Source: Candidatus Gottesmanbacteria bacterium GW2011_GWA2_43_14
GTDB taxonomy: Bacteria > Patescibacteriota > Microgenomatia > 2-02-FULL-39-11
DNA: 64,000 nt
Reading direction: 5' to 3'
Assembly (NCBI GenBank): GCA_000999095.1
Contig: LCFP01000001.1
Span: 205,680 to 269,679 of the forward strand
The translations under genes were made by a program, and so were the position numbers. The notes under the pieces were generated by a model. The model was not told the DNA's origin. It made no database searches and saw nothing but the letters and a program-made list of their open reading frames with translations. Shown piece after piece: positions 1 to 64,000 of the stretch. Numbering within the stretch: position 1 is the first letter of the stretch; each line of letters begins with the position of its first letter.

Positions 1-766
1 TTTCATGCGGATTTCCCAGGTTTACAATCTGGCCAATGGTATCGGCGCTTTCGGAAACTGCTAAAATCCCCGCAACCATATCGGAAACATAACAAAAAGA
101 ACGCGTTTGTTCACCCTCACCGTAAATGGTTACCGGCTGTCCGGAAAGTGCCTGGCTGATAAAGTTTGAAATCACCCTGCCGTCGGAAGCCTGCATCCTC
201 GGCCCGTAAGTATTAAAAATTCTGATAATCCTGGTCTTCAGGCGGTACTGGCGATAAAATTCCATGGTTATAGCCTCGGCAAACCTTTTCCCTTCATCAT
301 AACAGGCCCTGATTCCGGTCGGATTTACATGTCCGAAATAGGTTTCCTTCTGAGGGTGTTCTTTGGGATCGCCGTATACTTCCGAGGTTGAAGCCAGTAG
401 AAAATGGCTGTTGTATTTACGGGCGGCTTTTAATAACAAATAAGTTCCCAGTGAATTAACCAGCAGGGTTTCAATCGGATACTTGAGGTACTTCGGAGGA
501 CTGGCTGGCGAAGCCAGATGATATATATAATCGACTCTGTCCCCTAATTCCAATTCAGTATCTTTACTGACATCTGCTTTGAGAAAACGGAAAGAAGGAT
601 GGTTCTCCAGATGCCTGATATTATCCCGGCTCCCTGTGATCAGGTTATCAATGCAGATTACCTGATGACCTTTTTCCAGCAGGCGGTCAACAAGATGTGA
701 ACCGATGAAACCGGCCCCACCTGTAACAATACTGGTCGTTTGCTTTGCCACAAAACCATCTTTCAC
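1..766 (-). CDS. UDP-glucuronate decarboxylase (UDP-xylose synthase, UXS), N-terminal about 255 aa. The C-terminus runs off the window start.
   Basis: The minus-strand translation starts VKDGFVAKQTTSIVTGGAGFIGSHLVDRLLEKGHQVICIDN and includes YHLASPASP, SEVYGDP, YDEGKRFAE, IFNTYGPRM and SDGRVISNF, which are typical UXS/RmlB-type SDR motifs. The start is a GTG at 764-766. It is absent from the ORF track because it is partial. Confidence 0.8.
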   Translation of the reverse strand, partial: MKDGFVAKQTTSIVTGGAGFIGSHLVDRLLEKGHQVICIDNLITGSRDNIRHLENHPSFRFLKADVSKDTELELGDRVDYIYHLASPASPPKYLKYPIETLLVNSLGTYLLLKAARKYNSHFLLASTSEVYGDPKEHPQKETYFGHVNPTGIRACYDEGKRFAEAITMEFYRQYRLKTRIIRIFNTYGPRMQASDGRVISNFISQALSGQPVTIYGEGEQTRSFCYVSDMVAGILAVSESADTIGQIVNLGNPHE

Positions 767-774
767 GGGTGATA

Positions 775-1743
775 TTAAACTTTCTCCCGCCAATAATTCA
801 GCAGGTCTTCCATGGTTTTTTCAAATGGAATCTCCGGCTTCCAACCGGTAATCTTCATGAATTTACCGGCATCACCAACCAGTACTTCAACATCTGACGG
901 CCTCATCCTGGTCTTATCCTGCTCGATTTTGATCTTAACCTTGCTCATTGACAGCAGCAGTTTGAGGACATCCCTGATTTTCCAGCTTTTACCGGTGGCG
1001 ATATTATAGACTTCCCCGCTTTGGCATTTTTGCACTGACAGATAATATGCTTTGACCATGTCCCGGACATCCGTGTAATCCCTTCTGGCATCCAGATTGC
1101 CGACCAGCACCACAGGTTCCTTTTTGCCTTTTTCAATTTCCGCTATCTGCCTGGCAAAAGTTGATTCGGCAAAAACATCACCCCGTCTGGGACCTGTATG
1201 GTTAAAGCCTCTGGTTCTGATGATCCTCATACCATAACTTTCATAATACTGGTACCCTATATAATCCATAGCCAGCTTGGAAACGGCATAAGGGGAAAGA
1301 GGCCGCAGCGGATTATTTTCGGTTATCGGGATTTCATCAGGAAGGACTTTCCCGTATTCTTCCGATGAACAGGCTATCTGGATGGCTATGTTCAAACCGG
1401 TTTTTTTAACGGCTTCAAAGAGATTGACGGAACCGATCACATTAATTTCCAAAGTATTGGTCGGGGATGACCAGGATGACTGGACGTACGACTGGGCTGC
1501 CAAATGGAAAATATAATCGGGTCTTGTTTCATCAACGACTTTATAAAGTGAATGGGCGTCCAGAAGATCCGCTTCATGAATAATGATTTTTTTTTGGATA
1601 TTTTCGATATTATCAGTCTTGCTGCGCCATCTCTGTATGCCGTGGACATTTACCCCCTCATCCAGCAGAAGTTCCGCCAGATGGCTGCCGGCGAAACCGG
1701 TAATGCCGGTAATAAGGGCGGTCTTTTTTCCTGTTTTTTTCAT
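775..1743 (-). CDS. NAD-dependent epimerase/dehydratase, GDP-mannose 4,6-dehydratase / GDP-4-keto-6-deoxymannose reductase (Gmd/Rmd)-like
   Basis: TGxxGxxG Rossmann motif (ITGITGFAGSHLAELLL). YAVSK catalytic YxxxK. RTRGFNHTGPRRG block typical of Gmd/Rmd enzymes. Confidence 0.7.
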   Translation of the reverse strand: MKKTGKKTALITGITGFAGSHLAELLLDEGVNVHGIQRWRSKTDNIENIQKKIIIHEADLLDAHSLYKVVDETRPDYIFHLAAQSYVQSSWSSPTNTLEINVIGSVNLFEAVKKTGLNIAIQIACSSEEYGKVLPDEIPITENNPLRPLSPYAVSKLAMDYIGYQYYESYGMRIIRTRGFNHTGPRRGDVFAESTFARQIAEIEKGKKEPVVLVGNLDARRDYTDVRDMVKAYYLSVQKCQSGEVYNIATGKSWKIRDVLKLLLSMSKVKIKIEQDKTRMRPSDVEVLVGDAGKFMKITGWKPEIPFEKTMEDLLNYWREKV

Positions 1744-1752
1744 TATTTCTCC

Positions 1753-3045
1753 TTATTCCCTACCAACACCTTTATAAACAAAACCCATAGATTTAACTTG
1801 GGCCGGGTCGTATATATTGCGACCATCGAACAGATAGGGCGTTTTCATAACTTTTTTAATTTCACGCAAATCCAGCTGTTTGAATTCATTCCATTCCGTC
1901 AGAAGGAGCACCGCGTGGGCTCCTGCGGCGGCTTCTGCCGGTGACCCGGTAAAAGTGACATCCGTGATAACCTTGGCAGCATTGTCAACGGCAACGGGAT
2001 CAAAAGCTTTGATTTTGGCCCCTTTGGCCTGCAGCAGTCTGATTATATCAATGGAAGGCGCCTCACGCATGTCATCGGTGTTGGGCTTGAATGCCAATCC
2101 CCAGACGGCCAGAGTTTTTCCCTTGACTCCGGAAAGCGTCCTGTCAACTTTTTCCACAAATCTTTTTCTAGCATCATCATTTATCAGATTTACGGCTTTT
2201 AAAAGATCGAAGTCATATTTTTTCGATTTGGCGATGGCTATCAGGGCTTTGACGTCCTTGGGGAAGCAGCTGCCGCCAAAACCGACTCCGGCATAAAGGA
2301 ACATTCTTCCCAGGCGCTTATCCAGACCGACCCCGTTTAAAACATCTTCGACGTCAGCGCCCACTGCATCGCATATAAATGACATGGCATTGGCAAAAGA
2401 AATCTTGTTGGCTAAAAGCGCATTAGAAGCATATTTGATCATTTCCGCGGATTCAATGGTTGTGTTTATTCTCTCTCCGTCTATCGGTTTATGCAGGTCC
2501 AACAGAATTGTTTTGGCTTTAATGCTGTCGAAACCAATAACAATCCTGTCAGGATTGAGTGTGTCGGAAATGGCACTGCCTTCCCTCAGGAATTCGGGAC
2601 AGGAAGCTATGTCAAAAGGCACTTTGCCGGCTACGATTTTTTTTATAACCTTGGCAACTTGCCTGTTTGTACCAACAGGCACGGTACTTTTGGTAACAAT
2701 GAGTGCATAGTTTTTCAGATTTCTGCCGATTTCTTCGCTTGATTTGAAAACCGCTGACAGGTCAGCTTCACCGTTTTGCTTGGACGGCGTCCCGACACAA
2801 ATAAAGATGACTTTCGATTCGGAAACAGCCTCCTGGTAGTTGAGGGTGAATTTCAGCCTGCCGGAAAGCGTATTTCTCTTCACCATTTCTTCCAGACCGG
2901 GTTCAAAAAAAGGCATGATGCCTTTTTTCAAATTGTCTATTTTTGATTTAGTGCGCCCGACCACCCAAACAGAGTTGCCCAAATCTGCAAAAACTGCTGC
3001 TGTCACCAAACCGACATAGCCGTGTCCGATAAATGCTATCTTCAT
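1753..3045 (-). CDS. ugd: UDP-glucose 6-dehydrogenase
   Basis: MKIAFIGHGYVGLV N-terminal Rossmann motif. GGSCFPKDV catalytic-Cys motif. 430 aa. Confidence 0.9.
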   Translation of the reverse strand: MKIAFIGHGYVGLVTAAVFADLGNSVWVVGRTKSKIDNLKKGIMPFFEPGLEEMVKRNTLSGRLKFTLNYQEAVSESKVIFICVGTPSKQNGEADLSAVFKSSEEIGRNLKNYALIVTKSTVPVGTNRQVAKVIKKIVAGKVPFDIASCPEFLREGSAISDTLNPDRIVIGFDSIKAKTILLDLHKPIDGERINTTIESAEMIKYASNALLANKISFANAMSFICDAVGADVEDVLNGVGLDKRLGRMFLYAGVGFGGSCFPKDVKALIAIAKSKKYDFDLLKAVNLINDDARKRFVEKVDRTLSGVKGKTLAVWGLAFKPNTDDMREAPSIDIIRLLQAKGAKIKAFDPVAVDNAAKVITDVTFTGSPAEAAAGAHAVLLLTEWNEFKQLDLREIKKVMKTPYLFDGRNIYDPAQVKSMGFVYKGVGRE

Positions 3046-3108
3046 ATAAATAAATTATCATTCCTAAGACAAACAACTATCAGGGAATGAAAAAATAAAA
3101 CTTAAAAA

Positions 3109-3981
3109 TTATGAATCCTGTTGTTTAACGGTTTTAAGCCCTTGTGCAAAATCACTCATAGTAATCCCTAATTTACTTATTTTATCATTTTTCAGTGCCA
3201 ACTTAAACGGACGAAAAGCCCTGTCTTTAAAGTAAGTTGCCCGGTCAATCGGAATTATTTCGCACTTAATATTATAAGTGGCGGCAATCGTCCTGACGGC
3301 ATCTATTGTGGTCAAACTGCTGCCGCCTGTCAAATGATAAATACCGGGCAAATTCCTGCCCAGAAATACTTTGAGGCCGGTTGCTATATCATCAACCAAA
3401 GTGGGAGTAAAAATATGGTCAGTCAGGGCATGGATTTTTCCTTCTTTCTTGAACTGGTCAATTATGCGGTGTACAAAATCTTTTTTCGGTTCAAATAAAT
3501 TCCTGTAAGGATAACTTATGCGTATCACACTAAAATCGACATTCGATTCCGCTAAATGTTCTTCTCCCAGATGCTTGGTGTAACCGTACCAGCTTACTGG
3601 ATTCGGCAAATCATCTTCATGATATTCGTCACTGGTTCCGTCAAATACGAAATCGGTGGACACATAAATTACCCGTTTGCCGTATTTCCTGGCACAGGCT
3701 ATGATATTATCTGTACCGACGACGTTTATTCGCCAGGCTCCGCCGTCATCACCTAAAATCTTATCGTCTTCGCAGGCATCAACGTCAGTTTTTGCAGCCA
3801 TGTGCAGGATAACCTCAGAATCGGACTCCCGAACGGCTTTGTCGACTGCCTCAAAATCAGTGATATCAATACCGGTTGTCAGACTGACATCCCTAAACTC
3901 ATACTCTGAGGATAATATTTCGCTGATTCTGGTACCGACCAGTCCGGATAAACCTGTTGCTAATATCGGTATTTTTGTCAT
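3109..3981 (-). CDS. rmlD: dTDP-4-dehydrorhamnose reductase
   Basis: 290-aa SDR with TGxxGxxG (ATGLSGLVGTRI) and YGYTK motif. Its 4-bp overlap with the next gene (stop/start at 3978-3981) indicates operon coupling with rmlB. Confidence 0.85.
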   Translation of the reverse strand: MTKIPILATGLSGLVGTRISEILSSEYEFRDVSLTTGIDITDFEAVDKAVRESDSEVILHMAAKTDVDACEDDKILGDDGGAWRINVVGTDNIIACARKYGKRVIYVSTDFVFDGTSDEYHEDDLPNPVSWYGYTKHLGEEHLAESNVDFSVIRISYPYRNLFEPKKDFVHRIIDQFKKEGKIHALTDHIFTPTLVDDIATGLKVFLGRNLPGIYHLTGGSSLTTIDAVRTIAATYNIKCEIIPIDRATYFKDRAFRPFKLALKNDKISKLGITMSDFAQGLKTVKQQDS

Positions 3982-4988
3982 TGTTGATACTGTTTCCGGT
4001 AATATTCCCGGAATTGACGGCCTTTAAGTTTTTTCCACCAGCTTTTATGCTCCAGATACCAGTCTACCGTTTCCCTGAGCCGTTTATCAAAATCAGCTTT
4101 CGGTTGCCAGCCTAATTCATTTTTAATCCTGCTCCAGTCGAGGGCATACTTCAGATCATGGCCGACACGGTCTTTCACGAATTCAAGCTGTTTTTCATCC
4201 TTATCCATCAGCTTCAGAATTTTCTTTACTACCTCCAAATTGGAGATATCCGAAGTCAATCCGCCGACACAATATACTCTACCGGGCTGTCCTTTTTTTA
4301 AAACCAGATCAATAGCCCGGCAATGATCGTCCACATAAAGCCAGTCACGGACGTTTCTGCCGTCGCCGTAGACAGGCACTTTTAATCCTTCCAGCAGGTT
4401 GGTAATGGTCAAAGGTATTAATTTTTCAGGATGTTGATACGGACCGTAATTGTTGGAACAGTTGGTGATGGTTACCGGCAAACCGTATGTTTCATAATAG
4501 GCCAGCACCAGGTGGTCTGAGGCGGCCTTGCTGGCAGCATATGGGCTGCGGGGACGGTAGCGGGTATCTTCATTGAATTTCTTACGCCCGGCCAGACTCA
4601 AAGTACCGTACACTTCATCAGTCGAAATATGATGAAAATGCCCAACCTTATTCTTGACTGCCTGCTCAAGTAAAACCTGTGTACCCAAAACATTTGTCCT
4701 TAAAAAGACTTGCGGGTCGGCAATCGAACGGTCAACATGCGTTTCAGCGGCAAAATGCACAACCATCTCCGCATCTTTCATGGCTTCCGACACAAGTTCC
4801 CTGTTGTTAATATCCCCTTGAATAAACCGGTAGCGGGAACTGCCCTCAAAATCAGCCAGGCTGTCCGGATTGCCGGCATAAGTCAGGACGTCATAATTCA
4901 CGATTTTGTCCTGTGAGTATTTTTCCAGCCAGTACCTGATGAAATTGGTGCCGATAAATCCGGCTCCTCCGGTTACCAGTATATTCAT
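3978..4988 (-). CDS. rmlB: dTDP-glucose 4,6-dehydratase
   Basis: MNILVTGGAGFIGTNFIRY. HFHHISTDEVYG. YAASKAASDHLV. NCSNNYGPYQHPEKLIP. Confidence 0.9.
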   Translation of the reverse strand: MNILVTGGAGFIGTNFIRYWLEKYSQDKIVNYDVLTYAGNPDSLADFEGSSRYRFIQGDINNRELVSEAMKDAEMVVHFAAETHVDRSIADPQVFLRTNVLGTQVLLEQAVKNKVGHFHHISTDEVYGTLSLAGRKKFNEDTRYRPRSPYAASKAASDHLVLAYYETYGLPVTITNCSNNYGPYQHPEKLIPLTITNLLEGLKVPVYGDGRNVRDWLYVDDHCRAIDLVLKKGQPGRVYCVGGLTSDISNLEVVKKILKLMDKDEKQLEFVKDRVGHDLKYALDWSRIKNELGWQPKADFDKRLRETVDWYLEHKSWWKKLKGRQFREYYRKQYQQ

Positions 4989-4994
4989 TCTAGA

Positions 4995-5486
4995 TTATTT
5001 TATTTCTGGTCCTTTCAGCCAATCATAGCCGATTTTCGGATCATCATGAGGCAACCGTCCTTCTTCCTGCGGATTATAGACGCCCGAGGTAACATAAAAA
5101 ATTTCAGCTTCGCCACCGAGTACTTTCAGTCCGTGCGCCACACCGGCCGGAATTTTTAGAACTATATTTCCGGAATGTTCTCCCATAAAAAATTCATTCA
5201 GCAATCCTTCCGTCGGAGAATTTTCCCTTAAGTCAAATAGGGCTGTCTTGACGTCGCCGCGGCTTATATACCACCAGTCAATTTGGGTTTTATGGATATG
5301 CCAGGCCTTGATCACACCGGAATACATTAAAGCATGGGAAACCTGGCCGAATCCTTCACTGAAAAAATGGTCAGTTACACGGATCAGCTCTTCAAAATAT
5401 CCCCTTTCATCCTTGTGCCGCACCGGCTCTTTTATTTGCACACCGTCAATAAGCTTTTCCTTATTAACTGATAAATTTGTTTTCAT
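4995..5486 (-). CDS. rmlC: dTDP-4-dehydrorhamnose 3,5-epimerase
   Basis: Cupin-fold RmlC motifs (DERGYFEEL, VIKAWHIH, LFDLRENSPTEG). I moved the start to the internal ATG (MKTNLS), which forms an ATGA overlap with rmlA. The ORF-track start at 5576 is probably too long. Confidence 0.8.
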   Translation of the reverse strand: MKTNLSVNKEKLIDGVQIKEPVRHKDERGYFEELIRVTDHFFSEGFGQVSHALMYSGVIKAWHIHKTQIDWWYISRGDVKTALFDLRENSPTEGLLNEFFMGEHSGNIVLKIPAGVAHGLKVLGGEAEIFYVTSGVYNPQEEGRLPHDDPKIGYDWLKGPEIK

Positions 5487-6217
5487 ATACCTCCTTTGTT
5501 TGCCCAATAGACATTTGCCCGGTAAAGGGTTTCGAAAGTACCCGCATCTGACCAAAACCCTTTCAGTTCGACCCATTGCAGCATTTTTTTCCTGATATAA
5601 ATGTTATTAACATCGGTAATTTCAATCTCCCCGCGGGCTGATGGCCGGCAGCTCCGGATATGATCAAATACTTTTTTGTCATAAATATATAGGCCGGTTG
5701 CCGCAAATTCGCTTTTGGGAATTTTCGGTTTTTCCTCAATGGCATTTATTTTATCCGGGTGCTCTTTATCGAAAACAGCGACCCCGAAACGGCGGATTTG
5801 CTCCTTATTATTTATTTTCTTCAGAAATACAGTCGCTCCCTCACGGAAAGCGGCAACTTGTGAAGAAATATCGGCATCGGTCGTATTGTCCCCGAGGATG
5901 ACCGTTAAGGAATCATTGTCGGCAAAATCCTCGCCGATCAGCAGTGCGTCAGCTATGCCTCCGTTCGGTTTTTCCTGGTAGGCGTACTCAAGGTGCCGTA
6001 CTCCCAATTCTTTGCCGTTTTTCAAAACCCGGATAAAATGGCCTGCATGCGGGCCGCTTGTCACAATCAAAATCTCATCTATACCCGCAGAAACCAGAGT
6101 CCTGATGGGGTAAAAAATCATCGGGCTGTTATAAACCGGCAGCAGATGTTTATTGGTGGCATGGGTCAGGGGATAGAGTCTTGTGCCTAATCCGCCTGCC
6201 AAAATAATACCTTTCAT
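5483..6217 (-). CDS. rmlA: glucose-1-phosphate thymidylyltransferase (short form)
   Basis: MKGIILAGGLGTRLYPLTHATNKHLLPVYNSPMIFYPI is the canonical RmlA N-terminus. Confidence 0.85.
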   Translation of the reverse strand: MKGIILAGGLGTRLYPLTHATNKHLLPVYNSPMIFYPIRTLVSAGIDEILIVTSGPHAGHFIRVLKNGKELGVRHLEYAYQEKPNGGIADALLIGEDFADNDSLTVILGDNTTDADISSQVAAFREGATVFLKKINNKEQIRRFGVAVFDKEHPDKINAIEEKPKIPKSEFAATGLYIYDKKVFDHIRSCRPSARGEIEITDVNNIYIRKKMLQWVELKGFWSDAGTFETLYRANVYWANKGGI

Positions 6218-6226
6218 AGTTAAGTA

Positions 6227-6499
6227 TCAGCGGAGAAATGCTCCCCGTAGTATTGTGACGGCCAAAAATGCAATGAGAATGTATTCTATCACAACTTTCA
6301 GGTGTAAATCACCTTTTAGGTAATGGTACAGAATGCCCCAAACCACATAGAGTGCGGAGATCGCGACTGTCAGGGAAAATTGCCTGTCGGGATAACCGCG
6401 GTTGGCAAAAAAAAGAACCAAGCCAGTCGCAAGGATCAAAATCAGCAGAAAATTATGAAATATGTAATGATGTTTTCTCATTTTAGAGAATGGCGCCAA
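6227..6499 (-). CDS. small membrane protein of unknown function (3 predicted TM helices)
   Basis: 90-aa ORF with hydrophobic helices. No recognisable domain. Confidence 0.4.
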   Translation of the reverse strand: MAPFSKMRKHHYIFHNFLLILILATGLVLFFANRGYPDRQFSLTVAISALYVVWGILYHYLKGDLHLKVVIEYILIAFLAVTILRGAFLR

Positions 6500-7349
6500 G
6501 ACCGGTGGCGCTCATGGCTCCCAACAGCGTCAGGAAAAATAAAATATGGGCCAGGCTGTGACCCGTAAGCCTGATTGTTTTATGCTTCCAAATAAACACG
6601 CTGTCCAGCATTAAAAGCACCAGCATAAATTCAGCCAAAACCAATGACAGCAGTCTGGGCAGGCTGGTTGCCGCCGGCAAAGGTCTGATTTGAGCTTGGG
6701 CTACTGCCGGTACCGGCTGCAACACAGGTTCAATTCTCATACTGCTTTCAGTGAGGTCGCTGACTGGCAGTGTTCTGTCCCTGGAACCGAATTCCTGAAC
6801 GACTAAAGTTGTTTCCTCTCCGTTCAGACGGCCGTTGACTACAGCCAAACCGATTTCAGTATACTCCCTTTTCAGGATGTTTACCCGGTGGGTAGGTGAA
6901 TTCATCCAGGCCATGACTACTTCTTCCGAGGTATCAAAACTTTTAGCCAGATTCTCACCGGCATAAATATACTGGTAGCCGTTCCTGACAATAAATTCCC
7001 AGGGAGTCGTACCTGTCGGCGAAATATGAGCCCAATAATTTTTATCGAACATGTCCCCGGCTTTTTCCGCGGCGGCACCGGATAATTCCATCGAATAAGA
7101 AAGTACCGGCATGCCTTCTTTTTGCCGTTCCCAGTTTACCAGCTGAAATACCCTTTCAATATTGATATCGGTCGCGAATCCCAGGATATTCGGATTGGTT
7201 TTCCTGACTTGTATGTAAACAGTCTGGATCAGCAAAAGAAACAGAACATAAATGAGGATACTGGGGTGATGCAGTGTTTTCGCCCGGTAATTATTGGTAT
7301 GGTGGGGAAGAAAAAAATGGGCAATAAAATGCCCCAGTTTTAATAACAT
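6483..7349 (-). CDS. CAP/SCP (PR-1-like, YkwD-type) domain protein with N- and C-terminal TM segments
   Basis: NYWAHISPTG, GENLAKSF and AWMNSPTHRVNIL...YTEIGLAVV match CAP-domain signature blocks. Confidence 0.7.
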   Translation of the reverse strand: MLLKLGHFIAHFFLPHHTNNYRAKTLHHPSILIYVLFLLLIQTVYIQVRKTNPNILGFATDINIERVFQLVNWERQKEGMPVLSYSMELSGAAAEKAGDMFDKNYWAHISPTGTTPWEFIVRNGYQYIYAGENLAKSFDTSEEVVMAWMNSPTHRVNILKREYTEIGLAVVNGRLNGEETTLVVQEFGSRDRTLPVSDLTESSMRIEPVLQPVPAVAQAQIRPLPAATSLPRLLSLVLAEFMLVLLMLDSVFIWKHKTIRLTGHSLAHILFFLTLLGAMSATGLGAIL

Positions 7350-7373
7350 TAATATTCATTTTAATTACTCGTG

Positions 7374-7778
7374 TCAGAGTTCACAAGTATAGACTGTCTC
7401 ACCCAGGCACTTGTCTTTACCGTTCCGGCCGTATACCTTGTCAAAACCGTCCCCGCCGGAAATAAAGTCATTGCCGTTCCCGCCGTCAAGCACGTCATCG
7501 CCATCATCACCGTAAAGCATATCATTGCCGTTCGAGCCTTCCAGCTTATCTTTGCCTTCTCCGCCCGACAAAATGTCATTGCCGTTCGATCCCTTGAGGG
7601 TATCAGCGCCTGAGCCTCCGTAAATCCGGTCATGGCCGTTCGATCCTTCCAAAACATCATTGCCTTCTTCCCCATACAAAAAATCGTCGCCGTTGCTGTT
7701 ATTGATCCTGTCATTACCCGAACCGCCGATGACGCAATCACTGCCGTTTCCACTGTCAATCCGGTCATTGCCTTCCAA
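7374..7778 (-). CDS. RTX-type (hemolysin-type calcium-binding) nonapeptide-repeat protein. Short, TTG start, possibly a fragment.
   Basis: About 13 tandem GGxGxDxLx-type repeats (GSGNDRINN, GEEGNDVLE, GSNGNDILS and so on). There is no ATG: the ORF starts at a TTG and an in-frame stop lies 16 codons upstream. Confidence 0.55.
   Translation of the reverse strand: MEGNDRIDSGNGSDCVIGGSGNDRINNSNGDDFLYGEEGNDVLEGSNGHDRIYGGSGADTLKGSNGNDILSGGEGKDKLEGSNGNDMLYGDDGDDVLDGGNGNDFISGGDGFDKVYGRNGKDKCLGETVYTCEL
7390..7770 (-). repeat. tandem 27-bp (nonapeptide) repeat tract encoding RTX-type GGxGxD repeats
   Basis: Recurrent gccgttc / ccgtt...gcc periodicity visible in the DNA. The alternate-frame ORF 7361..7768 is an artefact of it. 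Confidence 0.6.
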
Positions 7779-7940
7779 ACCGTAAATTGGAAGAATTAGA
7801 CTGAAGGAGTAATCAATTTCTGTAATTCAGTATTTGTTTCTTCATTACTCACATCTTCAAATTGCTGTAGTTTATACATATAAATATACTGTGAAGTAAC
7901 AGTGTATTTAATTAATAAGCATTTTTTTATCTTTAGAGAA

Positions 7941-8270
7941 TTAAACCAGAGGCTTTTGTGTTCGCTTCCTAACCAATTCACTTATGGCTTTTGCAACTCC
8001 GAAACAATATTTCTCAATAATTAGATTAGGAATATGAATAGTATGGAAATTATCTATTTCAGAGTAGTGTGATCTACCGAAATCCCTTGCGATTTGATCA
8101 GGATCTAAAAAATGGTGCATTCCATCCACTTCAATATAAATTTGTGCGTCAAGAATAGCTATGTCGACATGTTTATGTCCGTCTGAGTATTCATATTCAG
8201 CATTAACGCCCAATCTTTTAAGTTCGTTAAAGAGTTTTTCTGCCTGCGGTGTACTATGTAGATGATTCAT
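7941..8270 (-). CDS. DUF559-like (Vsr/restriction-endonuclease-fold) protein
   Basis: EKLFNELKRLGVNAEYEY...HVDIAILDAQIYIEVDGMHHF...ARDFGRS resembles the DUF559 core (L..L...G..F..Q..IG.Y.VDF.....IELDG..H......D..RD). Confidence 0.45.
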   Translation of the reverse strand: MNHLHSTPQAEKLFNELKRLGVNAEYEYSDGHKHVDIAILDAQIYIEVDGMHHFLDPDQIARDFGRSHYSEIDNFHTIHIPNLIIEKYCFGVAKAISELVRKRTQKPLV

Positions 8271-8288
8271 ATAACTATCTACGATTCT

Positions 8289-8495
8289 TCAGGAAACTGG
8301 AGACTTTTTATAATCCACTCGAATGCATACATCTCTGAAACAAAGAATCATAAGTCTGAGAATCATATTTACTTTTAACTGACTTGTAGCTGTAACTGCA
8401 TTTAAATTACAATCTTTTTTGAAATTAGCCGGTCTTAATATAAACCAATAAAAAGAAAATAGTATTAAACCGATCGTCAGTAAGAACCACATCAT
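8289..8495 (-). CDS. small hydrophobic protein, unknown function
   Basis: 68-aa ORF with one TM helix. Weak support. Confidence 0.25.
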   Translation of the reverse strand: MMWFLLTIGLILFSFYWFILRPANFKKDCNLNAVTATSQLKVNMILRLMILCFRDVCIRVDYKKSPVS

Positions 8496-8516
8496 AATTT
8501 GATTATAATACGAATC

Positions 8517-9032
8517 ATGAAACTATTCTTTAAAATCTTGCATAAAAGATTCTGGACAAGAAATATAATTTTAGTCTGTACACTCTTGGTTTTAACTTCA
8601 ATTCTTATGTATTTGAATCAACCTAAACAATATAGTTTTCTTCCGAAATTTAAAGGCATGGTTTCTGACACGGATAAAACTATTCAAATTTTCGGTCTGA
8701 GGTATTCTTCATACCTGTCCGGCAATTCATCCCCGGCAGAATTTAAAGAGGCTCTTATTAACTTTCAGGATGATTTGATTAGCCTTAATGAAGGATTGGA
8801 GAATTTAAAGCCTAATAAGGAACACCAGGAGCTATACAAACAATACCTGACTGGAATCAGTCTGGTAAAAGGTGTGGTCAAATACAACCTTGAAAACCTG
8901 ACTGATGAAATCCTTGATGCTGATTTAGTGGAGGAAGAACAGGTAAAAATGGAAACAGGATTAAATTTAATTCAACTTACTAAGGAAAAACTAGGGATAG
9001 AATCAACTTCTCAGCCAGAAAGCTTAATTTAA
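8517..9032 (+). CDS. membrane-anchored hypothetical protein
   Basis: N-terminal TM helix (NIILVCTLLVLTSILMYL) followed by a hydrophilic domain. The start is probably the internal MKLFF. Confidence 0.4.
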   Translation: MKLFFKILHKRFWTRNIILVCTLLVLTSILMYLNQPKQYSFLPKFKGMVSDTDKTIQIFGLRYSSYLSGNSSPAEFKEALINFQDDLISLNEGLENLKPNKEHQELYKQYLTGISLVKGVVKYNLENLTDEILDADLVEEEQVKMETGLNLIQLTKEKLGIESTSQPESLI

Positions 9033-9043
9033 GTATTCATGAG

Positions 9044-9697
9044 GTGGTAATATTTAATTATATGGAAATCTTTAAGTCTATACTTAGTTTTATATCTGCT
9101 ATGTTTATTGGAGTCTTCGGATTTATCAATCCTGTCATTAAAATAGCTCCCACACCAACTTTACCACTTTCAATTGGTAATACTTCTGTATCACCTTTAA
9201 TACCTACCACCAATGAGTTTAACTCTAAACCTGTTGATCGTGGAGATGTAATTGGAATAATGGGGAATACAGGAAACGCTTCTAGACCAAAACTACATTT
9301 TGCGGTTTACAATTTAAATGAATCAGATTTGAACAAGTTTAACGCTGATGTCGGACATTTAAACCCTTTTAATTTTCTTCGAAATAAGAAATTATTTTTT
9401 GATTCTGATTCCTGTCACGATGTGAGTAAAAAAATTGAAAAATCAGTCGGAACTGGAAATTGGGATTGGCCAATGTCTAATCCAATAATTTCACAATGTT
9501 ATGGAAATACTCAATTGTCATTAAATAATCCTGATGAAATTAATAATGGAATTGATATGTATGATGATGTCGATACGCTTGTGCGGGCGGTTGAAAACGG
9601 AAATAAATATGTTTATCGTGGCGGAGCTTCTGAAGGAAATGGGGTATTAATTTTTCACTCTGACGGTAAAATGAGTCTTTATTGGCACCTTCAATAA
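9044..9697 (+). CDS. circularly permuted, degenerate M23/LytM-domain protein (signal-anchored). Paralog of the EnvC-like protein at 26640.
   Basis: GDVIGIMGNTGNASRPKLHFAVY precedes GNWDWPMSNP...INNGIDMYDD...SLYWHLQ-stop. The HxH motif is reduced to KLHF and the HxxxD motif to NNGID, so two metal ligands are lost. Confidence 0.6.
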   Translation: MVIFNYMEIFKSILSFISAMFIGVFGFINPVIKIAPTPTLPLSIGNTSVSPLIPTTNEFNSKPVDRGDVIGIMGNTGNASRPKLHFAVYNLNESDLNKFNADVGHLNPFNFLRNKKLFFDSDSCHDVSKKIEKSVGTGNWDWPMSNPIISQCYGNTQLSLNNPDEINNGIDMYDDVDTLVRAVENGNKYVYRGGASEGNGVLIFHSDGKMSLYWHLQ

Positions 9698-9826
9698 TTA
9701 ATAACAACATAATCTTGATTTAAGAAATAAATATTTCATATAAAATTACCTTTACAATCGGACAACACAATATGATCAAATTAATAAATTTAGTAATAGA
9801 TTATTTACTGGAGTACAATACGGATT

Positions 9827-10432
9827 ATGTATAGCCTATATAAAATATGTACTATTTTATTAACTGCCTCTTTGGCAGTTTTTTTATACTTTTCGCCAGT
9901 TGAAGCAAAACAAGGGTGTTGTTCTAGTCATGGGGGAGTTAATTGTGATGCTGGAGCGCAATCTAATGGTCTAGTAATCTGTAATGATGGCTGGAGGGGA
10001 TCTTCTTGTTTATATTCAGAAATGGTAATGTGTGGTGGTTCATCGAGTAATTCTATAAATATTGCACCTATAAAAGATCAACCAATTCAAATATTACCTT
10101 CATCAACTCCGACTATTAAGAGAATTTATCCAACCTGGACACCAAAGCCCCAACCTACCTTAATCCCTTCTGCAACTTTAACTCCTGATTCAACAAGTAC
10201 TCCATATCCAACATATACTCCTTACCCTACTTATACACCTGTTCAGATGATCTCAGAATATCCTAAACCTTCAGGTTCTATACAGGGTGTTTCAACAGAT
10301 TCTAATACAGCTTCAGGAGATTTTTTTATCGGTTTACTGCTTGTAGGGCTGGCCTGGATTTTTAGAGGTAAAATTAAATGGATATTGAGCTCTCAAGGGA
10401 AATCTGATCAAGAATTACCTCCACAAAAATAG
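9827..10432 (+). CDS. Cys-rich secreted surface protein with Pro/Thr/Tyr linker and C-terminal TM anchor
   Basis: Signal peptide, then a CCSSHGGVNCDAG...C...C...C module. The linker contains PYPTYTPYPTYTP. The C-terminus is hydrophobic (FFIGLLLVGLAWIF). Confidence 0.55.
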   Translation: MYSLYKICTILLTASLAVFLYFSPVEAKQGCCSSHGGVNCDAGAQSNGLVICNDGWRGSSCLYSEMVMCGGSSSNSINIAPIKDQPIQILPSSTPTIKRIYPTWTPKPQPTLIPSATLTPDSTSTPYPTYTPYPTYTPVQMISEYPKPSGSIQGVSTDSNTASGDFFIGLLLVGLAWIFRGKIKWILSSQGKSDQELPPQK

Positions 10433-10655
10433 CGCCCAGTAACTTTTTAAAGTCGTGAGCGGTCTAATTGGAATCAAAAAGCATTTTCGCACATTCCTAC
10501 ATACTATTAACAAATTAATATTTTTTAAATTCGCATACTATATTTAAATATCAGTGTGATACATTTATAGCTTATTGTTACAACATATTTCACATGATAT
10601 TATTCAGGCAAATTTTTATACCTATAGTATTTTTAACATTAACAATTTCATTTAT

Positions 10656-10943
10656 ATGAAAATGAAAAAATATGCATTTATTTTCCTCTTTGTAATATTT
10701 GCTTCATTAATTAAGCCTCAAAATACTTTTGCATATGGTGGTGGTGGTCTTCCTGGATTACCTCCACCTCCTAAACTTAAACTTGTTTGTAATTATGAAG
10801 CTAGAATCATTAGACTAGTTTTCAATCGGACATTCACAATTTTAATACCAAAATGTCATGTCGAAGTTATTAAAGTAAATAATGATGAATTTAAAAATAG
10901 ATGGAATGATTTCATTAAGCGTGTAAGAAATGGTAATAGTTAA
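10656..10943 (+). CDS. small secreted protein, unknown function
   Basis: Signal peptide MKMKKYAFIFLFVIFASLIKPQNTFA, then GGGGLPGLPPPP. I chose the start at the internal ATG (10656). Confidence 0.4.
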   Translation: MKMKKYAFIFLFVIFASLIKPQNTFAYGGGGLPGLPPPPKLKLVCNYEARIIRLVFNRTFTILIPKCHVEVIKVNNDEFKNRWNDFIKRVRNGNS

Positions 10944-10948
10944 TATGT

Positions 10949-12571
10949 ATGGATTTAAACTCTCAAAACGAAGAAAAATATCTATATATTCATAAAACTC
11001 CCACTTGGAAAGTCCGTATACTATATTTTTTTGGGATTATCTCTTGGTTATTTGTAATTTATAGCTATGCTGGTTTGATAGGCATTGATCCTTTCTTTAC
11101 TTGGTATTTTTTACCAATTCTTACCGTTCTATCTTTATATTATCTAATAAGTTGGAGTATTAATGCTTTTTATAAACAATTTAATTTATATAATCATCAG
11201 AGATTAATAAAAACCTATTGGGCATATCATCGAGAGCCATTAGTTGATATATTTCTTCCAATATGTGGTGAAGATATTGAAGTATTAAGGAATACTTGGT
11301 GGCATGTTTTTAATATTTCTTATAAAAACAAAAAAATATATGTACTTGATGATTCTTCGGAAGAGTGTGAAGAGCATCAACAATTAGCAAATTTATTTGG
11401 CTTTAATTATTTTAGTCGTCCCAATAAGGGAGAAAATAAAAAAGCAGGAAATTTAAAATATGCTTATGAACGAACTAATGGAGAATTTATTGCTATATTT
11501 GATGCTGATTTTGCTCCACATAAAGATTTTCTAATTGAAGCTTTACCTTATACAAATAATTATAATGTGGGAATAGTACAGACTCCACAATATTTTGAAA
11601 CGAACGAGAAATTATACAAATCTTCATCACTTGCCTATGCGGCTGCATATCAAGAAGAATTCTTTTATCGTATAATTCAAGTTGCAAGAAACAGATTTGA
11701 TGCTCCTATATGTTGTGGTTCAAATTCAATATTTAGACGAAGAGCACTTATGACAATAGGGGGATTTCGGCAAGTAACAGCAAGTGAAGATTCTCGGACT
11801 GGATTCGCACTACTTTGTAAGGGTTGGATTATCCGTTATATTCCTGTTATTTTAGCCACGGGTATGTGTCCAACTAATGTATATGCTTATTACCATCAGC
11901 AGCACCGTTGGTGTAGAGGACGTTCAGAACTCACTCTTTCTAGGGAATTTATATTTGCTCCTATATCGTTTATCAAAAAACTATGTTATACAAGTGGTTT
12001 TCTTATGTTTTTAATTAGACCATTAAAATTATTTATTTCGTTTCATCTATTTTGGATTTTATTTATATATAATGATACCATTTCTTTAAGTAATTCCTTC
12101 ATATTTTATCTATATTTACTATTTGTTTTTATTCTTGACCCCCTGTTTCATATAGCAAAATTTAAGAAAGAAAACTTTTTAGTAGCTATGATTAAGATTT
12201 ATTCAAGTACCCATGCGATTATTTCGGTTTTAATGAGAAAAACAGTAAGTTGGATACCAACGAATGCTAAACATAAGAAAGTTTCTCACGCTTTTATTCA
12301 AACAACAAATCTTGTTGGTCTTTATTTATTCTTGTATGTAACACTGATATTATTAGCCATTAGGACGGGTGATTTACACTTATTGAATTATGACTATTTT
12401 TCTATTCAGTTTTGGATATTCTGGAATATTTTACTTACAATTGTTTTATTTGTACAATTTTTAAATGTAATTAAAAGTATGAAATATAGTAAGAATGATA
12501 ATAGTTTTTCAAATCAATATAAACGAATTAATCTACTTCCAAAGTTAGATTTAGATATTGCCTCCTATTAA
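10949..12571 (+). CDS. family-2 processive beta-glycosyltransferase, cellulose-synthase (BcsA/CESA)-like catalytic membrane protein
   Basis: The D, DxD, ED, QxxRW quartet is present: VLDDSS, IFDADF, TASEDSRTGF, QQHRWCRG. TM helices flank the catalytic domain. Confidence 0.8.
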   Translation: MDLNSQNEEKYLYIHKTPTWKVRILYFFGIISWLFVIYSYAGLIGIDPFFTWYFLPILTVLSLYYLISWSINAFYKQFNLYNHQRLIKTYWAYHREPLVDIFLPICGEDIEVLRNTWWHVFNISYKNKKIYVLDDSSEECEEHQQLANLFGFNYFSRPNKGENKKAGNLKYAYERTNGEFIAIFDADFAPHKDFLIEALPYTNNYNVGIVQTPQYFETNEKLYKSSSLAYAAAYQEEFFYRIIQVARNRFDAPICCGSNSIFRRRALMTIGGFRQVTASEDSRTGFALLCKGWIIRYIPVILATGMCPTNVYAYYHQQHRWCRGRSELTLSREFIFAPISFIKKLCYTSGFLMFLIRPLKLFISFHLFWILFIYNDTISLSNSFIFYLYLLFVFILDPLFHIAKFKKENFLVAMIKIYSSTHAIISVLMRKTVSWIPTNAKHKKVSHAFIQTTNLVGLYLFLYVTLILLAIRTGDLHLLNYDYFSIQFWIFWNILLTIVLFVQFLNVIKSMKYSKNDNSFSNQYKRINLLPKLDLDIASY

Positions 12572-12618
12572 TTTTGTACACATTTAAATAATAGGTATTT
12601 TCAGTATAATATCTACAA

Positions 12619-12993
12619 CAATACAAGCAAATATTTCTCGTATTAGCTTCAATTCTTCAGCAAAATCAATATAGAGCTCCAACTCAAACATTCAAACCTC
12701 AACCAACAAAACATATTCCTCCCTCAACAAGAATTCCTCCCATCGAAGAACCACTTCCCACTTATACACCTTTCCCAACTTATACCCCATATCCATCATA
12801 TACACCTGAACCAACTTCTCAACTTAAAACAATATCCCCAAAACCAACCGGTGAAATAAAAGGGGTCTCTACTAATGCTTCTACATATTTTGAAAGGGAA
12901 ATGTCGGGTTGTGTTCAAACCATCCTTACAGTTATGGTGGAACATGACATTTTCAAACACCTCCTTCATATAAAGATAACTACGAACTCGTAA
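12619..12993 (+). pseudogene. remnant (C-terminal-like fragment) of a surface protein paralogous to 9827..10432. No start codon.
   Basis: The in-frame translation PLPTYTPFPTYTPYPSYTPEPTSQLKTISPKPTGEIKGVSTNAS parallels TPYPTYTPYPTYTPVQMISEYPKPSGSIQGVSTDSN of the intact gene. It lacks a start codon and the TM anchor. Confidence 0.4.
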
Positions 12994-13169
12994 TTTTCTT
13001 TGTTCTCCTACTACTGTATCTATAGATTTTTGCATTATTGCTCGTTTTACTGGAAATTTCTTACCTTCTTCGTAAGGTTAATCCATATTTACTTATACTC
13101 AATTTTAAAATAATACACGTATTATCATTAGACGTTAGAAATGACTTTGTTTTTGGTATAATCCGGATA

Positions 13170-13493
13170 ATGAGGAATAATCTTCGGCAGTTACGACTAG
13201 AATATCACATGCTTCAGGATCACTTAGGGAAAAAAGTAGATCTCACAAGACAATCAATTATATCTATAGAAAAAGGAAAGACTGCTCCTTCACTTAAGAC
13301 CGCCTTTAAAATAGCCCAATTTTTTAATAGAAAAGTTGAGGATATCTTTTTAATAGATAAGGGTATTAAGTCCAGAGGAACGAAGCAAAAAAAAACCACT
13401 TATACAGTAACTATAACTAGTGATTCTCCAATTGAGATAGTAAAAGTCTCACGAAACAGTGGCCATAATAAACACCCATATAAGAATCGGTAG
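13170..13493 (+). CDS. XRE-family helix-turn-helix transcriptional regulator
   Basis: LRQLRLEYHMLQDHLGKKVDLTRQSIISIEKGKTAPSLKTAFKIAQFF is a classic HTH_XRE. I chose the internal ATG as the start. Confidence 0.65.
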   Translation: MRNNLRQLRLEYHMLQDHLGKKVDLTRQSIISIEKGKTAPSLKTAFKIAQFFNRKVEDIFLIDKGIKSRGTKQKKTTYTVTITSDSPIEIVKVSRNSGHNKHPYKNR

Positions 13494-13586
13494 GTGTCTT
13501 TAAAAAGTAAAAAGGCTGAACTCAAATAATGTTATATTAACCTCGGGAACTAGTGATAATCATTAGTTATTGCAGTGAATTCAGAA

Positions 13587-13952
13587 TTACGTTATTTCCC
13601 CATTTGAATCCTCTTTTAAAGTAATCCATAATATTGCCATTCCAGCATCCGGGTCGTTTGTAATATCATTTTGTGTTTTAATATAAATTTCCTTTAATTT
13701 TTCAGCTACCTTAGGTTTATCAATATATTTGAATTGTCCAATATATTGCTTTCCTTTATGGGCGTTTATACTCCCATTACACCAGATGCTATTGAATCCA
13801 CAAGGCGGCCGTTGAGATTCTTCAAATGATTTATCTTTATATACGACTAAATTGATCATGTATTCATACGTAGTATGTTTCATATTGATATCTAATTTTT
13901 CCTCTATTTTTGTAATTCTTCCTTTACTGGTCATGTATTTTCTCCTCAACAA
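13587..13952 (-). CDS. hypothetical protein
   Basis: 121-aa ORF, no recognisable motif. Confidence 0.3.
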   Translation of the reverse strand: MLRRKYMTSKGRITKIEEKLDINMKHTTYEYMINLVVYKDKSFEESQRPPCGFNSIWCNGSINAHKGKQYIGQFKYIDKPKVAEKLKEIYIKTQNDITNDPDAGMAILWITLKEDSNGEIT

Positions 13953-14063
13953 TTTTTTCTATCTTTTCCAATCTATCTTCAATTTCAGATTTTTCATGAG
14001 CGTCAGGAAAGCAACGAATTAGGAAACCAATCGAAATGTAACGAATAGTCTCTTTTACTTTTT

Positions 14064-14759
14064 TTACGGGGAATTTTTGACGGCGGTCACAATCAGGCGC
14101 TTGCTGTCGGCATAGCCTGAACAGGTATAGAGGGTAAGAATGGAACTGTCAGTCGGCCCGATAACTTCCGTTTGGCTGGGTAAAACTTCCTTTATTTCCG
14201 CAACGGTGTAGGAATACCAGGCGTCAGCTGTCAGAACCAGGACGCTTTCTCCGGTCTTAATCTCTTTTAAAGGCAGAAACAATCCCTGCCTGGCATGAGC
14301 GAAAATAACCGTGTTGCCGGTCTCATCAGGATAAGCTGATCCTAAACCGAAACCGGCACTGTCGGGGAAAACTTCCCAGAAGCCGCTGACAATCTTTGCC
14401 TCTTTGACCGGCAGATTGATATTCAGTGAAGGAATGACAATCCTGTTCGGACTCTGCTGCGCTTTGGCAGTGGCTTTCTTCTCCTCCAAAAATTTCTCAT
14501 CTATCTTGACCGGCTCGCTGGCAAAGGATACGGATATCAGTTCGCCGCTTTTTTCATCAAGGATAGGGGCTGTCTTTTTCAGCGACTGCTGGTTTAAGTA
14601 AATGGAGGCCAGTACAAAAAATAAGCCTGATGCTAAAAGCACCAGTCTTATCTTTTTTGTCCTGTCAGCAAGGATCGACTTTAACGTCGGTTTCTTTTGC
14701 CTATAAGGTTGTTTGCGACGTCGGTGTTTAGTTTTGACTTGGCGTACAGCAGCAGGCAT
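14064..14759 (-). CDS. sortase (class A-like cysteine transpeptidase), membrane-anchored
   Basis: N-terminal TM helix. Catalytic His in NTVIFAHAR, TLYTCSG (TLxTC Cys motif), Arg in RLIVTAV. Confidence 0.75.
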   Translation of the reverse strand: MPAAVRQVKTKHRRRKQPYRQKKPTLKSILADRTKKIRLVLLASGLFFVLASIYLNQQSLKKTAPILDEKSGELISVSFASEPVKIDEKFLEEKKATAKAQQSPNRIVIPSLNINLPVKEAKIVSGFWEVFPDSAGFGLGSAYPDETGNTVIFAHARQGLFLPLKEIKTGESVLVLTADAWYSYTVAEIKEVLPSQTEVIGPTDSSILTLYTCSGYADSKRLIVTAVKNSP

Positions 14760-15235
14760 AAGATTCCTCCCAAAAGCATTATATCAGATGCCCCCACTTC
14801 TTCTCCGGCCGTTTCCGACAATCCGGAAACCGCGGGTCCTTCCGATAGACCGCCTATGCCTCCGCCTTCTCCGTTTCCTCCGCCCCCGCTTACATCACTG
14901 TTATCTACATCAGGTGTCCAGCCGCAGTAAGGTCCCGAGTATGATTTACCGGCTGCGCACGGATCATCCTCATCATTGCCGCCATTTCCTCCATTGTCAG
15001 AAGGTGTAACTTCCGGTCCTCCGACGGGCGGAGAAGTCGGTGAGACTTTACTGGTTGGTGAAGGATTATATTGAGGTGGTAAAGTAGGCAAAAACCTGTC
15101 TTCGTTAGGTTGTGTCGGCCTGGTTGTCGGCCTCTCCCACCAATCCGCGTTAACCGAACGGTTGAGAATAAAACCGAAGCTTAAAATCAGGATTATAATT
15201 AAGATTTTTTTGCCCATACTTTCACCTCCTTTCAA
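14681..15235 (-). CDS. small secreted Pro/Gly-rich protein with C-terminal sorting-signal-like tail (LSETAG + hydrophobic + KSK...KRNRR)
   Basis: Signal peptide, then a P/S/T-rich then G-rich region. The C-terminus has motif-hydrophobic-basic architecture. Strong RBS AAGGAGGTGAAAGT upstream of the ATG. The 3' end overlaps the sortase start. Confidence 0.5.
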   Translation of the reverse strand: MKGGESMGKKILIIILILSFGFILNRSVNADWWERPTTRPTQPNEDRFLPTLPPQYNPSPTSKVSPTSPPVGGPEVTPSDNGGNGGNDEDDPCAAGKSYSGPYCGWTPDVDNSDVSGGGGNGEGGGIGGLSEGPAVSGLSETAGEEVGASDIMLLGGILCLLLYAKSKLNTDVANNLIGKRNRR

Positions 15236-17580
15236 AGAATTACTTCTAAAATATTGTTAAGATAAACCGTCAAATCGATATTGACTTTTTTCCTTCTTCT
15301 CCAGTAAAGCATAAACAAAGCCAGCGGCAGGACGGCCAGCCAGCTGCTGGTGACCCTGAGTGAAACGCCTCCCAAAAGGATACCCGGGAATGTTGCCTGG
15401 GTGGCTTTGGCGAAATTATTTGACAGGAAAAGGCCTCTTCTTAAAACTCTTGCCTCTGAATCCGCAGTCGTACCTGTCGGAGAAGGAGTTGCCGTCACAT
15501 AATTTCTCAATACATATGTCCTGTACCTCTGGTAATTGACATTATTGACAGCCGCAACATACTCCTCAGGGTAATAGCTCTCGCCGCCGGATGAGGCAGG
15601 ATATTCATAATAATAACCCTGGTTTTGGACATAGGGTGTATAGTCAAAGTCTGTCGTCTGGTCTACTGTAATGTCCAAATCCGGTAAAGGCTGGATGGTC
15701 GGCAAAGGAGACAAAGTCGGCAGGGCATCGGGGACTCCTCCCTGGTTATAGCCGTTATTCGTTTGTTCTGTACTGTCGCCATATCCGGTTGGAATGACAT
15801 TGCCCAGGAAATCACCGATAACATTCACCAAAAGGACGACGATTTTTTTGGCTGTGACATTGGTATTGGCCAGATTGACCAAATTCAGGGCAGTGTCGGC
15901 ATCTCCGGTTGAAATGACACCGGCGCCGGTATTGTATGTAGCCTGATTGTTGCCGGTATCGGCACTGGCCGTAATATTATTGGTGATGTCTGCGTTATTG
16001 TTATTCTCAACTGTAGTCGACTCATTGGTCGATATAGTAGAAACATCAGTCGAATAAGGTCCTGTAACATCATTTCCGGCATAAACAGAGAAGCTTTGTT
16101 CTCCGGCTCCGGCTGTTTCCGTGGCGACAGACAGTCCGTTGGAAGCGGAACCGACTCCCGGCAGTTGTCCGAGGATATGCCCAACCCATCGTCCTGCTTC
16201 ATTGACAATGACCATCCAAACCGTATCTTCAACGCTGGTAACATTCTGATTGGCCACCGTCGAATTAGCAACAGCAGCATCGGCATTGCCTGATACCACC
16301 ATGCCGCCTCCGGTATTGACCGAAGCGGTATTGTTGCCGGTATTGGCGGAAACATCCAAACTGCTTACGATGTCGGCATTGTTTATATTGGTGAACTCGG
16401 CCGTAGTATTGGAGGTATAGGAAGAATAATTGTCAGACATCGGCCCGGTGGCCTCATTGCCGACATAAACTGTTTCTCCCTGGATACTTCCTCCACTGCC
16501 GCCGTTTTCTTGAGGCAGGATAATGTCGCCTAAAAGGGTACCGAAAATATTGACGACACCGAAAAGCCATTGGGCTACATTCAGATTGGTGTTGACCATA
16601 TTGATAATGTTGCCCACAGCTGTTGCATCCCCTGTTTCAATCAGTCCGTTGCCGGTATTGAAGGAGGCTGTATTATTGCCGGTCAAGGCAGCTAAATTTA
16701 TGTCATTTTCAATGGTGGCGTCATTGCCGTTGTTTTCCTTTACCGTAAATGAAGATTGTGAATCAGCAATATTTGAAGACATGGGGCCTGTAACCGAATT
16801 TTGGGAAACGGTCTGCGAAGCATTGACAAATGAATTTAATAGATCACCGTCTGCAAAATTTAAAACAAGATCACCAAAATATGTTCCATAGATATCCATC
16901 ACGGAAAAACCGCCGACTCCGGAAATATTGCTGTTTAATTTATTCAAAAGATTAAGAGTTGAAGTGGTATCGCCTGTGAAAACCTGTCCGTCCAAAGTAT
17001 TTAAGTTGGCGTAATTGAAGCCGGATGAGGTAATAGTGTCAATTTTATTCTGCATTTCAGCCAGATTCTGATTCATAACTTCTAACTTCTTATCTATTAT
17101 TTCCTGGCCGTAATTATTAGAATAAGCACCTGTATTGGTATTTAACGGATCATTGTAACTGCCTGCCTGATAATCGGTACTGCCTAAACTACTGCCTGTG
17201 CCGTCATTGCCTGACTGACTGCCTGATGGCGACTCGGTTCCGGTAGGAGTCACAGTCGCTGCGGAAGCTGAAGGATCACCGGTCGGCAAAGGCTCATATG
17301 TCGGCTGGGGTGATGGATACACTCCGCCGGAGGAAGGACCTGAAGGTGCGCTGGGAGCGGTCGGAGCGCTGGGTCCGGTATAGGTTGAAGGCCCGGAAGG
17401 AGCAGACGGGGCTGTCGGAGCGCTGGGACCGCTCGGAGCCGAACCAGGGCCTTCTGGAGCAGACGGAGCGGACGGCGCAGACGGACCCGCCTGTGCTGAC
17501 ACCACAAACGGGGAAAAAATATTCCCCATTAAAACTGCCGTAACTAATATTAAACTGATCCTTTTTTTAAATTTTTCCAC
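15232..17580 (-). CDS. large cell-surface protein: signal peptide, PSAP-type low-complexity region, three copies of an N/T/G-rich repeat of about 100 aa, C-terminal TM anchor with RRRKK tail
   Basis: GPSAPSAPSAPEGPGSAPSGPSAPTAPSAPSGPS. Repeats containing TGP[MY]S.N...NNADI...A.TGNN.A..NTG.G.I.TGDA. C-terminal VLPLALFMLYWRRRKK. Confidence 0.7.
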   Translation of the reverse strand: MEKFKKRISLILVTAVLMGNIFSPFVVSAQAGPSAPSAPSAPEGPGSAPSGPSAPTAPSAPSGPSTYTGPSAPTAPSAPSGPSSGGVYPSPQPTYEPLPTGDPSASAATVTPTGTESPSGSQSGNDGTGSSLGSTDYQAGSYNDPLNTNTGAYSNNYGQEIIDKKLEVMNQNLAEMQNKIDTITSSGFNYANLNTLDGQVFTGDTTSTLNLLNKLNSNISGVGGFSVMDIYGTYFGDLVLNFADGDLLNSFVNASQTVSQNSVTGPMSSNIADSQSSFTVKENNGNDATIENDINLAALTGNNTASFNTGNGLIETGDATAVGNIINMVNTNLNVAQWLFGVVNIFGTLLGDIILPQENGGSGGSIQGETVYVGNEATGPMSDNYSSYTSNTTAEFTNINNADIVSSLDVSANTGNNTASVNTGGGMVVSGNADAAVANSTVANQNVTSVEDTVWMVIVNEAGRWVGHILGQLPGVGSASNGLSVATETAGAGEQSFSVYAGNDVTGPYSTDVSTISTNESTTVENNNNADITNNITASADTGNNQATYNTGAGVISTGDADTALNLVNLANTNVTAKKIVVLLVNVIGDFLGNVIPTGYGDSTEQTNNGYNQGGVPDALPTLSPLPTIQPLPDLDITVDQTTDFDYTPYVQNQGYYYEYPASSGGESYYPEEYVAAVNNVNYQRYRTYVLRNYVTATPSPTGTTADSEARVLRRGLFLSNNFAKATQATFPGILLGGVSLRVTSSWLAVLPLALFMLYWRRRKKVNIDLTVYLNNILEVIL
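17270..17480 (-). repeat. imperfect tandem 9/18-bp repeats encoding (P/G)SAPS(A/G)P collagen-like low-complexity region
   Basis: gctgggagcggtcggagcgctgggtccggt...gctgtcggagcgctgggaccgctcggagcc. Possible site for length variation. Confidence 0.5.
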
Positions 17581-17675
17581 TCTGTATTTCTATAATTTTT
17601 AAATCTTCCTTGCTGGTGGAGATCCGTATCTTCTAGGATCGAATCTCCACCAGTTGAAAGGAAGTCCTCATGTTA

Positions 17676-18923
17676 TTAAGGAAGAATCTCAGTCAAGGTA
17701 TCATTCATGTGAACCAAGACCTGTTGCAACAGCTCGGCAAATCCTGCCTCAACGCTGCCACCACCAGTATTGGTGTTGGACAAGTTGTATCCGGTATCTG
17801 AGTATGAATCAACGTTGTTGAGCACGCCTAGATTATCCGGGTTGCACTCGCCTTCGTGATCTTCACTTAAATTGTCGGAACCACCATCCCTACCAAACCA
17901 CCTTGACCATAAAGGTTTATCTATTCTGTCTGCATTGTGAGATTCACACTTGTTGTTCCAATTATCAACTGTAACTTCGCGTGTATTCTCGATCCAAACA
18001 GAGGGATCTTTACCTGATCCATCCGGTCCGGTAACAGAATTACTTCCGTAATTGTTGAAACCGCCCAAGGCCATAGCGATTCTGGTAGTGTTGATGTTGC
18101 CTTCAGTATTTACACCAACTCCGGCTGCGGCATCTCCGGTGAATATATCTCCGCCCAAAGTATTAGTTTTGGCTTCGTTATAACCGGTATTGGCACCTGC
18201 ATCGACGTAATTCTTTACTTGCAAATCATTAACATTGGTCACATTTGCCAAGAATCTGTTATAGATTGCAACGTCATTGTTTGAGAATGGACCTGTGGTC
18301 AAGTTCTCGGCAACATTGGTTCCGGTACCTCCGGCTGATCCTCGGATGTCATTGTAGTTGTCATTAACATGTGTGTTAACGAGCAAACCTAACCAGGCAT
18401 CTCCGGTATCAACTGAAGCGGGTCCGGTATTTGTGTTAGCTTTGTTGTATCCAGTATTGGAATCCGCATCGACATTATTCTTTACGGTTGCAGTATTGCT
18501 GTTGTAAAGATTGATCCGCTGTTCATTCTCAATCCAAGCCGAATTATTGGAATAAGGCCCGGTGATGGAATTTTCACCGCGGTTACTGGCGGCTCCAAGA
18601 GCTGAAGTGATATTGGTGGTATTGATGTTGGCAACAGATGAAACGGTTGTATTATTGGTTGCATCTCCTGTTTTGATCGTACCGCCCAATGTATTCAGGC
18701 TGGCTTCGTTGTATCCGGTATTGCTGTTGGATGTTACGTAGTTTTTGATTTGAGCATCATTAACATTGTTAACGGTGATCACATCGGTGTTTTTAATGGT
18801 ACAAGTGTTATTGGAAAAAGGTCCGGTTGTACTATTTACACACTCATTGGTTGCGGCAATAGCCGGAACGAAAGCTGCTGCCAATAAGGCAGCGCTACCA
18901 ACTAAAGTTGCTATTTTTTTCAT
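17676..18923 (-). CDS. secreted protein with four copies of the same N/T/G-rich repeat family
   Basis: Signal peptide MKKIATLVGSAALLAAAFVPAIAA. Repeats: TGP[FY]SNN...VxNYV...SNTGYNEA.TNT.GG.I.TGDA recur four times. Strong RBS GGAGGTGAAAAT. Confidence 0.7.
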   Translation of the reverse strand: MKKIATLVGSAALLAAAFVPAIAATNECVNSTTGPFSNNTCTIKNTDVITVNNVNDAQIKNYVTSNSNTGYNEASLNTLGGTIKTGDATNNTTVSSVANINTTNITSALGAASNRGENSITGPYSNNSAWIENEQRINLYNSNTATVKNNVDADSNTGYNKANTNTGPASVDTGDAWLGLLVNTHVNDNYNDIRGSAGGTGTNVAENLTTGPFSNNDVAIYNRFLANVTNVNDLQVKNYVDAGANTGYNEAKTNTLGGDIFTGDAAAGVGVNTEGNINTTRIAMALGGFNNYGSNSVTGPDGSGKDPSVWIENTREVTVDNWNNKCESHNADRIDKPLWSRWFGRDGGSDNLSEDHEGECNPDNLGVLNNVDSYSDTGYNLSNTNTGGGSVEAGFAELLQQVLVHMNDTLTEILP

Positions 18924-19021
18924 TTTATATTTTCACCTCCTTCCGTTGTATAGTCATAGATAGCCAGGTTCTGCCTAGAACAGCCCGGTTTTCTATTTTT
19001 ATAAAGCCAATATTCAATCCA

Positions 19022-19063
19022 ATAAAAAAGAGGTAATCCCCGATTTAAATCGTGGATTACCTC
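19022..19063 (-). terminator. rho-independent terminator of the 19117..19380 gene
   Basis: GAGGTAATCC / GGATTACCTC 10-bp stem with CGATTTAAATCG-containing loop, followed on the minus strand by TTTTTTATT. Confidence 0.6.
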
Positions 19064-19116
19064 CGTTTGCGGTCGGTATCTTTAATCCCGACTAAGTCGG
19101 GACTAGATATTAAATT

Positions 19117-19380
19117 TTACAGATCCTTGATGCTGTGACTTGTTTTCTTGATATTTCTTTCAGTTATTTGCGTGACCTTGAAATCCTGCACGTAAATCTC
19201 CACGGACCCCCATCCGCGTACATTTTTTATGGCGTTTTTAAGTTCGTCCAGTAAATTTTTACCGATTTTCTTTGTTGAATAGTCGACCATTTTTTTCAGT
19301 TTGCTGTCAGAGCAGATAGCGTTTCTTCGGGGCAAGTTTTGGGGCAGCCAAAGATCGGGGCAGATCAGGTCAAACTCCAA
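19117..19380 (-). CDS. small protein, DUF2292 (YezD)-like
   Basis: GWGSVEIYVQDFKVTQITERN resembles the GSV.I.I.DG.V.QIE motif of YezD-family proteins. Followed by a rho-independent terminator. Confidence 0.35.
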   Translation of the reverse strand: MEFDLICPDLWLPQNLPRRNAICSDSKLKKMVDYSTKKIGKNLLDELKNAIKNVRGWGSVEIYVQDFKVTQITERNIKKTSHSIKDL

Positions 19381-19409
19381 AGCATCATATATAAACTCAT
19401 TTATTTATG

Positions 19410-20018
19410 TCAAGAGGGAAAAGTTATATCGACCTCTTCCTTTTTCCCGTCGATTACCCCAACCAGCAGCTTAAATTTCTTCTCTGTTTGTGAAATAACA
19501 AAGCCGATCCGGTCAACCCTGGTGGAAATGGCAGCTACCGGCACCAGGTTATTATGAAGGTCAGGCGCGTATTTTGTCTCCGCATTATCGCCGATTGTCA
19601 GTCGGACCAAATCTCCGGGCAATATATTCAGGGGAGTGGTCGAATCATTGGTCAAATCGAGATTAACGATCAGAAACAGTTTGTCATTTCTGGCCGTGAA
19701 AGTTTTATCCTGAACCATAACCTGGTTTGTTTTTTCCACTCTGCTTATCTTAAATTTTATTTTGTCGCTGACTTCCTTGCCCTGGTTGTTGATTCCGGGA
19801 AACTCAAAACTGCGGGCAACATCGACGGTCTGAGTGGCTGCTTTGGCCGATGAGGCGGATTTTTTCAGGGAAAAGAAATTAAAAAAGCCGATAACGGCCA
19901 GGGTCAGGGCAATTGCAATAAACAGTTTTTTCTTCTTTTGAATTTTTTCCGTTAGTTTTTTCTTCCAGCCGTTTTTAAACATATTCATGTTCATAAATAT
20001 ATAGATTAAAAAAACCAA
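19410..20018 (-). CDS. membrane-anchored hypothetical protein (single N-terminal TM, beta-rich ectodomain)
   Basis: KKKKLFIAIALTLAVIGFFNFF TM segment. No recognised catalytic motif. Confidence 0.45.
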   Translation of the reverse strand: MVFLIYIFMNMNMFKNGWKKKLTEKIQKKKKLFIAIALTLAVIGFFNFFSLKKSASSAKAATQTVDVARSFEFPGINNQGKEVSDKIKFKISRVEKTNQVMVQDKTFTARNDKLFLIVNLDLTNDSTTPLNILPGDLVRLTIGDNAETKYAPDLHNNLVPVAAISTRVDRIGFVISQTEKKFKLLVGVIDGKKEEVDITFPS

Positions 20019-20115
20019 AGCTTTTCAGGGCTTTGGGCAGTGTGATCAATATACATTCTGGCAAATTATTTGTCAAGAATCTTTTTGATGTGACGCTGTT
20101 TCCCGATTTTTATCC

Positions 20116-20148
20116 ACAAAAAAGAACCCCGACTTAATCGGGGTTCTT
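20116..20148 (-). terminator. rho-independent terminator of the 20180..20779 gene
   Basis: GAACCCCGA / TCGGGGTTC stem, loop CTTAA, then a T6 run on the minus strand. Confidence 0.6.
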
Positions 20149-20179
20149 TCGTAACATCCAACAGTAATACCGGTAAAAA

Positions 20180-20779
20180 TTAAGGTCCTACTGTAATGCT
20201 TGATGTATTGGCAACAGTCGTTACTATTGTCGTTGAGCTGGCGTTGCCGGTAGAAATTCCACCATCAACTTTAGTATTGTAACTGGTTACATTTTCACCT
20301 GAATTAGCACTCGATGAAATATTATTAACGACTCTGGCATCCTGTCTATTGTTAACTCTTATTTCCTGAGTATCAACTACAACTGCAATATTTTTAGATT
20401 TATAACCAGTCTGGTCAATTTTGACTGTCGTATCTTCATCACAACCACAACCGTTAACTTCTATAGTTGAATCATTTACCTGAGTCAAAACATCAGTAGT
20501 AGAAGTTGCATCACCAGTCCCGACATCGCCTAATACTTTTGTATTATATTCAACTTTATTTTTGCCCGAATTCACATTTGACGTCACGTTATTAGTGACA
20601 GTGGCGTTCTGCGGGTTACTGACTGTTGTTCTTCTTAATTTGACGATGGCACCTATATTCCAGGATTCGGCACCGGTATCAATAATCCTAACAGTATTGG
20701 CAGCAAATGACGGAGAAGCGCTTGCCAAAAATATGGCGGTACCGAAAGCTGCACTGATTATTTTTTTCATATACTTCAC
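20180..20779 (-). CDS. secreted protein with two copies of the N/T/G-rich repeat (shortest family member)
   Basis: Signal peptide. ATVTNNVTSNVNSGKNKVEYNTKVLGDVGTGDATSTT and ARVVNNISSSANSGENVTSYNTKVDGGISTGNASSTT. RBS GGAGGTGAAGTAT before the ATG. Terminator hairpin downstream. Confidence 0.65.
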   Translation of the reverse strand: MKYMKKIISAAFGTAIFLASASPSFAANTVRIIDTGAESWNIGAIVKLRRTTVSNPQNATVTNNVTSNVNSGKNKVEYNTKVLGDVGTGDATSTTDVLTQVNDSTIEVNGCGCDEDTTVKIDQTGYKSKNIAVVVDTQEIRVNNRQDARVVNNISSSANSGENVTSYNTKVDGGISTGNASSTTIVTTVANTSSITVGP

Positions 20780-21067
20780 CTCCTTCCGGGCAGATAAGTT
20801 ATCCCGATTAAATCGGGATTATGCATTTCTAAGCCTCATTTCATTTCAGCAAGAACTGCATAAAAAAACACCCGTCGGTCTTCCCGCTTTGGGGAAAACA
20901 AACGAGCGCATAATAACGGCAGTTGGCAGTTGGCAGTTCATCAGATAACAAAAAAAGCAATCCAAAAAATGGATTGCTTCCGAGTGCGGTCAGCAAATAT
21001 CTGTTATATCTACGTTAGATTAACTGCCGGCCTTTTGTCAAGTCCCTTGTGCTTATATTGCGCCGCT

Positions 21068-21076
21068 GGTATACTC
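21068..21076 (+). promoter_or_regulatory. candidate extended -10 element TGGTATACT upstream of the 21095 membrane-protein gene
   Basis: Same 9-mer as upstream of prfB. No obvious SD between it and the ATG. Confidence 0.25.
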
Positions 21077-21094
21077 TCTGGGATAATTAGAGCC

Positions 21095-22525
21095 ATGCAG
21101 CAACTTAAATCAATTGCCGAAGTTTTTCTTAAAAACTGCCTGCCGTACCTGGTTGTCTTTCTGATGGCCCTGTACCCGTCAAGCGATACGGACCTGGGCT
21201 GGCATCTGAAGTACGGCGAATACCTGGTGCAAAACGGACGGATATTAAGGGAAAATATCCACTCCCTGGAAATGACTGACTATCAATGGATCAACAGTTC
21301 CTGGGCCATAGACGGAATTACCTACCTTATATATAACAGCTGGGGCTTTCTTGGCCTGACCCTGGCAGGAGCCGTGACCGTTACCCTGATCCTTTTTTTT
21401 GTCGGCAAAGCCGCCGGCATGACTTTCTGGGAGAAAGCGGTCTTTTTCCCACTGCTGACGGTTATTGAAGAACCCCTCTTCCAGGTATCATTCCGCGGAC
21501 AGCTCTTAAGCCTTTTGTTTGTCTCCATGCTTATTTATCTGCTAAGCCGCTACAACAGGATAAAAGACAGGCGGATTCTATGGGTAATTCCTCTTTTCAT
21601 CCTCTGGTCCAATCTGCACGGCAGCTTTCTTCTTGGTATCGGTATTATTTTCATATACAGCCTGGTCGCATTAATTAAGTATAAGCGACCGGATAAAACC
21701 TTATCCCTCGTCGGACTGGCAGCTGCGGCGTCCTCTTTGATCAATCCCTTCGGCTGGCAAATCTATGCGGAAACCTGGAAACATTTCGGCAACCCGTTTC
21801 AGAAATATATCATCGAATGGGTGCCGTTCCCGGTTTTTTCAGAGGTCTGGTGGACGCTGGTTTTTTGGGGCCTGTTTTTAATCGCCAATGTCTGGTATCT
21901 CCATCGCAAGAAAAAACTTTCTTCCTCCTGGGAAATTCTTATTATCTCTGCCGTTTTGTTTCTGCTATCCAGTTGGATGAAGCGCTATGCCTGGACAATG
22001 TACCTTGTATCTGCCCCTTTGGCCGTTCATCTGGTCAAAAGCATCAAGCCGACCGACCGGGTTCTGAAAATACTTTTGCCGTCCCTTATCCTCTTCTTTT
22101 TCTATCTCTCAGCTATCTTCAGCCTGCCGTCCAAACGACTGACGGCCATGAATTGGCAAAGATATTGCAGCGAGTATCTGTTTTGCTCTGACGAATCGGC
22201 CGAATATCTGCTAGGTCTAAATTCCCGGGAAAAACGGCTGACATTCTATAATTGGGGAGGCTGGCTGATCTGGAATTATCCGGACCTCAAGCCATCCATT
22301 GACGGCCGGATGCATTTATGGCGTGATGAAAACAATTACAGCGCCTTCGGGAAATACTTTTTTCTGGAACAGAATGTCACCGATATCGACAAATCCGAAT
22401 ACGACCTGGTTTTTATAACGGTCAATAAGCCGCTTTACCTGAGACTTGCCGCACTGGCTGAAAGCGGCAAATGGCAAATGCTCTATAAAGACGAGAGAGC
22501 GGGGATTTTTGTTAGAAATAAGTAA
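21095..22525 (+). CDS. large polytopic membrane protein, GT-C-like (putative glycosyltransferase/polymerase), unknown specificity
   Basis: At least 10 predicted TM helices. Conserved-looking N-terminal SSDTDLGWHLKYGEY. I chose the start at MQQLKS (21095) rather than the upstream ORF-track start. Confidence 0.5.
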   Translation: MQQLKSIAEVFLKNCLPYLVVFLMALYPSSDTDLGWHLKYGEYLVQNGRILRENIHSLEMTDYQWINSSWAIDGITYLIYNSWGFLGLTLAGAVTVTLILFFVGKAAGMTFWEKAVFFPLLTVIEEPLFQVSFRGQLLSLLFVSMLIYLLSRYNRIKDRRILWVIPLFILWSNLHGSFLLGIGIIFIYSLVALIKYKRPDKTLSLVGLAAAASSLINPFGWQIYAETWKHFGNPFQKYIIEWVPFPVFSEVWWTLVFWGLFLIANVWYLHRKKKLSSSWEILIISAVLFLLSSWMKRYAWTMYLVSAPLAVHLVKSIKPTDRVLKILLPSLILFFFYLSAIFSLPSKRLTAMNWQRYCSEYLFCSDESAEYLLGLNSREKRLTFYNWGGWLIWNYPDLKPSIDGRMHLWRDENNYSAFGKYFFLEQNVTDIDKSEYDLVFITVNKPLYLRLAALAESGKWQMLYKDERAGIFVRNK

Positions 22526-22553
22526 GGAATAGTCCTTATAAATCGGTGCGTTG

Positions 22554-23930
22554 TCACTGACAGTACTGCGGGCGGAAACGGCACCACCAGGGCGTCGGAG
22601 TCGGATTTGCTGTAACAGGTGTCGGAGTAGGGGTAAAGGAAGGAAGAGGCGTCGGGGAAGGAGTAGATGTAGAAGAAGGAATAAGAGTCGGAGCGGGGGT
22701 AAAGGTGGGAGTCGGTATTTCAGTCGGAGTGCTACTTGGCAGGTAAGCTGTAACTTCCTTCAAACTGTTTAAGGCATTAATTCTACCGTAAGTCCAATAA
22801 TTGCCTGTTTGGGCAATTTTATCCGCGTTCTGATAAATATTATCAACAATCTCTGTATGGGTTAAATTTCCGGCTGACTTAAGCAAAGCGGCTAGTCCTG
22901 AAACAAAGGGCGTAGCCATGGATGTTCCTGAAAGATAAGCGTAGTTATATATTTTTAGCTTATTTGTATGGTTGGGAGCCGTTGAGTATATTGAAACGCC
23001 CGGTGCCGCAATATCTACCCAATGACCGTAATTGGAAAATGGGGCTTTTTGATCGTTACTGTCTGTGGCGGCCACGGCCACGGCATTTGAGTAATAAGCC
23101 GGATATGAGGGAGAGCTGGAATTGGAGTTGCCGGCGGCGGCCACAACAACAACTCCTTTATTCCAGGCATAATTGACGGCATCCTCTAAAATCTGTGATG
23201 AAGATACGCCGCCGAGACTTAAATTGATGACTGAAGCGTCGTTATCGGCAGCCCAGATAAGGCAGTTGGCAATCCAGGAATAATAGCCGGAGCCGTTATC
23301 GCCCAATCCTTTGGCATTTATCAGTCTGACGTTATAACCTGTTCCGGCAACTCCTTTACTATTATTGGTCGCCGCCGCAGCGATACCGGCCACATGCGTA
23401 CCGTGTCCGTACCGGTCATCAACTGTCGAACTATTACTGCAGTTTCTGTTTTTAGCAATTTTGCCGATCAAATCAGTATGGTTCTGATCTATACCGGTAT
23501 CAAGTACGGCCAGCAAAACATCCGGAGTTCCATGGCTGTAATTCCAGGCTGATTCGCCCGGATCGCTTGCCCTGATTTTGGACAAGCCCCACTGTTTGGA
23601 GGTATAGGGATCATTGGTTGTTTCTAATGCAAAAGCCAGGTTATCTTTTTCGGCATAAAGTACTAAATTATGTTTATTTAAAACATCCAGTAATTTGTTA
23701 AAAAGAGGCTGAGGAACCTCAAAAACTTCAGCGTTTAAATTATCAATTTTTTCAGGCAAAAGAGTACCGATCATCCGACGGATTTTAAATTTATCAGTAT
23801 TACCCGCCTGAGGTGTAAAACGGACTATTAAGCGTTCTTTTTGGGGATTATTTTGCGCAAAAGCTGTTGATGGTAAAAAAAACAGGACTATTAATGAAAC
23901 TATGGCAAATAAAGACTTGAGCAGGGCCAC
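22554..23930 (-). CDS. secreted subtilisin-like serine protease (S8) with N-terminal propeptide-like domain and C-terminal Pro/Thr-rich tail
   Basis: Catalytic D/H/S blocks: VLDTGID, HGTHVAGIAAA, GTSMATPFVSGLAALL. Signal peptide MALLKSLFAIVSLIVLFFLPSTAFA. Confidence 0.85.
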   Translation of the reverse strand: MALLKSLFAIVSLIVLFFLPSTAFAQNNPQKERLIVRFTPQAGNTDKFKIRRMIGTLLPEKIDNLNAEVFEVPQPLFNKLLDVLNKHNLVLYAEKDNLAFALETTNDPYTSKQWGLSKIRASDPGESAWNYSHGTPDVLLAVLDTGIDQNHTDLIGKIAKNRNCSNSSTVDDRYGHGTHVAGIAAAATNNSKGVAGTGYNVRLINAKGLGDNGSGYYSWIANCLIWAADNDASVINLSLGGVSSSQILEDAVNYAWNKGVVVVAAAGNSNSSSPSYPAYYSNAVAVAATDSNDQKAPFSNYGHWVDIAAPGVSIYSTAPNHTNKLKIYNYAYLSGTSMATPFVSGLAALLKSAGNLTHTEIVDNIYQNADKIAQTGNYWTYGRINALNSLKEVTAYLPSSTPTEIPTPTFTPAPTLIPSSTSTPSPTPLPSFTPTPTPVTANPTPTPWWCRFRPQYCQ

Positions 23931-23969
23931 TCTTTTAATATCATAACCCTTCTATCAATTAAAATATAT

Positions 23970-24278
23970 TCATTCATAGTCGGGAAGTACAATCTTATTT
24001 TTTTGACCGTTGACCGGAATTTTCAAAAACCAACCCAGGGTATTGGCTACCGTTGCCCCTACTTTCAAACCGGTATAGGAACCCGGCCCCCGGAAAAATT
24101 CTATGCCTTTAAGATCACTGATTTTTACCCCTGCTTCCCCCAGCAAGTCTTCAATAACACCCAGAAGCGCCTGTGAAGAAAAACCCCTTTCAGCCGTTTT
24201 CTCACGGACCTGTCCTTCGGCGGACTTAAGGCTGACTTTAACTTCATCGCGTTTGGCCGTATCAAGATATAAGATCAT
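23970..24278 (-). CDS. tsaB: tRNA t6A biosynthesis protein TsaB (YeaZ)-like, minimal 102-aa form
   Basis: MILYLDTA...FRGPGSYTGLKVGATVANTLGW matches the TsaB N-terminal ASKHA-fold motif (GPGSFTG-R-G). Confidence 0.65.
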   Translation of the reverse strand: MILYLDTAKRDEVKVSLKSAEGQVREKTAERGFSSQALLGVIEDLLGEAGVKISDLKGIEFFRGPGSYTGLKVGATVANTLGWFLKIPVNGQKNKIVLPDYE

Positions 24279-24858
24279 AATCTGAAATTTTAAGGCTGCC
24301 CTGTCTGAAAATTTTCCATGGAGAAACCGTGCAGTCTATAACCGTTGAGGCCATTCCTTCCCTGCACTGCCCTGGAATAACCAAATCAACCAGACTTGCC
24401 AGTTCCGGATCCAAGTCCTCCTGCCGGAATGGAGCAGGCTCCCCATGAAAATTGGCAGAAGGCCCCAATACCGGTACTCCGCTTCTTTTTATCAGTTCCA
24501 GAATAATTTTATTGTCAGGCATCCTCAGGCCGATTGTCCCGCCGACTCCCAGAACCGGGGGAGTGGCTTTATCCGTTTGTGCATAGTAAATGACGGTTAA
24601 AGCGCCCGGCCAGTATTTTTTCAGTAAATGTCGCACATTATTTGGAAGAGGGGAGCGGAAATAATTTTCAGCCATCCCGGGGCTTGAAACCAGGACGGGA
24701 ACAGCTTTATCCTGCGGTCTCTTCCTGACCCTGTACAATTTCTCAATTGCTTCCTGCCGGTCAATCCGACAGCCGATGCCGAATACCGTATCAGTCGGGA
24801 AAATAATCAGGCCTCCTTCCCTAAGGCGATTAACCGCATTATCAATTGTCGGGTCCAC
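24262..24858 (-). CDS. tsaC: L-threonylcarbamoyladenylate synthase (TsaC/YrdC/Sua5 family)
   Basis: GGLIIFPTDTVFGIGC...VRKRPQDKAVPVL is the YrdC signature. Confidence 0.85.
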   Translation of the reverse strand: MDPTIDNAVNRLREGGLIIFPTDTVFGIGCRIDRQEAIEKLYRVRKRPQDKAVPVLVSSPGMAENYFRSPLPNNVRHLLKKYWPGALTVIYYAQTDKATPPVLGVGGTIGLRMPDNKIILELIKRSGVPVLGPSANFHGEPAPFRQEDLDPELASLVDLVIPGQCREGMASTVIDCTVSPWKIFRQGSLKISDYDLIS

Positions 24859-25276
24859 TTATGGTTATCTCCCTTTCGTTACTTTCTTTAATGATAAAAG
24901 ATACTTCCAGACATTTCCGGGGTTTGTACCCGCCCAGTTTTTCCGCCCATTCAATAAATACCAGCGTATCTGGCTGATGCAAAAAATCTGCCAGTCCCAA
25001 AGCTTCAATTGACGGCTTATCTTCAAGCCTGTATAAATCGGCGTGCAGGAGATTTTTTACCGGCGGTTTGTTAAACCGGTAATGTCGCACAATAATGAAA
25101 GTAGGGGAGAGAACACGGGTTTTCGGTTTGAAATAATTGACAACCCCGGAGATAAAAGTAGTTTTGCCCGATCCCAGATTGCCGTAGAGACAAACCACTT
25201 CCCCGCCTTTAAGTCTTTTGGCAAATCCCCTGCCCAACTTATGTGTTTCTTCCTGGCTCTTACTGGTATATTTCAT
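24842..25276 (-). CDS. tsaE: tRNA t6A biosynthesis ATPase TsaE (YjeE)
   Basis: LYGNLGSGKTTFISGV P-loop, SPTFIIVRHY. I chose the start at the internal MKYTSK. Confidence 0.8.
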   Translation of the reverse strand: MKYTSKSQEETHKLGRGFAKRLKGGEVVCLYGNLGSGKTTFISGVVNYFKPKTRVLSPTFIIVRHYRFNKPPVKNLLHADLYRLEDKPSIEALGLADFLHQPDTLVFIEWAEKLGGYKPRKCLEVSFIIKESNEREITISGPDN

Positions 25277-25291
25277 ATATATTGAGTTAAT

Positions 25292-25789
25292 ATGGTATTT
25301 TATACCATGAATATACGGCCGGCCACTACTGATGACCTGGAAGGCATTGTCGCCCTGACTGAGGATCTGCTGGAAAACCACCTTGAATACGATCTGGAGT
25401 ATTTCGAATTGGCCGAGAGCCACAGACTCTATCTGGAAGATTGGGTTAAATACCACCTGGGTTCAACCAGTCAATTCATATTTGTCTCCGAAATAACTGC
25501 ATCCGGTAAAAAACCGGTTCTGACAGGTTATATTTCCGGCTATATTAAGCCTCTTTTCCCCTGGTTTAAGATAAAACAGGTCGGGCACCTTTCGTTTCTG
25601 GCTGTTGATAAACGATGGAGGAGGAAAGGAGTCGGAAATCTGTTGGAAGAAAAAGCCTCACTCTGGTTTAAGGAAAAAGACATAAAATATATTGAGGTTT
25701 ATACCAATGAAAAGAATTTCCCCGGACTGTCAGCCTGGACTTCATACGGCTACAAACCCTTTAACCGCTTCCTGCGCAAAAGCCTGTAG
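25292..25789 (+). CDS. GNAT-family N-acetyltransferase
   Basis: LAVDKRWRRKGVGNLLEE is the acetyl-CoA-binding motif (R/Q-x-x-G-x-G/A). Confidence 0.7.
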   Translation: MVFYTMNIRPATTDDLEGIVALTEDLLENHLEYDLEYFELAESHRLYLEDWVKYHLGSTSQFIFVSEITASGKKPVLTGYISGYIKPLFPWFKIKQVGHLSFLAVDKRWRRKGVGNLLEEKASLWFKEKDIKYIEVYTNEKNFPGLSAWTSYGYKPFNRFLRKSL

Positions 25790-26508
25790 CTTAGTGCGGC
25801 TGCCAGAAAAAATGACAGGATAGCAGGCAATAGAAACAAAAAAAGTGTCGGCTTGACCGGCTCTGATGAAATTCCCGCTACACTGGCTTCAGAAAATGAA
25901 GTAACCGCGTTTGCCGATCCCGTTGCTGTGGCTGTAACAATCTTAGTCGGCGTAATTTTGACTTTTACAGTAATTGTCGGGGACGGCATACTTAAAGTAG
26001 ACAAAGGTTTACCGGTATTGGTTGCTGCCGGTTTTTCGGTGGCGGCAGTTTTAGTCTTGCCTGGTACCGCAGTCGCCATAGGAGCGGTAGTCGGAGTCTT
26101 CGTTGGCAGGGCAACAACTACTTTCAGGGGAGATTGCCCGTCATCGGCTGAACTGCCGGATTCCGTATACCTGATGATTTTAAAAAGATATTCACCCGAT
26201 TCGCGGCAATCGGAGTCTTCAGGATCAATCCTGGCTTTAATTTCCGTTTTGGCTGAGCCGGAAGCGATGGTTACCGGTAACAATTGCTTCCAGCCGTCAG
26301 CTGAAGAATAGGGACCCTTAAACCAGGATTGTCCGTTCCAGGTATAGCCGCAATATTTGGCAGTGCCTTCCTTAAAAAAAGCTCCCCTTAAATAATAAAG
26401 AGTCCCGTCACTGCTGTTTATCTGAAGTTCACAAGTTGCAGTGAATTCCTGATCGCTCCGGTTTATTTCACTTGTGTCCGGTCCGCTTAAAATGATGTCT
26501 GCCATCAA
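25750..26508 (-). CDS. hypothetical surface protein with Thr/Pro/Ala-rich linker and C-terminal TM anchor + basic tail
   Basis: C-terminus FSEASVAGISSEPVKPTLFLFLLPAILSFFLAAALSYRLLRRKRLKGL. The N-terminal boundary is uncertain. Confidence 0.4.
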   Translation of the reverse strand: MMADIILSGPDTSEINRSDQEFTATCELQINSSDGTLYYLRGAFFKEGTAKYCGYTWNGQSWFKGPYSSADGWKQLLPVTIASGSAKTEIKARIDPEDSDCRESGEYLFKIIRYTESGSSADDGQSPLKVVVALPTKTPTTAPMATAVPGKTKTAATEKPAATNTGKPLSTLSMPSPTITVKVKITPTKIVTATATGSANAVTSFSEASVAGISSEPVKPTLFLFLLPAILSFFLAAALSYRLLRRKRLKGL

Positions 26509-26639
26509 CCCTAAGCATACTTCTCTTTACTAATTCGCGTAAAGAATAAAAGGCTTCATCCTAAATTTTTCGTGCTCGCGTCCCCATCCGGGATATCTGC
26601 GCGCGAAAAATTTGAGTTGAAGCCTAAAAAAGTTAGTCT

Positions 26640-27866
26640 CTATTGCAAGTGCCAGTAGAGGGTCATTTTGCCGTTTTCATGGAAGATAAAAACACCGTTG
26701 CCTGCCGATTGTCCGCCGCGGTATACGTATTTATTGCCGCCTTCAACAGACTTGATTAAAGTGTTTTTGTCGTCATACATATCGACTCCGTTGTGGATGC
26801 CGGACTGGTAACGCCAGGACCAGGGAGTATGGCCGTAACACTGGGAAATTGACGGACTATCCATCGGCCAGTCCCAGGACCCGGAGCCGATCGACTTTGA
26901 GGTTCTCTGGTCGGGCGAGACGTCGTCGCAGGCGGTTGCCTCGAAGCCCAACTCCCTGGATTTCAACAGGTTAAACGGATTCTCATAACCGCTGTTGAAA
27001 TTGAACTTATTCAAATCAGCTTCGTTCAGGTTGTATACAGCAAAATGCAGATGGGCACCGGTAGAAAACCCTGTGTTCCCCATGATGCCGATGACATCGC
27101 CTTTATTGATTTTGGTTGGTACCCCGGCCTGGGACAGAAGTGATGCAGCGCGCTGGATGCCTTCGGCTTCCCTCCTGGCCGCATCAAGTTCCTGGCGGTA
27201 GCGGGACTCGCTGCTTCTGGTAGTCTCCAAAAACAGCTCTTTTTCTTTTTTCTGCACCGCCAGGGTATTTTGTTCTTTTTCCAGCTGTTTTTTTGCCTGG
27301 TCAAGCTCCACTTTTTTATCTTCACGCTGCTGTTTCTGGTCTTTAAAATTTTCCTTGCTGTTCTGGAGCTGAAACAGCAGTTTTCTGTCATGCGCCTGGA
27401 CTTTCTGCATGTATTTGAAGCGGTTGACGAAATCGGAAAAACCGTTGGAAGAAAGAACCATAGTCAGATAGGATTTTTCCCCCAGCCTGTAGGTAGCGGC
27501 AATCCGGTCCAAAAGGACCTGGGAAATTTTTGTCAAAGAAGATTCCAGGCTGTCGATTTTTTCGGAAATCGTATCAATATCTTTTTCAATTTGCGCAATC
27601 TTACCCCTGGTAGCATCAATTTTCGCCGTAGTCAGCTGAATTGAAGTCGTCAGGTAAACAATTTGAGCTGCCATGTTCTGCCTTTGGGCGGAACAGACAT
27701 TGACGATGTCAGTATAACAGCTGACGCGTTCATTGGCCTCTGATTTATCTTTGCAGGGATCGTCGTTCGGACAGACAGACAATCCGTACACGCTCAAAGG
27801 AGTTAAAACCAGGTATATAAATACGACCGATAAGATCCTGAAAAGTTGAGTGGTTATTCTGGACAT
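26640..27866 (-). CDS. EnvC-like cell-division murein hydrolase / activator: signal-anchor, about 200-aa coiled coil, circularly permuted M23 (LytM) domain with intact metal ligands
   Basis: Heptad-rich KIAQIEKDIDTISEKIDSLESSLTK...QELDAARREAEGIQRA. Then KGDVIGIMGNTGFSTGAHLHFAVY (canonical C-terminal M23 block with HxH). Then WDWPM...QCYGH...HNGVDMYDD...GKMTLYWHLQ-stop (canonical N-terminal block with HxxxD and the YxHL histidine). It lies immediately downstream of ftsX. Confidence 0.75.
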   Translation of the reverse strand: MSRITTQLFRILSVVFIYLVLTPLSVYGLSVCPNDDPCKDKSEANERVSCYTDIVNVCSAQRQNMAAQIVYLTTSIQLTTAKIDATRGKIAQIEKDIDTISEKIDSLESSLTKISQVLLDRIAATYRLGEKSYLTMVLSSNGFSDFVNRFKYMQKVQAHDRKLLFQLQNSKENFKDQKQQREDKKVELDQAKKQLEKEQNTLAVQKKEKELFLETTRSSESRYRQELDAARREAEGIQRAASLLSQAGVPTKINKGDVIGIMGNTGFSTGAHLHFAVYNLNEADLNKFNFNSGYENPFNLLKSRELGFEATACDDVSPDQRTSKSIGSGSWDWPMDSPSISQCYGHTPWSWRYQSGIHNGVDMYDDKNTLIKSVEGGNKYVYRGGQSAGNGVFIFHENGKMTLYWHLQ

Positions 27867-27873
27867 CTTTAGG

Positions 27874-28782
27874 TTAATCGTTAAGATACCTGCTTGATGC
27901 AAACAGGCTGCCGACAAAACCTATACCCAATCCGCAAGCAACAAGCAGCAGATAGAGAAGCAGGAACAAAGTCAGGTTTAAAGGCCAGATCAACAAAGTG
28001 AAACTGCCGGCAGATACAAGTTTTAAACTGCCGACACCTTTGAGAAATGAATCGGCATAAGGCTCAAGATAAAGCATCAGGAAAAAACTGATGACAAAAG
28101 CCATGGTGGCGCCTGCCAAACCGTAAAGTAGACCTTCTTTGATAAAAGGTTTTTTTATATACCAGTTGGTAGCACCGACCAGTCTGAGAATTTCGATTTC
28201 TTCCTTTTTATTGGCAATTTTCATGCTGACGGAAGTCAGCAGTATGAAAAAAGTCGACAGGATGAGAAAAAATACAAAAATAAAACCTACTTTACGGACG
28301 GTAGATGCCCAAACAATTAAGGTATCCACTACTTCCTTCTGAAAGACGACGTCCTCCACTCCTGGTTCCGAACGCACTGACTGGTATATCTCATCCAAAT
28401 ACTTTGGAGAAGTGGCTGAAACATCCAGTGAAGCAGGCAGGATGTCGGCTGTCACCATTTCCAAAAGCAAAGGGTCATCCTTGTTCTGCTCACGGTAAAT
28501 AGCCAGTGCTTCTTCCTTGGAAACGTACTTCGTGGAAAGGACTTTATCCGTGCTTTTAAGCTTTTCCGCAAATTTATCTATCGATGCCTTATCCTTGTCG
28601 TTGGAGAAAAAAACGGTTAATTGGGGCTTGGATTCGAAATAACCGACCAAAGCACTTGACGATGCAACCAGGAGCAGGAACAAACCCAACACAAACAGGG
28701 TGATGAACATCATAAACAACGAAGCCACAGTCTGATACGGCGTCCTTCTTAATCTCTGCCAAACCGAAATGGTCGAATACAT
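27874..28782 (-). CDS. ftsX: cell division permease-like protein FtsX
   Basis: Four TM segments, large extracellular loop after TM1. IEILRLVGATNWYIKKPFIKEG conserved FtsX block. Directly downstream of ftsE. Confidence 0.8.
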   Translation of the reverse strand: MYSTISVWQRLRRTPYQTVASLFMMFITLFVLGLFLLLVASSSALVGYFESKPQLTVFFSNDKDKASIDKFAEKLKSTDKVLSTKYVSKEEALAIYREQNKDDPLLLEMVTADILPASLDVSATSPKYLDEIYQSVRSEPGVEDVVFQKEVVDTLIVWASTVRKVGFIFVFFLILSTFFILLTSVSMKIANKKEEIEILRLVGATNWYIKKPFIKEGLLYGLAGATMAFVISFFLMLYLEPYADSFLKGVGSLKLVSAGSFTLLIWPLNLTLFLLLYLLLVACGLGIGFVGSLFASSRYLND

Positions 28783-28784
28783 AC

Positions 28785-29459
28785 TTATGAATACTTGCTT
28801 TTTTTCTGGTCCCTGATTATTTTGCCTTTGCTTATTTCGATCACTCTTTTTTTCATGCTGTTGACTATATCAACGTTATGGGATGCCATTATGACCGTTT
28901 TGCCCTGTTTGTTTATCTCAGTGATTATTTTAAGTATATCCCAGGATGTTTTCGGGTCCAGGTTGCCCGTCGGTTCATCAGCCAGGAGGATTTCCGTTTC
29001 GCCGGCGACTGCCCGGCCGATGGCTACTCTCTGCTGTTCACCCAGGGATAATTGTTTGGGGAAAAAATTGGCCTTTTCGGTCAAAAGTACTATATTCAGC
29101 ACTTCCCTGATTCTCTTGTCGATGTCGGCGGACTGCCTGTCCAAAATTTCCAGGGAAACGGCAACATTTTCTGCCACAGTACGGTCATTTAATAATTTAA
29201 AATCCTGGAAAACGAAACCGACTTTACGTCTGAGAAAGGGTACTCTTGATTTGGGTAACTTATTTACTTCCAGGTCGCTGACAAAGACAGAGCCTGATGA
29301 AGGCAGTAATTCCCGGTCAATCAGGCGGAGAATTGTGGTTTTGCCTGCTCCCGAGGAACCGACCAGGAAAACAAACTCCCCCTTGTCGATTTTGAAATTG
29401 ATATCCTCGACAGCAGTAGATTTACCGTATCTTTTGCTGACATTATCAAATAGGATCAT
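28785..29459 (-). CDS. ftsE: cell division ATP-binding protein FtsE
   Basis: Walker A GSSGAGKTT, ABC signature LSLGEQQRVAIGRA, Walker B ILLADEPTGNLD. 224 aa. Confidence 0.9.
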   Translation of the reverse strand: MILFDNVSKRYGKSTAVEDINFKIDKGEFVFLVGSSGAGKTTILRLIDRELLPSSGSVFVSDLEVNKLPKSRVPFLRRKVGFVFQDFKLLNDRTVAENVAVSLEILDRQSADIDKRIREVLNIVLLTEKANFFPKQLSLGEQQRVAIGRAVAGETEILLADEPTGNLDPKTSWDILKIITEINKQGKTVIMASHNVDIVNSMKKRVIEISKGKIIRDQKKSKYS

Positions 29460-29920
29460 CTGACAACTTCTACCTTACCGACGTCCATCAGCCAGCCGGC
29501 GGTTTGAGCGGCAAACGTCTCTCCCCAAACTTTTACCTGTTTACCTTCGAATTTCGAAAGATCCAAAACTGAAGATGTTAAAGCTACAGTCTGACTTTCC
29601 CCGCCCGGACGCTTCAACTGGTGGGTGCCCTCCCCGTCAACGCCTCCGGCGGAAAGTGTTCCTTCGGCACTGTCTTTAAATGTTTTACTGTCGGCCGAAC
29701 CGGCTATCTCAGTCTGGTCCGATCCGTCACCAAACAATCCTTCTCCTGTAGAGATTTTATTTGAGGATAGGCCGGACAAAAAGTAACCGCTGAGAACACC
29801 GGACATGACGAGGACAACTCCGAATGCAATGATTTTGTAAAAGGTTTTATTTGAATCCATTTGGTGCACCAGGGGGCGCCCGGAGTAATCTTTTACCGAT
29901 ATATTGTTTGAATCTGACAT
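29456..29920 (-). CDS. membrane-anchored hypothetical protein
   Basis: Single TM (FYKIIAFGVVLVMSGVLSGYFL) plus a Gly/Ser-rich ectodomain. ATGA-type overlap with ftsE. Confidence 0.4.
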   Translation of the reverse strand: MSDSNNISVKDYSGRPLVHQMDSNKTFYKIIAFGVVLVMSGVLSGYFLSGLSSNKISTGEGLFGDGSDQTEIAGSADSKTFKDSAEGTLSAGGVDGEGTHQLKRPGGESQTVALTSSVLDLSKFEGKQVKVWGETFAAQTAGWLMDVGKVEVVR

Positions 29921-29928
29921 AATCCTAA

Positions 29929-30945
29929 CTATACGACAGTTGAGAATTTTTTCAAGTAAGCAGTCAAAAATGGCTCGATATGACCATCTAAAACGCTTTT
30001 ACTGTCGGACGTCTCGTGCCCGGTACGCAAATCCTTTACCATGTGGTAAGGATGCAAAACATATGAGCGGATTTGATTGCCCCAGGAGGCCAGTTTAAAT
30101 TTTCCTTTAAGGTCGGACAGGTGCTTCACCTTTTCCTGTTCCATCAATTGCCAAAGCTTACCCCGCAAAAGTTTCAGGGCTGTTTCCCGGTTCTGGCCCT
30201 GGTAACGCTGTTCCTGGCATTCAACAATGATTCCGGTCGGTTTATGTTTCAGTCTGACAGCAGTTGACACCTTGTTGACGTTTTGGCCGCCTTTGCCTCC
30301 TGAACGGAAAAAGTCCCATTCCAAATCATCTTCCTTAATCTCAACTTCCTGGTTATTCTCAATTACCGGGATTACCTCAACCAGGGCAAATGAAGTCTGC
30401 CTCAGTTTATCGGCATTAAAAGGCGACTGACGTACCAGACGGTGGGCTCCCGACTCTCCTTTCAGATATCCGTAGGCTAAAAATTCGGGCACGGTAATGG
30501 TCACGCTTTTGATGCCGGCTTCGTCGCCTCCGACCTCGTCTACCAGTTCAAAATGCCAGCCTTTGGATTCAATATACCTCAGATACATACGCATCAGCAT
30601 TTCAGCCCAGTCCATGGCTTCTGTTCCTCCCTGGCCGGCATGGATAGACAGGATGGCTCCCTCGGTATCATGGGGTCCGGAGAAAAACAGGTCGAACTCC
30701 AGCTTCTCCATTTTATCGCGGGCCGATTGAGAATCGCCGGATGCAATCAGCTGGGCAATTTCTTCGACAGACTTGATCTGTTTGGTTAAAACAGCCAGTT
30801 CTTTCATCACTGCCGTTGATTTTTCACGGTCAGACCAAAAAGCGGGATCAGCGGAAGACGTCTCGATTTCAGCCACCCTCCGTTTTTTTTCTTCTATTTT
30901 GAGTTTGCCGGAAAGCTCCGACAGGCGTGTTTCTTCAGCGGTCAT
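29929..30945 (-). CDS. prfB: peptide chain release factor 2
   Basis: SPF motif ([17 protein letters not shown]), GGQ ([14 protein letters not shown]), RF2-type domain order. The start is probably MTAEETRL (30945) rather than the ORF-track start at 30996. There is no in-frame UGA or CTT-TGA-C shifty site, so no programmed +1 frameshift. Confidence 0.8.
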
Positions 30946-30955
30946 GGAAGTAATT

Positions 30956-30964
30956 AGTATACCA
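30956..30964 (-). promoter_or_regulatory. candidate extended -10 element TGGTATACT upstream of prfB (would give a near-leaderless mRNA)
   Basis: TGnTATACT sits 10 nt upstream of the MTAEE ATG. An identical TGGTATACT is found 18 nt upstream of the 21095 start (21068..21076, plus strand). Confidence 0.25.
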
Positions 30965-30974
30965 TAAAATGAGG

Positions 30975-32267
30975 CTAGAAAAGATAACTGACCCAATCGG
31001 CCAATTGGCCATCTGTCACAGCCTCCATTTTAGTTTCGATCCTCCCCCATTCTTCACTGTTGCGGCCCGGAGGCATAGGTAAATATATCAATTCATTCCC
31101 AGCCAGTTTTTCCCAGGCATAATCGCGGCGGGCTTTTTTATATTTTTTGCCCTGATATTTGTAGACGGCAAATTCATTCTCAATTTTAAGATTGTTTATT
31201 AAATCGCGATTCCGCAGACTCAATTGGGTGCCCATAATTGCTTCATCACCCGGGGGCGGTAATGGTAAATCAAGACCGGAAAATTCGGCAAAATGGTAAG
31301 CCAAAAGCGGAATACGGCCTACAGCTCTTTCCAGATAACTGTAAAAGGAAGACGAAGCCGTCAAACGGGGATTGATTTCCGACAAACTCACTTTGCCTGA
31401 ATTTTTTTCTACAAAAAAATCCAATCCGAAAAATCCCCGGAAACCCAACTTACTGATTATTTTAGCTGTTGTTTCTGAAATTTCTTTAATTGCTTTAATT
31501 TGTTCCTCCGTAAGCTGTGATGCCGGCCATTGCCGGCCGCAGGTGGCAGCAGGGTTGGACGACAACAGGGCAAAACCATTTATCTGTATCGCCGGCGGCC
31601 CAATCAATAACCGGCCTCGGTAAAGGCAACAGTTGTTTAAAAAAGTTAAGGCATCAATTTTCCTGGTAATTCTGACTTTGGTTTCGGGAAAACGGTTTTT
31701 AAGCTTATTGAATTGCGCCCCTGTGTCAATAAAAAAAGTATTTTTGCCTGCCCATCCGAAGGCGAATTGAACCGTCAAAGGCAATCCGAACTTAGCTTCC
31801 AAGCGGGCGAAATTAAACTCCGACAGGCTGCCTGTTTCGGAATCCAGCAAATATTGCTCAAACCCGGCCAAAAGGACCGGCAGGTTAAGTTTGCTTTCCA
31901 ATTCCCTGTTTAATTCCGCTACGGTTCCGATTATCCCGTAGCCTTTTTTCCGGATTATCATTTCGGTTTTTAATGAAGGCTTAAAAAAAGCAATCTGCGG
32001 CTTATTGCCGCCTTTTTCAGCCAGGTAACGGGCAACCTGCGGATGGTCCAAGAGCCGGCCGGAATTATTCGGAAGTATCGCTTCCCCAGTCTCCTCCCCA
32101 AGGCAAAAAATCCGGACTCCTTTTTTTCTCAAAACCGGAATTAGCTCATCACGGAAGCTGACAATCAAATGATACTGCGGCAGCAGGTCTTCCAGACCCA
32201 AACCTCTTTTGATATCGGGCGTGACAAAAAAAATCGGCTTGTTAAATTTTTGCTGCCATTTATCCAT
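30975..32267 (-). CDS. ATP-grasp superfamily ligase, unknown substrate
   Basis: The C-terminal half carries ATP-grasp blocks: [36 protein letters not shown] (E-x-N-x-R). The N-terminal 200 aa match no domain I recognise. Confidence 0.55.
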
Positions 32268-33129
32268 AATGCTTTCCGGTTAAAATTACCACAGTTCTGC
32301 CCAGACGGAACCCTGAGACCTGTGCTTTCTTTACGGCTGCATAAGCGGCAGCTCCCTCAAAAGATGTCTCAAAACCCAGCCTGTCCAGTTCAGTTTTGGC
32401 TTCTTCCATCTGTAGGTTTTGAATTACCCAGCCGCTTCCTGACGAATCGCGGATGATATGAAGGAGTTCTTTTTCCCTGGGCAGACTGCGTGCCACAATA
32501 CCTTCGGCCAGACTTTCCGTTTCCGGTGTAAAGTCGTGGTCAAAATGAGCCGCCAAAGGATTTATCCTGGAAGTCTGCACTGCATGGAAACGGGGCAACC
32601 GGCCGCTTTTTTTGAAGCCGTCATAAATACCTTTCATGGCCGTACCGCTCGAGACGGGCAGAAAAATATCATCGGGAATTCCCGCACTTTCAGTCAGCTC
32701 AAAACTGACAGTTTCGAATCCAACGGGTGCTTCGGTATCGGTAGACTGCCGCAGGTTATGGGCTTTATCCCAGAGTGCGGTTTGAAAGGCGGAACTTACA
32801 GGCCGTGGGGTGATAACAACTTCAGCCTGTTTTTTTAGGATATCAAGCTTGGTTATGTTTATTTTGGGTGAAACAAAAACCGTCAGGTCAATTCCGGCCA
32901 ATCTGCAGTAAGCTGCAGCTGAGATACCGGCATTACCCGAGCTTGAAATGACCGCTTTTTTTATTTTTCTTTCAAAAAGTCTGGAAATCTGGAAACATAA
33001 ACCCCGGTCTTTTATTGAACCGGTAGGATTTTCGTATTCGCATTTGAAAAACAAACCGTTTTTCTCCGCAAGCGGAGTATCACCTTCATTAAGGCTTAAC
33101 CTGTACTCTTCAGGCACACGGGGCAGCAT
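32260..33129 (-). CDS. PLP-dependent enzyme, fold type II (threonine synthase / cysteine synthase / TrpB family)
   Basis: NPTGSIKDRG (PLP-lysine motif) and ISSSGNAG (glycine-rich phosphate-binding motif). 8-bp overlap with the ATP-grasp gene suggests an operon. Confidence 0.7.
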   Translation of the reverse strand: MLPRVPEEYRLSLNEGDTPLAEKNGLFFKCEYENPTGSIKDRGLCFQISRLFERKIKKAVISSSGNAGISAAAYCRLAGIDLTVFVSPKINITKLDILKKQAEVVITPRPVSSAFQTALWDKAHNLRQSTDTEAPVGFETVSFELTESAGIPDDIFLPVSSGTAMKGIYDGFKKSGRLPRFHAVQTSRINPLAAHFDHDFTPETESLAEGIVARSLPREKELLHIIRDSSGSGWVIQNLQMEEAKTELDRLGFETSFEGAAAYAAVKKAQVSGFRLGRTVVILTGKHYG

Positions 33130-33199
33130 CGCGGCATATTTCCAAAGTCCTGAATCAACTTGTTTACCCTTTGTATCTATGGTTTAATTATATCTTTAG

Positions 33200-33376
33200 A
33201 TGGGTCCTTCTCAAAATCAGATTGCCAAATTTGTCTGTCCGGAATGCAATAATCCCCTTGTAAAAGACAGGGAGATAAAAATCGGAATACTTCTGGAATG
33301 TCCCTCCTGCGGAACTGAAATCGAAGTTGTCTCGGTCAATCCCCTGAAACTCGCCCCCCTGGAAGAAGAGAAGTAA
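33200..33376 (+). CDS. LysW-like zinc-ribbon amino-group carrier protein homolog (58 aa). Unannotated because it is below the 60-aa cutoff.
   Basis: MGPSQNQIAKFVCPECNNPLVKDREIKIGILLECPSCGTEIEVVSVNPLKLAPLEEEK. Two CPxCG knuckles about 20 residues apart, then EIEVVS.NPL.L.P and an acidic tail. This is the LysW/ArgW architecture as I recall it, but the terminal EDWGE is replaced by EEEK. Confidence 0.55.
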   Translation: MGPSQNQIAKFVCPECNNPLVKDREIKIGILLECPSCGTEIEVVSVNPLKLAPLEEEK

Positions 33377-34624
33377 CGATTTTCCTCAGTGATATTTTCC
33401 CTTTGACGAACAGGCTGTAGAAATTGGCAGCAGCCGGTGAAACAAGCAAAGTTCCGTCGGGCGGTAAAGATTTTAAACCGCAAACGACTGCCTTCTCCAG
33501 ATTTTCAGCACGGGTTATGTCATCAGGAGCATTTCCTGCCATTTCGCTCGGAAGAAGAATAATTTTTATCCCTGATTTGTGCTTTTAATGTCATCGATAA
33601 TTTTTACACCGTTTACGGAACCTATTTCTTCTACCCTGGCGGTTAAGCCTTGAGACTTGACGATAGCTTTAAAGATGGTGTTGTCGGTTATACCGTAAAT
33701 TTTTGCTGTGGTCGATGCAGCCAATACATTTTCAGGATAATGGACACTTTTTATATTCAATATTTGGTCATAAATTTTACGGATACTTTCCGTATTCATA
33801 TTTCTATCTTTTAGGCTGTAATAAAACCTTTTTGACATTAAACCTTCTGTTTGACGCCTTAATTCATCATTGTCATAATTGATGACACTATTGCCTTCTT
33901 TTCCCTGCCGGCGGACCAGGGTTAATTTCAATTTCAGGTAAGACTCCCAGTCCAGCTCATCCAGATGGTTGGGGAAAAGATTGGTGACCACAACTGTTGC
34001 CGGCGGACGGCTAAAACCGTCTGCCAGCTGGCGGTGTGACACTTCCAAAACCAGAAAATCATCGGGTTTCATCCGCTTCAACTTGTCCACCGGCTGAACC
34101 TTCCAGGTTTCATTCCCGGCAAAAAATGAATTTCTGCCGCTTTCCCTGAAAATTTCAGTCAATAAAGAGGCGGTTGAACCCTTGCCCACTGTTCCTGTGA
34201 CCGCCACAACCTGGGCCTTCGCGAAATCCAGATATATCCTGGTCAGCGAATAAAACGGGATTTTTCCCTTTAAATCAAAAAGCGGCCGGTTTTGGCTATA
34301 TAACTTCCAGGATTGGGAGACAAAAATTATATCGGCCTTTTCAATGTCTTTTAGATAGTCCCTGCCGTCATAAAAGCGTACTTTGCCCAAATTTTGACTG
34401 AAGCGGCGGAAGAGTTTCTGCCGTATGTCCGTATCGATACCCTTATGCCAGATTTTAAAGTTTTTTTCCAGTTTATCATCTGAAATAAAATCATGAGCGG
34501 TAATATTCTTTGCTCCAAAATCGCTTAAGAGGTTTAAAATGCCGGAGCCTTCACTGCCGGTCACGCCCACTATATGGATATTTGATTTTCCGATTCTTTT
34601 GAGAAAGTCACCGAGTTTTTCCAT
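33336..34624 (-). CDS. murD: Mur-ligase family protein, MurD-like, interrupted by an apparent 1-nt frameshift in a GGG/AAAAA tract near 33545-33570 (two ORFs: 33566..34624 and 33336..33542)
   Basis: N-terminal Rossmann motif IHIVGVTGSEGSG. VTGTVGKGST (Mur ligase P-loop). IDDIKSTNQG (MurD NDSKATN) then a stop. The shifted frame continues GIKIILLPSEMAGNAPDDI...DGTLLVSPAAANFYSLF, which corresponds to the MurD C-terminal D.VLLSPACASFDQF block. The fused length of about 429 aa is typical for MurD. Confidence 0.6.
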
Positions 34625-34634
34625 TTTGTATTAA

Positions 34635-35339
34635 TCAATTTAAAATCTTGAGCCGGAATACCCCGTCTCCCCTTACGGGCTTAAAATATTTATTCAAATT
34701 GCCTCCTGCCCTGGCTTTTTCCAGCCATCTTTGTTCGGAAAGATCTTTTCCGGGCTTTATGATCTTAATTTCTCCGTAATGGACACCCTGTATTTCAGTC
34801 AGTTGCGAAGAAGCGTGAGCATATACAATATTGTCAGCGTTTACCTCCGATATTAAAGCAACATGACGCCCGCCGTTCAACCGCAGATTGTCGCCGAAAC
34901 GGATATCCTCAATCCGTTCTATCTTAAGGCAGGCAGATCCTGAGGTCAGTTTGTCCGCATTGGTCCTGTTGATCCCTCCGGGGAAAATCTCCTCCATCTT
35001 GGGATCTGCAGTATTGCCGTATTTATTTGCTATCAATAAATTCCAAACTCTGTAAACAAAACCGGAACAATCGATCCCCAGGCGGTTTTGTTTAGCCAGG
35101 CGCCTGACTTTATCGGCATTAGAGGCTATTATCCGGCTGTTTTCTGTTTGAGACAGCAATTTTAATAATTCTTTTCTGATAGCAGAGGCTTCCCCTTTTC
35201 CGTTTAAAAATCCTCTGACGGTTACAAATCCTCCGGTAATTTTATTGGACCAGTAAGGGCAATTGTGTCTGACACCAAAAAGATCCATTGAGGCGTACTC
35301 TTCTATGAATTTACGCGCCATCTGTCTTATTTTATCCAT
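34635..35339 (-). CDS. NlpC/P60-superfamily (papain-like) protein, no signal peptide
   Basis: GIDCSGFVYRVW (catalytic Cys context) and GRHVALISE (His). The assignment is tentative. Confidence 0.4.
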   Translation of the reverse strand: MDKIRQMARKFIEEYASMDLFGVRHNCPYWSNKITGGFVTVRGFLNGKGEASAIRKELLKLLSQTENSRIIASNADKVRRLAKQNRLGIDCSGFVYRVWNLLIANKYGNTADPKMEEIFPGGINRTNADKLTSGSACLKIERIEDIRFGDNLRLNGGRHVALISEVNADNIVYAHASSQLTEIQGVHYGEIKIIKPGKDLSEQRWLEKARAGGNLNKYFKPVRGDGVFRLKILN

Positions 35340-35340
35340 A

Positions 35341-35970
35341 TTATAAAAACGCCAGTGAAAAAAAACCGACGGAAAAACCCAGAAAAATTCCACCGGTTAC
35401 ATCGGAAAACCAGTGCTCACCCAAATAGATCCTAGTGTAGAACATGGCTGTAAATATAACAAAAATTGCCAGGTAAGCCGCTAATTTTGAGCTTTTTTTT
35501 CCGCAGAAAAGCCGCAATAGGATAACGGTTAAAAAGGCAGTCCTGGCCATATGACCTGACGGAAAAGAATAATTGGTCTGGATAATATAACTGGAAGGCA
35601 AGTGCAAATTCAGAATATTTTTGAAAAAAAACAAGGGGGGTTTCGGATGGTAGATAAGAAGTTTGCCCAGCAGTTCCAGCGGATACATCAGCATATAGAT
35701 AAAAATGCCCAGAAAAAGATGTTTCCTTCGGAAAACAAGGTACATAAAAACGGACAAAAGCAAAAAGAGGGTCACTTCGCTTGATGCCAAAAGGGTCAGT
35801 AAGGCAAAAGGTAAATCCAGTTTTTCCGGTGTTAATTTCTGCAGCATTACCATGGACCGGTAGTCAAAATTACGGAAAAGGTCACGGTGCACTATCAGAC
35901 TGAGAAAAACAAAGGATAGGAAAAACAACAGGGAGGCGGTAAGGTAATATATCCTTTTCGGATTACTCAC
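35341..35970 (-). CDS. PAP2-family lipid phosphatase (membrane)
   Basis: PSGHMARTAF and RIYLGEHWFSDV match PAP2 motifs 2 and 3 (PSGH; SR.....H...D). Six TM helices. Confidence 0.7.
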   Translation of the reverse strand: MSNPKRIYYLTASLLFFLSFVFLSLIVHRDLFRNFDYRSMVMLQKLTPEKLDLPFALLTLLASSEVTLFLLLSVFMYLVFRRKHLFLGIFIYMLMYPLELLGKLLIYHPKPPLFFFKNILNLHLPSSYIIQTNYSFPSGHMARTAFLTVILLRLFCGKKSSKLAAYLAIFVIFTAMFYTRIYLGEHWFSDVTGGIFLGFSVGFFSLAFL

Positions 35971-36550
35971 TTTCTTCGTCCTCCCATTTATACAAATTGT
36001 CCCTGATTTTCACGGTCAGGAAACAGCCTGTCTTGAGATAATGCTTTCTCTTGAAATTCCAGGTAAATTCCTTATTCCGGCTGTAGGCATTAAATATCAT
36101 GATGGGATCCCCGTGGGAAACCACCAGAATCTTCTCCCCGGGATACTTTTTTGCTATCCTTTTCACAAACCGCTGCATACGCGCTGCTATTACAGATATC
36201 GACTCCTGCCCCTTTTTTATATTCTCTTCCGCATAAAGCACAGTTTGGATTTTCTCATGGTAATAAGTCAACGGAATGTTCTCGAAAATAGTATCAACTT
36301 CGACCAGAAGACCGGATATCCGCGGTTTTACTCCCACTGTCCCGGCTATTATGGCGCCTGTCTGGCGTGTTCTTAACAAAGGACTTGTAAAGATGCGGTC
36401 TATGTCTTTCTTTTTTAGTTTACTGGCAGCGAGCATTGCCTCCCGGCGGCCTTTTTCAGACAATCCGAAACGCGGCTGCCGGCCGTAGAGAACCCTCTTG
36501 GGATTATGGACTTCGCCATGGCGCATGAATATTAATGTTGTTGTTTTCAT
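35963..36550 (-). CDS. histidine phosphatase (phosphoglycerate-mutase-like) family protein
   Basis: N-terminal LIFMRHGEV (RHG catalytic motif) and downstream SHGDPI. Confidence 0.75.
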   Translation of the reverse strand: MKTTTLIFMRHGEVHNPKRVLYGRQPRFGLSEKGRREAMLAASKLKKKDIDRIFTSPLLRTRQTGAIIAGTVGVKPRISGLLVEVDTIFENIPLTYYHEKIQTVLYAEENIKKGQESISVIAARMQRFVKRIAKKYPGEKILVVSHGDPIMIFNAYSRNKEFTWNFKRKHYLKTGCFLTVKIRDNLYKWEDEESE

Positions 36551-37746
36551 CTTATAAGTTGTCGGTAGACTTTAACTATTTTTTCAGCCTGCTTATCCCA
36601 GCAGTATTTATGACTTTCAGTATAGGCATTTTTTCCCAGTGATTCCATTTTTTGCGGGTTGTGCAAAAGTTCCCATATTTTTTTTGCCAGGTCCTGCGCA
36701 TCCTGGCTTTTGAAAAATATTCCGGTATCTCCATCCTCAATTAAATGTTTTAAACCACCGCTTCCTGAAGCGATAATCGCTGCGCCGCCCGACATGGCTT
36801 CCAATACAACCAGCCCGAATGACTCATAGACCGAAGGCAAAACGACCAAATCCGCAGCCGAATAATACCCCGGCAATCTATTATGGGCTTTACTGCCGAG
36901 AAATTTGATACAACAGCTTAAATTTCTTCCGGCAATATTCCGAACAATTTTTTTGACTTCAGGATTTTGCCAAAATAAACGGCTTTTAATATCACCACCG
37001 ATCAAAAGAACCTGAACCGTCTTCTCAAATTCCGGGTGCTTGTCTGTTAAATTGCCGACAGCATCTATCAATAAATTTATACCCTTAACCGGATCTATCC
37101 TGCCTACGAATAAAATAATTTTTTTAGTTTTGGGCAAATTCAACTTTTCCCTGCTCTTATTTTTGTCCAGCGGCCGGAACAGGTGATGATCGACTCCGGG
37201 TGACACCACATGCACTTTTCCCGGTTTTGTCTGATAATACCTTACTAACTCATCTTTCTCAAGTTCAGTTGAGGCTATTAAAGCCGATGCTTTTGCGGCT
37301 ATGTTTTTTTCCGCTTTAATCCGAAATGAATCGTCAATCCCGGCATACTTTTTTTTCATTTCCCCTAAAGTATGAAAAGTCATGGCCATTGGCTTGTCTG
37401 ACGCTGACTCCAAAAAGCTCAAACCGGAGAAAAAATAATGGGCGTGAAAAATATCATATTCCCATGAATTTTCCTTTATGAATTTGAGCAGGTTTTTACC
37501 GAACTGCCGGCTCTTTATATAATCATTTCCATACCCGCTGTCCAAATGTATCAAACGCACATTATGAACCAACTGATTTATCCGTTTTTCATGGCTTTGA
37601 TGTGTTTTAGTGAATATATCCACCCGGTGTCCCAACTTTCCCAGTTCCCGGGCTAAATTAAGAGTATAAACATTCATCCCGCCGGAAGACAAAACGCCCA
37701 AGCGGGACCGCGGACATGACCAATAGGAAATAAAGGCTATTTGCAC
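36547..37746 (-). CDS. GT4-family glycosyltransferase, MshA-like
   Basis: ISYWSCP...GGMNVYTLNLARELGKLGHRVDIFTK matches the N-terminal MshA-like signature. C-terminal E-x7-E region (LVVLEAMSGGAAIIAS). Confidence 0.8.
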   Translation of the reverse strand: MQIAFISYWSCPRSRLGVLSSGGMNVYTLNLARELGKLGHRVDIFTKTHQSHEKRINQLVHNVRLIHLDSGYGNDYIKSRQFGKNLLKFIKENSWEYDIFHAHYFFSGLSFLESASDKPMAMTFHTLGEMKKKYAGIDDSFRIKAEKNIAAKASALIASTELEKDELVRYYQTKPGKVHVVSPGVDHHLFRPLDKNKSREKLNLPKTKKIILFVGRIDPVKGINLLIDAVGNLTDKHPEFEKTVQVLLIGGDIKSRLFWQNPEVKKIVRNIAGRNLSCCIKFLGSKAHNRLPGYYSAADLVVLPSVYESFGLVVLEAMSGGAAIIASGSGGLKHLIEDGDTGIFFKSQDAQDLAKKIWELLHNPQKMESLGKNAYTESHKYCWDKQAEKIVKVYRQLIR

Positions 37747-37796
37747 GTCATTCTTAAAACTTATATGATCTGATAGTATCAGAATCGGCTCAACTT

Positions 37797-38504
37797 ATGA
37801 AACAGCTGAGTATAAAATTAAGCATTATTCTCCCCACATATAACGAAGCAGGAAATATTATTCCCCTGATTGAGAGCATCCGTAGTAATCTCCCCGGTAA
37901 ATCCTATGAAATAATCATTTCTGATGATGACAGTCCGGACGGTACGGGAAATCTGGCTGTTAAAACATACCATAACGAAAGAAACATTAAAGTTATCATC
38001 AGAAAGAAAGACAAAGGCTTGGCCTATGCCATTGCCGATGGTATTTCCAAAAGCCGCGGGGAATGGATAGCTGTTATGGACACCGATTTCAACCATGATC
38101 CCCAACTGTTGCCCCTGATGCTTTCTTTAACGGGCAAATATGACCTGGTTATCGGTTCCAGATATGTCAAAGGCGGCGGCATGGCTGATCCCCTACGGAA
38201 CCTTTTTAGTCTTTGGTATAACCGCCTTGTCCGTTTTGTTTTGCGGTTGCCTACAAATGACAACCTCTGCGGTTATTTTATGATCAGGCGGCGTATTCTG
38301 AAAGGATTGCCAAAGGATAAAATATTTTCCGGTTACGGCGATTATTTTATCAGGTTGCTGTTTTATTTGAAAAAGCAAAAAATAAGAATTATCGAAATTC
38401 CGGCTTTTTATCGGGAAAGGTTCAGCGGAAAAAGCAAATCCAGATTCCTGCCGATGCTTATAAATTATACACGAACCGTGGTCAGCCTGATGATAAACCG
38501 ATGA
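37797..38504 (+). CDS. GT2 polyprenyl-phosphate sugar synthase (dolichyl-phosphate mannose synthase / Ppm1-like)
   Basis: SIILPTYNEAGNI, ISDDDSPDGT, AVMDTDFNHDP (DxD). 235 aa without TM helices, i.e. DPM1-like. ATGA overlap with the downstream GT-C gene. Confidence 0.8.
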   Translation: MKQLSIKLSIILPTYNEAGNIIPLIESIRSNLPGKSYEIIISDDDSPDGTGNLAVKTYHNERNIKVIIRKKDKGLAYAIADGISKSRGEWIAVMDTDFNHDPQLLPLMLSLTGKYDLVIGSRYVKGGGMADPLRNLFSLWYNRLVRFVLRLPTNDNLCGYFMIRRRILKGLPKDKIFSGYGDYFIRLLFYLKKQKIRIIEIPAFYRERFSGKSKSRFLPMLINYTRTVVSLMINR

Positions 38505-40015
38505 CGAAAACTCAATCCCTTCTGGTTGCTGCCGCTTTTTTTATATATTTGCTGGCAAATGTATTTTTATTAAAAGATTACGGTGTAACCTGGGATTTTT
38601 CCTATCATTATAATGCCGGTTTATTCCATCTGGACAGGACAACTGAAACAGGTTTTAAAATTGGCCCGTCTCCCCCGTTGTCGGATATCCTGCCGGTTTT
38701 AAGCAAAATATTATTTTCCGACCGTCTACGTTGGTTGCCCTGGAACAGCGCTTATAATCTTTATTCTGTTGTACTGGGCAGTACCGGCATTCTGGTTTTA
38801 TTTTTCTTTGCCTCGTCTCTTTTTAATTGGCAAACCGGATTATTTTCCGCGATAATCCTGGCATTACTGCCCAGGTATTTCGGACACCTCCATAACAATA
38901 TGAAAGATATACCGCAGGCAGTTTTCTTTACCCTCTCGCTATACTGTTTCTGGGCTTTGGTCAATAAACCATCTTTTAAAAAACTGATATTTTCCGTGCT
39001 GGCATTTGCACTGGCTTTTAACAGTAAAGTAAATGCGGTTTTTATTCCTTTTATTGCAATTGCCTGGCTGCTGATCCGGATCTTCACCGGGAAAATCCGT
39101 TTAAAGAAGTTAAATTCTTACGTTCATCTTTATTTTTTTCTGGCTCCGCTATTTGCCTTTTTCCTCTGGTCAATTTTTTGGCCGGATCCCCTTGCGCGCC
39201 TGGCTGAAGCGACTCATTCCTACACTACTTCAACTACCAACATGCCGCTTCTCTATTTCGGATCAACCGTTTATTCGGGCAACAACGTCCCCTGGCATTA
39301 CCCATTAGGAATATTTCTGGCTACCACGCCTATTTTAATTATCCTTACCGCGCTTATCGGACTTATGCTGGTCGTAAGGATTATTTTTAAGAGCAAAGCA
39401 GCTCTGTTTACGGTTCTCTGGTTTTTTCTGCCGCTTTCCAGATATCTCAAACCGGGGATGGCTGTCATCGATGACGTCAGGCACTTCATGGAAGTGCTTT
39501 ATCCGCTGTCTTTGCTTGCGGGAATAGGAACACTGACGATCTTTAATCGCCTGCCGTTATTTTATAAACGGGCTGCTTATACTGTATTTTTCATCTATTT
39601 GTTAATTCCGGTAGTCACTTTCCATCCCCATCAAACCAGCTATTTCAGTGAAGCCGTAGGAGGAATTAACAGAGCACAGAATAAATTTGATATTGAATTC
39701 TGGGCTAACGCTTATAAACAGGCACTTCCCTGGCTGAATCAACATGCCCCCTTAAACAGTAAAATTACGGTTGCTATGGCTCCTGACATCGCCCGCCTTT
39801 ATTTGAGGCAGGACCTGAAAGACCGGTTAGGAACTGTCAATCTAGGCATCAGGGATGATTCAGTCTATACCACCTCTGATTACACCGTTATTTTAAACAG
39901 GCAATCCTTCTATAACTGGTATGCCGTAAACTCTTATATGTCGTCCCGGCAGCCGGTTTTTTCCCTGACTGTTCATAATGTTCCGCTCGTCCGGATATAC
40001 CAAAATAAGAAATAG
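38501..40015 (+). CDS. GT-C fold glycosyltransferase, PMT/ArnT (GT39/GT83)-like
   Basis: N-terminal loop motif DYGVTWDFSYHYNAGL, YFGHLHNNMKDIPQAVFF and about 11 TM helices. Translationally coupled to the DPM-synthase-like GT2. Confidence 0.65.
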   Translation: MTKTQSLLVAAAFFIYLLANVFLLKDYGVTWDFSYHYNAGLFHLDRTTETGFKIGPSPPLSDILPVLSKILFSDRLRWLPWNSAYNLYSVVLGSTGILVLFFFASSLFNWQTGLFSAIILALLPRYFGHLHNNMKDIPQAVFFTLSLYCFWALVNKPSFKKLIFSVLAFALAFNSKVNAVFIPFIAIAWLLIRIFTGKIRLKKLNSYVHLYFFLAPLFAFFLWSIFWPDPLARLAEATHSYTTSTTNMPLLYFGSTVYSGNNVPWHYPLGIFLATTPILIILTALIGLMLVVRIIFKSKAALFTVLWFFLPLSRYLKPGMAVIDDVRHFMEVLYPLSLLAGIGTLTIFNRLPLFYKRAAYTVFFIYLLIPVVTFHPHQTSYFSEAVGGINRAQNKFDIEFWANAYKQALPWLNQHAPLNSKITVAMAPDIARLYLRQDLKDRLGTVNLGIRDDSVYTTSDYTVILNRQSFYNWYAVNSYMSSRQPVFSLTVHNVPLVRIYQNKK

Positions 40016-40022
40016 CATCTTT

Positions 40023-41555
40023 TTATTTGGCAAACACCCAGACTAAAGGTACTGCATATCTGGTAACACTGAAAAGTACTTTTTCTTTTTGGATTTTCTC
40101 ATTCTTGAAACTTTCAACGTTGTAAAATGGAAAAAATGAACGGCGGTTGAGAAGGACCGTATAATCGCTGTCGTTAATAGATCTTTTATTCAGATTTTCC
40201 AGAAGGTCCTCTCTCAGATATGTCGCCGCCGTACTTTGAGCCATGACAACATGGATAAATGATCCGCGGGGGGCAATTCCATTCAGCCAGAGAACCGCTT
40301 CCTTTTGGGGAGTACCCCAGAAATCGATGTCGTACTTATCCTGTGCCCCGGAAATTCCAGCGGTTAAAAAATTAAAATAACTGGCCTGGTATGGATGAAA
40401 AACTATTAATATCAAAACAGAATAAAAAGCGGCCGATAAAAACAGAATTGTGACCGGATATTTCTGCCTGATTTTTTTTGTCATGATTCTGTAAACCGCT
40501 GCACCGCCGATTGCTGCAAATGAACCCAGCGGAAAAAGAACTTCCATAAAATGCCTGACACCGTCGATGGCCGCAGCAGTAGGACTGAGGTATCTTATTA
40601 AAGGCACAAAAAACCAGAATATAAAAAGCGAGAATTCACGCTTTCCTTTTAATATATTTCTGGTACAGACAAAAACTCCGATTAAAGACAGGATGATAAT
40701 GGGAGGAGGTGTTGATATCAATAAATACCAGTAAGGGTAATAAATCGGGATGTTGAATCCGGATTGGTAAAAGTTGCCGTTAAGAAGAACGGACATGCCC
40801 AAAGTATTACCGGAGTAAAATGATGGCATCTGCAACAGTTTTGCCAACGGATCCTGCCAAAAAGGCCACCACAACAAAAGCGTTGCCGGAACAACCAATA
40901 GGAAATATTTGAAGATGTGCCGATTGTTTTTATTACCGAACGTCAAATAATAAAGGAAACACACCACAGGTACAAAAACGGAGTTTATTTTGAAATTAAA
41001 AGCAATGGCAGCAGCAACCAAAGCCAGGGCAAGCGATAGCCGACTGGAATTCCGAGTAAATCGGTAAAAGAGGTACACTGCCAGGGCAAACATGACTGCG
41101 TTAGGAATATCCTTCATATTATTGTGCAGATAGGCAAAATATGGCGGCATAAGTCCCAAACTTATGGTACCTATTACAGCTTCCAGAAAGCCGAATATTT
41201 CTAACAGAAAAAAATAGAGAATCAAAAGGCCCAAACTGCCGAAGAAAACCATCGGCAGATTATAGGAAACATCCATTGGTAGTAGATTCCAGTTATTATA
41301 AAAAATTGTCTGGGAGAGTGCCGGAATAATTTGAGTAAAAGGTCCGAACGGGTCATTTACTGTCAGTCTGGGATCGGGATCGGAAAAAGGGATTTTCGTA
41401 TTCTCGGCAGGCAATGGCAGACCCAAATGGTAGAGGCCGGCATAATAGTGGTTATGATAATCCCAGGACAATCCGTAGTCAGGCAGTATGATCAGATTGA
41501 TTAGAAGGTAAAAAAGAAAGATTATAAGGCCGGTTAATTTATGGCTTAATTTCAT
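40023..41555 (-). CDS. GT-C fold glycosyltransferase, paralog of 38501..40015
   Basis: Same motifs: DYGLSWDYHNHYYAGLYHL, YFAYLHNNMKDIPNAVMF. Confidence 0.65.
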   Translation of the reverse strand: MKLSHKLTGLIIFLFYLLINLIILPDYGLSWDYHNHYYAGLYHLGLPLPAENTKIPFSDPDPRLTVNDPFGPFTQIIPALSQTIFYNNWNLLPMDVSYNLPMVFFGSLGLLILYFFLLEIFGFLEAVIGTISLGLMPPYFAYLHNNMKDIPNAVMFALAVYLFYRFTRNSSRLSLALALVAAAIAFNFKINSVFVPVVCFLYYLTFGNKNNRHIFKYFLLVVPATLLLWWPFWQDPLAKLLQMPSFYSGNTLGMSVLLNGNFYQSGFNIPIYYPYWYLLISTPPPIIILSLIGVFVCTRNILKGKREFSLFIFWFFVPLIRYLSPTAAAIDGVRHFMEVLFPLGSFAAIGGAAVYRIMTKKIRQKYPVTILFLSAAFYSVLILIVFHPYQASYFNFLTAGISGAQDKYDIDFWGTPQKEAVLWLNGIAPRGSFIHVVMAQSTAATYLREDLLENLNKRSINDSDYTVLLNRRSFFPFYNVESFKNEKIQKEKVLFSVTRYAVPLVWVFAK

Positions 41556-43650
41556 GCTTAATATTCATTACAACAACCAGAACTATAAATGATATTAATG
41601 AAATGACACCAGCATATAAATAAATTATTGGGTGATAAATATACTCAATTTGATGGAATCCAGCGGGTAAAAATATTGTTCTGAATGCAAGATTTGACCT
41701 TATGACACGCGTAGTTTTACCGTCAATTTTTGCCGACCAGCCCGGATAGTAAACTTCACTGGAGGAAAGCCAGACAGGACAGTCAAAATCAGACGTTAAT
41801 CTAATCCTGTTCGGGAGGTATTCCAGGAGATTGACTTTTCCGGTAGTAGAACAGTCACCGGCAGTTTTATCGCCTCCTGCTGATCCTTCGAGAACAACAG
41901 ACGAAATCAGGTCTGCTTCCCGGTCTGAAATAAGCCGGGCAGCCTTGTCATCATTATCAGTCCAAATGATCTGGCTAACCGGAAAAAATCTGGGGAGGGA
42001 GTTCGAATTGCCGTATATGGCGTAATCCGCCGAAGAATTCACCAGACTGAAATTATTTTTCTTAATTTGTGTACTTTCCAGTAGGATCCTCTTGACGCCA
42101 AGAAAATTCATCATGGCCGGATCAGCGGAAAGAGGAGGAATTTCCACGTTATACCAGAGAATGGAACTGCCCGGATTTTTATTGGCGCTATCTGCAAAAC
42201 GGTGGTAATTTTTCAGGATGACCGGATCGTATCCCGAGGTACTGTAAATTTTATGCATCATGGGAGCGTTCATGTCGATTTTTTGCAGAAGCGGTGAGAC
42301 TACCCTGAAACCGGGCATAAACCGGCCAGTTTTTTCACCGGTCTTAATGTCAGTCAAAAGCTTTGTATCGGCAGCCGGCAAATTGGTCAGAAAAACAAAT
42401 GGACGGCTGAATAAAATCAGCTCCCCTATCATCAAAAAACCTATAATCAATTTAAAATTAGTGTATTTTATTTTGGATAAAACAATGCCGGTCAAAACCG
42501 GTACGAATACTACCGGGATAATCAGATTCTGGATGGGAATGCGGATAAAACGGTAGAAAGGCAAAAACGTATAGAGAAAATAATGAAGGTTAAAAGGCGC
42601 GTTCGGCCCTAGGGCTATCCACAGAAAAAAAAGGGAAATGCCGGTAAACAGCCAAAAATGAGGGTGCACGGCCTTTCCCTTTTTATTGCCCAATTTCCGC
42701 CACAAAAATACAGCTGAAAAAAACCCAACTGAAATTAAAGGCAGACTGCCTGTAAAATGATCAAAAGGATTAACTTTAGGCCCCCCGCCTAAATTGAAAG
42801 TAATCCTGTCCAGACTTGTCCGGTTAAAAGGAGTGAAGAAAAGATCCAACGAGGAAATGGACAGGGAGCCCCAGGAAGCCAAATCATAAGGAAAACCGCC
42901 TGCCCTGATAGACTGCCCGGTTAGCTGCCAGGTCGGCAGCCACTGGACAGCCGTCAAAGCCAAAGCAGTCAGGTATACACCCGCCGTAATTAAAAAGGGG
43001 CGTAGGGATTTTTGTGTATACGCAAAATAAGCCGCGAAAAACCCTGCCGTCACAGCGCTGAAAACCAAATAGGCGTTGTAACCGGCCAGAATTAGAAGAG
43101 ACAATACCGTTACAGCCGTTATAAATCTTTTTTTTGTGAATCCTTTTTCCAAAAGGGAAATAAGTGCCAGAAAAATCCAGGGAAGCCAGATGCTGGTTGT
43201 CAGCAAATCGATGTGCCCGGCATAAATTCTGGCGCTATAATAACCGCTGAAAGCAAAGACAGCTGCCGCAACGGCTGAGGAAATGGGATCTGCATAGCGT
43301 CCGGCCAAACGGTACATGCCGGCAAAGGCGATCAAAAGATGGATGGCGATTACCAGTGAGAAAGAAATATTCAGCGGAAACAACAGATAAATGAAAGTAG
43401 CCGGATAAAAAAAAGCGGTAGAGGGATGTGCCAGGAAGGGCGTTCCGGAAAATAGATAGGGGTTCCAAAAAGGGACAAAACCTGAAAGCAATGAGTCTTT
43501 TAAAAAGCCTTTCCAGTAATAAAATTGGGACAAAAGGTCTCCGCCATAGATTATCTTTCCGCTTCCGGGAATGAGCGTTTTACCGAAAAAAATGACCGCC
43601 AGTAATGCGAACAACATTAGAGGAAAAATAAACCCGCTGGTCTTTTTCAT
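41539..43650 (-). CDS. YfhO-family-like polytopic membrane protein (GT-C-type glycosyltransferase)
   Basis: GGDLLSQFYYWKGFL...FVPFWNPYLFSGTPFLA N-terminal motif. About 13 TM helices plus a large C-terminal extracytoplasmic domain. Confidence 0.55.
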   Translation of the reverse strand: MKKTSGFIFPLMLFALLAVIFFGKTLIPGSGKIIYGGDLLSQFYYWKGFLKDSLLSGFVPFWNPYLFSGTPFLAHPSTAFFYPATFIYLLFPLNISFSLVIAIHLLIAFAGMYRLAGRYADPISSAVAAAVFAFSGYYSARIYAGHIDLLTTSIWLPWIFLALISLLEKGFTKKRFITAVTVLSLLILAGYNAYLVFSAVTAGFFAAYFAYTQKSLRPFLITAGVYLTALALTAVQWLPTWQLTGQSIRAGGFPYDLASWGSLSISSLDLFFTPFNRTSLDRITFNLGGGPKVNPFDHFTGSLPLISVGFFSAVFLWRKLGNKKGKAVHPHFWLFTGISLFFLWIALGPNAPFNLHYFLYTFLPFYRFIRIPIQNLIIPVVFVPVLTGIVLSKIKYTNFKLIIGFLMIGELILFSRPFVFLTNLPAADTKLLTDIKTGEKTGRFMPGFRVVSPLLQKIDMNAPMMHKIYSTSGYDPVILKNYHRFADSANKNPGSSILWYNVEIPPLSADPAMMNFLGVKRILLESTQIKKNNFSLVNSSADYAIYGNSNSLPRFFPVSQIIWTDNDDKAARLISDREADLISSVVLEGSAGGDKTAGDCSTTGKVNLLEYLPNRIRLTSDFDCPVWLSSSEVYYPGWSAKIDGKTTRVIRSNLAFRTIFLPAGFHQIEYIYHPIIYLYAGVISLISFIVLVVVMNIKHEIKP

Positions 43651-45014
43651 TGACGGTTCAATTCATTAATGATATTTTCCGCTTCGGTATGCAGCTCTTT
43701 ATCGGCCTGGACGAATTTTTCCTCATCCGCGGACAACCACTGGTTTTGGGAGAGTCGGCTGTAAATTTTCCCGGCGTTGGAAAGGCGCTGTGCCAAAAGA
43801 TCGAGTAGCCTTTCCAGTTTTTCCCGGTTTACATTTTCCGCGGTCCTCAAATTTTCCCAGGAAGGAATGATTGATGTCAGGTTTTCCACCAGTTTTTTCC
43901 AGCTGGCTACATCATCCGGATCGTATTCGGGATCCTGGTAACCTCCCAGATGGATGACGATTACCTGCGTCGGACAACCATTTATTTCATCGATTACCGC
44001 TGCCGCACCGATATCCTGGTATTCGGTTGAGTATAAAATTTCAGAAGAATCGGGAAATTCCCGGAAATTTTCCATCAGCTCTTCACTCTCATAAAATCCG
44101 CGGGTAAAGAGCTCTCCGAAGATGATATTCTTATAGTCTGATTCGCGGATGGAACGGGAAAGGTCAACCCCGCTTCTGGTTGCTTCCGTTGAAAAATCAT
44201 CAGTTTTTAATATGCTTAAACCGCGGATCCTGGCAGAATGCACCAGCTTCCCGTCATTTGCCAGAGCTTTTAATTTCTTCGATTGCCGGACCTCATTTAA
44301 GGCTTCCACAAAATCAGACTCATTCAAAGTCGGTGAGTGGGCATACTCTCCGTCGGCTGATATGTCACGCCAGTTGTTCCGGTATTTATCCTGTTCTGAA
44401 AGCGGCAGGACATGATGGACATCATTTATCGCCACAAAACCCAGATCATGCCGCGAATCCAGGCTGGCCTTGCGGTTGTCGCCCATGACGAAAATATAAT
44501 TTGCCGGAACTTTGACGGTATTACAATCGGACAGAAAAGCACCCCCGTAAGTGCTGCGCGGTTTGGCTGTATACGGTTCCTCCGCTTTCTCTCCGGACAG
44601 ATAGACATAACCGTCCCGAAGCTCAATTTCGTCACCCGGCAAAGCGACAATCCTTTTGACGAAGCCTGTCGCCTCCCGGTATTTATCCCTGGTGATTTTA
44701 CGGGTCATTTCGTTTTCAAATTCTACGATGTCGCCGCGGCCGAGTTTGTAGCTAAAAAAACTCTGTCCGAAGATCTTTAAACCGGCCGGATATTTTTTCA
44801 TTCTCGGTGTCGCTACGGTTTGCCGGGATGCATCCTCATCCGATACTCCCGTGCTTTTGGGAAAAGTCGGATACATGGAGCCTGTTCCGGAAATGGCAAT
44901 TTCCTCCGACAACATTCCCAAATTAAAAGCGGCAGTCCTGAGTTGCGACGGCAAACCCAAACCCGCTATTACAGCAACTGCTGTCAGAATAATTAAGAGG
45001 GCAAACTTCCTCAT
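43647..45014 (-). CDS. lepB: signal peptidase I with about 250-aa C-terminal extension
   Basis: SGSMYPTF (box B Ser), GDIVEF, VKRIVALPGDEIELRDGYVYLSG (box D, Lys), GDNRKASLDSR (box E). The extension after residue ~200 has no match. Confidence 0.85.
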   Translation of the reverse strand: MRKFALLIILTAVAVIAGLGLPSQLRTAAFNLGMLSEEIAISGTGSMYPTFPKSTGVSDEDASRQTVATPRMKKYPAGLKIFGQSFFSYKLGRGDIVEFENEMTRKITRDKYREATGFVKRIVALPGDEIELRDGYVYLSGEKAEEPYTAKPRSTYGGAFLSDCNTVKVPANYIFVMGDNRKASLDSRHDLGFVAINDVHHVLPLSEQDKYRNNWRDISADGEYAHSPTLNESDFVEALNEVRQSKKLKALANDGKLVHSARIRGLSILKTDDFSTEATRSGVDLSRSIRESDYKNIIFGELFTRGFYESEELMENFREFPDSSEILYSTEYQDIGAAAVIDEINGCPTQVIVIHLGGYQDPEYDPDDVASWKKLVENLTSIIPSWENLRTAENVNREKLERLLDLLAQRLSNAGKIYSRLSQNQWLSADEEKFVQADKELHTEAENIINELNRQ

Positions 45015-45040
45015 TTATTAAGATGAGTATAGTTCAATTA

Positions 45041-48000
45041 TTACCGTTTGTGTACAGATGATTCTCTGCGGTTTTTCAGATAATATAAAAGAAAAATAAG
45101 CGGCAATACCAACCAAAGATACATTCCTACCTTTTCCAAGTTTTGCGGCCTGTATAAAATTTCAAGTTTTCCGCCGTCAAAATCCCTGCCGTCTATTTCC
45201 CAGCCGTTCTCCCAATTATTGACTTTAAGATGCCGGCCGACTTCCTTTTTACCGTTTTGATCTCTAGCATACAACTTCCAACCATCATCAAAGCTTTGGG
45301 CAAGAATTAAGGTGAATGTATCGTCCGGAATTTCATTAAATTCAATTAAATACTTATCCGGGTGCGGATGGACAACAGTTATATCATTAAGTGGAATTGT
45401 CGTACGCTTTTGCCCTGGTTTGACCAGTTTTAATTCTGAAAGAAAATTATATGGTATGGGATTTACTGTAATTCTGCCGATATCATTTGCCGTCTCCTGT
45501 CTCCCTATGGAAATATTTCTGATATTGAAAAGATATCCTAAAGCATAATTTTCCATCGGAGGAATTATCAGATAGGAAACATCAAAATCCGAAGGAATCA
45601 GCTTATCCTTACGAGGTAGCATTACCTCCAAATCGGATCTTTTGGAATTATTATTAATAATCCCGAAATATAGACTCTTGCCGCTGATATTTCTGCTTTC
45701 GACCCGGACTAAATAACCCAATTGATGCGAGAGCCTGTCGGTTTCATAATTCAGACAATAAATTCCGTCCCGGCTGGTCATTCTTAAAAACGGCTTATCG
45801 AACTCAATTATTCTTTCATATATATTCAGCTCTGGGTCCGGTTTTTCGCAGGTAAAAGGATTGACCGATGAAATCGAATCGGTTAAATAACTGTCAAAAC
45901 TGTAATAGCCTTTTATTTTCGGTATTTTTACTTCCAAAATTCCCCGCTCAAAATCAGGCAATACAATTCCATTATTGAAATCCTTGTCTCCGACAGAGGC
46001 TAATATTTGACTGTCCAGGTAAATATCAGAATTTTTTGCGGTTGTTTTTGACAGATCACGGCTGTCAATTTCCAGAAAGTCCGATGCATCCGTTGGAGGT
46101 ATCCTCAGCTCCTGGTTTCTGAATTCGCCCGGTATGACAGATGTGAAAATATAATCCTCTTCAGTCTCCGTAATGGTAAATTCATGACGGACGTTGGATG
46201 TATCGGAAAATAGTGACCTGAAAGGATAATGAATCCTGTCAGCATCAATCCTTTTTCCGTCATCACTTTTATAATCACCCGATTCCAGATAAGCCATATC
46301 AAGATTGCCTGAAATATAATCCGGCGATACCCCCGGCAAAATGTCCGTCAAACGGATGTTTTCTTCAGTTGTCTCAACCCGGTATAAGGATATGCGGCCG
46401 AAAGTCCTGTCCTTCCTGATTATTGCCGATGAGGAAATAAGAGTCTGCAGGCGGTCTCTATATAATTCACGTGAATTGGAAAAACTGATGACATTGCCAT
46501 CAAATAATACCCATTTGATCTTGTATTTTTGCAAAGTTTGTTCAAATAAGTATAGATTTCTCGAATATATGGCATAAGAAATCTCATGAAAATAATTCTC
46601 ATCTTCCCTGCTCCAGACATCGAACGCCCTGTCCATCACAGGCTGCTCTAATCCGTACCAGATAAAACCGGACCCTGAGTAATTGAAACGGTAAAAGGTC
46701 CATCCCCAAAAAGTATATTGCGGGAAATTGGCAATTCTGTCAGTAGAGGGCACTTTTTTGAAATAATTAAAAAGATCAAAATATTCGCGGGGAATCTCAG
46801 CCCGTACTTTGTAATAAAAAAGCCTTCCCGAAAATACCGGCAGGCAATAAAAAACCGGCAGGAAAATCAGGAGGATCATCAATAAATTTATTTTGCGGAA
46901 GGGCAGTACTTTTTCAGACAGCCACAGACTTCCTATGCCGTAAAAAACAGCCAGTCCTGTTATATGCAGGATGGATAATTTAGTAAAAGGAAATCTGAAT
47001 ACCTGGGAAAAAAGCGGAATTTTGTTAAAGATGCCTGCCAGATAACTGAAAAAAGGGGCATCATTTGCCAGAATGGAAAAGCTGAAGACGACAAGAGGCA
47101 AAAGCAGTCGGCTTTTGCCTTTCTTCTCGCTATAGGCATAATAACAACCAATTATAGCCAAAAGGGGGAATATAAAACCTACCGTCTGCAATCGCGGATC
47201 TTTAAGATAATCTAACCAGTCCTGCAACTGGTACTCAAGTCCGCCGGAAGTATTTATTTCGGTATTGTCGAACCAAAATCCTCTCAGAAGCAGGACGTTT
47301 TCCAAATCGCCGAACTTCTTATTTCTGAGAAACATATCCTCTGTCGACATGCGGTTTATTTTGGCTTGTGTATTGACTTCGATTTTCCTGACAATGAAAT
47401 AAATATTAGGCAAAAGCCAAAAAGCGTTGACAATAAAAACCGTCAGAAATAAAACGATGATTCTGCGCAAATATTTCCGGTTAAAAAACTGGACGGCCAG
47501 TAATGACAGAGACAGACAATAAACCAGAAAAAATGTTCCTATGTAGCTTTGGGGAACCGCCAGAAAATTTATCAGGGCTACTCCCAAAAAATTCTTGAAG
47601 CCACCCTGCCGGAAAAAGCGGACAGTTGAATATAATAACCACGGTAAAAAAGCATAGTGGACTGAATAAGGTTCAAACGGTACATTAAACATTTGGACTG
47701 TGGCCAGATTGAACAAATAGTACAAAGCTCCTGCCAGTGCTCCCCATTTCCTCATGACATGACGGGACGGTATCAGGTAAAAAAGAAAATGATAAAGTCC
47801 CAAAGGACCTACGAAAAGCATCAGAAAATGGAAAAAATAACGGATAAACTGCACCGGAATAAAGGGGGAAATCAGGTAAAGAAAAATCTGTCTTATCAGA
47901 TCCGCGGCATGCCCCATCCCGCCCAGGAGACCCAATCCCTGGTATTCCTGCCAGACGGCAAATAATGAACGCTTCAGGTTTATGTCAAAACCGAACTCAG

Positions 48001-48130
48001 GATGCAGGTTATCCCAGCCTGAAAGAACCGTCCCCGGCCTGTAATTGGTCCAGGCTACCGCCACGGCCAAGGCCAGTATTATCATTTGAGGTTTTTTGAA
48101 GAAATTCAATAATCTGTTCAACATGTGCAA
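45041..48130 (-). CDS. very large (1029 aa) polytopic membrane protein with large C-terminal extracytoplasmic domain, GT-C-like (AftD/Emb-like architecture)
   Basis: N-terminal SGWDNLHPEF...WQEYQGLGLLGG. At least 12 TM helices in the first 560 aa, then a 450-aa soluble domain and a final TM. The assignment rests on architecture only. Confidence 0.5.
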   Translation of the reverse strand: MHMLNRLLNFFKKPQMIILALAVAVAWTNYRPGTVLSGWDNLHPEFGFDINLKRSLFAVWQEYQGLGLLGGMGHAADLIRQIFLYLISPFIPVQFIRYFFHFLMLFVGPLGLYHFLFYLIPSRHVMRKWGALAGALYYLFNLATVQMFNVPFEPYSVHYAFLPWLLYSTVRFFRQGGFKNFLGVALINFLAVPQSYIGTFFLVYCLSLSLLAVQFFNRKYLRRIIVLFLTVFIVNAFWLLPNIYFIVRKIEVNTQAKINRMSTEDMFLRNKKFGDLENVLLLRGFWFDNTEINTSGGLEYQLQDWLDYLKDPRLQTVGFIFPLLAIIGCYYAYSEKKGKSRLLLPLVVFSFSILANDAPFFSYLAGIFNKIPLFSQVFRFPFTKLSILHITGLAVFYGIGSLWLSEKVLPFRKINLLMILLIFLPVFYCLPVFSGRLFYYKVRAEIPREYFDLFNYFKKVPSTDRIANFPQYTFWGWTFYRFNYSGSGFIWYGLEQPVMDRAFDVWSREDENYFHEISYAIYSRNLYLFEQTLQKYKIKWVLFDGNVISFSNSRELYRDRLQTLISSSAIIRKDRTFGRISLYRVETTEENIRLTDILPGVSPDYISGNLDMAYLESGDYKSDDGKRIDADRIHYPFRSLFSDTSNVRHEFTITETEEDYIFTSVIPGEFRNQELRIPPTDASDFLEIDSRDLSKTTAKNSDIYLDSQILASVGDKDFNNGIVLPDFERGILEVKIPKIKGYYSFDSYLTDSISSVNPFTCEKPDPELNIYERIIEFDKPFLRMTSRDGIYCLNYETDRLSHQLGYLVRVESRNISGKSLYFGIINNNSKRSDLEVMLPRKDKLIPSDFDVSYLIIPPMENYALGYLFNIRNISIGRQETANDIGRITVNPIPYNFLSELKLVKPGQKRTTIPLNDITVVHPHPDKYLIEFNEIPDDTFTLILAQSFDDGWKLYARDQNGKKEVGRHLKVNNWENGWEIDGRDFDGGKLEILYRPQNLEKVGMYLWLVLPLIFLLYYLKNRRESSVHKR

Positions 48131-48135
48131 TACCG

Positions 48136-50193
48136 TCAGTTTACCCGGAAAATTTCATAATCACTCGACAAATAAACCCGCTCTATCGGCTTTTTTACTT
48201 CATGCGAATTCTCATCAGCTTCAAATGAATAATAGAAATTTATATAGATGGTATCATCAAACTTCATATCAGAGGAAAGAATCAGTTCTTCACCTGCATT
48301 GACTTGTAAAACCATAGGGGCTTCAAAAACAGTATTAATCCCCTCATTGACAGAATTCCATTTCAAACCGTAAAGTGAATTATTTACTTTAATGTTAGCA
48401 TCCGTAAAAATGCCGGGAGCAATATGAATCCCATCCAGTATGAATTCTCCATCCTTATGAAAATAAAACCCGGTTTTCAAAGATGGGTATTTTATTAATT
48501 TTATGGAAGAAGAAACAACACCGTGAGTATCAGTTTTAAGAACAATTACTTCAGGATTTAGGTTATACCACCAATATCTTACATTACTGCATTCATCATA
48601 ATAAAATTTCTCGTATTGGCGGTTTTTATGGATAATAATGCTTCTGATATCAAAATTTCTTAAAAGAGCCAACGTGTCATTAAAATTTTTATCGACATAG
48701 AGCAATTTATCTTTATGCACTTTTTCTGAATCACAAATATACCTTTGGGTATATTCCTGTTCAAAAAAGGACAACGTGCTCTTATTTTCAGCAGTGTCAT
48801 GAAAATAGCCGTCAACAATTTTTTTATGCGTCATGTACGGTAAAACACTCCGGAAGGCATTAGTTGCCGATAATGGAATATTTAAAATTGCTTTTTCGGG
48901 TAGCTGAGCGGCGACTTTACTCTCCATAAACGGCAATGCAAATGTCCGGTGAACAGTAAAAGTCAGTCTTTCCAATAACATTAAAAGTATTAACGGATAA
49001 ATAAATTTTTTGAGTTTGAAAAAAGGAATCACCGACATAAATACCAGTATCAAAATGGAAAAAATAACAATACTTCTTCCGCCTTCAGGCCAATAAGGTA
49101 ATGGAATCATACCTAAGGTGGCTATCAGATAGACTGCCAATGACAATAAAATAAATATCTTTCTGCGGTTTATTTTTTCCTTGAAATAAAATATTATGAA
49201 GATTATCCAGCCTACCAGTCCAGGACTGATTACCTTCTCTATTGAGGCAGAAGAAAAATTCAATTTCGAATATAGAAGATTAATATACTGATTTGGAATT
49301 AGAATGTCAGACAACTGCGGGAGACAGCATTGAACATACCTTCCATAATTAAAGGGGTAAACAAAACTGCCAAAGATTATACCCTTGGCAAATCCGCCAA
49401 AGAAATATAAAGCGATTATTGCATTAAGTAACAGGACAAAATAAAACACTTCCGGTTTATTTCTTACTTTAACTTTTGCCATCTGAAGATAATATATTAT
49501 GACGGCCAGGCTGTCTTTCGGATATAAAAGCAAATATCCGGTCAGAAGAAACAGGAAAAACCAAAATACTATGATTAAATATTGCAATGATCCGAAAGCG
49601 ATTAATAAAATACCGAAGATGATGTTGAAATAAGCGATAAATCCTGCTTTACCTTTATTTCTGAAAAAATCATAAAATGCTTTTGCCAAAAAAGGGAAAC
49701 CGCCAATAAAGGCCAAATTAGGATGTGAGTTGATTCTGGCGATCACATAAGGTGAGAAACCGTAAAAAATACCGGCGAAAAGTCCGAATAATCCAGATTC
49801 TGAAATCGTACTGAAAAATGAATAAGTTATATAAAAATTCAGGAAAAGGATTAAAATTATCACGAGGTTATATGCTAAAGGGAGCGGCAGGATAAATGAA
49901 AGTAAGGCACCGCTAAAGGTTGATAAGACGCCATCATAACCGTGGCTTAACTCGAATCCGTTCGGATAACGTAAAATATCGGTTTTTTCCAGGGCATATT
50001 TTCCTGATCTAAGATTTTCTCCAACCAGGTACATAAAATTAAAAAATTCATACTTATCTCCATGATCACCGAGCAATTCTTTATACGGGTTGATTGAATA
50101 AATCCTGGAGAAAATAAAAGCCAGTATTAACCCGATAATAATGATCTTATATTTGTTCATTTTTAAAAATATATTCATAATACCTACGGCCAA
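48136..50193 (-). CDS. polytopic membrane protein, GT-C-like, paralog A of an unnamed family
   Basis: Shares LGDHGDKYEFFNFMYLVGENL...RYPNGFELSHGYDGVL...LAYNLV...YGFSPYVIARINSHPNLAFIGGFP with 51400..53406. Confidence 0.5.
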   Translation of the reverse strand: MAVGIMNIFLKMNKYKIIIIGLILAFIFSRIYSINPYKELLGDHGDKYEFFNFMYLVGENLRSGKYALEKTDILRYPNGFELSHGYDGVLSTFSGALLSFILPLPLAYNLVIILILFLNFYITYSFFSTISESGLFGLFAGIFYGFSPYVIARINSHPNLAFIGGFPFLAKAFYDFFRNKGKAGFIAYFNIIFGILLIAFGSLQYLIIVFWFFLFLLTGYLLLYPKDSLAVIIYYLQMAKVKVRNKPEVFYFVLLLNAIIALYFFGGFAKGIIFGSFVYPFNYGRYVQCCLPQLSDILIPNQYINLLYSKLNFSSASIEKVISPGLVGWIIFIIFYFKEKINRRKIFILLSLAVYLIATLGMIPLPYWPEGGRSIVIFSILILVFMSVIPFFKLKKFIYPLILLMLLERLTFTVHRTFALPFMESKVAAQLPEKAILNIPLSATNAFRSVLPYMTHKKIVDGYFHDTAENKSTLSFFEQEYTQRYICDSEKVHKDKLLYVDKNFNDTLALLRNFDIRSIIIHKNRQYEKFYYDECSNVRYWWYNLNPEVIVLKTDTHGVVSSSIKLIKYPSLKTGFYFHKDGEFILDGIHIAPGIFTDANIKVNNSLYGLKWNSVNEGINTVFEAPMVLQVNAGEELILSSDMKFDDTIYINFYYSFEADENSHEVKKPIERVYLSSDYEIFRVN

Positions 50194-51400
50194 TTTTGCC
50201 GAAGTCCCTTTTTTCTCTCATTAAATTGCTGAAGACTTTTAACTTATCCATAATTTTCAAATCCGGATTTTTTAATTTTTTTTCCCATGAGTAATCACTT
50301 AAGGGGAAAAACATATCTTCCGAAGTTAAACGGGCTTTCTCCATTGCTTTTTGAAAATCAGCCGTATTCATATAGCCGGAAATTGCTTCGGATAAAATGA
50401 CCGGTTTACCGTAAGTGAAAGCCATGGCTAACGGACCAGAGGATGACATAAAAGTCCTGTATGGAAAAACAACCAGATCAGCGGCCTGATAATACAGAGA
50501 AATTTTTTCTTCACCTACAAAACCGGTAACCACTATTCTTCCTTTTGATGAAAGGGCTAATTCATCAATTTTTTTTACATATTCCATATAGTATGGTTTG
50601 TCCCGGTGATTCGGATTTGTTCCACCGGCAATGATTAATTTTACGTCAGAATTCACGATTTTTTCCGCTATCCAATCAACTCCCTTATACCAGGCAATAA
50701 AGCCGAAATACAACAGGACCGTCTCTTTTTTAATACCTAATTTTTCCCTGGCTGATTGATAACTTAAAGCCGGTTTAATCGCTTCAACACCGTGTGGAAT
50801 AACGGTTATTTTCTCCTGTAATTTAATATCGAATAATTTCCTAAAGTCATCCTCGAAAACAATCGTTCTGTAGGACGATTTGACAGACAAGTTAAAAAAC
50901 ATCCTGATAAGAATGTTGAAAAATTTAGATGAAAAACTATTTTGAGTGATGCCTATATGACCGGATAATTCATTAATATCAACAATTATCTGATGAGGAA
51001 TAAAATATACCTGTTTACCGAGCATAGAAAGCACTCTCAGAAACATTGGAAATAAAAGCAGATATATTGGTCCGCCAAACATGGAAACTTCAAATTCTAC
51101 CAGAATTTTACCGGCATCACTTTTCAGGCAGGCGGCAATTATCGAAAGATAGGACAGCAGACTGCTTCTTTTCCAGATCCTTTTGACTTCGAGACCGTTT
51201 TCATAGTATTCAGATTCCGACCCTTTCCCCAATTTTTCGGCTAAAACGGTTAATTTCAACCCGCTGCCAGATGATTTTGCCGCTTTAAGAATATTCAGCA
51301 GAGTATTTTTGGTATATGAGGCAATACCGACAGTGCCGGCTCCGTGCACTGAGCCTTTTTCGGGATAACTTGAAACAACCAATAGTTTATTTTCCATCAT
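50147..51400 (-). CDS. GT4-family (GT-B) glycosyltransferase
   Basis: C-terminal VTGFVGEEKISLYYQAADLVVFPY...GPLAMAFTYGKPVILS matches the retaining GT4 nucleotide-binding region. Confidence 0.65.
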   Translation of the reverse strand: MMENKLLVVSSYPEKGSVHGAGTVGIASYTKNTLLNILKAAKSSGSGLKLTVLAEKLGKGSESEYYENGLEVKRIWKRSSLLSYLSIIAACLKSDAGKILVEFEVSMFGGPIYLLLFPMFLRVLSMLGKQVYFIPHQIIVDINELSGHIGITQNSFSSKFFNILIRMFFNLSVKSSYRTIVFEDDFRKLFDIKLQEKITVIPHGVEAIKPALSYQSAREKLGIKKETVLLYFGFIAWYKGVDWIAEKIVNSDVKLIIAGGTNPNHRDKPYYMEYVKKIDELALSSKGRIVVTGFVGEEKISLYYQAADLVVFPYRTFMSSSGPLAMAFTYGKPVILSEAISGYMNTADFQKAMEKARLTSEDMFFPLSDYSWEKKLKNPDLKIMDKLKVFSNLMREKRDFGKIGRRYYEYIFKNEQI

Positions 51401-53406
51401 CAGTTTAAATCGTATACTTCATGTTCATTACTGGTAAAAACTTTTCTGAAAGCCGGTTTTGTGAAAACAGATCCTGTTTTTTCAAATTTGTAAAATATTG
51501 TTAAATAAACTGTATCAGCTAATTTCCCGTCAGAAGATATGATTATTTTGTCTCCGGAATGTACTTCGATTAATACAGGATCGGCAAAATTGCTTTCCAG
51601 ACCGCTTGATCCAACAATCCAATCCGGTTTTATTAGATTATTCATCGGTAAATAGACAGTTGTATTTGTTAAATTCGGCGGATCCAATAAAATACCCGTT
51701 AGTTCAAAAATCCCCCGGTAAGGAAAATAAATTTCGAACTCAAAAATATCGCGGTATGATAATTCATAATTATTTATACCGATATCTTCCGTTGTTTTAT
51801 CAATTATTAAGGTTTCAGGCATCCTGCGATACCACCAACTCCTCATTGATCTGCATTCTTCAAAGTAAAACTGTTCATTATTTAATTTCTTGAATAAAAC
51901 TAAAGTGTATATACCATTAGTTTTCAAAAAATTAAGAAACTCCTCCTGATAGTTATTATTGATGCTATTTTCAGTATAAGAGTATTCCTGCCCGCATTCC
52001 AGATTCTGAAGCATCGTATTTTTAATGAAAGATTTACTTTTATCTCCATCGGCCGTGTAATGGAAATAACCATCGATGATTTTCTTATTGAAAAAGTATG
52101 GTAAAGTGCTTTTGTAGCTGTCCGTCTCGTTAATTGGCATATTTAAAACCGCTTCTCCGTCTAAAGCCCTGACCACCGAGGAAACCTGGGTGTCTATCAC
52201 AGAAGAAGAATATATCCTGAAGAAAAACCTTTCCAGTATTATCACCAACAGTACCACATATAACAGTTTCCGTTTTAGATTCAATAAATAATAACCGCTG
52301 AATATTGAAGCAATCAGCGAAAAAATCACGACCAGCCTGCCAGGTTCCGGAATAAATGGCAACGGCAACAAATTCAGAACAAATAAAATATAAAGTGCCA
52401 AAATTATTATCAGCCAATAAACTCCCCTTCTGATAAAAAAGAAGGCAGCCAAGCTGAAAATCAGCCATTCAAATATGCCGATCGAAATTGCTTTTTCAAT
52501 GGAATCTGGCGATGGATTCAATTTTTGCCAGATAGTACCTGAGTATTGGTTTGGCACAAAAATATCCGTCCAAGAAGGCGAACAACATTCGTAAATTTCC
52601 GAAGATTTGGCTGAAGTATGCGTAAATACGTCACTCAGGTGGGTAAAATATCCTTGATAAAAATAGGCTGCCAGTAATATCAGCACCGCCAGGCTAACAG
52701 AAATTTTGAACTTATCTTGCTTCAAATAACCGAGAAATTGGCGACAATATGAAATCGCTATTCTAGAATTAAAAATCACAAAAAATATCACCGCCAGTGT
52801 TATTATCTCAATAAGTATTAATCCGTATTGCAGTGAACCGAAAACGACTGTTATGAGTCCTACGGTCACCAAAAGATAATCCAGTTGGGTCCTCGGCTTA
52901 TTTTCCTTTACTCTGGAAAATAAACTTATCAGGCTGTATCCTAATAAGGGAAACCCACCGGTAAAAGCAAGGTTTAAATGGCTGTTGATTCTGGCTAAAA
53001 CAAAGGGAGAATAAGCATAAAAAACCGTCGCTATGACTGAAACTAATTTATTCCTGTATAGCTTATAAAAAAACAGGTAGGAAAAACCCGCATTGGCAAT
53101 AAGAAGAACGAGTACAGTCAGATTATAGGCCAGGACATGCGGAATAACTAAACCTAATAAGGCTCCTGTCATAACCGGAAGGACGCCGTCAAAACCGTAT
53201 GATAGGTCGAATCCCACCGGGTAACGGAATATATCAGTCGGGGAAAATGGCGCCTTGAGGCTTTTGAGATTTTCAGATACCAGATACTGAAAACCGAAAT
53301 ACTGGTAATTGTCACCGCCGTCGCCGATTAACCTGCTTGAAGGATTTATATAAAGTATCCCTGATAAAAAGAGACTTAAAATTAGAGCAACAGCAGCAAT
53401 TTTCAT
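51400..53406 (-). CDS. polytopic membrane protein, GT-C-like, paralog B (see 48136..50193)
   Basis: IGDGGDNYQYFGFQYLVSENL...RYPVGFDLSYGFDGVL...LAYNLT...YAYSPFVLARINSHLNLAFTGGFP. Confidence 0.5.
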   Translation of the reverse strand: MKIAAVALILSLFLSGILYINPSSRLIGDGGDNYQYFGFQYLVSENLKSLKAPFSPTDIFRYPVGFDLSYGFDGVLPVMTGALLGLVIPHVLAYNLTVLVLLIANAGFSYLFFYKLYRNKLVSVIATVFYAYSPFVLARINSHLNLAFTGGFPLLGYSLISLFSRVKENKPRTQLDYLLVTVGLITVVFGSLQYGLILIEIITLAVIFFVIFNSRIAISYCRQFLGYLKQDKFKISVSLAVLILLAAYFYQGYFTHLSDVFTHTSAKSSEIYECCSPSWTDIFVPNQYSGTIWQKLNPSPDSIEKAISIGIFEWLIFSLAAFFFIRRGVYWLIIILALYILFVLNLLPLPFIPEPGRLVVIFSLIASIFSGYYLLNLKRKLLYVVLLVIILERFFFRIYSSSVIDTQVSSVVRALDGEAVLNMPINETDSYKSTLPYFFNKKIIDGYFHYTADGDKSKSFIKNTMLQNLECGQEYSYTENSINNNYQEEFLNFLKTNGIYTLVLFKKLNNEQFYFEECRSMRSWWYRRMPETLIIDKTTEDIGINNYELSYRDIFEFEIYFPYRGIFELTGILLDPPNLTNTTVYLPMNNLIKPDWIVGSSGLESNFADPVLIEVHSGDKIIISSDGKLADTVYLTIFYKFEKTGSVFTKPAFRKVFTSNEHEVYDLN

Positions 53407-53436
53407 ACTTTACAGTCATACCGTTATTTTCCTAAA

Positions 53437-54324
53437 TTAAAAAAGATAAGATCTAATCGTCTTAACCGCTTTTGCCAGCATTTGGAACCACCTTAATTCC
53501 GTTCTTTTAATACCTGTCTCGTAAGACCCAAAAACATCCATTATTCTGATATAGATTAAATCCCAGAATGATTTAGGGGCGTCTTTTATAATATTAACCT
53601 TGCTCCTTCTGTCATCACTCCAGATTACCGGAATTTCTTTATATTCAAAACCCGCTATTCTGCCCAAAAACATAAGTTCCGCATCGAATCCCCAGTCTTC
53701 AATCTTAAGATTGGGAAAGAGGGCATCCTTGGCCTCTCTCGAAAAGGCTTTAAAACCGCAGGTAAAATCGCTCACCCAGGTATTCAGGATTAAATTGGAC
53801 AGTAAAGTAAAAGCCTTACCTAAGGATTCCCTGATAAACGGCTGGTGGCGCACAACTGTCGAGTGACTGTTTTTCCGGGTACCGATGATGATGGGAATTC
53901 TTTCTCTTATGGACGGCATAAATTTCCTGACCTCGCTCAGGTCAGTCGACATATCCGCATCCAAAAAAAGAGAATAGTCGGAAGTCGACTCCTTCATTCC
54001 GGCGGCAATGGCATACCCTTTTCCCCTATTCTCCTTATATGAGACAAGTTGCAGATTTACACTAACTCCAGGGATGGTGCTGGTTTTAGCTCCTCCTGGG
54101 ACGGTGGCAGGCTGAACGGAGTGAAGCCATGACTCCTCCCAGGTGGAGCTTTTAATAAACTCTTTAATCTTTTTAACAGTCCCGTCAGTCGAACCGTCAT
54201 CCACAAAGATGACCTTTTCCAGCATAAGTCCGCCCGGCAAGCTGAAACTCGCCAGTGAACTGAAAGTCTTGTCCAGTCTAGCTTCTTCGTTATAAACCGG
54301 TATGACAAGAGAAATTGTTTTCAT
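53437..54324 (-). CDS. GT2 polyprenyl-phosphate sugar synthase-like glycosyltransferase
   Basis: ISLVIPVYNEEARL, FVDDGSTDGT, LFLDADMSTD (DxD). I chose the start at MKTISLV. Confidence 0.7.
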   Translation of the reverse strand: MKTISLVIPVYNEEARLDKTFSSLASFSLPGGLMLEKVIFVDDGSTDGTVKKIKEFIKSSTWEESWLHSVQPATVPGGAKTSTIPGVSVNLQLVSYKENRGKGYAIAAGMKESTSDYSLFLDADMSTDLSEVRKFMPSIRERIPIIIGTRKNSHSTVVRHQPFIRESLGKAFTLLSNLILNTWVSDFTCGFKAFSREAKDALFPNLKIEDWGFDAELMFLGRIAGFEYKEIPVIWSDDRRSKVNIIKDAPKSFWDLIYIRIMDVFGSYETGIKRTELRWFQMLAKAVKTIRSYLF

Positions 54325-54397
54325 ATTTATAAATTCATTTGGCTTTCCGTTGCCGGTTGCGAAGCATAACCTCGCAACCAACCTCTGATTCCAAATG

Positions 54398-54685
54398 TCA
54401 CTCAGTTGCGATTTTTGTCGTATAACCCATATCTTCTATACATGTCTTATAAAAGCCGTGATTCGGCTCCATAGTTCTTGAAGTGGTCTGATTTCCGTTT
54501 TCGCCATTGCTTCGTTCCTCAAATATAAAGTTGGCTGCCTGGGAACATTCAGCCATGGCTCTTATCTGCATGAATTTATCGACACGCTGTAAAGCCATAA
54601 AAGCAGTGACTATCAAAACCAATCCCATAATGACCATTCCGACATCTTTTACATCAGTTCTCATAGAATTTTCACCACCTTTCAA
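54398..54685 (-). CDS. small membrane protein, unknown
   Basis: One TM (VGMVIMGLVLIVTAFMAL). RBS AAGGTGGTGAAAAT. Confidence 0.3.
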   Translation of the reverse strand: MKGGENSMRTDVKDVGMVIMGLVLIVTAFMALQRVDKFMQIRAMAECSQAANFIFEERSNGENGNQTTSRTMEPNHGFYKTCIEDMGYTTKIATE

Positions 54686-54864
54686 AAATACCCTTACTTC
54701 ATCTCTAGAAACAGAGCGTCAGTAAGGGCAGAATTAACCTTTAATTTTACTAAACTATCCTATAGTTGTCAATAAAATGATATGGTTAAATTGTTGCATA
54801 GTTAAATTGTTTAAAACCATTCAACCATATAGCAATTCAGCCATAATGTTGATATAATAATTGT

Positions 54865-55143
54865 ATGCGATTCCATAAATTCACAACTGTATTTACACCT
54901 GAAGAAGATGATTCTGAAGTTTATAATGTTTCAGTTCCGGCACTTCCGGAAATACATACTTTCGGATGCTCTTTTGAAGAAGCCCGGTTCATGGCTCAAG
55001 ATGCTATGGAACTGGTAATTCTTTCAAAATTGGAACAAGGCGATTCTATTCCCGTAGATAAAAAACCTGTCAAAATTAAAAAGAACGAAAAAGTCGAAGA
55101 AATGGAAATAAATTCGTTACTGTTCCCTGGCATACTAAAGTAA
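54865..55143 (+). CDS. hicB: HicB-family antitoxin (N-terminal RNase-H-like domain)
   Basis: EVYNVSVPALPEIHTFGCSFEEARFMAQDAMELVILSKLEQGDSIPV fits the HicB/UPF0150 pattern (Y.a.vPdLPGC.t.G.T.eEA...a.eA...L...G..iP). Confidence 0.6.
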   Translation: MRFHKFTTVFTPEEDDSEVYNVSVPALPEIHTFGCSFEEARFMAQDAMELVILSKLEQGDSIPVDKKPVKIKKNEKVEEMEINSLLFPGILK

Positions 55144-55232
55144 CAATTCCCAAAGGCACTCTGCAAAGCATTCTCCGCCAATCAGGTTTATCCCGCGACC
55201 AATTTCTTTCTTTTCATAAAAAGATCAAGTAA
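55062..55232 (+). pseudogene. hicA-like toxin remnant (C-terminal about 48 aa, no start codon, overlaps hicB 3' end in another frame)
   Basis: The translation ...NGNKFVTVPWHTKVTIPKGTLQSILRQSGLSRDQFL resembles the HicA C-terminus (GSHH.F.HP....VTVP.H.KDL..GTL.SILKQAGL). There is an in-frame stop at 55059-61 and no Met. Confidence 0.35.
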
Positions 55233-55301
55233 AAAATATTGCTTCATTTTCAAGGTGCAAGGTCCCATCTCTATAACTAATTATTTAGTAATAAGGATGG
55301 G

Positions 55302-55314
55302 ACTAGGACGAGAA
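55302..55314. repeat. left 13-bp inverted repeat (ACTAGGACGAGAA) bounding the GC-rich cassette
   Basis: Perfect reverse-complement match to 56704..56716. Coincides with the switch to GC-rich sequence. Confidence 0.5.
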
Positions 55315-55602
55315 CAGCGAATGCTGGAAAAAAATGTACCGGAATGCGGTACAAAGTAAAAAAGGGGAACCGGCTAACCGATTCAGTTTTTACTTTTTTT
55401 TCAGTTTCTCACTGGTAGAATTGAGTCAGTCCCTGACTCTCTACGGTAGTTCTACGCTACCTTTTTTGGATCACAGCGCCTTTGGCCACTGCATGAAATT
55501 AACCTTTTCTCACATAAGGGATGCTACTCCGAAGAGTGCCCCATAGGTGGGAAGGAGGCTTTCATGCGGTGCCTGAGGCACCTGCAATCCTCTCCCCGAA
55601 GG

Positions 55603-55645
55603 GAGAGAAGAGACCCGTCTCCATTGGGTCTCTTCTCTTTTGTTG
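55603..55645 (+). terminator. intrinsic terminator-like hairpin (GAGAGAAGAGACCC / GGGTCTCTTCTC stem) followed by TTTTGTT on the plus strand
   Basis: 12-bp perfect stem, 9-nt loop, T-rich tail. It lies in a hairpin-rich non-coding stretch 55330..55645. Confidence 0.45.
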
Positions 55646-55647
55646 GT

Positions 55648-56367
55648 CTACGGGCAAGCCCGTGGCCCAACCTCGACACCGGCGCCATCTGTGGCTGCCT
55701 GAAACCGTACCTCGAAGGAGGGGACTTCGGAAGCTCCGAAGGCTTTCTCCTTCTGGTATAGTTCACAGACATTGTGGACGGCATCGTCCGATGGGTAGCC
55801 GCCTGGTACACGCCACGTCCCGGCGTTGATTTGAGCGGTCTGGTCTACGCCCACATGAACGACTGTGATGTCCTGGACTACATCCCAGGTACAAACCCAG
55901 TCACTAGGGCAAGTAGCCTGCACCGTCGCACCAGAAACGCCTCTCCAAACGAAAGCGCAGCTTTCAGTCCCCAACCTCTGAACATCGACACCGGTGAGGT
56001 TCTTTGCCTCTTCAGTCGTTGGGCAAAGCCCGGTGGGCTGGTCGATGGACGGTTCCGATTTTGCGAGTTGATCATTCCCTTGCCCAATCTGTTCTAACCG
56101 ATCTACAATCTGATCCAATACATTCATGTATGGATCCATCGGTTCAGGGGTCGGCTCGGTTTTCGGCAACGCCTCAATAACCTGCTCAGCTATCTCATCA
56201 GGGTTGATCATTTGCTGAGTAGGAATAGCCGCAATAGCCTCATTTATCTGCTCGCCGACCTGGGTCGCTTGGGAATTCATTGCTGCTTCAAGGTCCTGAT
56301 CCGTAGCGACGCAGGCGCTCAAAACGAGGCCTAAAGCGATTAACACGACGTAAACAATTTTCTTCAC
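55648..56367 (-). CDS. lipoprotein of unknown function (GTG start), encoded in the GC-rich cassette
   Basis: MKKIVYVVLIALGLVLSAC has a lipobox LSAC. RBS AGGAGGATAAC before the GTG. Its composition is unlike the rest of the window. Confidence 0.55.
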   Translation of the reverse strand: MKKIVYVVLIALGLVLSACVATDQDLEAAMNSQATQVGEQINEAIAAIPTQQMINPDEIAEQVIEALPKTEPTPEPMDPYMNVLDQIVDRLEQIGQGNDQLAKSEPSIDQPTGLCPTTEEAKNLTGVDVQRLGTESCAFVWRGVSGATVQATCPSDWVCTWDVVQDITVVHVGVDQTAQINAGTWRVPGGYPSDDAVHNVCELYQKEKAFGASEVPSFEVRFQAATDGAGVEVGPRACP

Positions 56368-56703
56368 GTTATCCTCCTCTCACATTCCTAGGTAGGAATA
56401 CGCATTTCTGCGCTCACTATACTCATGTATAGTGACCTAGGTACCTTCTCCCTTTTGGGAGCTTATTTGATTCACTCGTCCGGTTTCATTCCTTTCCTAG
56501 AGGAATGTCCAATTGAGTAAATCAATTTGTGACGGCCTTGCCGTCAATGGCTGGTGAGTGGATAGAGAAACAGTAATTTTCTGGTCCCTCCACCGTCCGA
56601 GGAGCCAAAGTCGTTGCTTTATCACCTCGGAGGTGTAAAACAGCTTTACTGTTCCTTTACCCACTCACCATGAGAGAAGAATTAATTTGATAATTAAATT
56701 AAT

Positions 56704-56716
56704 TTCTCGTCCTAGT
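56704..56716. repeat. right 13-bp inverted repeat (TTCTCGTCCTAGT)
   Basis: Reverse complement of 55302..55314. Confidence 0.5.
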
Positions 56717-56887
56717 TGTTAAAGTGCAAATCAATCTGCAATTTAAACAGACCGCAAAATGGCTTGTTTAAATTATTCGATTGTTTCTCAAGCTTTTTGA
56801 GCTTAAGGTAAAACCCATTCGACTATCGCTCAGGGTTTAACTCTAAGTTCAATTGATGTTCTTTGATTTATTTACAAACTTATTTTT

Positions 56888-57274
56888 ATGAATTATTATC
56901 GAAATATGTTTACGAAATCTGATAAAAACTGGCTGAAAAAAAACTTTGCTACCAAAGATGATCTGAAAAACTTTGCTACCAAAGATGATCTGAAAGATTA
57001 TGCAACAAAAAAAGATCTCATCGGTCTTGCTACAAGTAAAGATATAGAAGAATTAAAAACAACATTCCTTATAAATCTTGAGAAATGGAAAAATGAGCTT
57101 TTTAACAAAATCGATCCAGTCCTGAACCGAGTCAAAACTGCCGAGGAAGAGAATGTCGTTCTCCACTCCCGGGAAGAAGGACGACAAGAAGAACGCAATG
57201 CTCTTGAAGGACGGATCAAAAATCTGGAAGCCATTCATCCTAACAATCGTCATATTCAATCCACCAAGGATTGA
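56888..57274 (+). CDS. hypothetical protein with 9-aa tandem repeats (KNFATKDDL x2, KDYATKKDL, IGLATSKDI) and a coiled-coil-like C-terminus
   Basis: ORF with internal perfect 27-bp tandem duplication. Confidence 0.45.
   Translation: MNYYRNMFTKSDKNWLKKNFATKDDLKNFATKDDLKDYATKKDLIGLATSKDIEELKTTFLINLEKWKNELFNKIDPVLNRVKTAEEENVVLHSREEGRQEERNALEGRIKNLEAIHPNNRHIQSTKD
56939..56992 (+). repeat. perfect 27-bp x 2 tandem direct repeat inside the CDS
   Basis: aaaaactttgctaccaaagatgatctg occurs twice back to back. Confidence 0.8.
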
Positions 57275-57526
57275 ACACAAAAGATATTTTTGATTTCTTC
57301 TAAATATTTAATTTTCAAAGTGCTTGGTACTCTGGTTTTACCCAGAATAAAGCACCGCTTGTACTTGGCGGTGCTTAAGTCAAGATAAAACTGTATATTT
57401 AATATTTCTACAGGCTTTCTTATATTTCATAAATATTTACCGAAAGCCCGATATTAGTCTATCGGGCAGTCATTTAAAGTAGTGAAGTATATCATGCTAT
57501 AGGCTAATTTGTCAATCTTAGTCTAC

Positions 57527-58267
57527 TTAGAAAATCAGCCACATGTATGATTTGTTGGTATCAAACGGCAAATAGGGATGTGTCACAAAAACCAGGCTTT
57601 TATCCCGGACTTTGGATACGTCAAAACCGTTCCCCTCCCAGCTCATGAAAGTATAGGATTCTTCCCCTCTTTTTTCCCAGGAAACAGGCAGACCAGTCTT
57701 TTTTCCGTATATTCTGAATGAAACATAAGCAACTGCTTTTAAAAATATCAATTTGGCTTTGGCTATCAGGGTATATGTTTTAACTTTTCCGTAGAGCCTG
57801 ATTTGGGCAATTCTTTCCTCTGAGGCTACCTTCATAACTACTTCTGCCACCGGCGAAAGTGCGTGAACATGCTGGTGGGAATCAATAAAACTGACTTTCA
57901 AACCCGCTGCCTTCAAAAACCTGATCTGGCATCTGATCTCCCTCTCCAGGTGAAAAGCATCAACAGCCCGGAGCATTAATTTCGAAACAAGCTTATTTAA
58001 AGGATAAAAATTGCCGCGGTTGTCAACCAGAGACGGGATGTACTTTTTGCCCTCGCAGGATTTGCCTTCGACTAAATTGAGATGCAAACCAACCCTGATG
58101 TGCGGCTTTTGCCTGACCAACTCAGCCAAAGTCTTTAGCCTAGGACGGGAGGTCATATTCATCAGGACGGAGACGCTTTTGATTTTTCCCAAACGCAATA
58201 AACGGATAATTTTTTTATCCGAATACATTTTATATCCGTAATCGTCACTATGGATTGTTATCATAAT
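57527..58267 (-). CDS. YdjC/ChbG-family carbohydrate deacetylase-like protein
   Basis: MITIHSDDYG (DDxG metal/catalytic motif) and GLHLNL (His motif) near the N-terminus. I chose the internal MITIHS as the start. Confidence 0.65.
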   Translation of the reverse strand: MMITIHSDDYGYKMYSDKKIIRLLRLGKIKSVSVLMNMTSRPRLKTLAELVRQKPHIRVGLHLNLVEGKSCEGKKYIPSLVDNRGNFYPLNKLVSKLMLRAVDAFHLEREIRCQIRFLKAAGLKVSFIDSHQHVHALSPVAEVVMKVASEERIAQIRLYGKVKTYTLIAKAKLIFLKAVAYVSFRIYGKKTGLPVSWEKRGEESYTFMSWEGNGFDVSKVRDKSLVFVTHPYLPFDTNKSYMWLIF

Positions 58268-58323
58268 TACCTCCACCGTCCCAGGAGAAATATATTCCCT
58301 CCACCTGGGAGGAGGAGTTAAAT

Positions 58324-59103
58324 TCACATAAATAATTGAACTAAGTATTGGACCATGGCTTTTTGGATGCGGAAAGCATAAGGCAGCTTTACCACTTCAG
58401 GTTTAAGATCAAGGCTCAGAAGCGTAAAAAATTCCCTGATAACCTCGCGCGACCTGACCAAAAATGGAAAGCGGCTGCCGCGAAGCTCCTTCAGGCTGAC
58501 CGGAATTTCCTGCCAGGGATGACCGTCAAGGGCAATCCTGATCAAAAGCTCACTGTCAAAAAAGTGGTTTTGACAGACCACCCGGTCCAAATAACGGTCA
58601 ACCATTTCCTTTTTTATGGCCTTAAGCCCGTGGGTATCGCTTATGGAAACCGGAAATCTCAGATTAATGGCTTTCTCCATCAGCCTGCTTACGATTCTCC
58701 TTTTCACCGGCCTCAAATCTTTCGAACCGTTCAGGTTTTTGGACCCGACCACAAATTCGCAGGAATCCAGTTTAATTAAAGACCTTTTGATAAAACCGAT
58801 GTCCCAAAAATCAATGTCAAACTGGAAAACAACCGGATTTTTTGCCTTCCTTAATCCTTCTTTGAAAGCAAGCCCGTATGAGGGTTGGTTAATCCTGATG
58901 ACTTTGATCCGCTTATCCTTGGAGGCGAGTTTTGAAGCTATTTCAGCAGTCCTGTCCGTGCTGCCGTTTTCCGCCAGTATCAGTTCAAAAACTGATTGCG
59001 GAAGACTTGTGTCAATACCGGAAATAATCCTCTCCACCTGAGGTTGCAGGAGTTTTTCTTCGTTGTATACCGGTATGATTATCGAATATGATTTCATGGG
59101 CAA
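58324..59103 (-). CDS. GT2 polyprenyl-phosphate sugar synthase-like glycosyltransferase
   Basis: YSIIIPVYNEEKLL, LILAENGSTDRT, VFQFDIDFWD. Confidence 0.7.
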   Translation of the reverse strand: MPMKSYSIIIPVYNEEKLLQPQVERIISGIDTSLPQSVFELILAENGSTDRTAEIASKLASKDKRIKVIRINQPSYGLAFKEGLRKAKNPVVFQFDIDFWDIGFIKRSLIKLDSCEFVVGSKNLNGSKDLRPVKRRIVSRLMEKAINLRFPVSISDTHGLKAIKKEMVDRYLDRVVCQNHFFDSELLIRIALDGHPWQEIPVSLKELRGSRFPFLVRSREVIREFFTLLSLDLKPEVVKLPYAFRIQKAMVQYLVQLFM

Positions 59104-59187
59104 GACGCGGCAGTGAGAGTTAAAGAGGATTTTCCTGGCTTGTCTATCGGGTCGTACCTCTGCCTACCCTCTCTGCCAGGGTCTGAT

Positions 59188-59937
59188 TTAATCTTTCTTG
59201 GACTTTTTCCTAAACCAGATTCCGGCTGACAGAGCAGAACCGATTGCGGTAATCATAAACGGATCCGCGCCCGTTTCGGGCACCTGCTCTACTTCCATTT
59301 CCTTCTCGATACAAAACTGGCTTTCATCTTTTTCCTGCCTGTCCCCCGTGACCGCCTCGGCGATGTTTACCGGACAAACGATGTTTTTCTCTTCGGGCAA
59401 GGTTGCCTGGTGGGAAGCCCTGGCTTTGATATGAAATTCCTCTGATTCTCCGGGTTCAAGATTTTCAACGGTAAAAGTCAGCTTCCTACTGTCCTGATCA
59501 TAGCTTCCGGGTCCTGACATAAAATCGACAAAATCAGGCAAAAGGTCAGTTACAACCACTTCACCCAGACTTTCTTCGCCGGAATTCTCGACTCTGATCC
59601 GGAAAGTGACAATCTGTAATGAACGGTACTTGGGATCCGTAGGTCCAAGGTGATCGACAAATGCGTCAGTAGCAGGATTAAGTACCATTTTGTCGATAAG
59701 CAGTTCTCCGGACTTGGAAACTATGACGCCGCCGCCGTAAACTGGTTCTCCTCCATAAACAGTCGTTCCGCCGTAAACAGGCACTCCGCCTTTAGTATCT
59801 TCGGATACTTCCTGCTCTTCCTGGGGTGTCGGGGTCGGCTCTTCTTCATCCCCGTCAGCTGAAACAGATAAAGGGTTTAAAACCACAACACAAATCAGAG
59901 CCAAAAAAAAGACTGCCCGCAAAAAATAGTTTTTCAT
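59188..59937 (-). CDS. secreted DUF11/CARDB-like domain protein with C-terminal VPETG sortase sorting signal
   Basis: Signal peptide. YGG repeats. VTFRIRVENSGEESLGEVVVTDLLPDFVDF (DUF11-like). C-terminal VPETGADPFMITAIGSALSAGIWFRKKSKKD (motif + hydrophobic + basic tail). Confidence 0.65.
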   Translation of the reverse strand: MKNYFLRAVFFLALICVVVLNPLSVSADGDEEEPTPTPQEEQEVSEDTKGGVPVYGGTTVYGGEPVYGGGVIVSKSGELLIDKMVLNPATDAFVDHLGPTDPKYRSLQIVTFRIRVENSGEESLGEVVVTDLLPDFVDFMSGPGSYDQDSRKLTFTVENLEPGESEEFHIKARASHQATLPEEKNIVCPVNIAEAVTGDRQEKDESQFCIEKEMEVEQVPETGADPFMITAIGSALSAGIWFRKKSKKD

Positions 59938-60020
59938 AATGTGAACTTAAATTGGGCAGAATTTTTAGGTTGCGGCGGATTATAACAGACTAAAAAGGGG
60001 ATGTCAACAACTATAGGGCG

Positions 60021-60857
60021 TCACAAGGCTTCGATCTCCTGATTGAGATTTTCCTGTTCCCGGTTTGTCAGTTTCAACAGGTCAAATGCCAGGCTGTTTT
60101 GCAAAAGGTCACGGCAGAGAACCAGGTGGTTATTTAAAAGCAGGTGTTTCTGCCAGCTGCTTAAAGATGACAGGACTGTTATGGGATGTAAATTGTCCTT
60201 TTCAATCAGGTCCTGCAGATTCCCTTTGTCCGGATAGCCCCAGCTGACTATTTTGATACCCATGCATTGGGCGTAAGCAATGGCATCGGTCGTACATTTG
60301 GTATTGGTCACCAGCCACACTTCTTTTAATTTGGAAGCATTGTTTTTATTGATCCAGCCTACGGTCAAATCCTGGTACCTGGCCATGACATAAAGGGCGA
60401 CCTTGACATCGGTTCTTGTCCCAATTCTGTTATGAAATTTGCATTCGATCATGATCTTCCGGTTGTCCTTTTCCGCCAGCACATCCACTTCATGGGAAAC
60501 GCACAAACCGTTCATTATGATATCTGTTTCAGCTTTAAAGCCCTGCCGGATCAAAATAGCCGCGATAAACCTTTCAAAAGGGAAACCGGTCGGACCCAGG
60601 TCCATGATGGCCTGTTTCAGAGAATAACGGCTGCCTGAATGCGGAGATGAAGACTTGCCGAGATATTCCAGGATATGTTTGTATATTTCTGCTGTCGGCA
60701 TATCCTGGTAAAGCAGTTTCCGGATATGGTCAACTGCCTCCTGGTGCATACTTTCAGGAACCCCTGCCCGACTGATAGAGAGGCGCAGTTTTTCTTCATC
60801 GAAATTTTCTTTCCGTCCGTCGGCTTTAATAATTCTCACTTCGGGCATTATTGTCAT
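60021..60857 (-). CDS. ATP-cone domain fused to Mrr-like restriction-endonuclease catalytic domain
   Basis: N-terminal VRIIKADGRKENFDEEKLRLSISRAG (ATP-cone). Central FERFIAAILIRQGFKAE...IMIECKFHN resembles the Mrr_cat core (D...(E/Q)xK). Confidence 0.55.
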   Translation of the reverse strand: MTIMPEVRIIKADGRKENFDEEKLRLSISRAGVPESMHQEAVDHIRKLLYQDMPTAEIYKHILEYLGKSSSPHSGSRYSLKQAIMDLGPTGFPFERFIAAILIRQGFKAETDIIMNGLCVSHEVDVLAEKDNRKIMIECKFHNRIGTRTDVKVALYVMARYQDLTVGWINKNNASKLKEVWLVTNTKCTTDAIAYAQCMGIKIVSWGYPDKGNLQDLIEKDNLHPITVLSSLSSWQKHLLLNNHLVLCRDLLQNSLAFDLLKLTNREQENLNQEIEAL

Positions 60858-60934
60858 TATGCCAAAAATATTACTCTATTTGAATACCTCTTGACAAAAG
60901 CAACTTAGTTGCATTACTATAAATTGAAAACATT

Positions 60935-61687
60935 TTGATGCTGTTTAATATTGTTCTTTTTACCATCCTGGGCAGCATTTTCTCCCTGATCGGAGGCCTT
61001 ATTCTTCTCACCAGGAAACAGCTTTCCGATAAAGTAATCCTGATATTGACCAGTTTCGCCGCAGGAGTACTTCTCTCGACCGCCTTTTTTGACCTCTTTC
61101 CCGAAAGTCTAGAGTCAGGTACTGAACCGACCACTGTGTTTACGGCTGCCCTGACCGGCATAATTCTTTTTTTTATTTTTGAAAGATTTTTTCTGTGGTA
61201 CCACCATCACCACGGATCGCACAAAGGCGTGCATCCCTCAACCATCCTGATCTCTGTCGGGGACGGCATCCACAATTTCATTGACGGTGTGGCTATCGCC
61301 GGAGCTTTTCTGGTCAGCTGGCCATTGGGTGTTATCACTTCAATCGCCGTGGCCGCCCATGAAATACCCCAGGAAATTGCCGATTTTTCCATCATGCTTT
61401 CGGAAAAAGTCGAACGCCGGAAAATTGTTTTTTTCAATCTGGCTTCTGCCGGTACTTCCCTTGTCGGAGCTGTCGGAACATATTTTCTGGCTGAGACTGT
61501 CACTATATATCTTCCTATCATCATCGCTTTCACTGCCGGCATGTTTACCTATATTGCCTCCTCCGACCTCATTCCCGAGTTGCACCGTTCGGGCGAAGGC
61601 AAGGAAGAAGCCTGGCAGCAACTGACCGTCTTTCTGATTGGCATCATCCTGATATTTGTCGTAAAATCGCTCCTGCATGAAGGCTGA
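60935..61687 (+). CDS. ZIP-family divalent metal transporter (ZupT-like)
   Basis: His-rich loop WYHHHHGSHKGVH. VAAHEIPQEIADFSIM (HNxPEG-like motif). 8 TM helices. Confidence 0.8.
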   Translation: MMLFNIVLFTILGSIFSLIGGLILLTRKQLSDKVILILTSFAAGVLLSTAFFDLFPESLESGTEPTTVFTAALTGIILFFIFERFFLWYHHHHGSHKGVHPSTILISVGDGIHNFIDGVAIAGAFLVSWPLGVITSIAVAAHEIPQEIADFSIMLSEKVERRKIVFFNLASAGTSLVGAVGTYFLAETVTIYLPIIIAFTAGMFTYIASSDLIPELHRSGEGKEEAWQQLTVFLIGIILIFVVKSLLHEG

Positions 61688-63071
61688 CAGTAATAAAGAC
61701 GCGAACCTTAAGGAATTAAATCAGCTTGCCACAGACAAACTCCGGCAGCTCCGGCATTTTCAGAAAGTCTTTTCCCGCTTCAGCCGGTTTTTATCACCAG
61801 GTGAAAAAAAATTAACAGCCGGAAAAATTAATCAACTGGATGAGAAATTTAGTGATTTTCTAAAATCAGGCTTCCCGGATATATATGTTTTAAGGATGCT
61901 TGTTTCTGATTTTGCTTCGCTTATGATAGCTTCCGATTGGCAATCCCCTTCTTATGATCACTCGTTGATGCCTTCAGCAGGCAGACAAACAGGCAAAATA
62001 TCAGGCACCGTCAATGACTATAAACGGGATGTCCATCTGGATGAAAAGGATTACGAAAAACAATTTATTTCCCAATATATCGATGCCCTAAATAAATTCC
62101 GGCTATCCGCTTTTCTGGTAGCCAGCGGCCAGGCAGCTTTCCAGACGGTACTGACCTATTTGCAATCTGAGGGCAAATTGAACGGCCCGGTTGTTTGCGG
62201 CCGGTCCTCATACTTTCAGTATAAACAGATACTCAAAGGCACTTTCAGGGAAGAATACTTCGAAACGGACGAAACGGACACTTACAAAACGCTCAGTCTT
62301 ATTAAAAAAATCCGGCCCAAAGCAGTTTTTCTTGATTCCCTCTGTAACAGCAGTGAAATTGCCGTGCCTGACCTGAAAAAAATCATCGAAGAAATATACC
62401 GTACGGCGCGGGATGATTTATATCTGGTTATCGACAACACCTGCCTCACTTTCTTCTGCCAGCCATACATGTGGCGCAAAAACAATAAAAAAGTACACCT
62501 GATTACCTTTGAAAGCCTGAACAAATACCACCAGTTCGGCCTGGATCGGGTAACGGCGGGAGTTGTCGTCTGTCACGCTAAAGATGCTGCCGGCATTTAT
62601 GAATACCGCAAACATGCCGGGACCAACATCTCTGATTTTTCCCTGTTTTGTTTACCTACGCCCAACCGCCGGCTTTTGGAAAAGAGGCTTTTGCGACACG
62701 TGAAGAGCGCCTTGTCTTTGACGGCTTCGCTTGTATCTGACGGCGTCAGTGTAATATATCCGGGTTTACCGCAACACCATGGTTATCCAGTTCTCAAAGA
62801 AAAGGGTTTTTTCGGCAGTTTTTTCAACCTTTCTTTTAAAAACAACAGCCCGAAAAAGTTTAAGAATATAATCCGCAAGGCCGTAATTTACGCCAAAAAG
62901 GAAAAAGTGAACCTGACGGCCGGCACCAGCTTCGGCTTCTCGACAACCAGGATTTATCTCACCTCACTCTGGACCAGACACGGCACCCCCTTTTTGAGAA
63001 TCTCCTGCGGAACTGAAAATGAGGAAGAAATCAATAAATTGAAAATTGCCTTCAAAAAATCCCTGCAATAG
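61677..63071 (+). CDS. PLP-dependent enzyme related to the Cys/Met-metabolism (cystathionine gamma-synthase/beta-lyase) family, with about 150-aa N-terminal extension
   Basis: FESLNKYHQFGLDRVTAGVV parallels the S.TKY..GHSD..AG PLP-lysine block. NLTAGTSFGFSTTRIY parallels the SLGG.ESL C-terminal block. Divergent, so function is uncertain. Confidence 0.45.
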   Translation: MKADSNKDANLKELNQLATDKLRQLRHFQKVFSRFSRFLSPGEKKLTAGKINQLDEKFSDFLKSGFPDIYVLRMLVSDFASLMIASDWQSPSYDHSLMPSAGRQTGKISGTVNDYKRDVHLDEKDYEKQFISQYIDALNKFRLSAFLVASGQAAFQTVLTYLQSEGKLNGPVVCGRSSYFQYKQILKGTFREEYFETDETDTYKTLSLIKKIRPKAVFLDSLCNSSEIAVPDLKKIIEEIYRTARDDLYLVIDNTCLTFFCQPYMWRKNNKKVHLITFESLNKYHQFGLDRVTAGVVVCHAKDAAGIYEYRKHAGTNISDFSLFCLPTPNRRLLEKRLLRHVKSALSLTASLVSDGVSVIYPGLPQHHGYPVLKEKGFFGSFFNLSFKNNSPKKFKNIIRKAVIYAKKEKVNLTAGTSFGFSTTRIYLTSLWTRHGTPFLRISCGTENEEEINKLKIAFKKSLQ

Positions 63072-63086
63072 TCTTATACTTAAGTT

Positions 63087-63986
63087 ATGCTGGGGTTTTT
63101 AAACAGGCTTTTCCCTCACAAAATCACTTTCCATACCGTAAGTTTGCCTTTGACTGATCTTCACTACATGAAGTACGGCTCGGGCGAACCTTTAATAATT
63201 TTTCCGGCCACCATCTCCCGGCTTTCCAACTGGACAAACCTGCTGCAGTTCATGGGTGATAAATATACCGCATATTTTTTTGAATTGCCGGGACACGGAT
63301 TCTCAAGCGCTTTCCGGGTCCCCTATAAAAGCGAACTGGTAGCCCGGACCTTTACCGATCTTCTTGATGCTTTGAAGCTTGATACGGCCAATGTCATGGG
63401 ATTTTCCTTCGGAGGAATCCTGACCTTAAAAACGGTTTTAGCCTTCCCGGAAAGAATCCGTTCCCTGATCCTGTATGCACCCTGTATCTCCCACAAAGCC
63501 CTCCGCTATTCACAAAGCAGACTGACTGTTCTTAAGAATTTACTGCCTTTTTTTTCCCAAGCGAAGTTCCAGCAGCTTCTTTTGACCGCTGCCCATAATC
63601 AGCATACCGTCAATAGTCTAATTTCATTTCTCCAGTTTGCCGGCCGGCTGGAAAGAACGATGGAAATAAAAGAAACCCTGCTTCACCTGCCGCCGGAAAC
63701 CCTCTCAACAGTCGTTGTCCAGATCAGTGAAATACTGACTGCGGATTTCGAGGGGGAAGACTTTTCGGCTGCCTCAAATATTCCCCTTTATTTCGCCATG
63801 TCCGTCAACGATCCTTTACTGGATTTTCATTTTACGCGGGATTTCCTGCAAAAAAAGTTTCCCAATTTCAAAGCTACCCGCTTCGACTTCCCGTTCCACC
63901 AACTGCCCAAAGAATACGACTATCCCTATCTGAAAAAAAATATGGGGGAACTGCTTCGGACTCTTAATCTGGGAATGTCAGGTTAA
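63087..63986 (+). CDS. alpha/beta-fold hydrolase
   Basis: GFSFGG nucleophile elbow (GxSxG) and typical length. Confidence 0.6.
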   Translation: MLGFLNRLFPHKITFHTVSLPLTDLHYMKYGSGEPLIIFPATISRLSNWTNLLQFMGDKYTAYFFELPGHGFSSAFRVPYKSELVARTFTDLLDALKLDTANVMGFSFGGILTLKTVLAFPERIRSLILYAPCISHKALRYSQSRLTVLKNLLPFFSQAKFQQLLLTAAHNQHTVNSLISFLQFAGRLERTMEIKETLLHLPPETLSTVVVQISEILTADFEGEDFSAASNIPLYFAMSVNDPLLDFHFTRDFLQKKFPNFKATRFDFPFHQLPKEYDYPYLKKNMGELLRTLNLGMSG

Positions 63987-64000
63987 CGGCGTTTCTTCCA

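Follow-up and report, generated by a model that had tools for sequence, protein, structure and literature searches.

A lipoprotein gene of Gottesmanbacteria is bracketed by structured RNA modules and a co-varying inverted repeat that may form an expression scaffold

In the 64-kb stretch of Gottesmanbacteria DNA analysed here (hereafter, "the window"), a GC-rich lipoprotein gene on the minus strand is flanked by a structured 5′ leader and a structured 3′ UTR/spacer, and the whole unit is bracketed by a perfect 13-nt inverted repeat (IR). Comparison with a sister lineage indicates that the IR is a genuine, selected and co-evolving feature that delimits a unit, as seen in two independent lineages only. 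Gene order and composition across relatives point to an ancestral, vertically inherited unit of Gottesmanbacteria and related Microgenomates (CPR). The reading that we favour, by a modest degree, is that of an expression scaffold, in which a long-range RNA helix would join the ends of the structured 5′ and 3′ UTRs and serve as a processing or stability stalk. Here, we describe the gene, its flanks and the IR, and weigh the other explanations that the arrangement allows.

The lipoprotein gene (55648..56367, minus strand) starts with GTG and encodes 239 amino acids, with an SD sequence, GGAGG, at 56373-56377, five bases before the start codon. The initial annotation described a GTG-initiated lipoprotein gene of atypical composition at this position, and both parts of the description are correct; it is the most GC-rich long ORF. 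The N-terminus, MKKIVYVVLIALGLVLSAC, contains the lipobox L-S-A-C, which conforms to the pattern [LVI][ASTVI][GAS]C, and gives weak matches to NCBIfam lipoprotein models. The protein belongs to a small family, with about 60 clusters in a collection of 5.8 billion proteins. Like the lipoprotein of the window, its members combine an N-terminal anchor or lipobox with a linker that is variable and rich in P, T and A, and end in a conserved six-cysteine domain of ~125 aa. Neither Pfam nor the PDB yielded a match for this domain, the structure of which is predicted with confidence but is without a match among solved structures. The neighbouring genes encode CLIPPER, sortase and glycosyltransferases of the polyprenyl-phosphate type; this context and the P/T-rich linker suggest that the product may be a glycosylated surface protein.

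The position of the gene is the same throughout its relatives. In every relative with enough flanking DNA, the order is SpoU, CLIPPER, 0.5-1.5 kb of non-coding DNA, the lipoprotein gene, a spacer of ~245 nt, GT2, GT1 and a gene for a ~1000-aa protein, and the lipoprotein homologues are always co-oriented with their SpoU/CLIPPER and GT2-GT1-large protein neighbours. The window has this order as well, with extra genes intercalated. GC-rich orthologues occupy the syntenic position in more than 10 genomes. Four further contigs carry an identical lipoprotein gene in the same context; for three of these the DNA could be compared, and it is essentially identical across the region. The window itself is part of a 291-kb scaffold (UV73) of a CPR/Microgenomates bacterium from Rifle groundwater.

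The GC content inside the interval is 0.499, vs 0.35-0.36 in the flanks, and the lipoprotein coding sequence, at 0.55, has the highest value among the long ORFs of the window, the next reaching 0.48. The interval had been singled out initially as markedly the most GC-rich part of the window. The shift against the flanks and the richest coding sequence bear this out, but the ranking of the interval as a whole is less clear-cut: at the 1.4-kb scale the margin is thin (0.503 vs 0.493 elsewhere in the window), a 300-nt stretch at 17192 that encodes SAPSGP repeats reaches 0.66, and the right arm, at 0.43, is average for the window. In all relatives, the lipoprotein gene has a GC content of 0.49-0.62 vs 0.31-0.44 for the locus, and a GC3 of 0.43-0.55 vs 0.19-0.33 in neighbouring genes. 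Because the gene is GC-rich at the same locus in every relative, its composition characterizes the family as a whole and does not point to recent import into this genome. High GC belongs to the cargo ORFs and their RNA structure.

The two arms of the IR match exactly, as first reported: ACTAGGACGAGAA at 55302-55314 is the reverse complement of 56704-56716. In mRNA sense, on the minus strand, the 5′ arm (56704..56716) reads ACTAGGACGAGAA and the 3′ arm (55302..55314) reads UUCUCGUCCUAGU. A sister lineage, represented by the contigs L029 and L032, has an IR of different sequence at the homologous positions. Its arms, ACGAGAAACGCAG (5′) and CTGCGTTTCTCGT (3′), form 13 perfect pairs and lie at 24-39 and 1765-1780 in L029, where they are found immediately downstream of the conserved motif TTGCACYTTAACA (5′ arm) and immediately upstream of the conserved hairpin GTCCCATCC...GATGGGA (3′ arm). 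When the IRs of the window and of L029/L032 are compared in ungapped register, 7/13 positions differ, and 7/7 of these differences are compensated in the opposite arm. The two IRs can also be described as sharing a 7-nt core, with 6-nt extensions on opposite sides, in both arms. All 26 pairs of the helices in the window and L029/L032 are Watson-Crick; none is G-U. L032 is an NCBI MAG contig, the 3′ side of which is independently reproduced by L033. Complementary flanking sequences that co-vary between lineages, as would be expected of an RNase III stalk, were thus found in two lineages.

What the IR encloses is not constant. L032 has in common with L029, at 92-96% nt identity, the motif, the two arms, the spacer and the hairpin, and its leader is homologous to that of the window (blocks 56655-56681, 56444-56569 and 56362-56390), with the same GGTGAGTGGGTAAAG...CTCTATCCACTCACC stem and the same GTGAGAGGAGG-N5-GTG start region; Module B (see below) is present too. 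The bracketed ORF in L032 is an unrelated one of 301 aa (GC 0.61). Its product combines an anchor with a PT-rich linker and cysteines, but profile comparison found no homology between it and the lipoprotein family. L029 carries the closest homologue of the lipoprotein, preceded by an additional GC-rich ORF for a 184-aa membrane protein. The breakpoints of L029/L032 homology lie 50-190 nt inside the arms, not at the arms. These alignments show that the scaffold is kept while the enclosed ORF is exchangeable, and it is this part of the original "cassette" idea that survives.

The borders of the unit are also marked by a 12-nt motif, GCACYTTRAMAA. It has exactly three matches in 64 kb, all of them exact, on the minus strand and within 2.1 kb of one another; we estimate that about 0.06 exact matches would be expected by chance. 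Each copy follows a hairpin, at a module border. The first (57312..57323, GCACTTTGAAAA) lies upstream of the p128 module, the second (56716..56727, GCACTTTAACAA) marks the start of the leader, directly 5′ of the IR 5′ arm, and the third (55247..55258, GCACCTTGAAAA) comes directly after the conserved hairpin. The motif is found upstream of the lipoprotein gene in the window, L006, L014, L021, L017, L029 and L030, and upstream of the bracketed ORF in L032, which has two copies, one before the 5′ arm and one after the 3′ hairpin (2253-2264). In L030, the motif is ~65 nt downstream of a consensus TTGACT-17-TATACT promoter. Since this promoter is upstream of the motif, the motif would be transcribed in L030 and the position of the arm would be inside the RNA. 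Inspection of the copies as possible sigma-70 −35 boxes revealed no −10 element at a suitable spacing in any of them. In L026, the p128 gene is found on the opposite side of the RNA modules, i.e., it has moved.

Both arms of the interval are rich in predicted RNA structure. The leader (56368..56703, minus strand) contains a long stem, 56552-56576/56646-56670, and its closing helix sequesters the SD sequence. Compared with dinucleotide shuffles, folding is much stronger than expected: z=-9.7 was obtained for the leader (56365-56720, in mRNA sense), and the 3′ arm (55315-55650) scored -8.4 on the minus and -9.75 on the plus strand. Lipoprotein-to-GT2 spacers of relatives reach values from -6.5 to -11.3. 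A synonymous-shuffle test of the lipoprotein coding sequence gave z=-3.2, vs -2.5 to +0.2 in neighbouring genes, which is too weak to show structure throughout the coding sequence. A leader hairpin with the stem CUCCC/GGGAG in the window has CCCUC/GAGGG in L032, a compensatory change. The hairpins that were named initially in the two arms all exist. Taken with the comparative data below, the arms appear to be a structured 5′ leader and a structured 3′ UTR/spacer, conserved in parts, on the lipoprotein-sense strand.

Several distinct elements can be recognized downstream of the lipoprotein gene. Directly after the stop codon is a hairpin with a perfect 13-bp stem (55604..55638). It is followed by a conserved long hairpin RNA of ~130 nt, Module A (55460..55595, minus strand), which is homologous to positions 203-346 of L026 (Gottesmanbacteria RBG_16_37_8) at 80-87% nt identity; the GT2 and p128 proteins of L026 are ~60% identical to those of the window. 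Comparison of the 40 pairs of Module A between the window and L026 shows three compensatory changes, three changes on one side and no broken pair, and the G-U pairs fit the lipoprotein-sense strand only. A covariance model of Module A matched the window and L026 alone. Next comes Module B (55400..55464, minus strand), a 65-nt motif of three hairpins (GGUAG...CUACC, GAGUCAG/CUGACUC and CAGU/ACUG) with 86-88% identity to L029 1622-1685 and L032 2045-2108 and with a compensatory change from U-A to C-G. Two tandem hairpins with U-tracts (55335..55384, minus strand) resemble intrinsic terminators in lipoprotein sense, and their U-tract, ATTTTTTTC(C)AGC, is kept in L029. The last element is a conserved 19-bp hairpin (55262..55303, minus strand), which abuts the IR 3′ arm and aligns with L029 1780-1822; in L029 this hairpin abuts the start of GT2 and contains the GT2 SD sequence.

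E-value scans of the window region and of the leaders and spacers of six relatives against Rfam found no relevant family. The only match in the arms, ctRNA_p42d, scored 21 bits vs a gathering score of 50 and covered just the terminator-like hairpin, so that no family came near its gathering score. A tRNA/tmRNA scan of the region found none. Whole-region RNAduplex comparisons of leaders with spacers gave global duplexes and were uninformative. The early suggestion that a structured arm could encode an sRNA is plausible in the broader form of "sRNA or structured RNA", given the conserved structure on the lipoprotein-sense strand.

How might these parts work together? We infer that the arms are co-transcribed, that they pair as RNA and not as DNA, and that the resulting helix has a role. 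The unit would encode a cell-surface protein upstream of an operon of the protein-glycosylation type (GT2, GT1 and large membrane proteins). In its transcript, the nucleotides that immediately follow GCACYTTRAMAA would pair with those directly ahead of the hairpin in front of the next gene. Such pairing would close the whole unit, 1.4-1.7 kb in length, into one domain, with the helix stacked on the hairpin. The helix may then act as a processing or stability stalk of the RNase III type, similar to the stems of rRNA operons or IVSs, and may tie expression of the enclosed ORF to that of the operon downstream. That it serves GT2 coupling alone is unlikely, because the IR is retained although hicBA now separates GT2 from the hairpin. 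In line with long-range pairing, the IR arms pair with each other when the presumed 1488-nt transcript of the window is folded, in the MFE structure as well as in the centroid, and the helix is also present in the MFE fold of the full-length L029 unit.

Related arrangements are known. Large stems flanking 16S and 23S rRNA are reported to be cleaved by RNase III (PMC6582327), and an IVS in 23S rRNA that bears an ORF has been described (PMC4990558). As in rRNA-operon stalks and the 23S IVS, complementary, co-varying sequences 1.4-1.7 kb apart flank a unit within a longer transcript, and, as in the 23S IVS, the enclosed unit can carry an ORF. The present case differs in that a surface-protein mRNA is enclosed, the predicted stem is one of 13 bp with an abutting 19-bp hairpin, and terminator-like hairpins come before the 3′ arm. 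Pairing of mRNA ends is also known from hok mRNA, in the tac-fbi fold-back between its 5′ and 3′ ends, and the E. coli lpp lipoprotein mRNA is highly structured and stable. Here, as in hok and lpp mRNAs, long-range pairing or dense structure would govern stability and translation, and the cargo of lpp is likewise a lipoprotein. Neither a toxin nor an antisense partner belongs to the present locus, which is also a much larger unit and retains its scaffold when the ORF is exchanged.

Five observations weaken the case for an RNA-level scaffold. First, only two independent lineages show the IR. Second, perfect Watson-Crick helices without G-U pairs fit constraints at the DNA level at least as well. 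Third, two terminator-like hairpins are upstream of the 3′ arm in mRNA sense, which means that the 3′ arm would be in the RNA only after read-through. Fourth, no promoter was found for the window's leader. Fifth, 13 bp is short for RNase III: a stalk of that type would be expected to have both arms in one transcript, a duplex of about 20 bp and staggered cleavage.

The same features can be read at the level of DNA. The IR arms could be crossover sites, either of a phase-variation inversion (of the inverton or Hin/Gin-like kind) or of cassette exchange, such that a promoterless surface-protein unit is flipped or replaced, with the 12-nt direct repeats marking the module junctions. We regard this as less likely than the RNA reading but as a serious alternative, which accounts for a good deal. 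Short perfect IRs flank a complete surface-protein unit, as they do in invertons; no promoter was detected inside the unit, and in relatives the promoter precedes the motif and so would not belong to the segment. The two arms have changed together and lack G-U pairs. The ends are preserved around cargo ORFs that differ among L029, L032 and the window, GCACYTTRAMAA is repeated directly on one strand where modules meet (three copies in the window, two in L032), and toxin-antitoxin modules occupy the same junction, hicBA in the window and a RelE-like pair in L032. However, no recombinase appears in the 20-kb gene table (+/-10 kb) or, among the Pfam matches listed, in the scanned ORFs of the window. 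Only one orientation is seen, at the assembly level, among the relatives and in all five independent assemblies of the strain. No second use of the IR sequence was found in the 64 kb, and the sequence differs between lineages, which is unusual for the recognition sites of a recombinase, and the breakpoints of L029/L032 homology fall inside the arms. Invertons and the Hin/Gin/Cin segments resemble the locus in having short inverted repeats that bracket a surface-protein expression unit; they differ from it in that, here, no invertase was found within or beside the unit, no alternate orientation has been observed, and the IR is neither common to other loci nor conserved between lineages. The invertible segment proposed in the initial annotation has the flanking perfect IR that it would need, but otherwise gains no positive support from the genes scanned or from the assemblies. 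An integron gene cassette was also considered and rejected, since the IR arms are 1.4 kb apart with no local attC, and no integrase was found in the gene table or among the window ORFs scanned.

A bolder possibility, which we put forward with considerable doubt, would make the locus a dedicated holder for surface-protein genes in CPR bacteria, built from the 12-nt direct-repeat motif, the co-varying 13-nt IR and the structured RNA modules. Such a holder might be an RNA device that excises and end-protects any mRNA enclosed in it, in the manner of an IVS. Alternatively, it might be a recombination system of a new kind, by which surface-protein ORFs are exchanged or inverted at one fixed site in front of a glycosylation operon.

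It is very improbable that the unit is a non-autonomous mobile (MITE-like) element or recently acquired foreign DNA that brought in the lipoprotein gene, with the IR as its terminal inverted repeats. A perfect 13-nt IR at the ends of a compositionally distinct block is what one would look for in such an element, and small palindromic repeat elements are present in the genome. Yet a target-site duplication is lacking, as the flanks (...GGATGGG| and |TGTTAAAG) have no direct repeat in common, and the interval is a single copy, with no further copies of the IR arm sequence in 64 kb. The arms differ between lineages, unlike conserved terminal inverted repeats. The alignment of window 55263-55335 with L029 1748-1820 crosses the left IR, and because homology continues across it, the left IR is not the edge of an insert. 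The location is syntenic, with GC-rich orthologues in more than 10 genomes; in a horizontal islet, atypical composition would be limited to one genome and synteny would be broken. The small mobile cassette and the recently acquired foreign DNA of the initial annotation therefore both fall away, the former on these grounds and the latter because orthologues are equally GC-rich at the same locus in every relative. More generally, terminal inverted repeats around a GC-rich island of an AT-rich genome do not by themselves mark mobile DNA.

Insertion is more plausible on the other side of the junction. After the conserved hairpin comes GT2 in L029, an inverted hicB with a truncated hicA in the window, and a RelE-like toxin-antitoxin pair with its own promoter in L032. 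Because GT2 directly follows the conserved hairpin in L029, the AT-rich toxin-antitoxin modules are likelier inserts than the GC-rich unit. The view that a cassette was inserted beside hicAB is best reversed: on the L029 alignment, the AT-rich hicBA module would be the likelier insertion.

Lastly, the IR might be a chance match without meaning, in which case the structured UTRs alone would matter. The 13-nt IR, taken alone, is statistically ordinary for the window: there are nine distinct perfect IR pairs of at least 13 nt spaced within 2 kb, vs a mean of ~4.4 such 13-mer pairs in block-wise shuffles of the window. Moreover, most relatives lack a flanking IR; none above shuffled expectation was found in the ten relatives searched (a set that does not include L029), and lineages other than those of the window and L029/L032 have at most short conserved complementarity between leader and spacer. 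The significance of the IR is therefore a matter of comparative evidence only, that from L029/L032. A perfect 13-nt IR of different sequence at exactly homologous positions in that lineage, with a probability at fixed positions of order 4^-13 by our estimate (not computed by a tool), makes us give almost no credence to coincidence, and it runs counter to the idea that the match is unique noise.

CPR/Patescibacteria are episymbionts, the surface proteins of which probably mediate attachment to the host. To our knowledge, almost nothing is known about the regulation of CPR surface proteins or about CPR non-coding RNAs. The locus offers a long-range bracket whose arms co-vary and whose surface-protein ORF can be exchanged, two or more structured RNA modules without an Rfam family, a six-cysteine domain without a match among solved structures, and a small palindrome that inserts in frame into a glycosyltransferase gene.

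This palindrome is a GC-rich repeat element of ~50 nt that forms the tip of the leader stem (56587..56635). It resembles Rickettsia palindromic elements (RPEs) and MITE-like palindromes in its in-frame insertion into a gene, a likeness that applies to the ~50-nt leader palindrome only and not to the 1.4-kb unit, and as a candidate element it is shorter than RPEs. There are three copies in the window, and an insert that sits in frame in GT2 of L027/L028 matches the element at 90% identity. In-frame copies are present in GT2 of the window, of L027/L028, of L032 and of L034, and the element also occurs in an intergenic spacer.

In four relatives, a conserved, pseudoknot-like RNA motif lies immediately 3′ of the lipoprotein stop codon (6682-6750 in contig L005, 5379-5450 in L014, 6619-6690 in L006, and 1970-2040 in L021). 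The motif is organized as GUGAAyGU-[hairpin]-CUGUAUAAGU-[hairpin]-CGGsAy-AACCUGmAACCC, with the downstream CGGsAy being complementary to the loop of the first hairpin; this complementarity co-varies. Beyond the motif come a three-way junction and then a hairpin that sequesters either the Shine-Dalgarno (SD) sequence or the start codon of the glycosyltransferase gene GT2. No match to the motif was found in Rfam. As a leader, the motif may regulate the glycosyltransferase operon in cis.

The lipoprotein leaders of relatives are themselves conserved and structured, extending for 0.4-0.9 kb from consensus promoters (L030 3460-4000, L010 5470-6000, L006 5380-5700, L014 3950-4250, and L021 700-1000). 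These long leaders include SD-like (AAAGGAGGUGAUAA) and anti-SD-like (CACCUCCUUU) segments. In the relatives that have them, a conserved sequence in the 3′ spacer, UAACCUGA, is complementary over 6-10 bp to a conserved sequence in the leader, UCAGGUUA. Genes encoding 23S_rRNA_IVP/bAvd-like four-helix-bundle proteins recur beside the CLIPPER-lipoprotein locus in several relatives (L010 3361-3714; L030 1736-2083 and 2913-3263; L031 798-1139); there is no such gene beside this locus in the window.

The region also contains a family of GC-rich palindromic repeats of roughly 50 nt, with the consensus CCTCCACCGTCCsAGGAG...CACCTsGGAGGwG. There are copies in the window (54093-54145, 56587-56635, and 58270-58314) and in three contigs with related loci: L027 (785-834 and about 495-540), L032 (3073-3126), and L034 (about 1325-1385 and 1600-1626). 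The repeat is found in non-coding spacers and also within GT2 itself, both in the window and in several Gottesmanbacteria, where it is in frame with the coding sequence and encodes ...FLHRPRSP...ATSEV.... Some relatives that are just as close (P0041 and P0046) have a GT2 gene without it. In this behaviour the repeat is similar to Rickettsia palindromic elements.

The leader stem of L032 carries an insert of ~290 nt at its tip, the position occupied in the window by the 50-nt palindrome. Arrays of GTTGTAAG/CTTACAAC repeats in inverted orientation edge this insert, and an additional array is present upstream (L032 170-250 and 470-760 for these features together). The insert resembles a MITE-like element that shares its insertion point with the window's palindrome.

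Toxin-antitoxin modules have been inserted at one shared junction, 3′ of the 12-nt motif and the conserved hairpin, in the window (55233-55262) and L032 (2253-2860). The module of the window consists of an inverted hicB and a truncated hicA, and that of L032 is a RelE-like pair whose promoter reads TGnTATAAT. Upstream of hicB, a tandem repeat (54782-54811) includes a 16-nt unit, GCATAGTTAAATTGTT, whose absence from the population variant L002 is the sole difference across 4.5 kb.

The p128 gene (56888-57274, + strand) has 27-nt tandem repeats at 56939-57019, with the repeat unit KNFATKDDL, and its product has a weak Bdr-like match. In L026, the p128 orthologue is on the opposite side of the RNA modules, so p128 has changed its position with respect to the lipoprotein unit. 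A candidate sRNA gene of ~135 nt (57345-57515, − strand) would be positioned antisense-upstream of p128. Its promoter, TTGACA-18-(TG)TATACT (57515-57486, − strand), is close to consensus, and its terminator hairpin (57345-57391, − strand) is strong. The sole match of the candidate in Rfam is to GcvB and is sub-threshold, at 30.6 bits (gathering score 42).

Elsewhere in the window, an AT-rich block of ~6 kb (about 8000-14000) has a GC content of 0.29-0.33, versus 0.42 overall. It encodes a Peptidase_M23 fragment, a 540-aa GT2, and an HTH_3 protein, together with several ORFs that have no Pfam match. The block may have been acquired as an island. Over 300 nt, GC content in the window peaks at 0.66 at 17192-17491 (− strand), a stretch encoding SAPSGP-type repeats close to the N-terminus of a protein of 782 aa for which Pfam returned no match; a sortase gene (14064-14759) lies a short way downstream. 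The GC content of this stretch shows that P/A/S-rich surface-protein linkers increase local GC in this genome.
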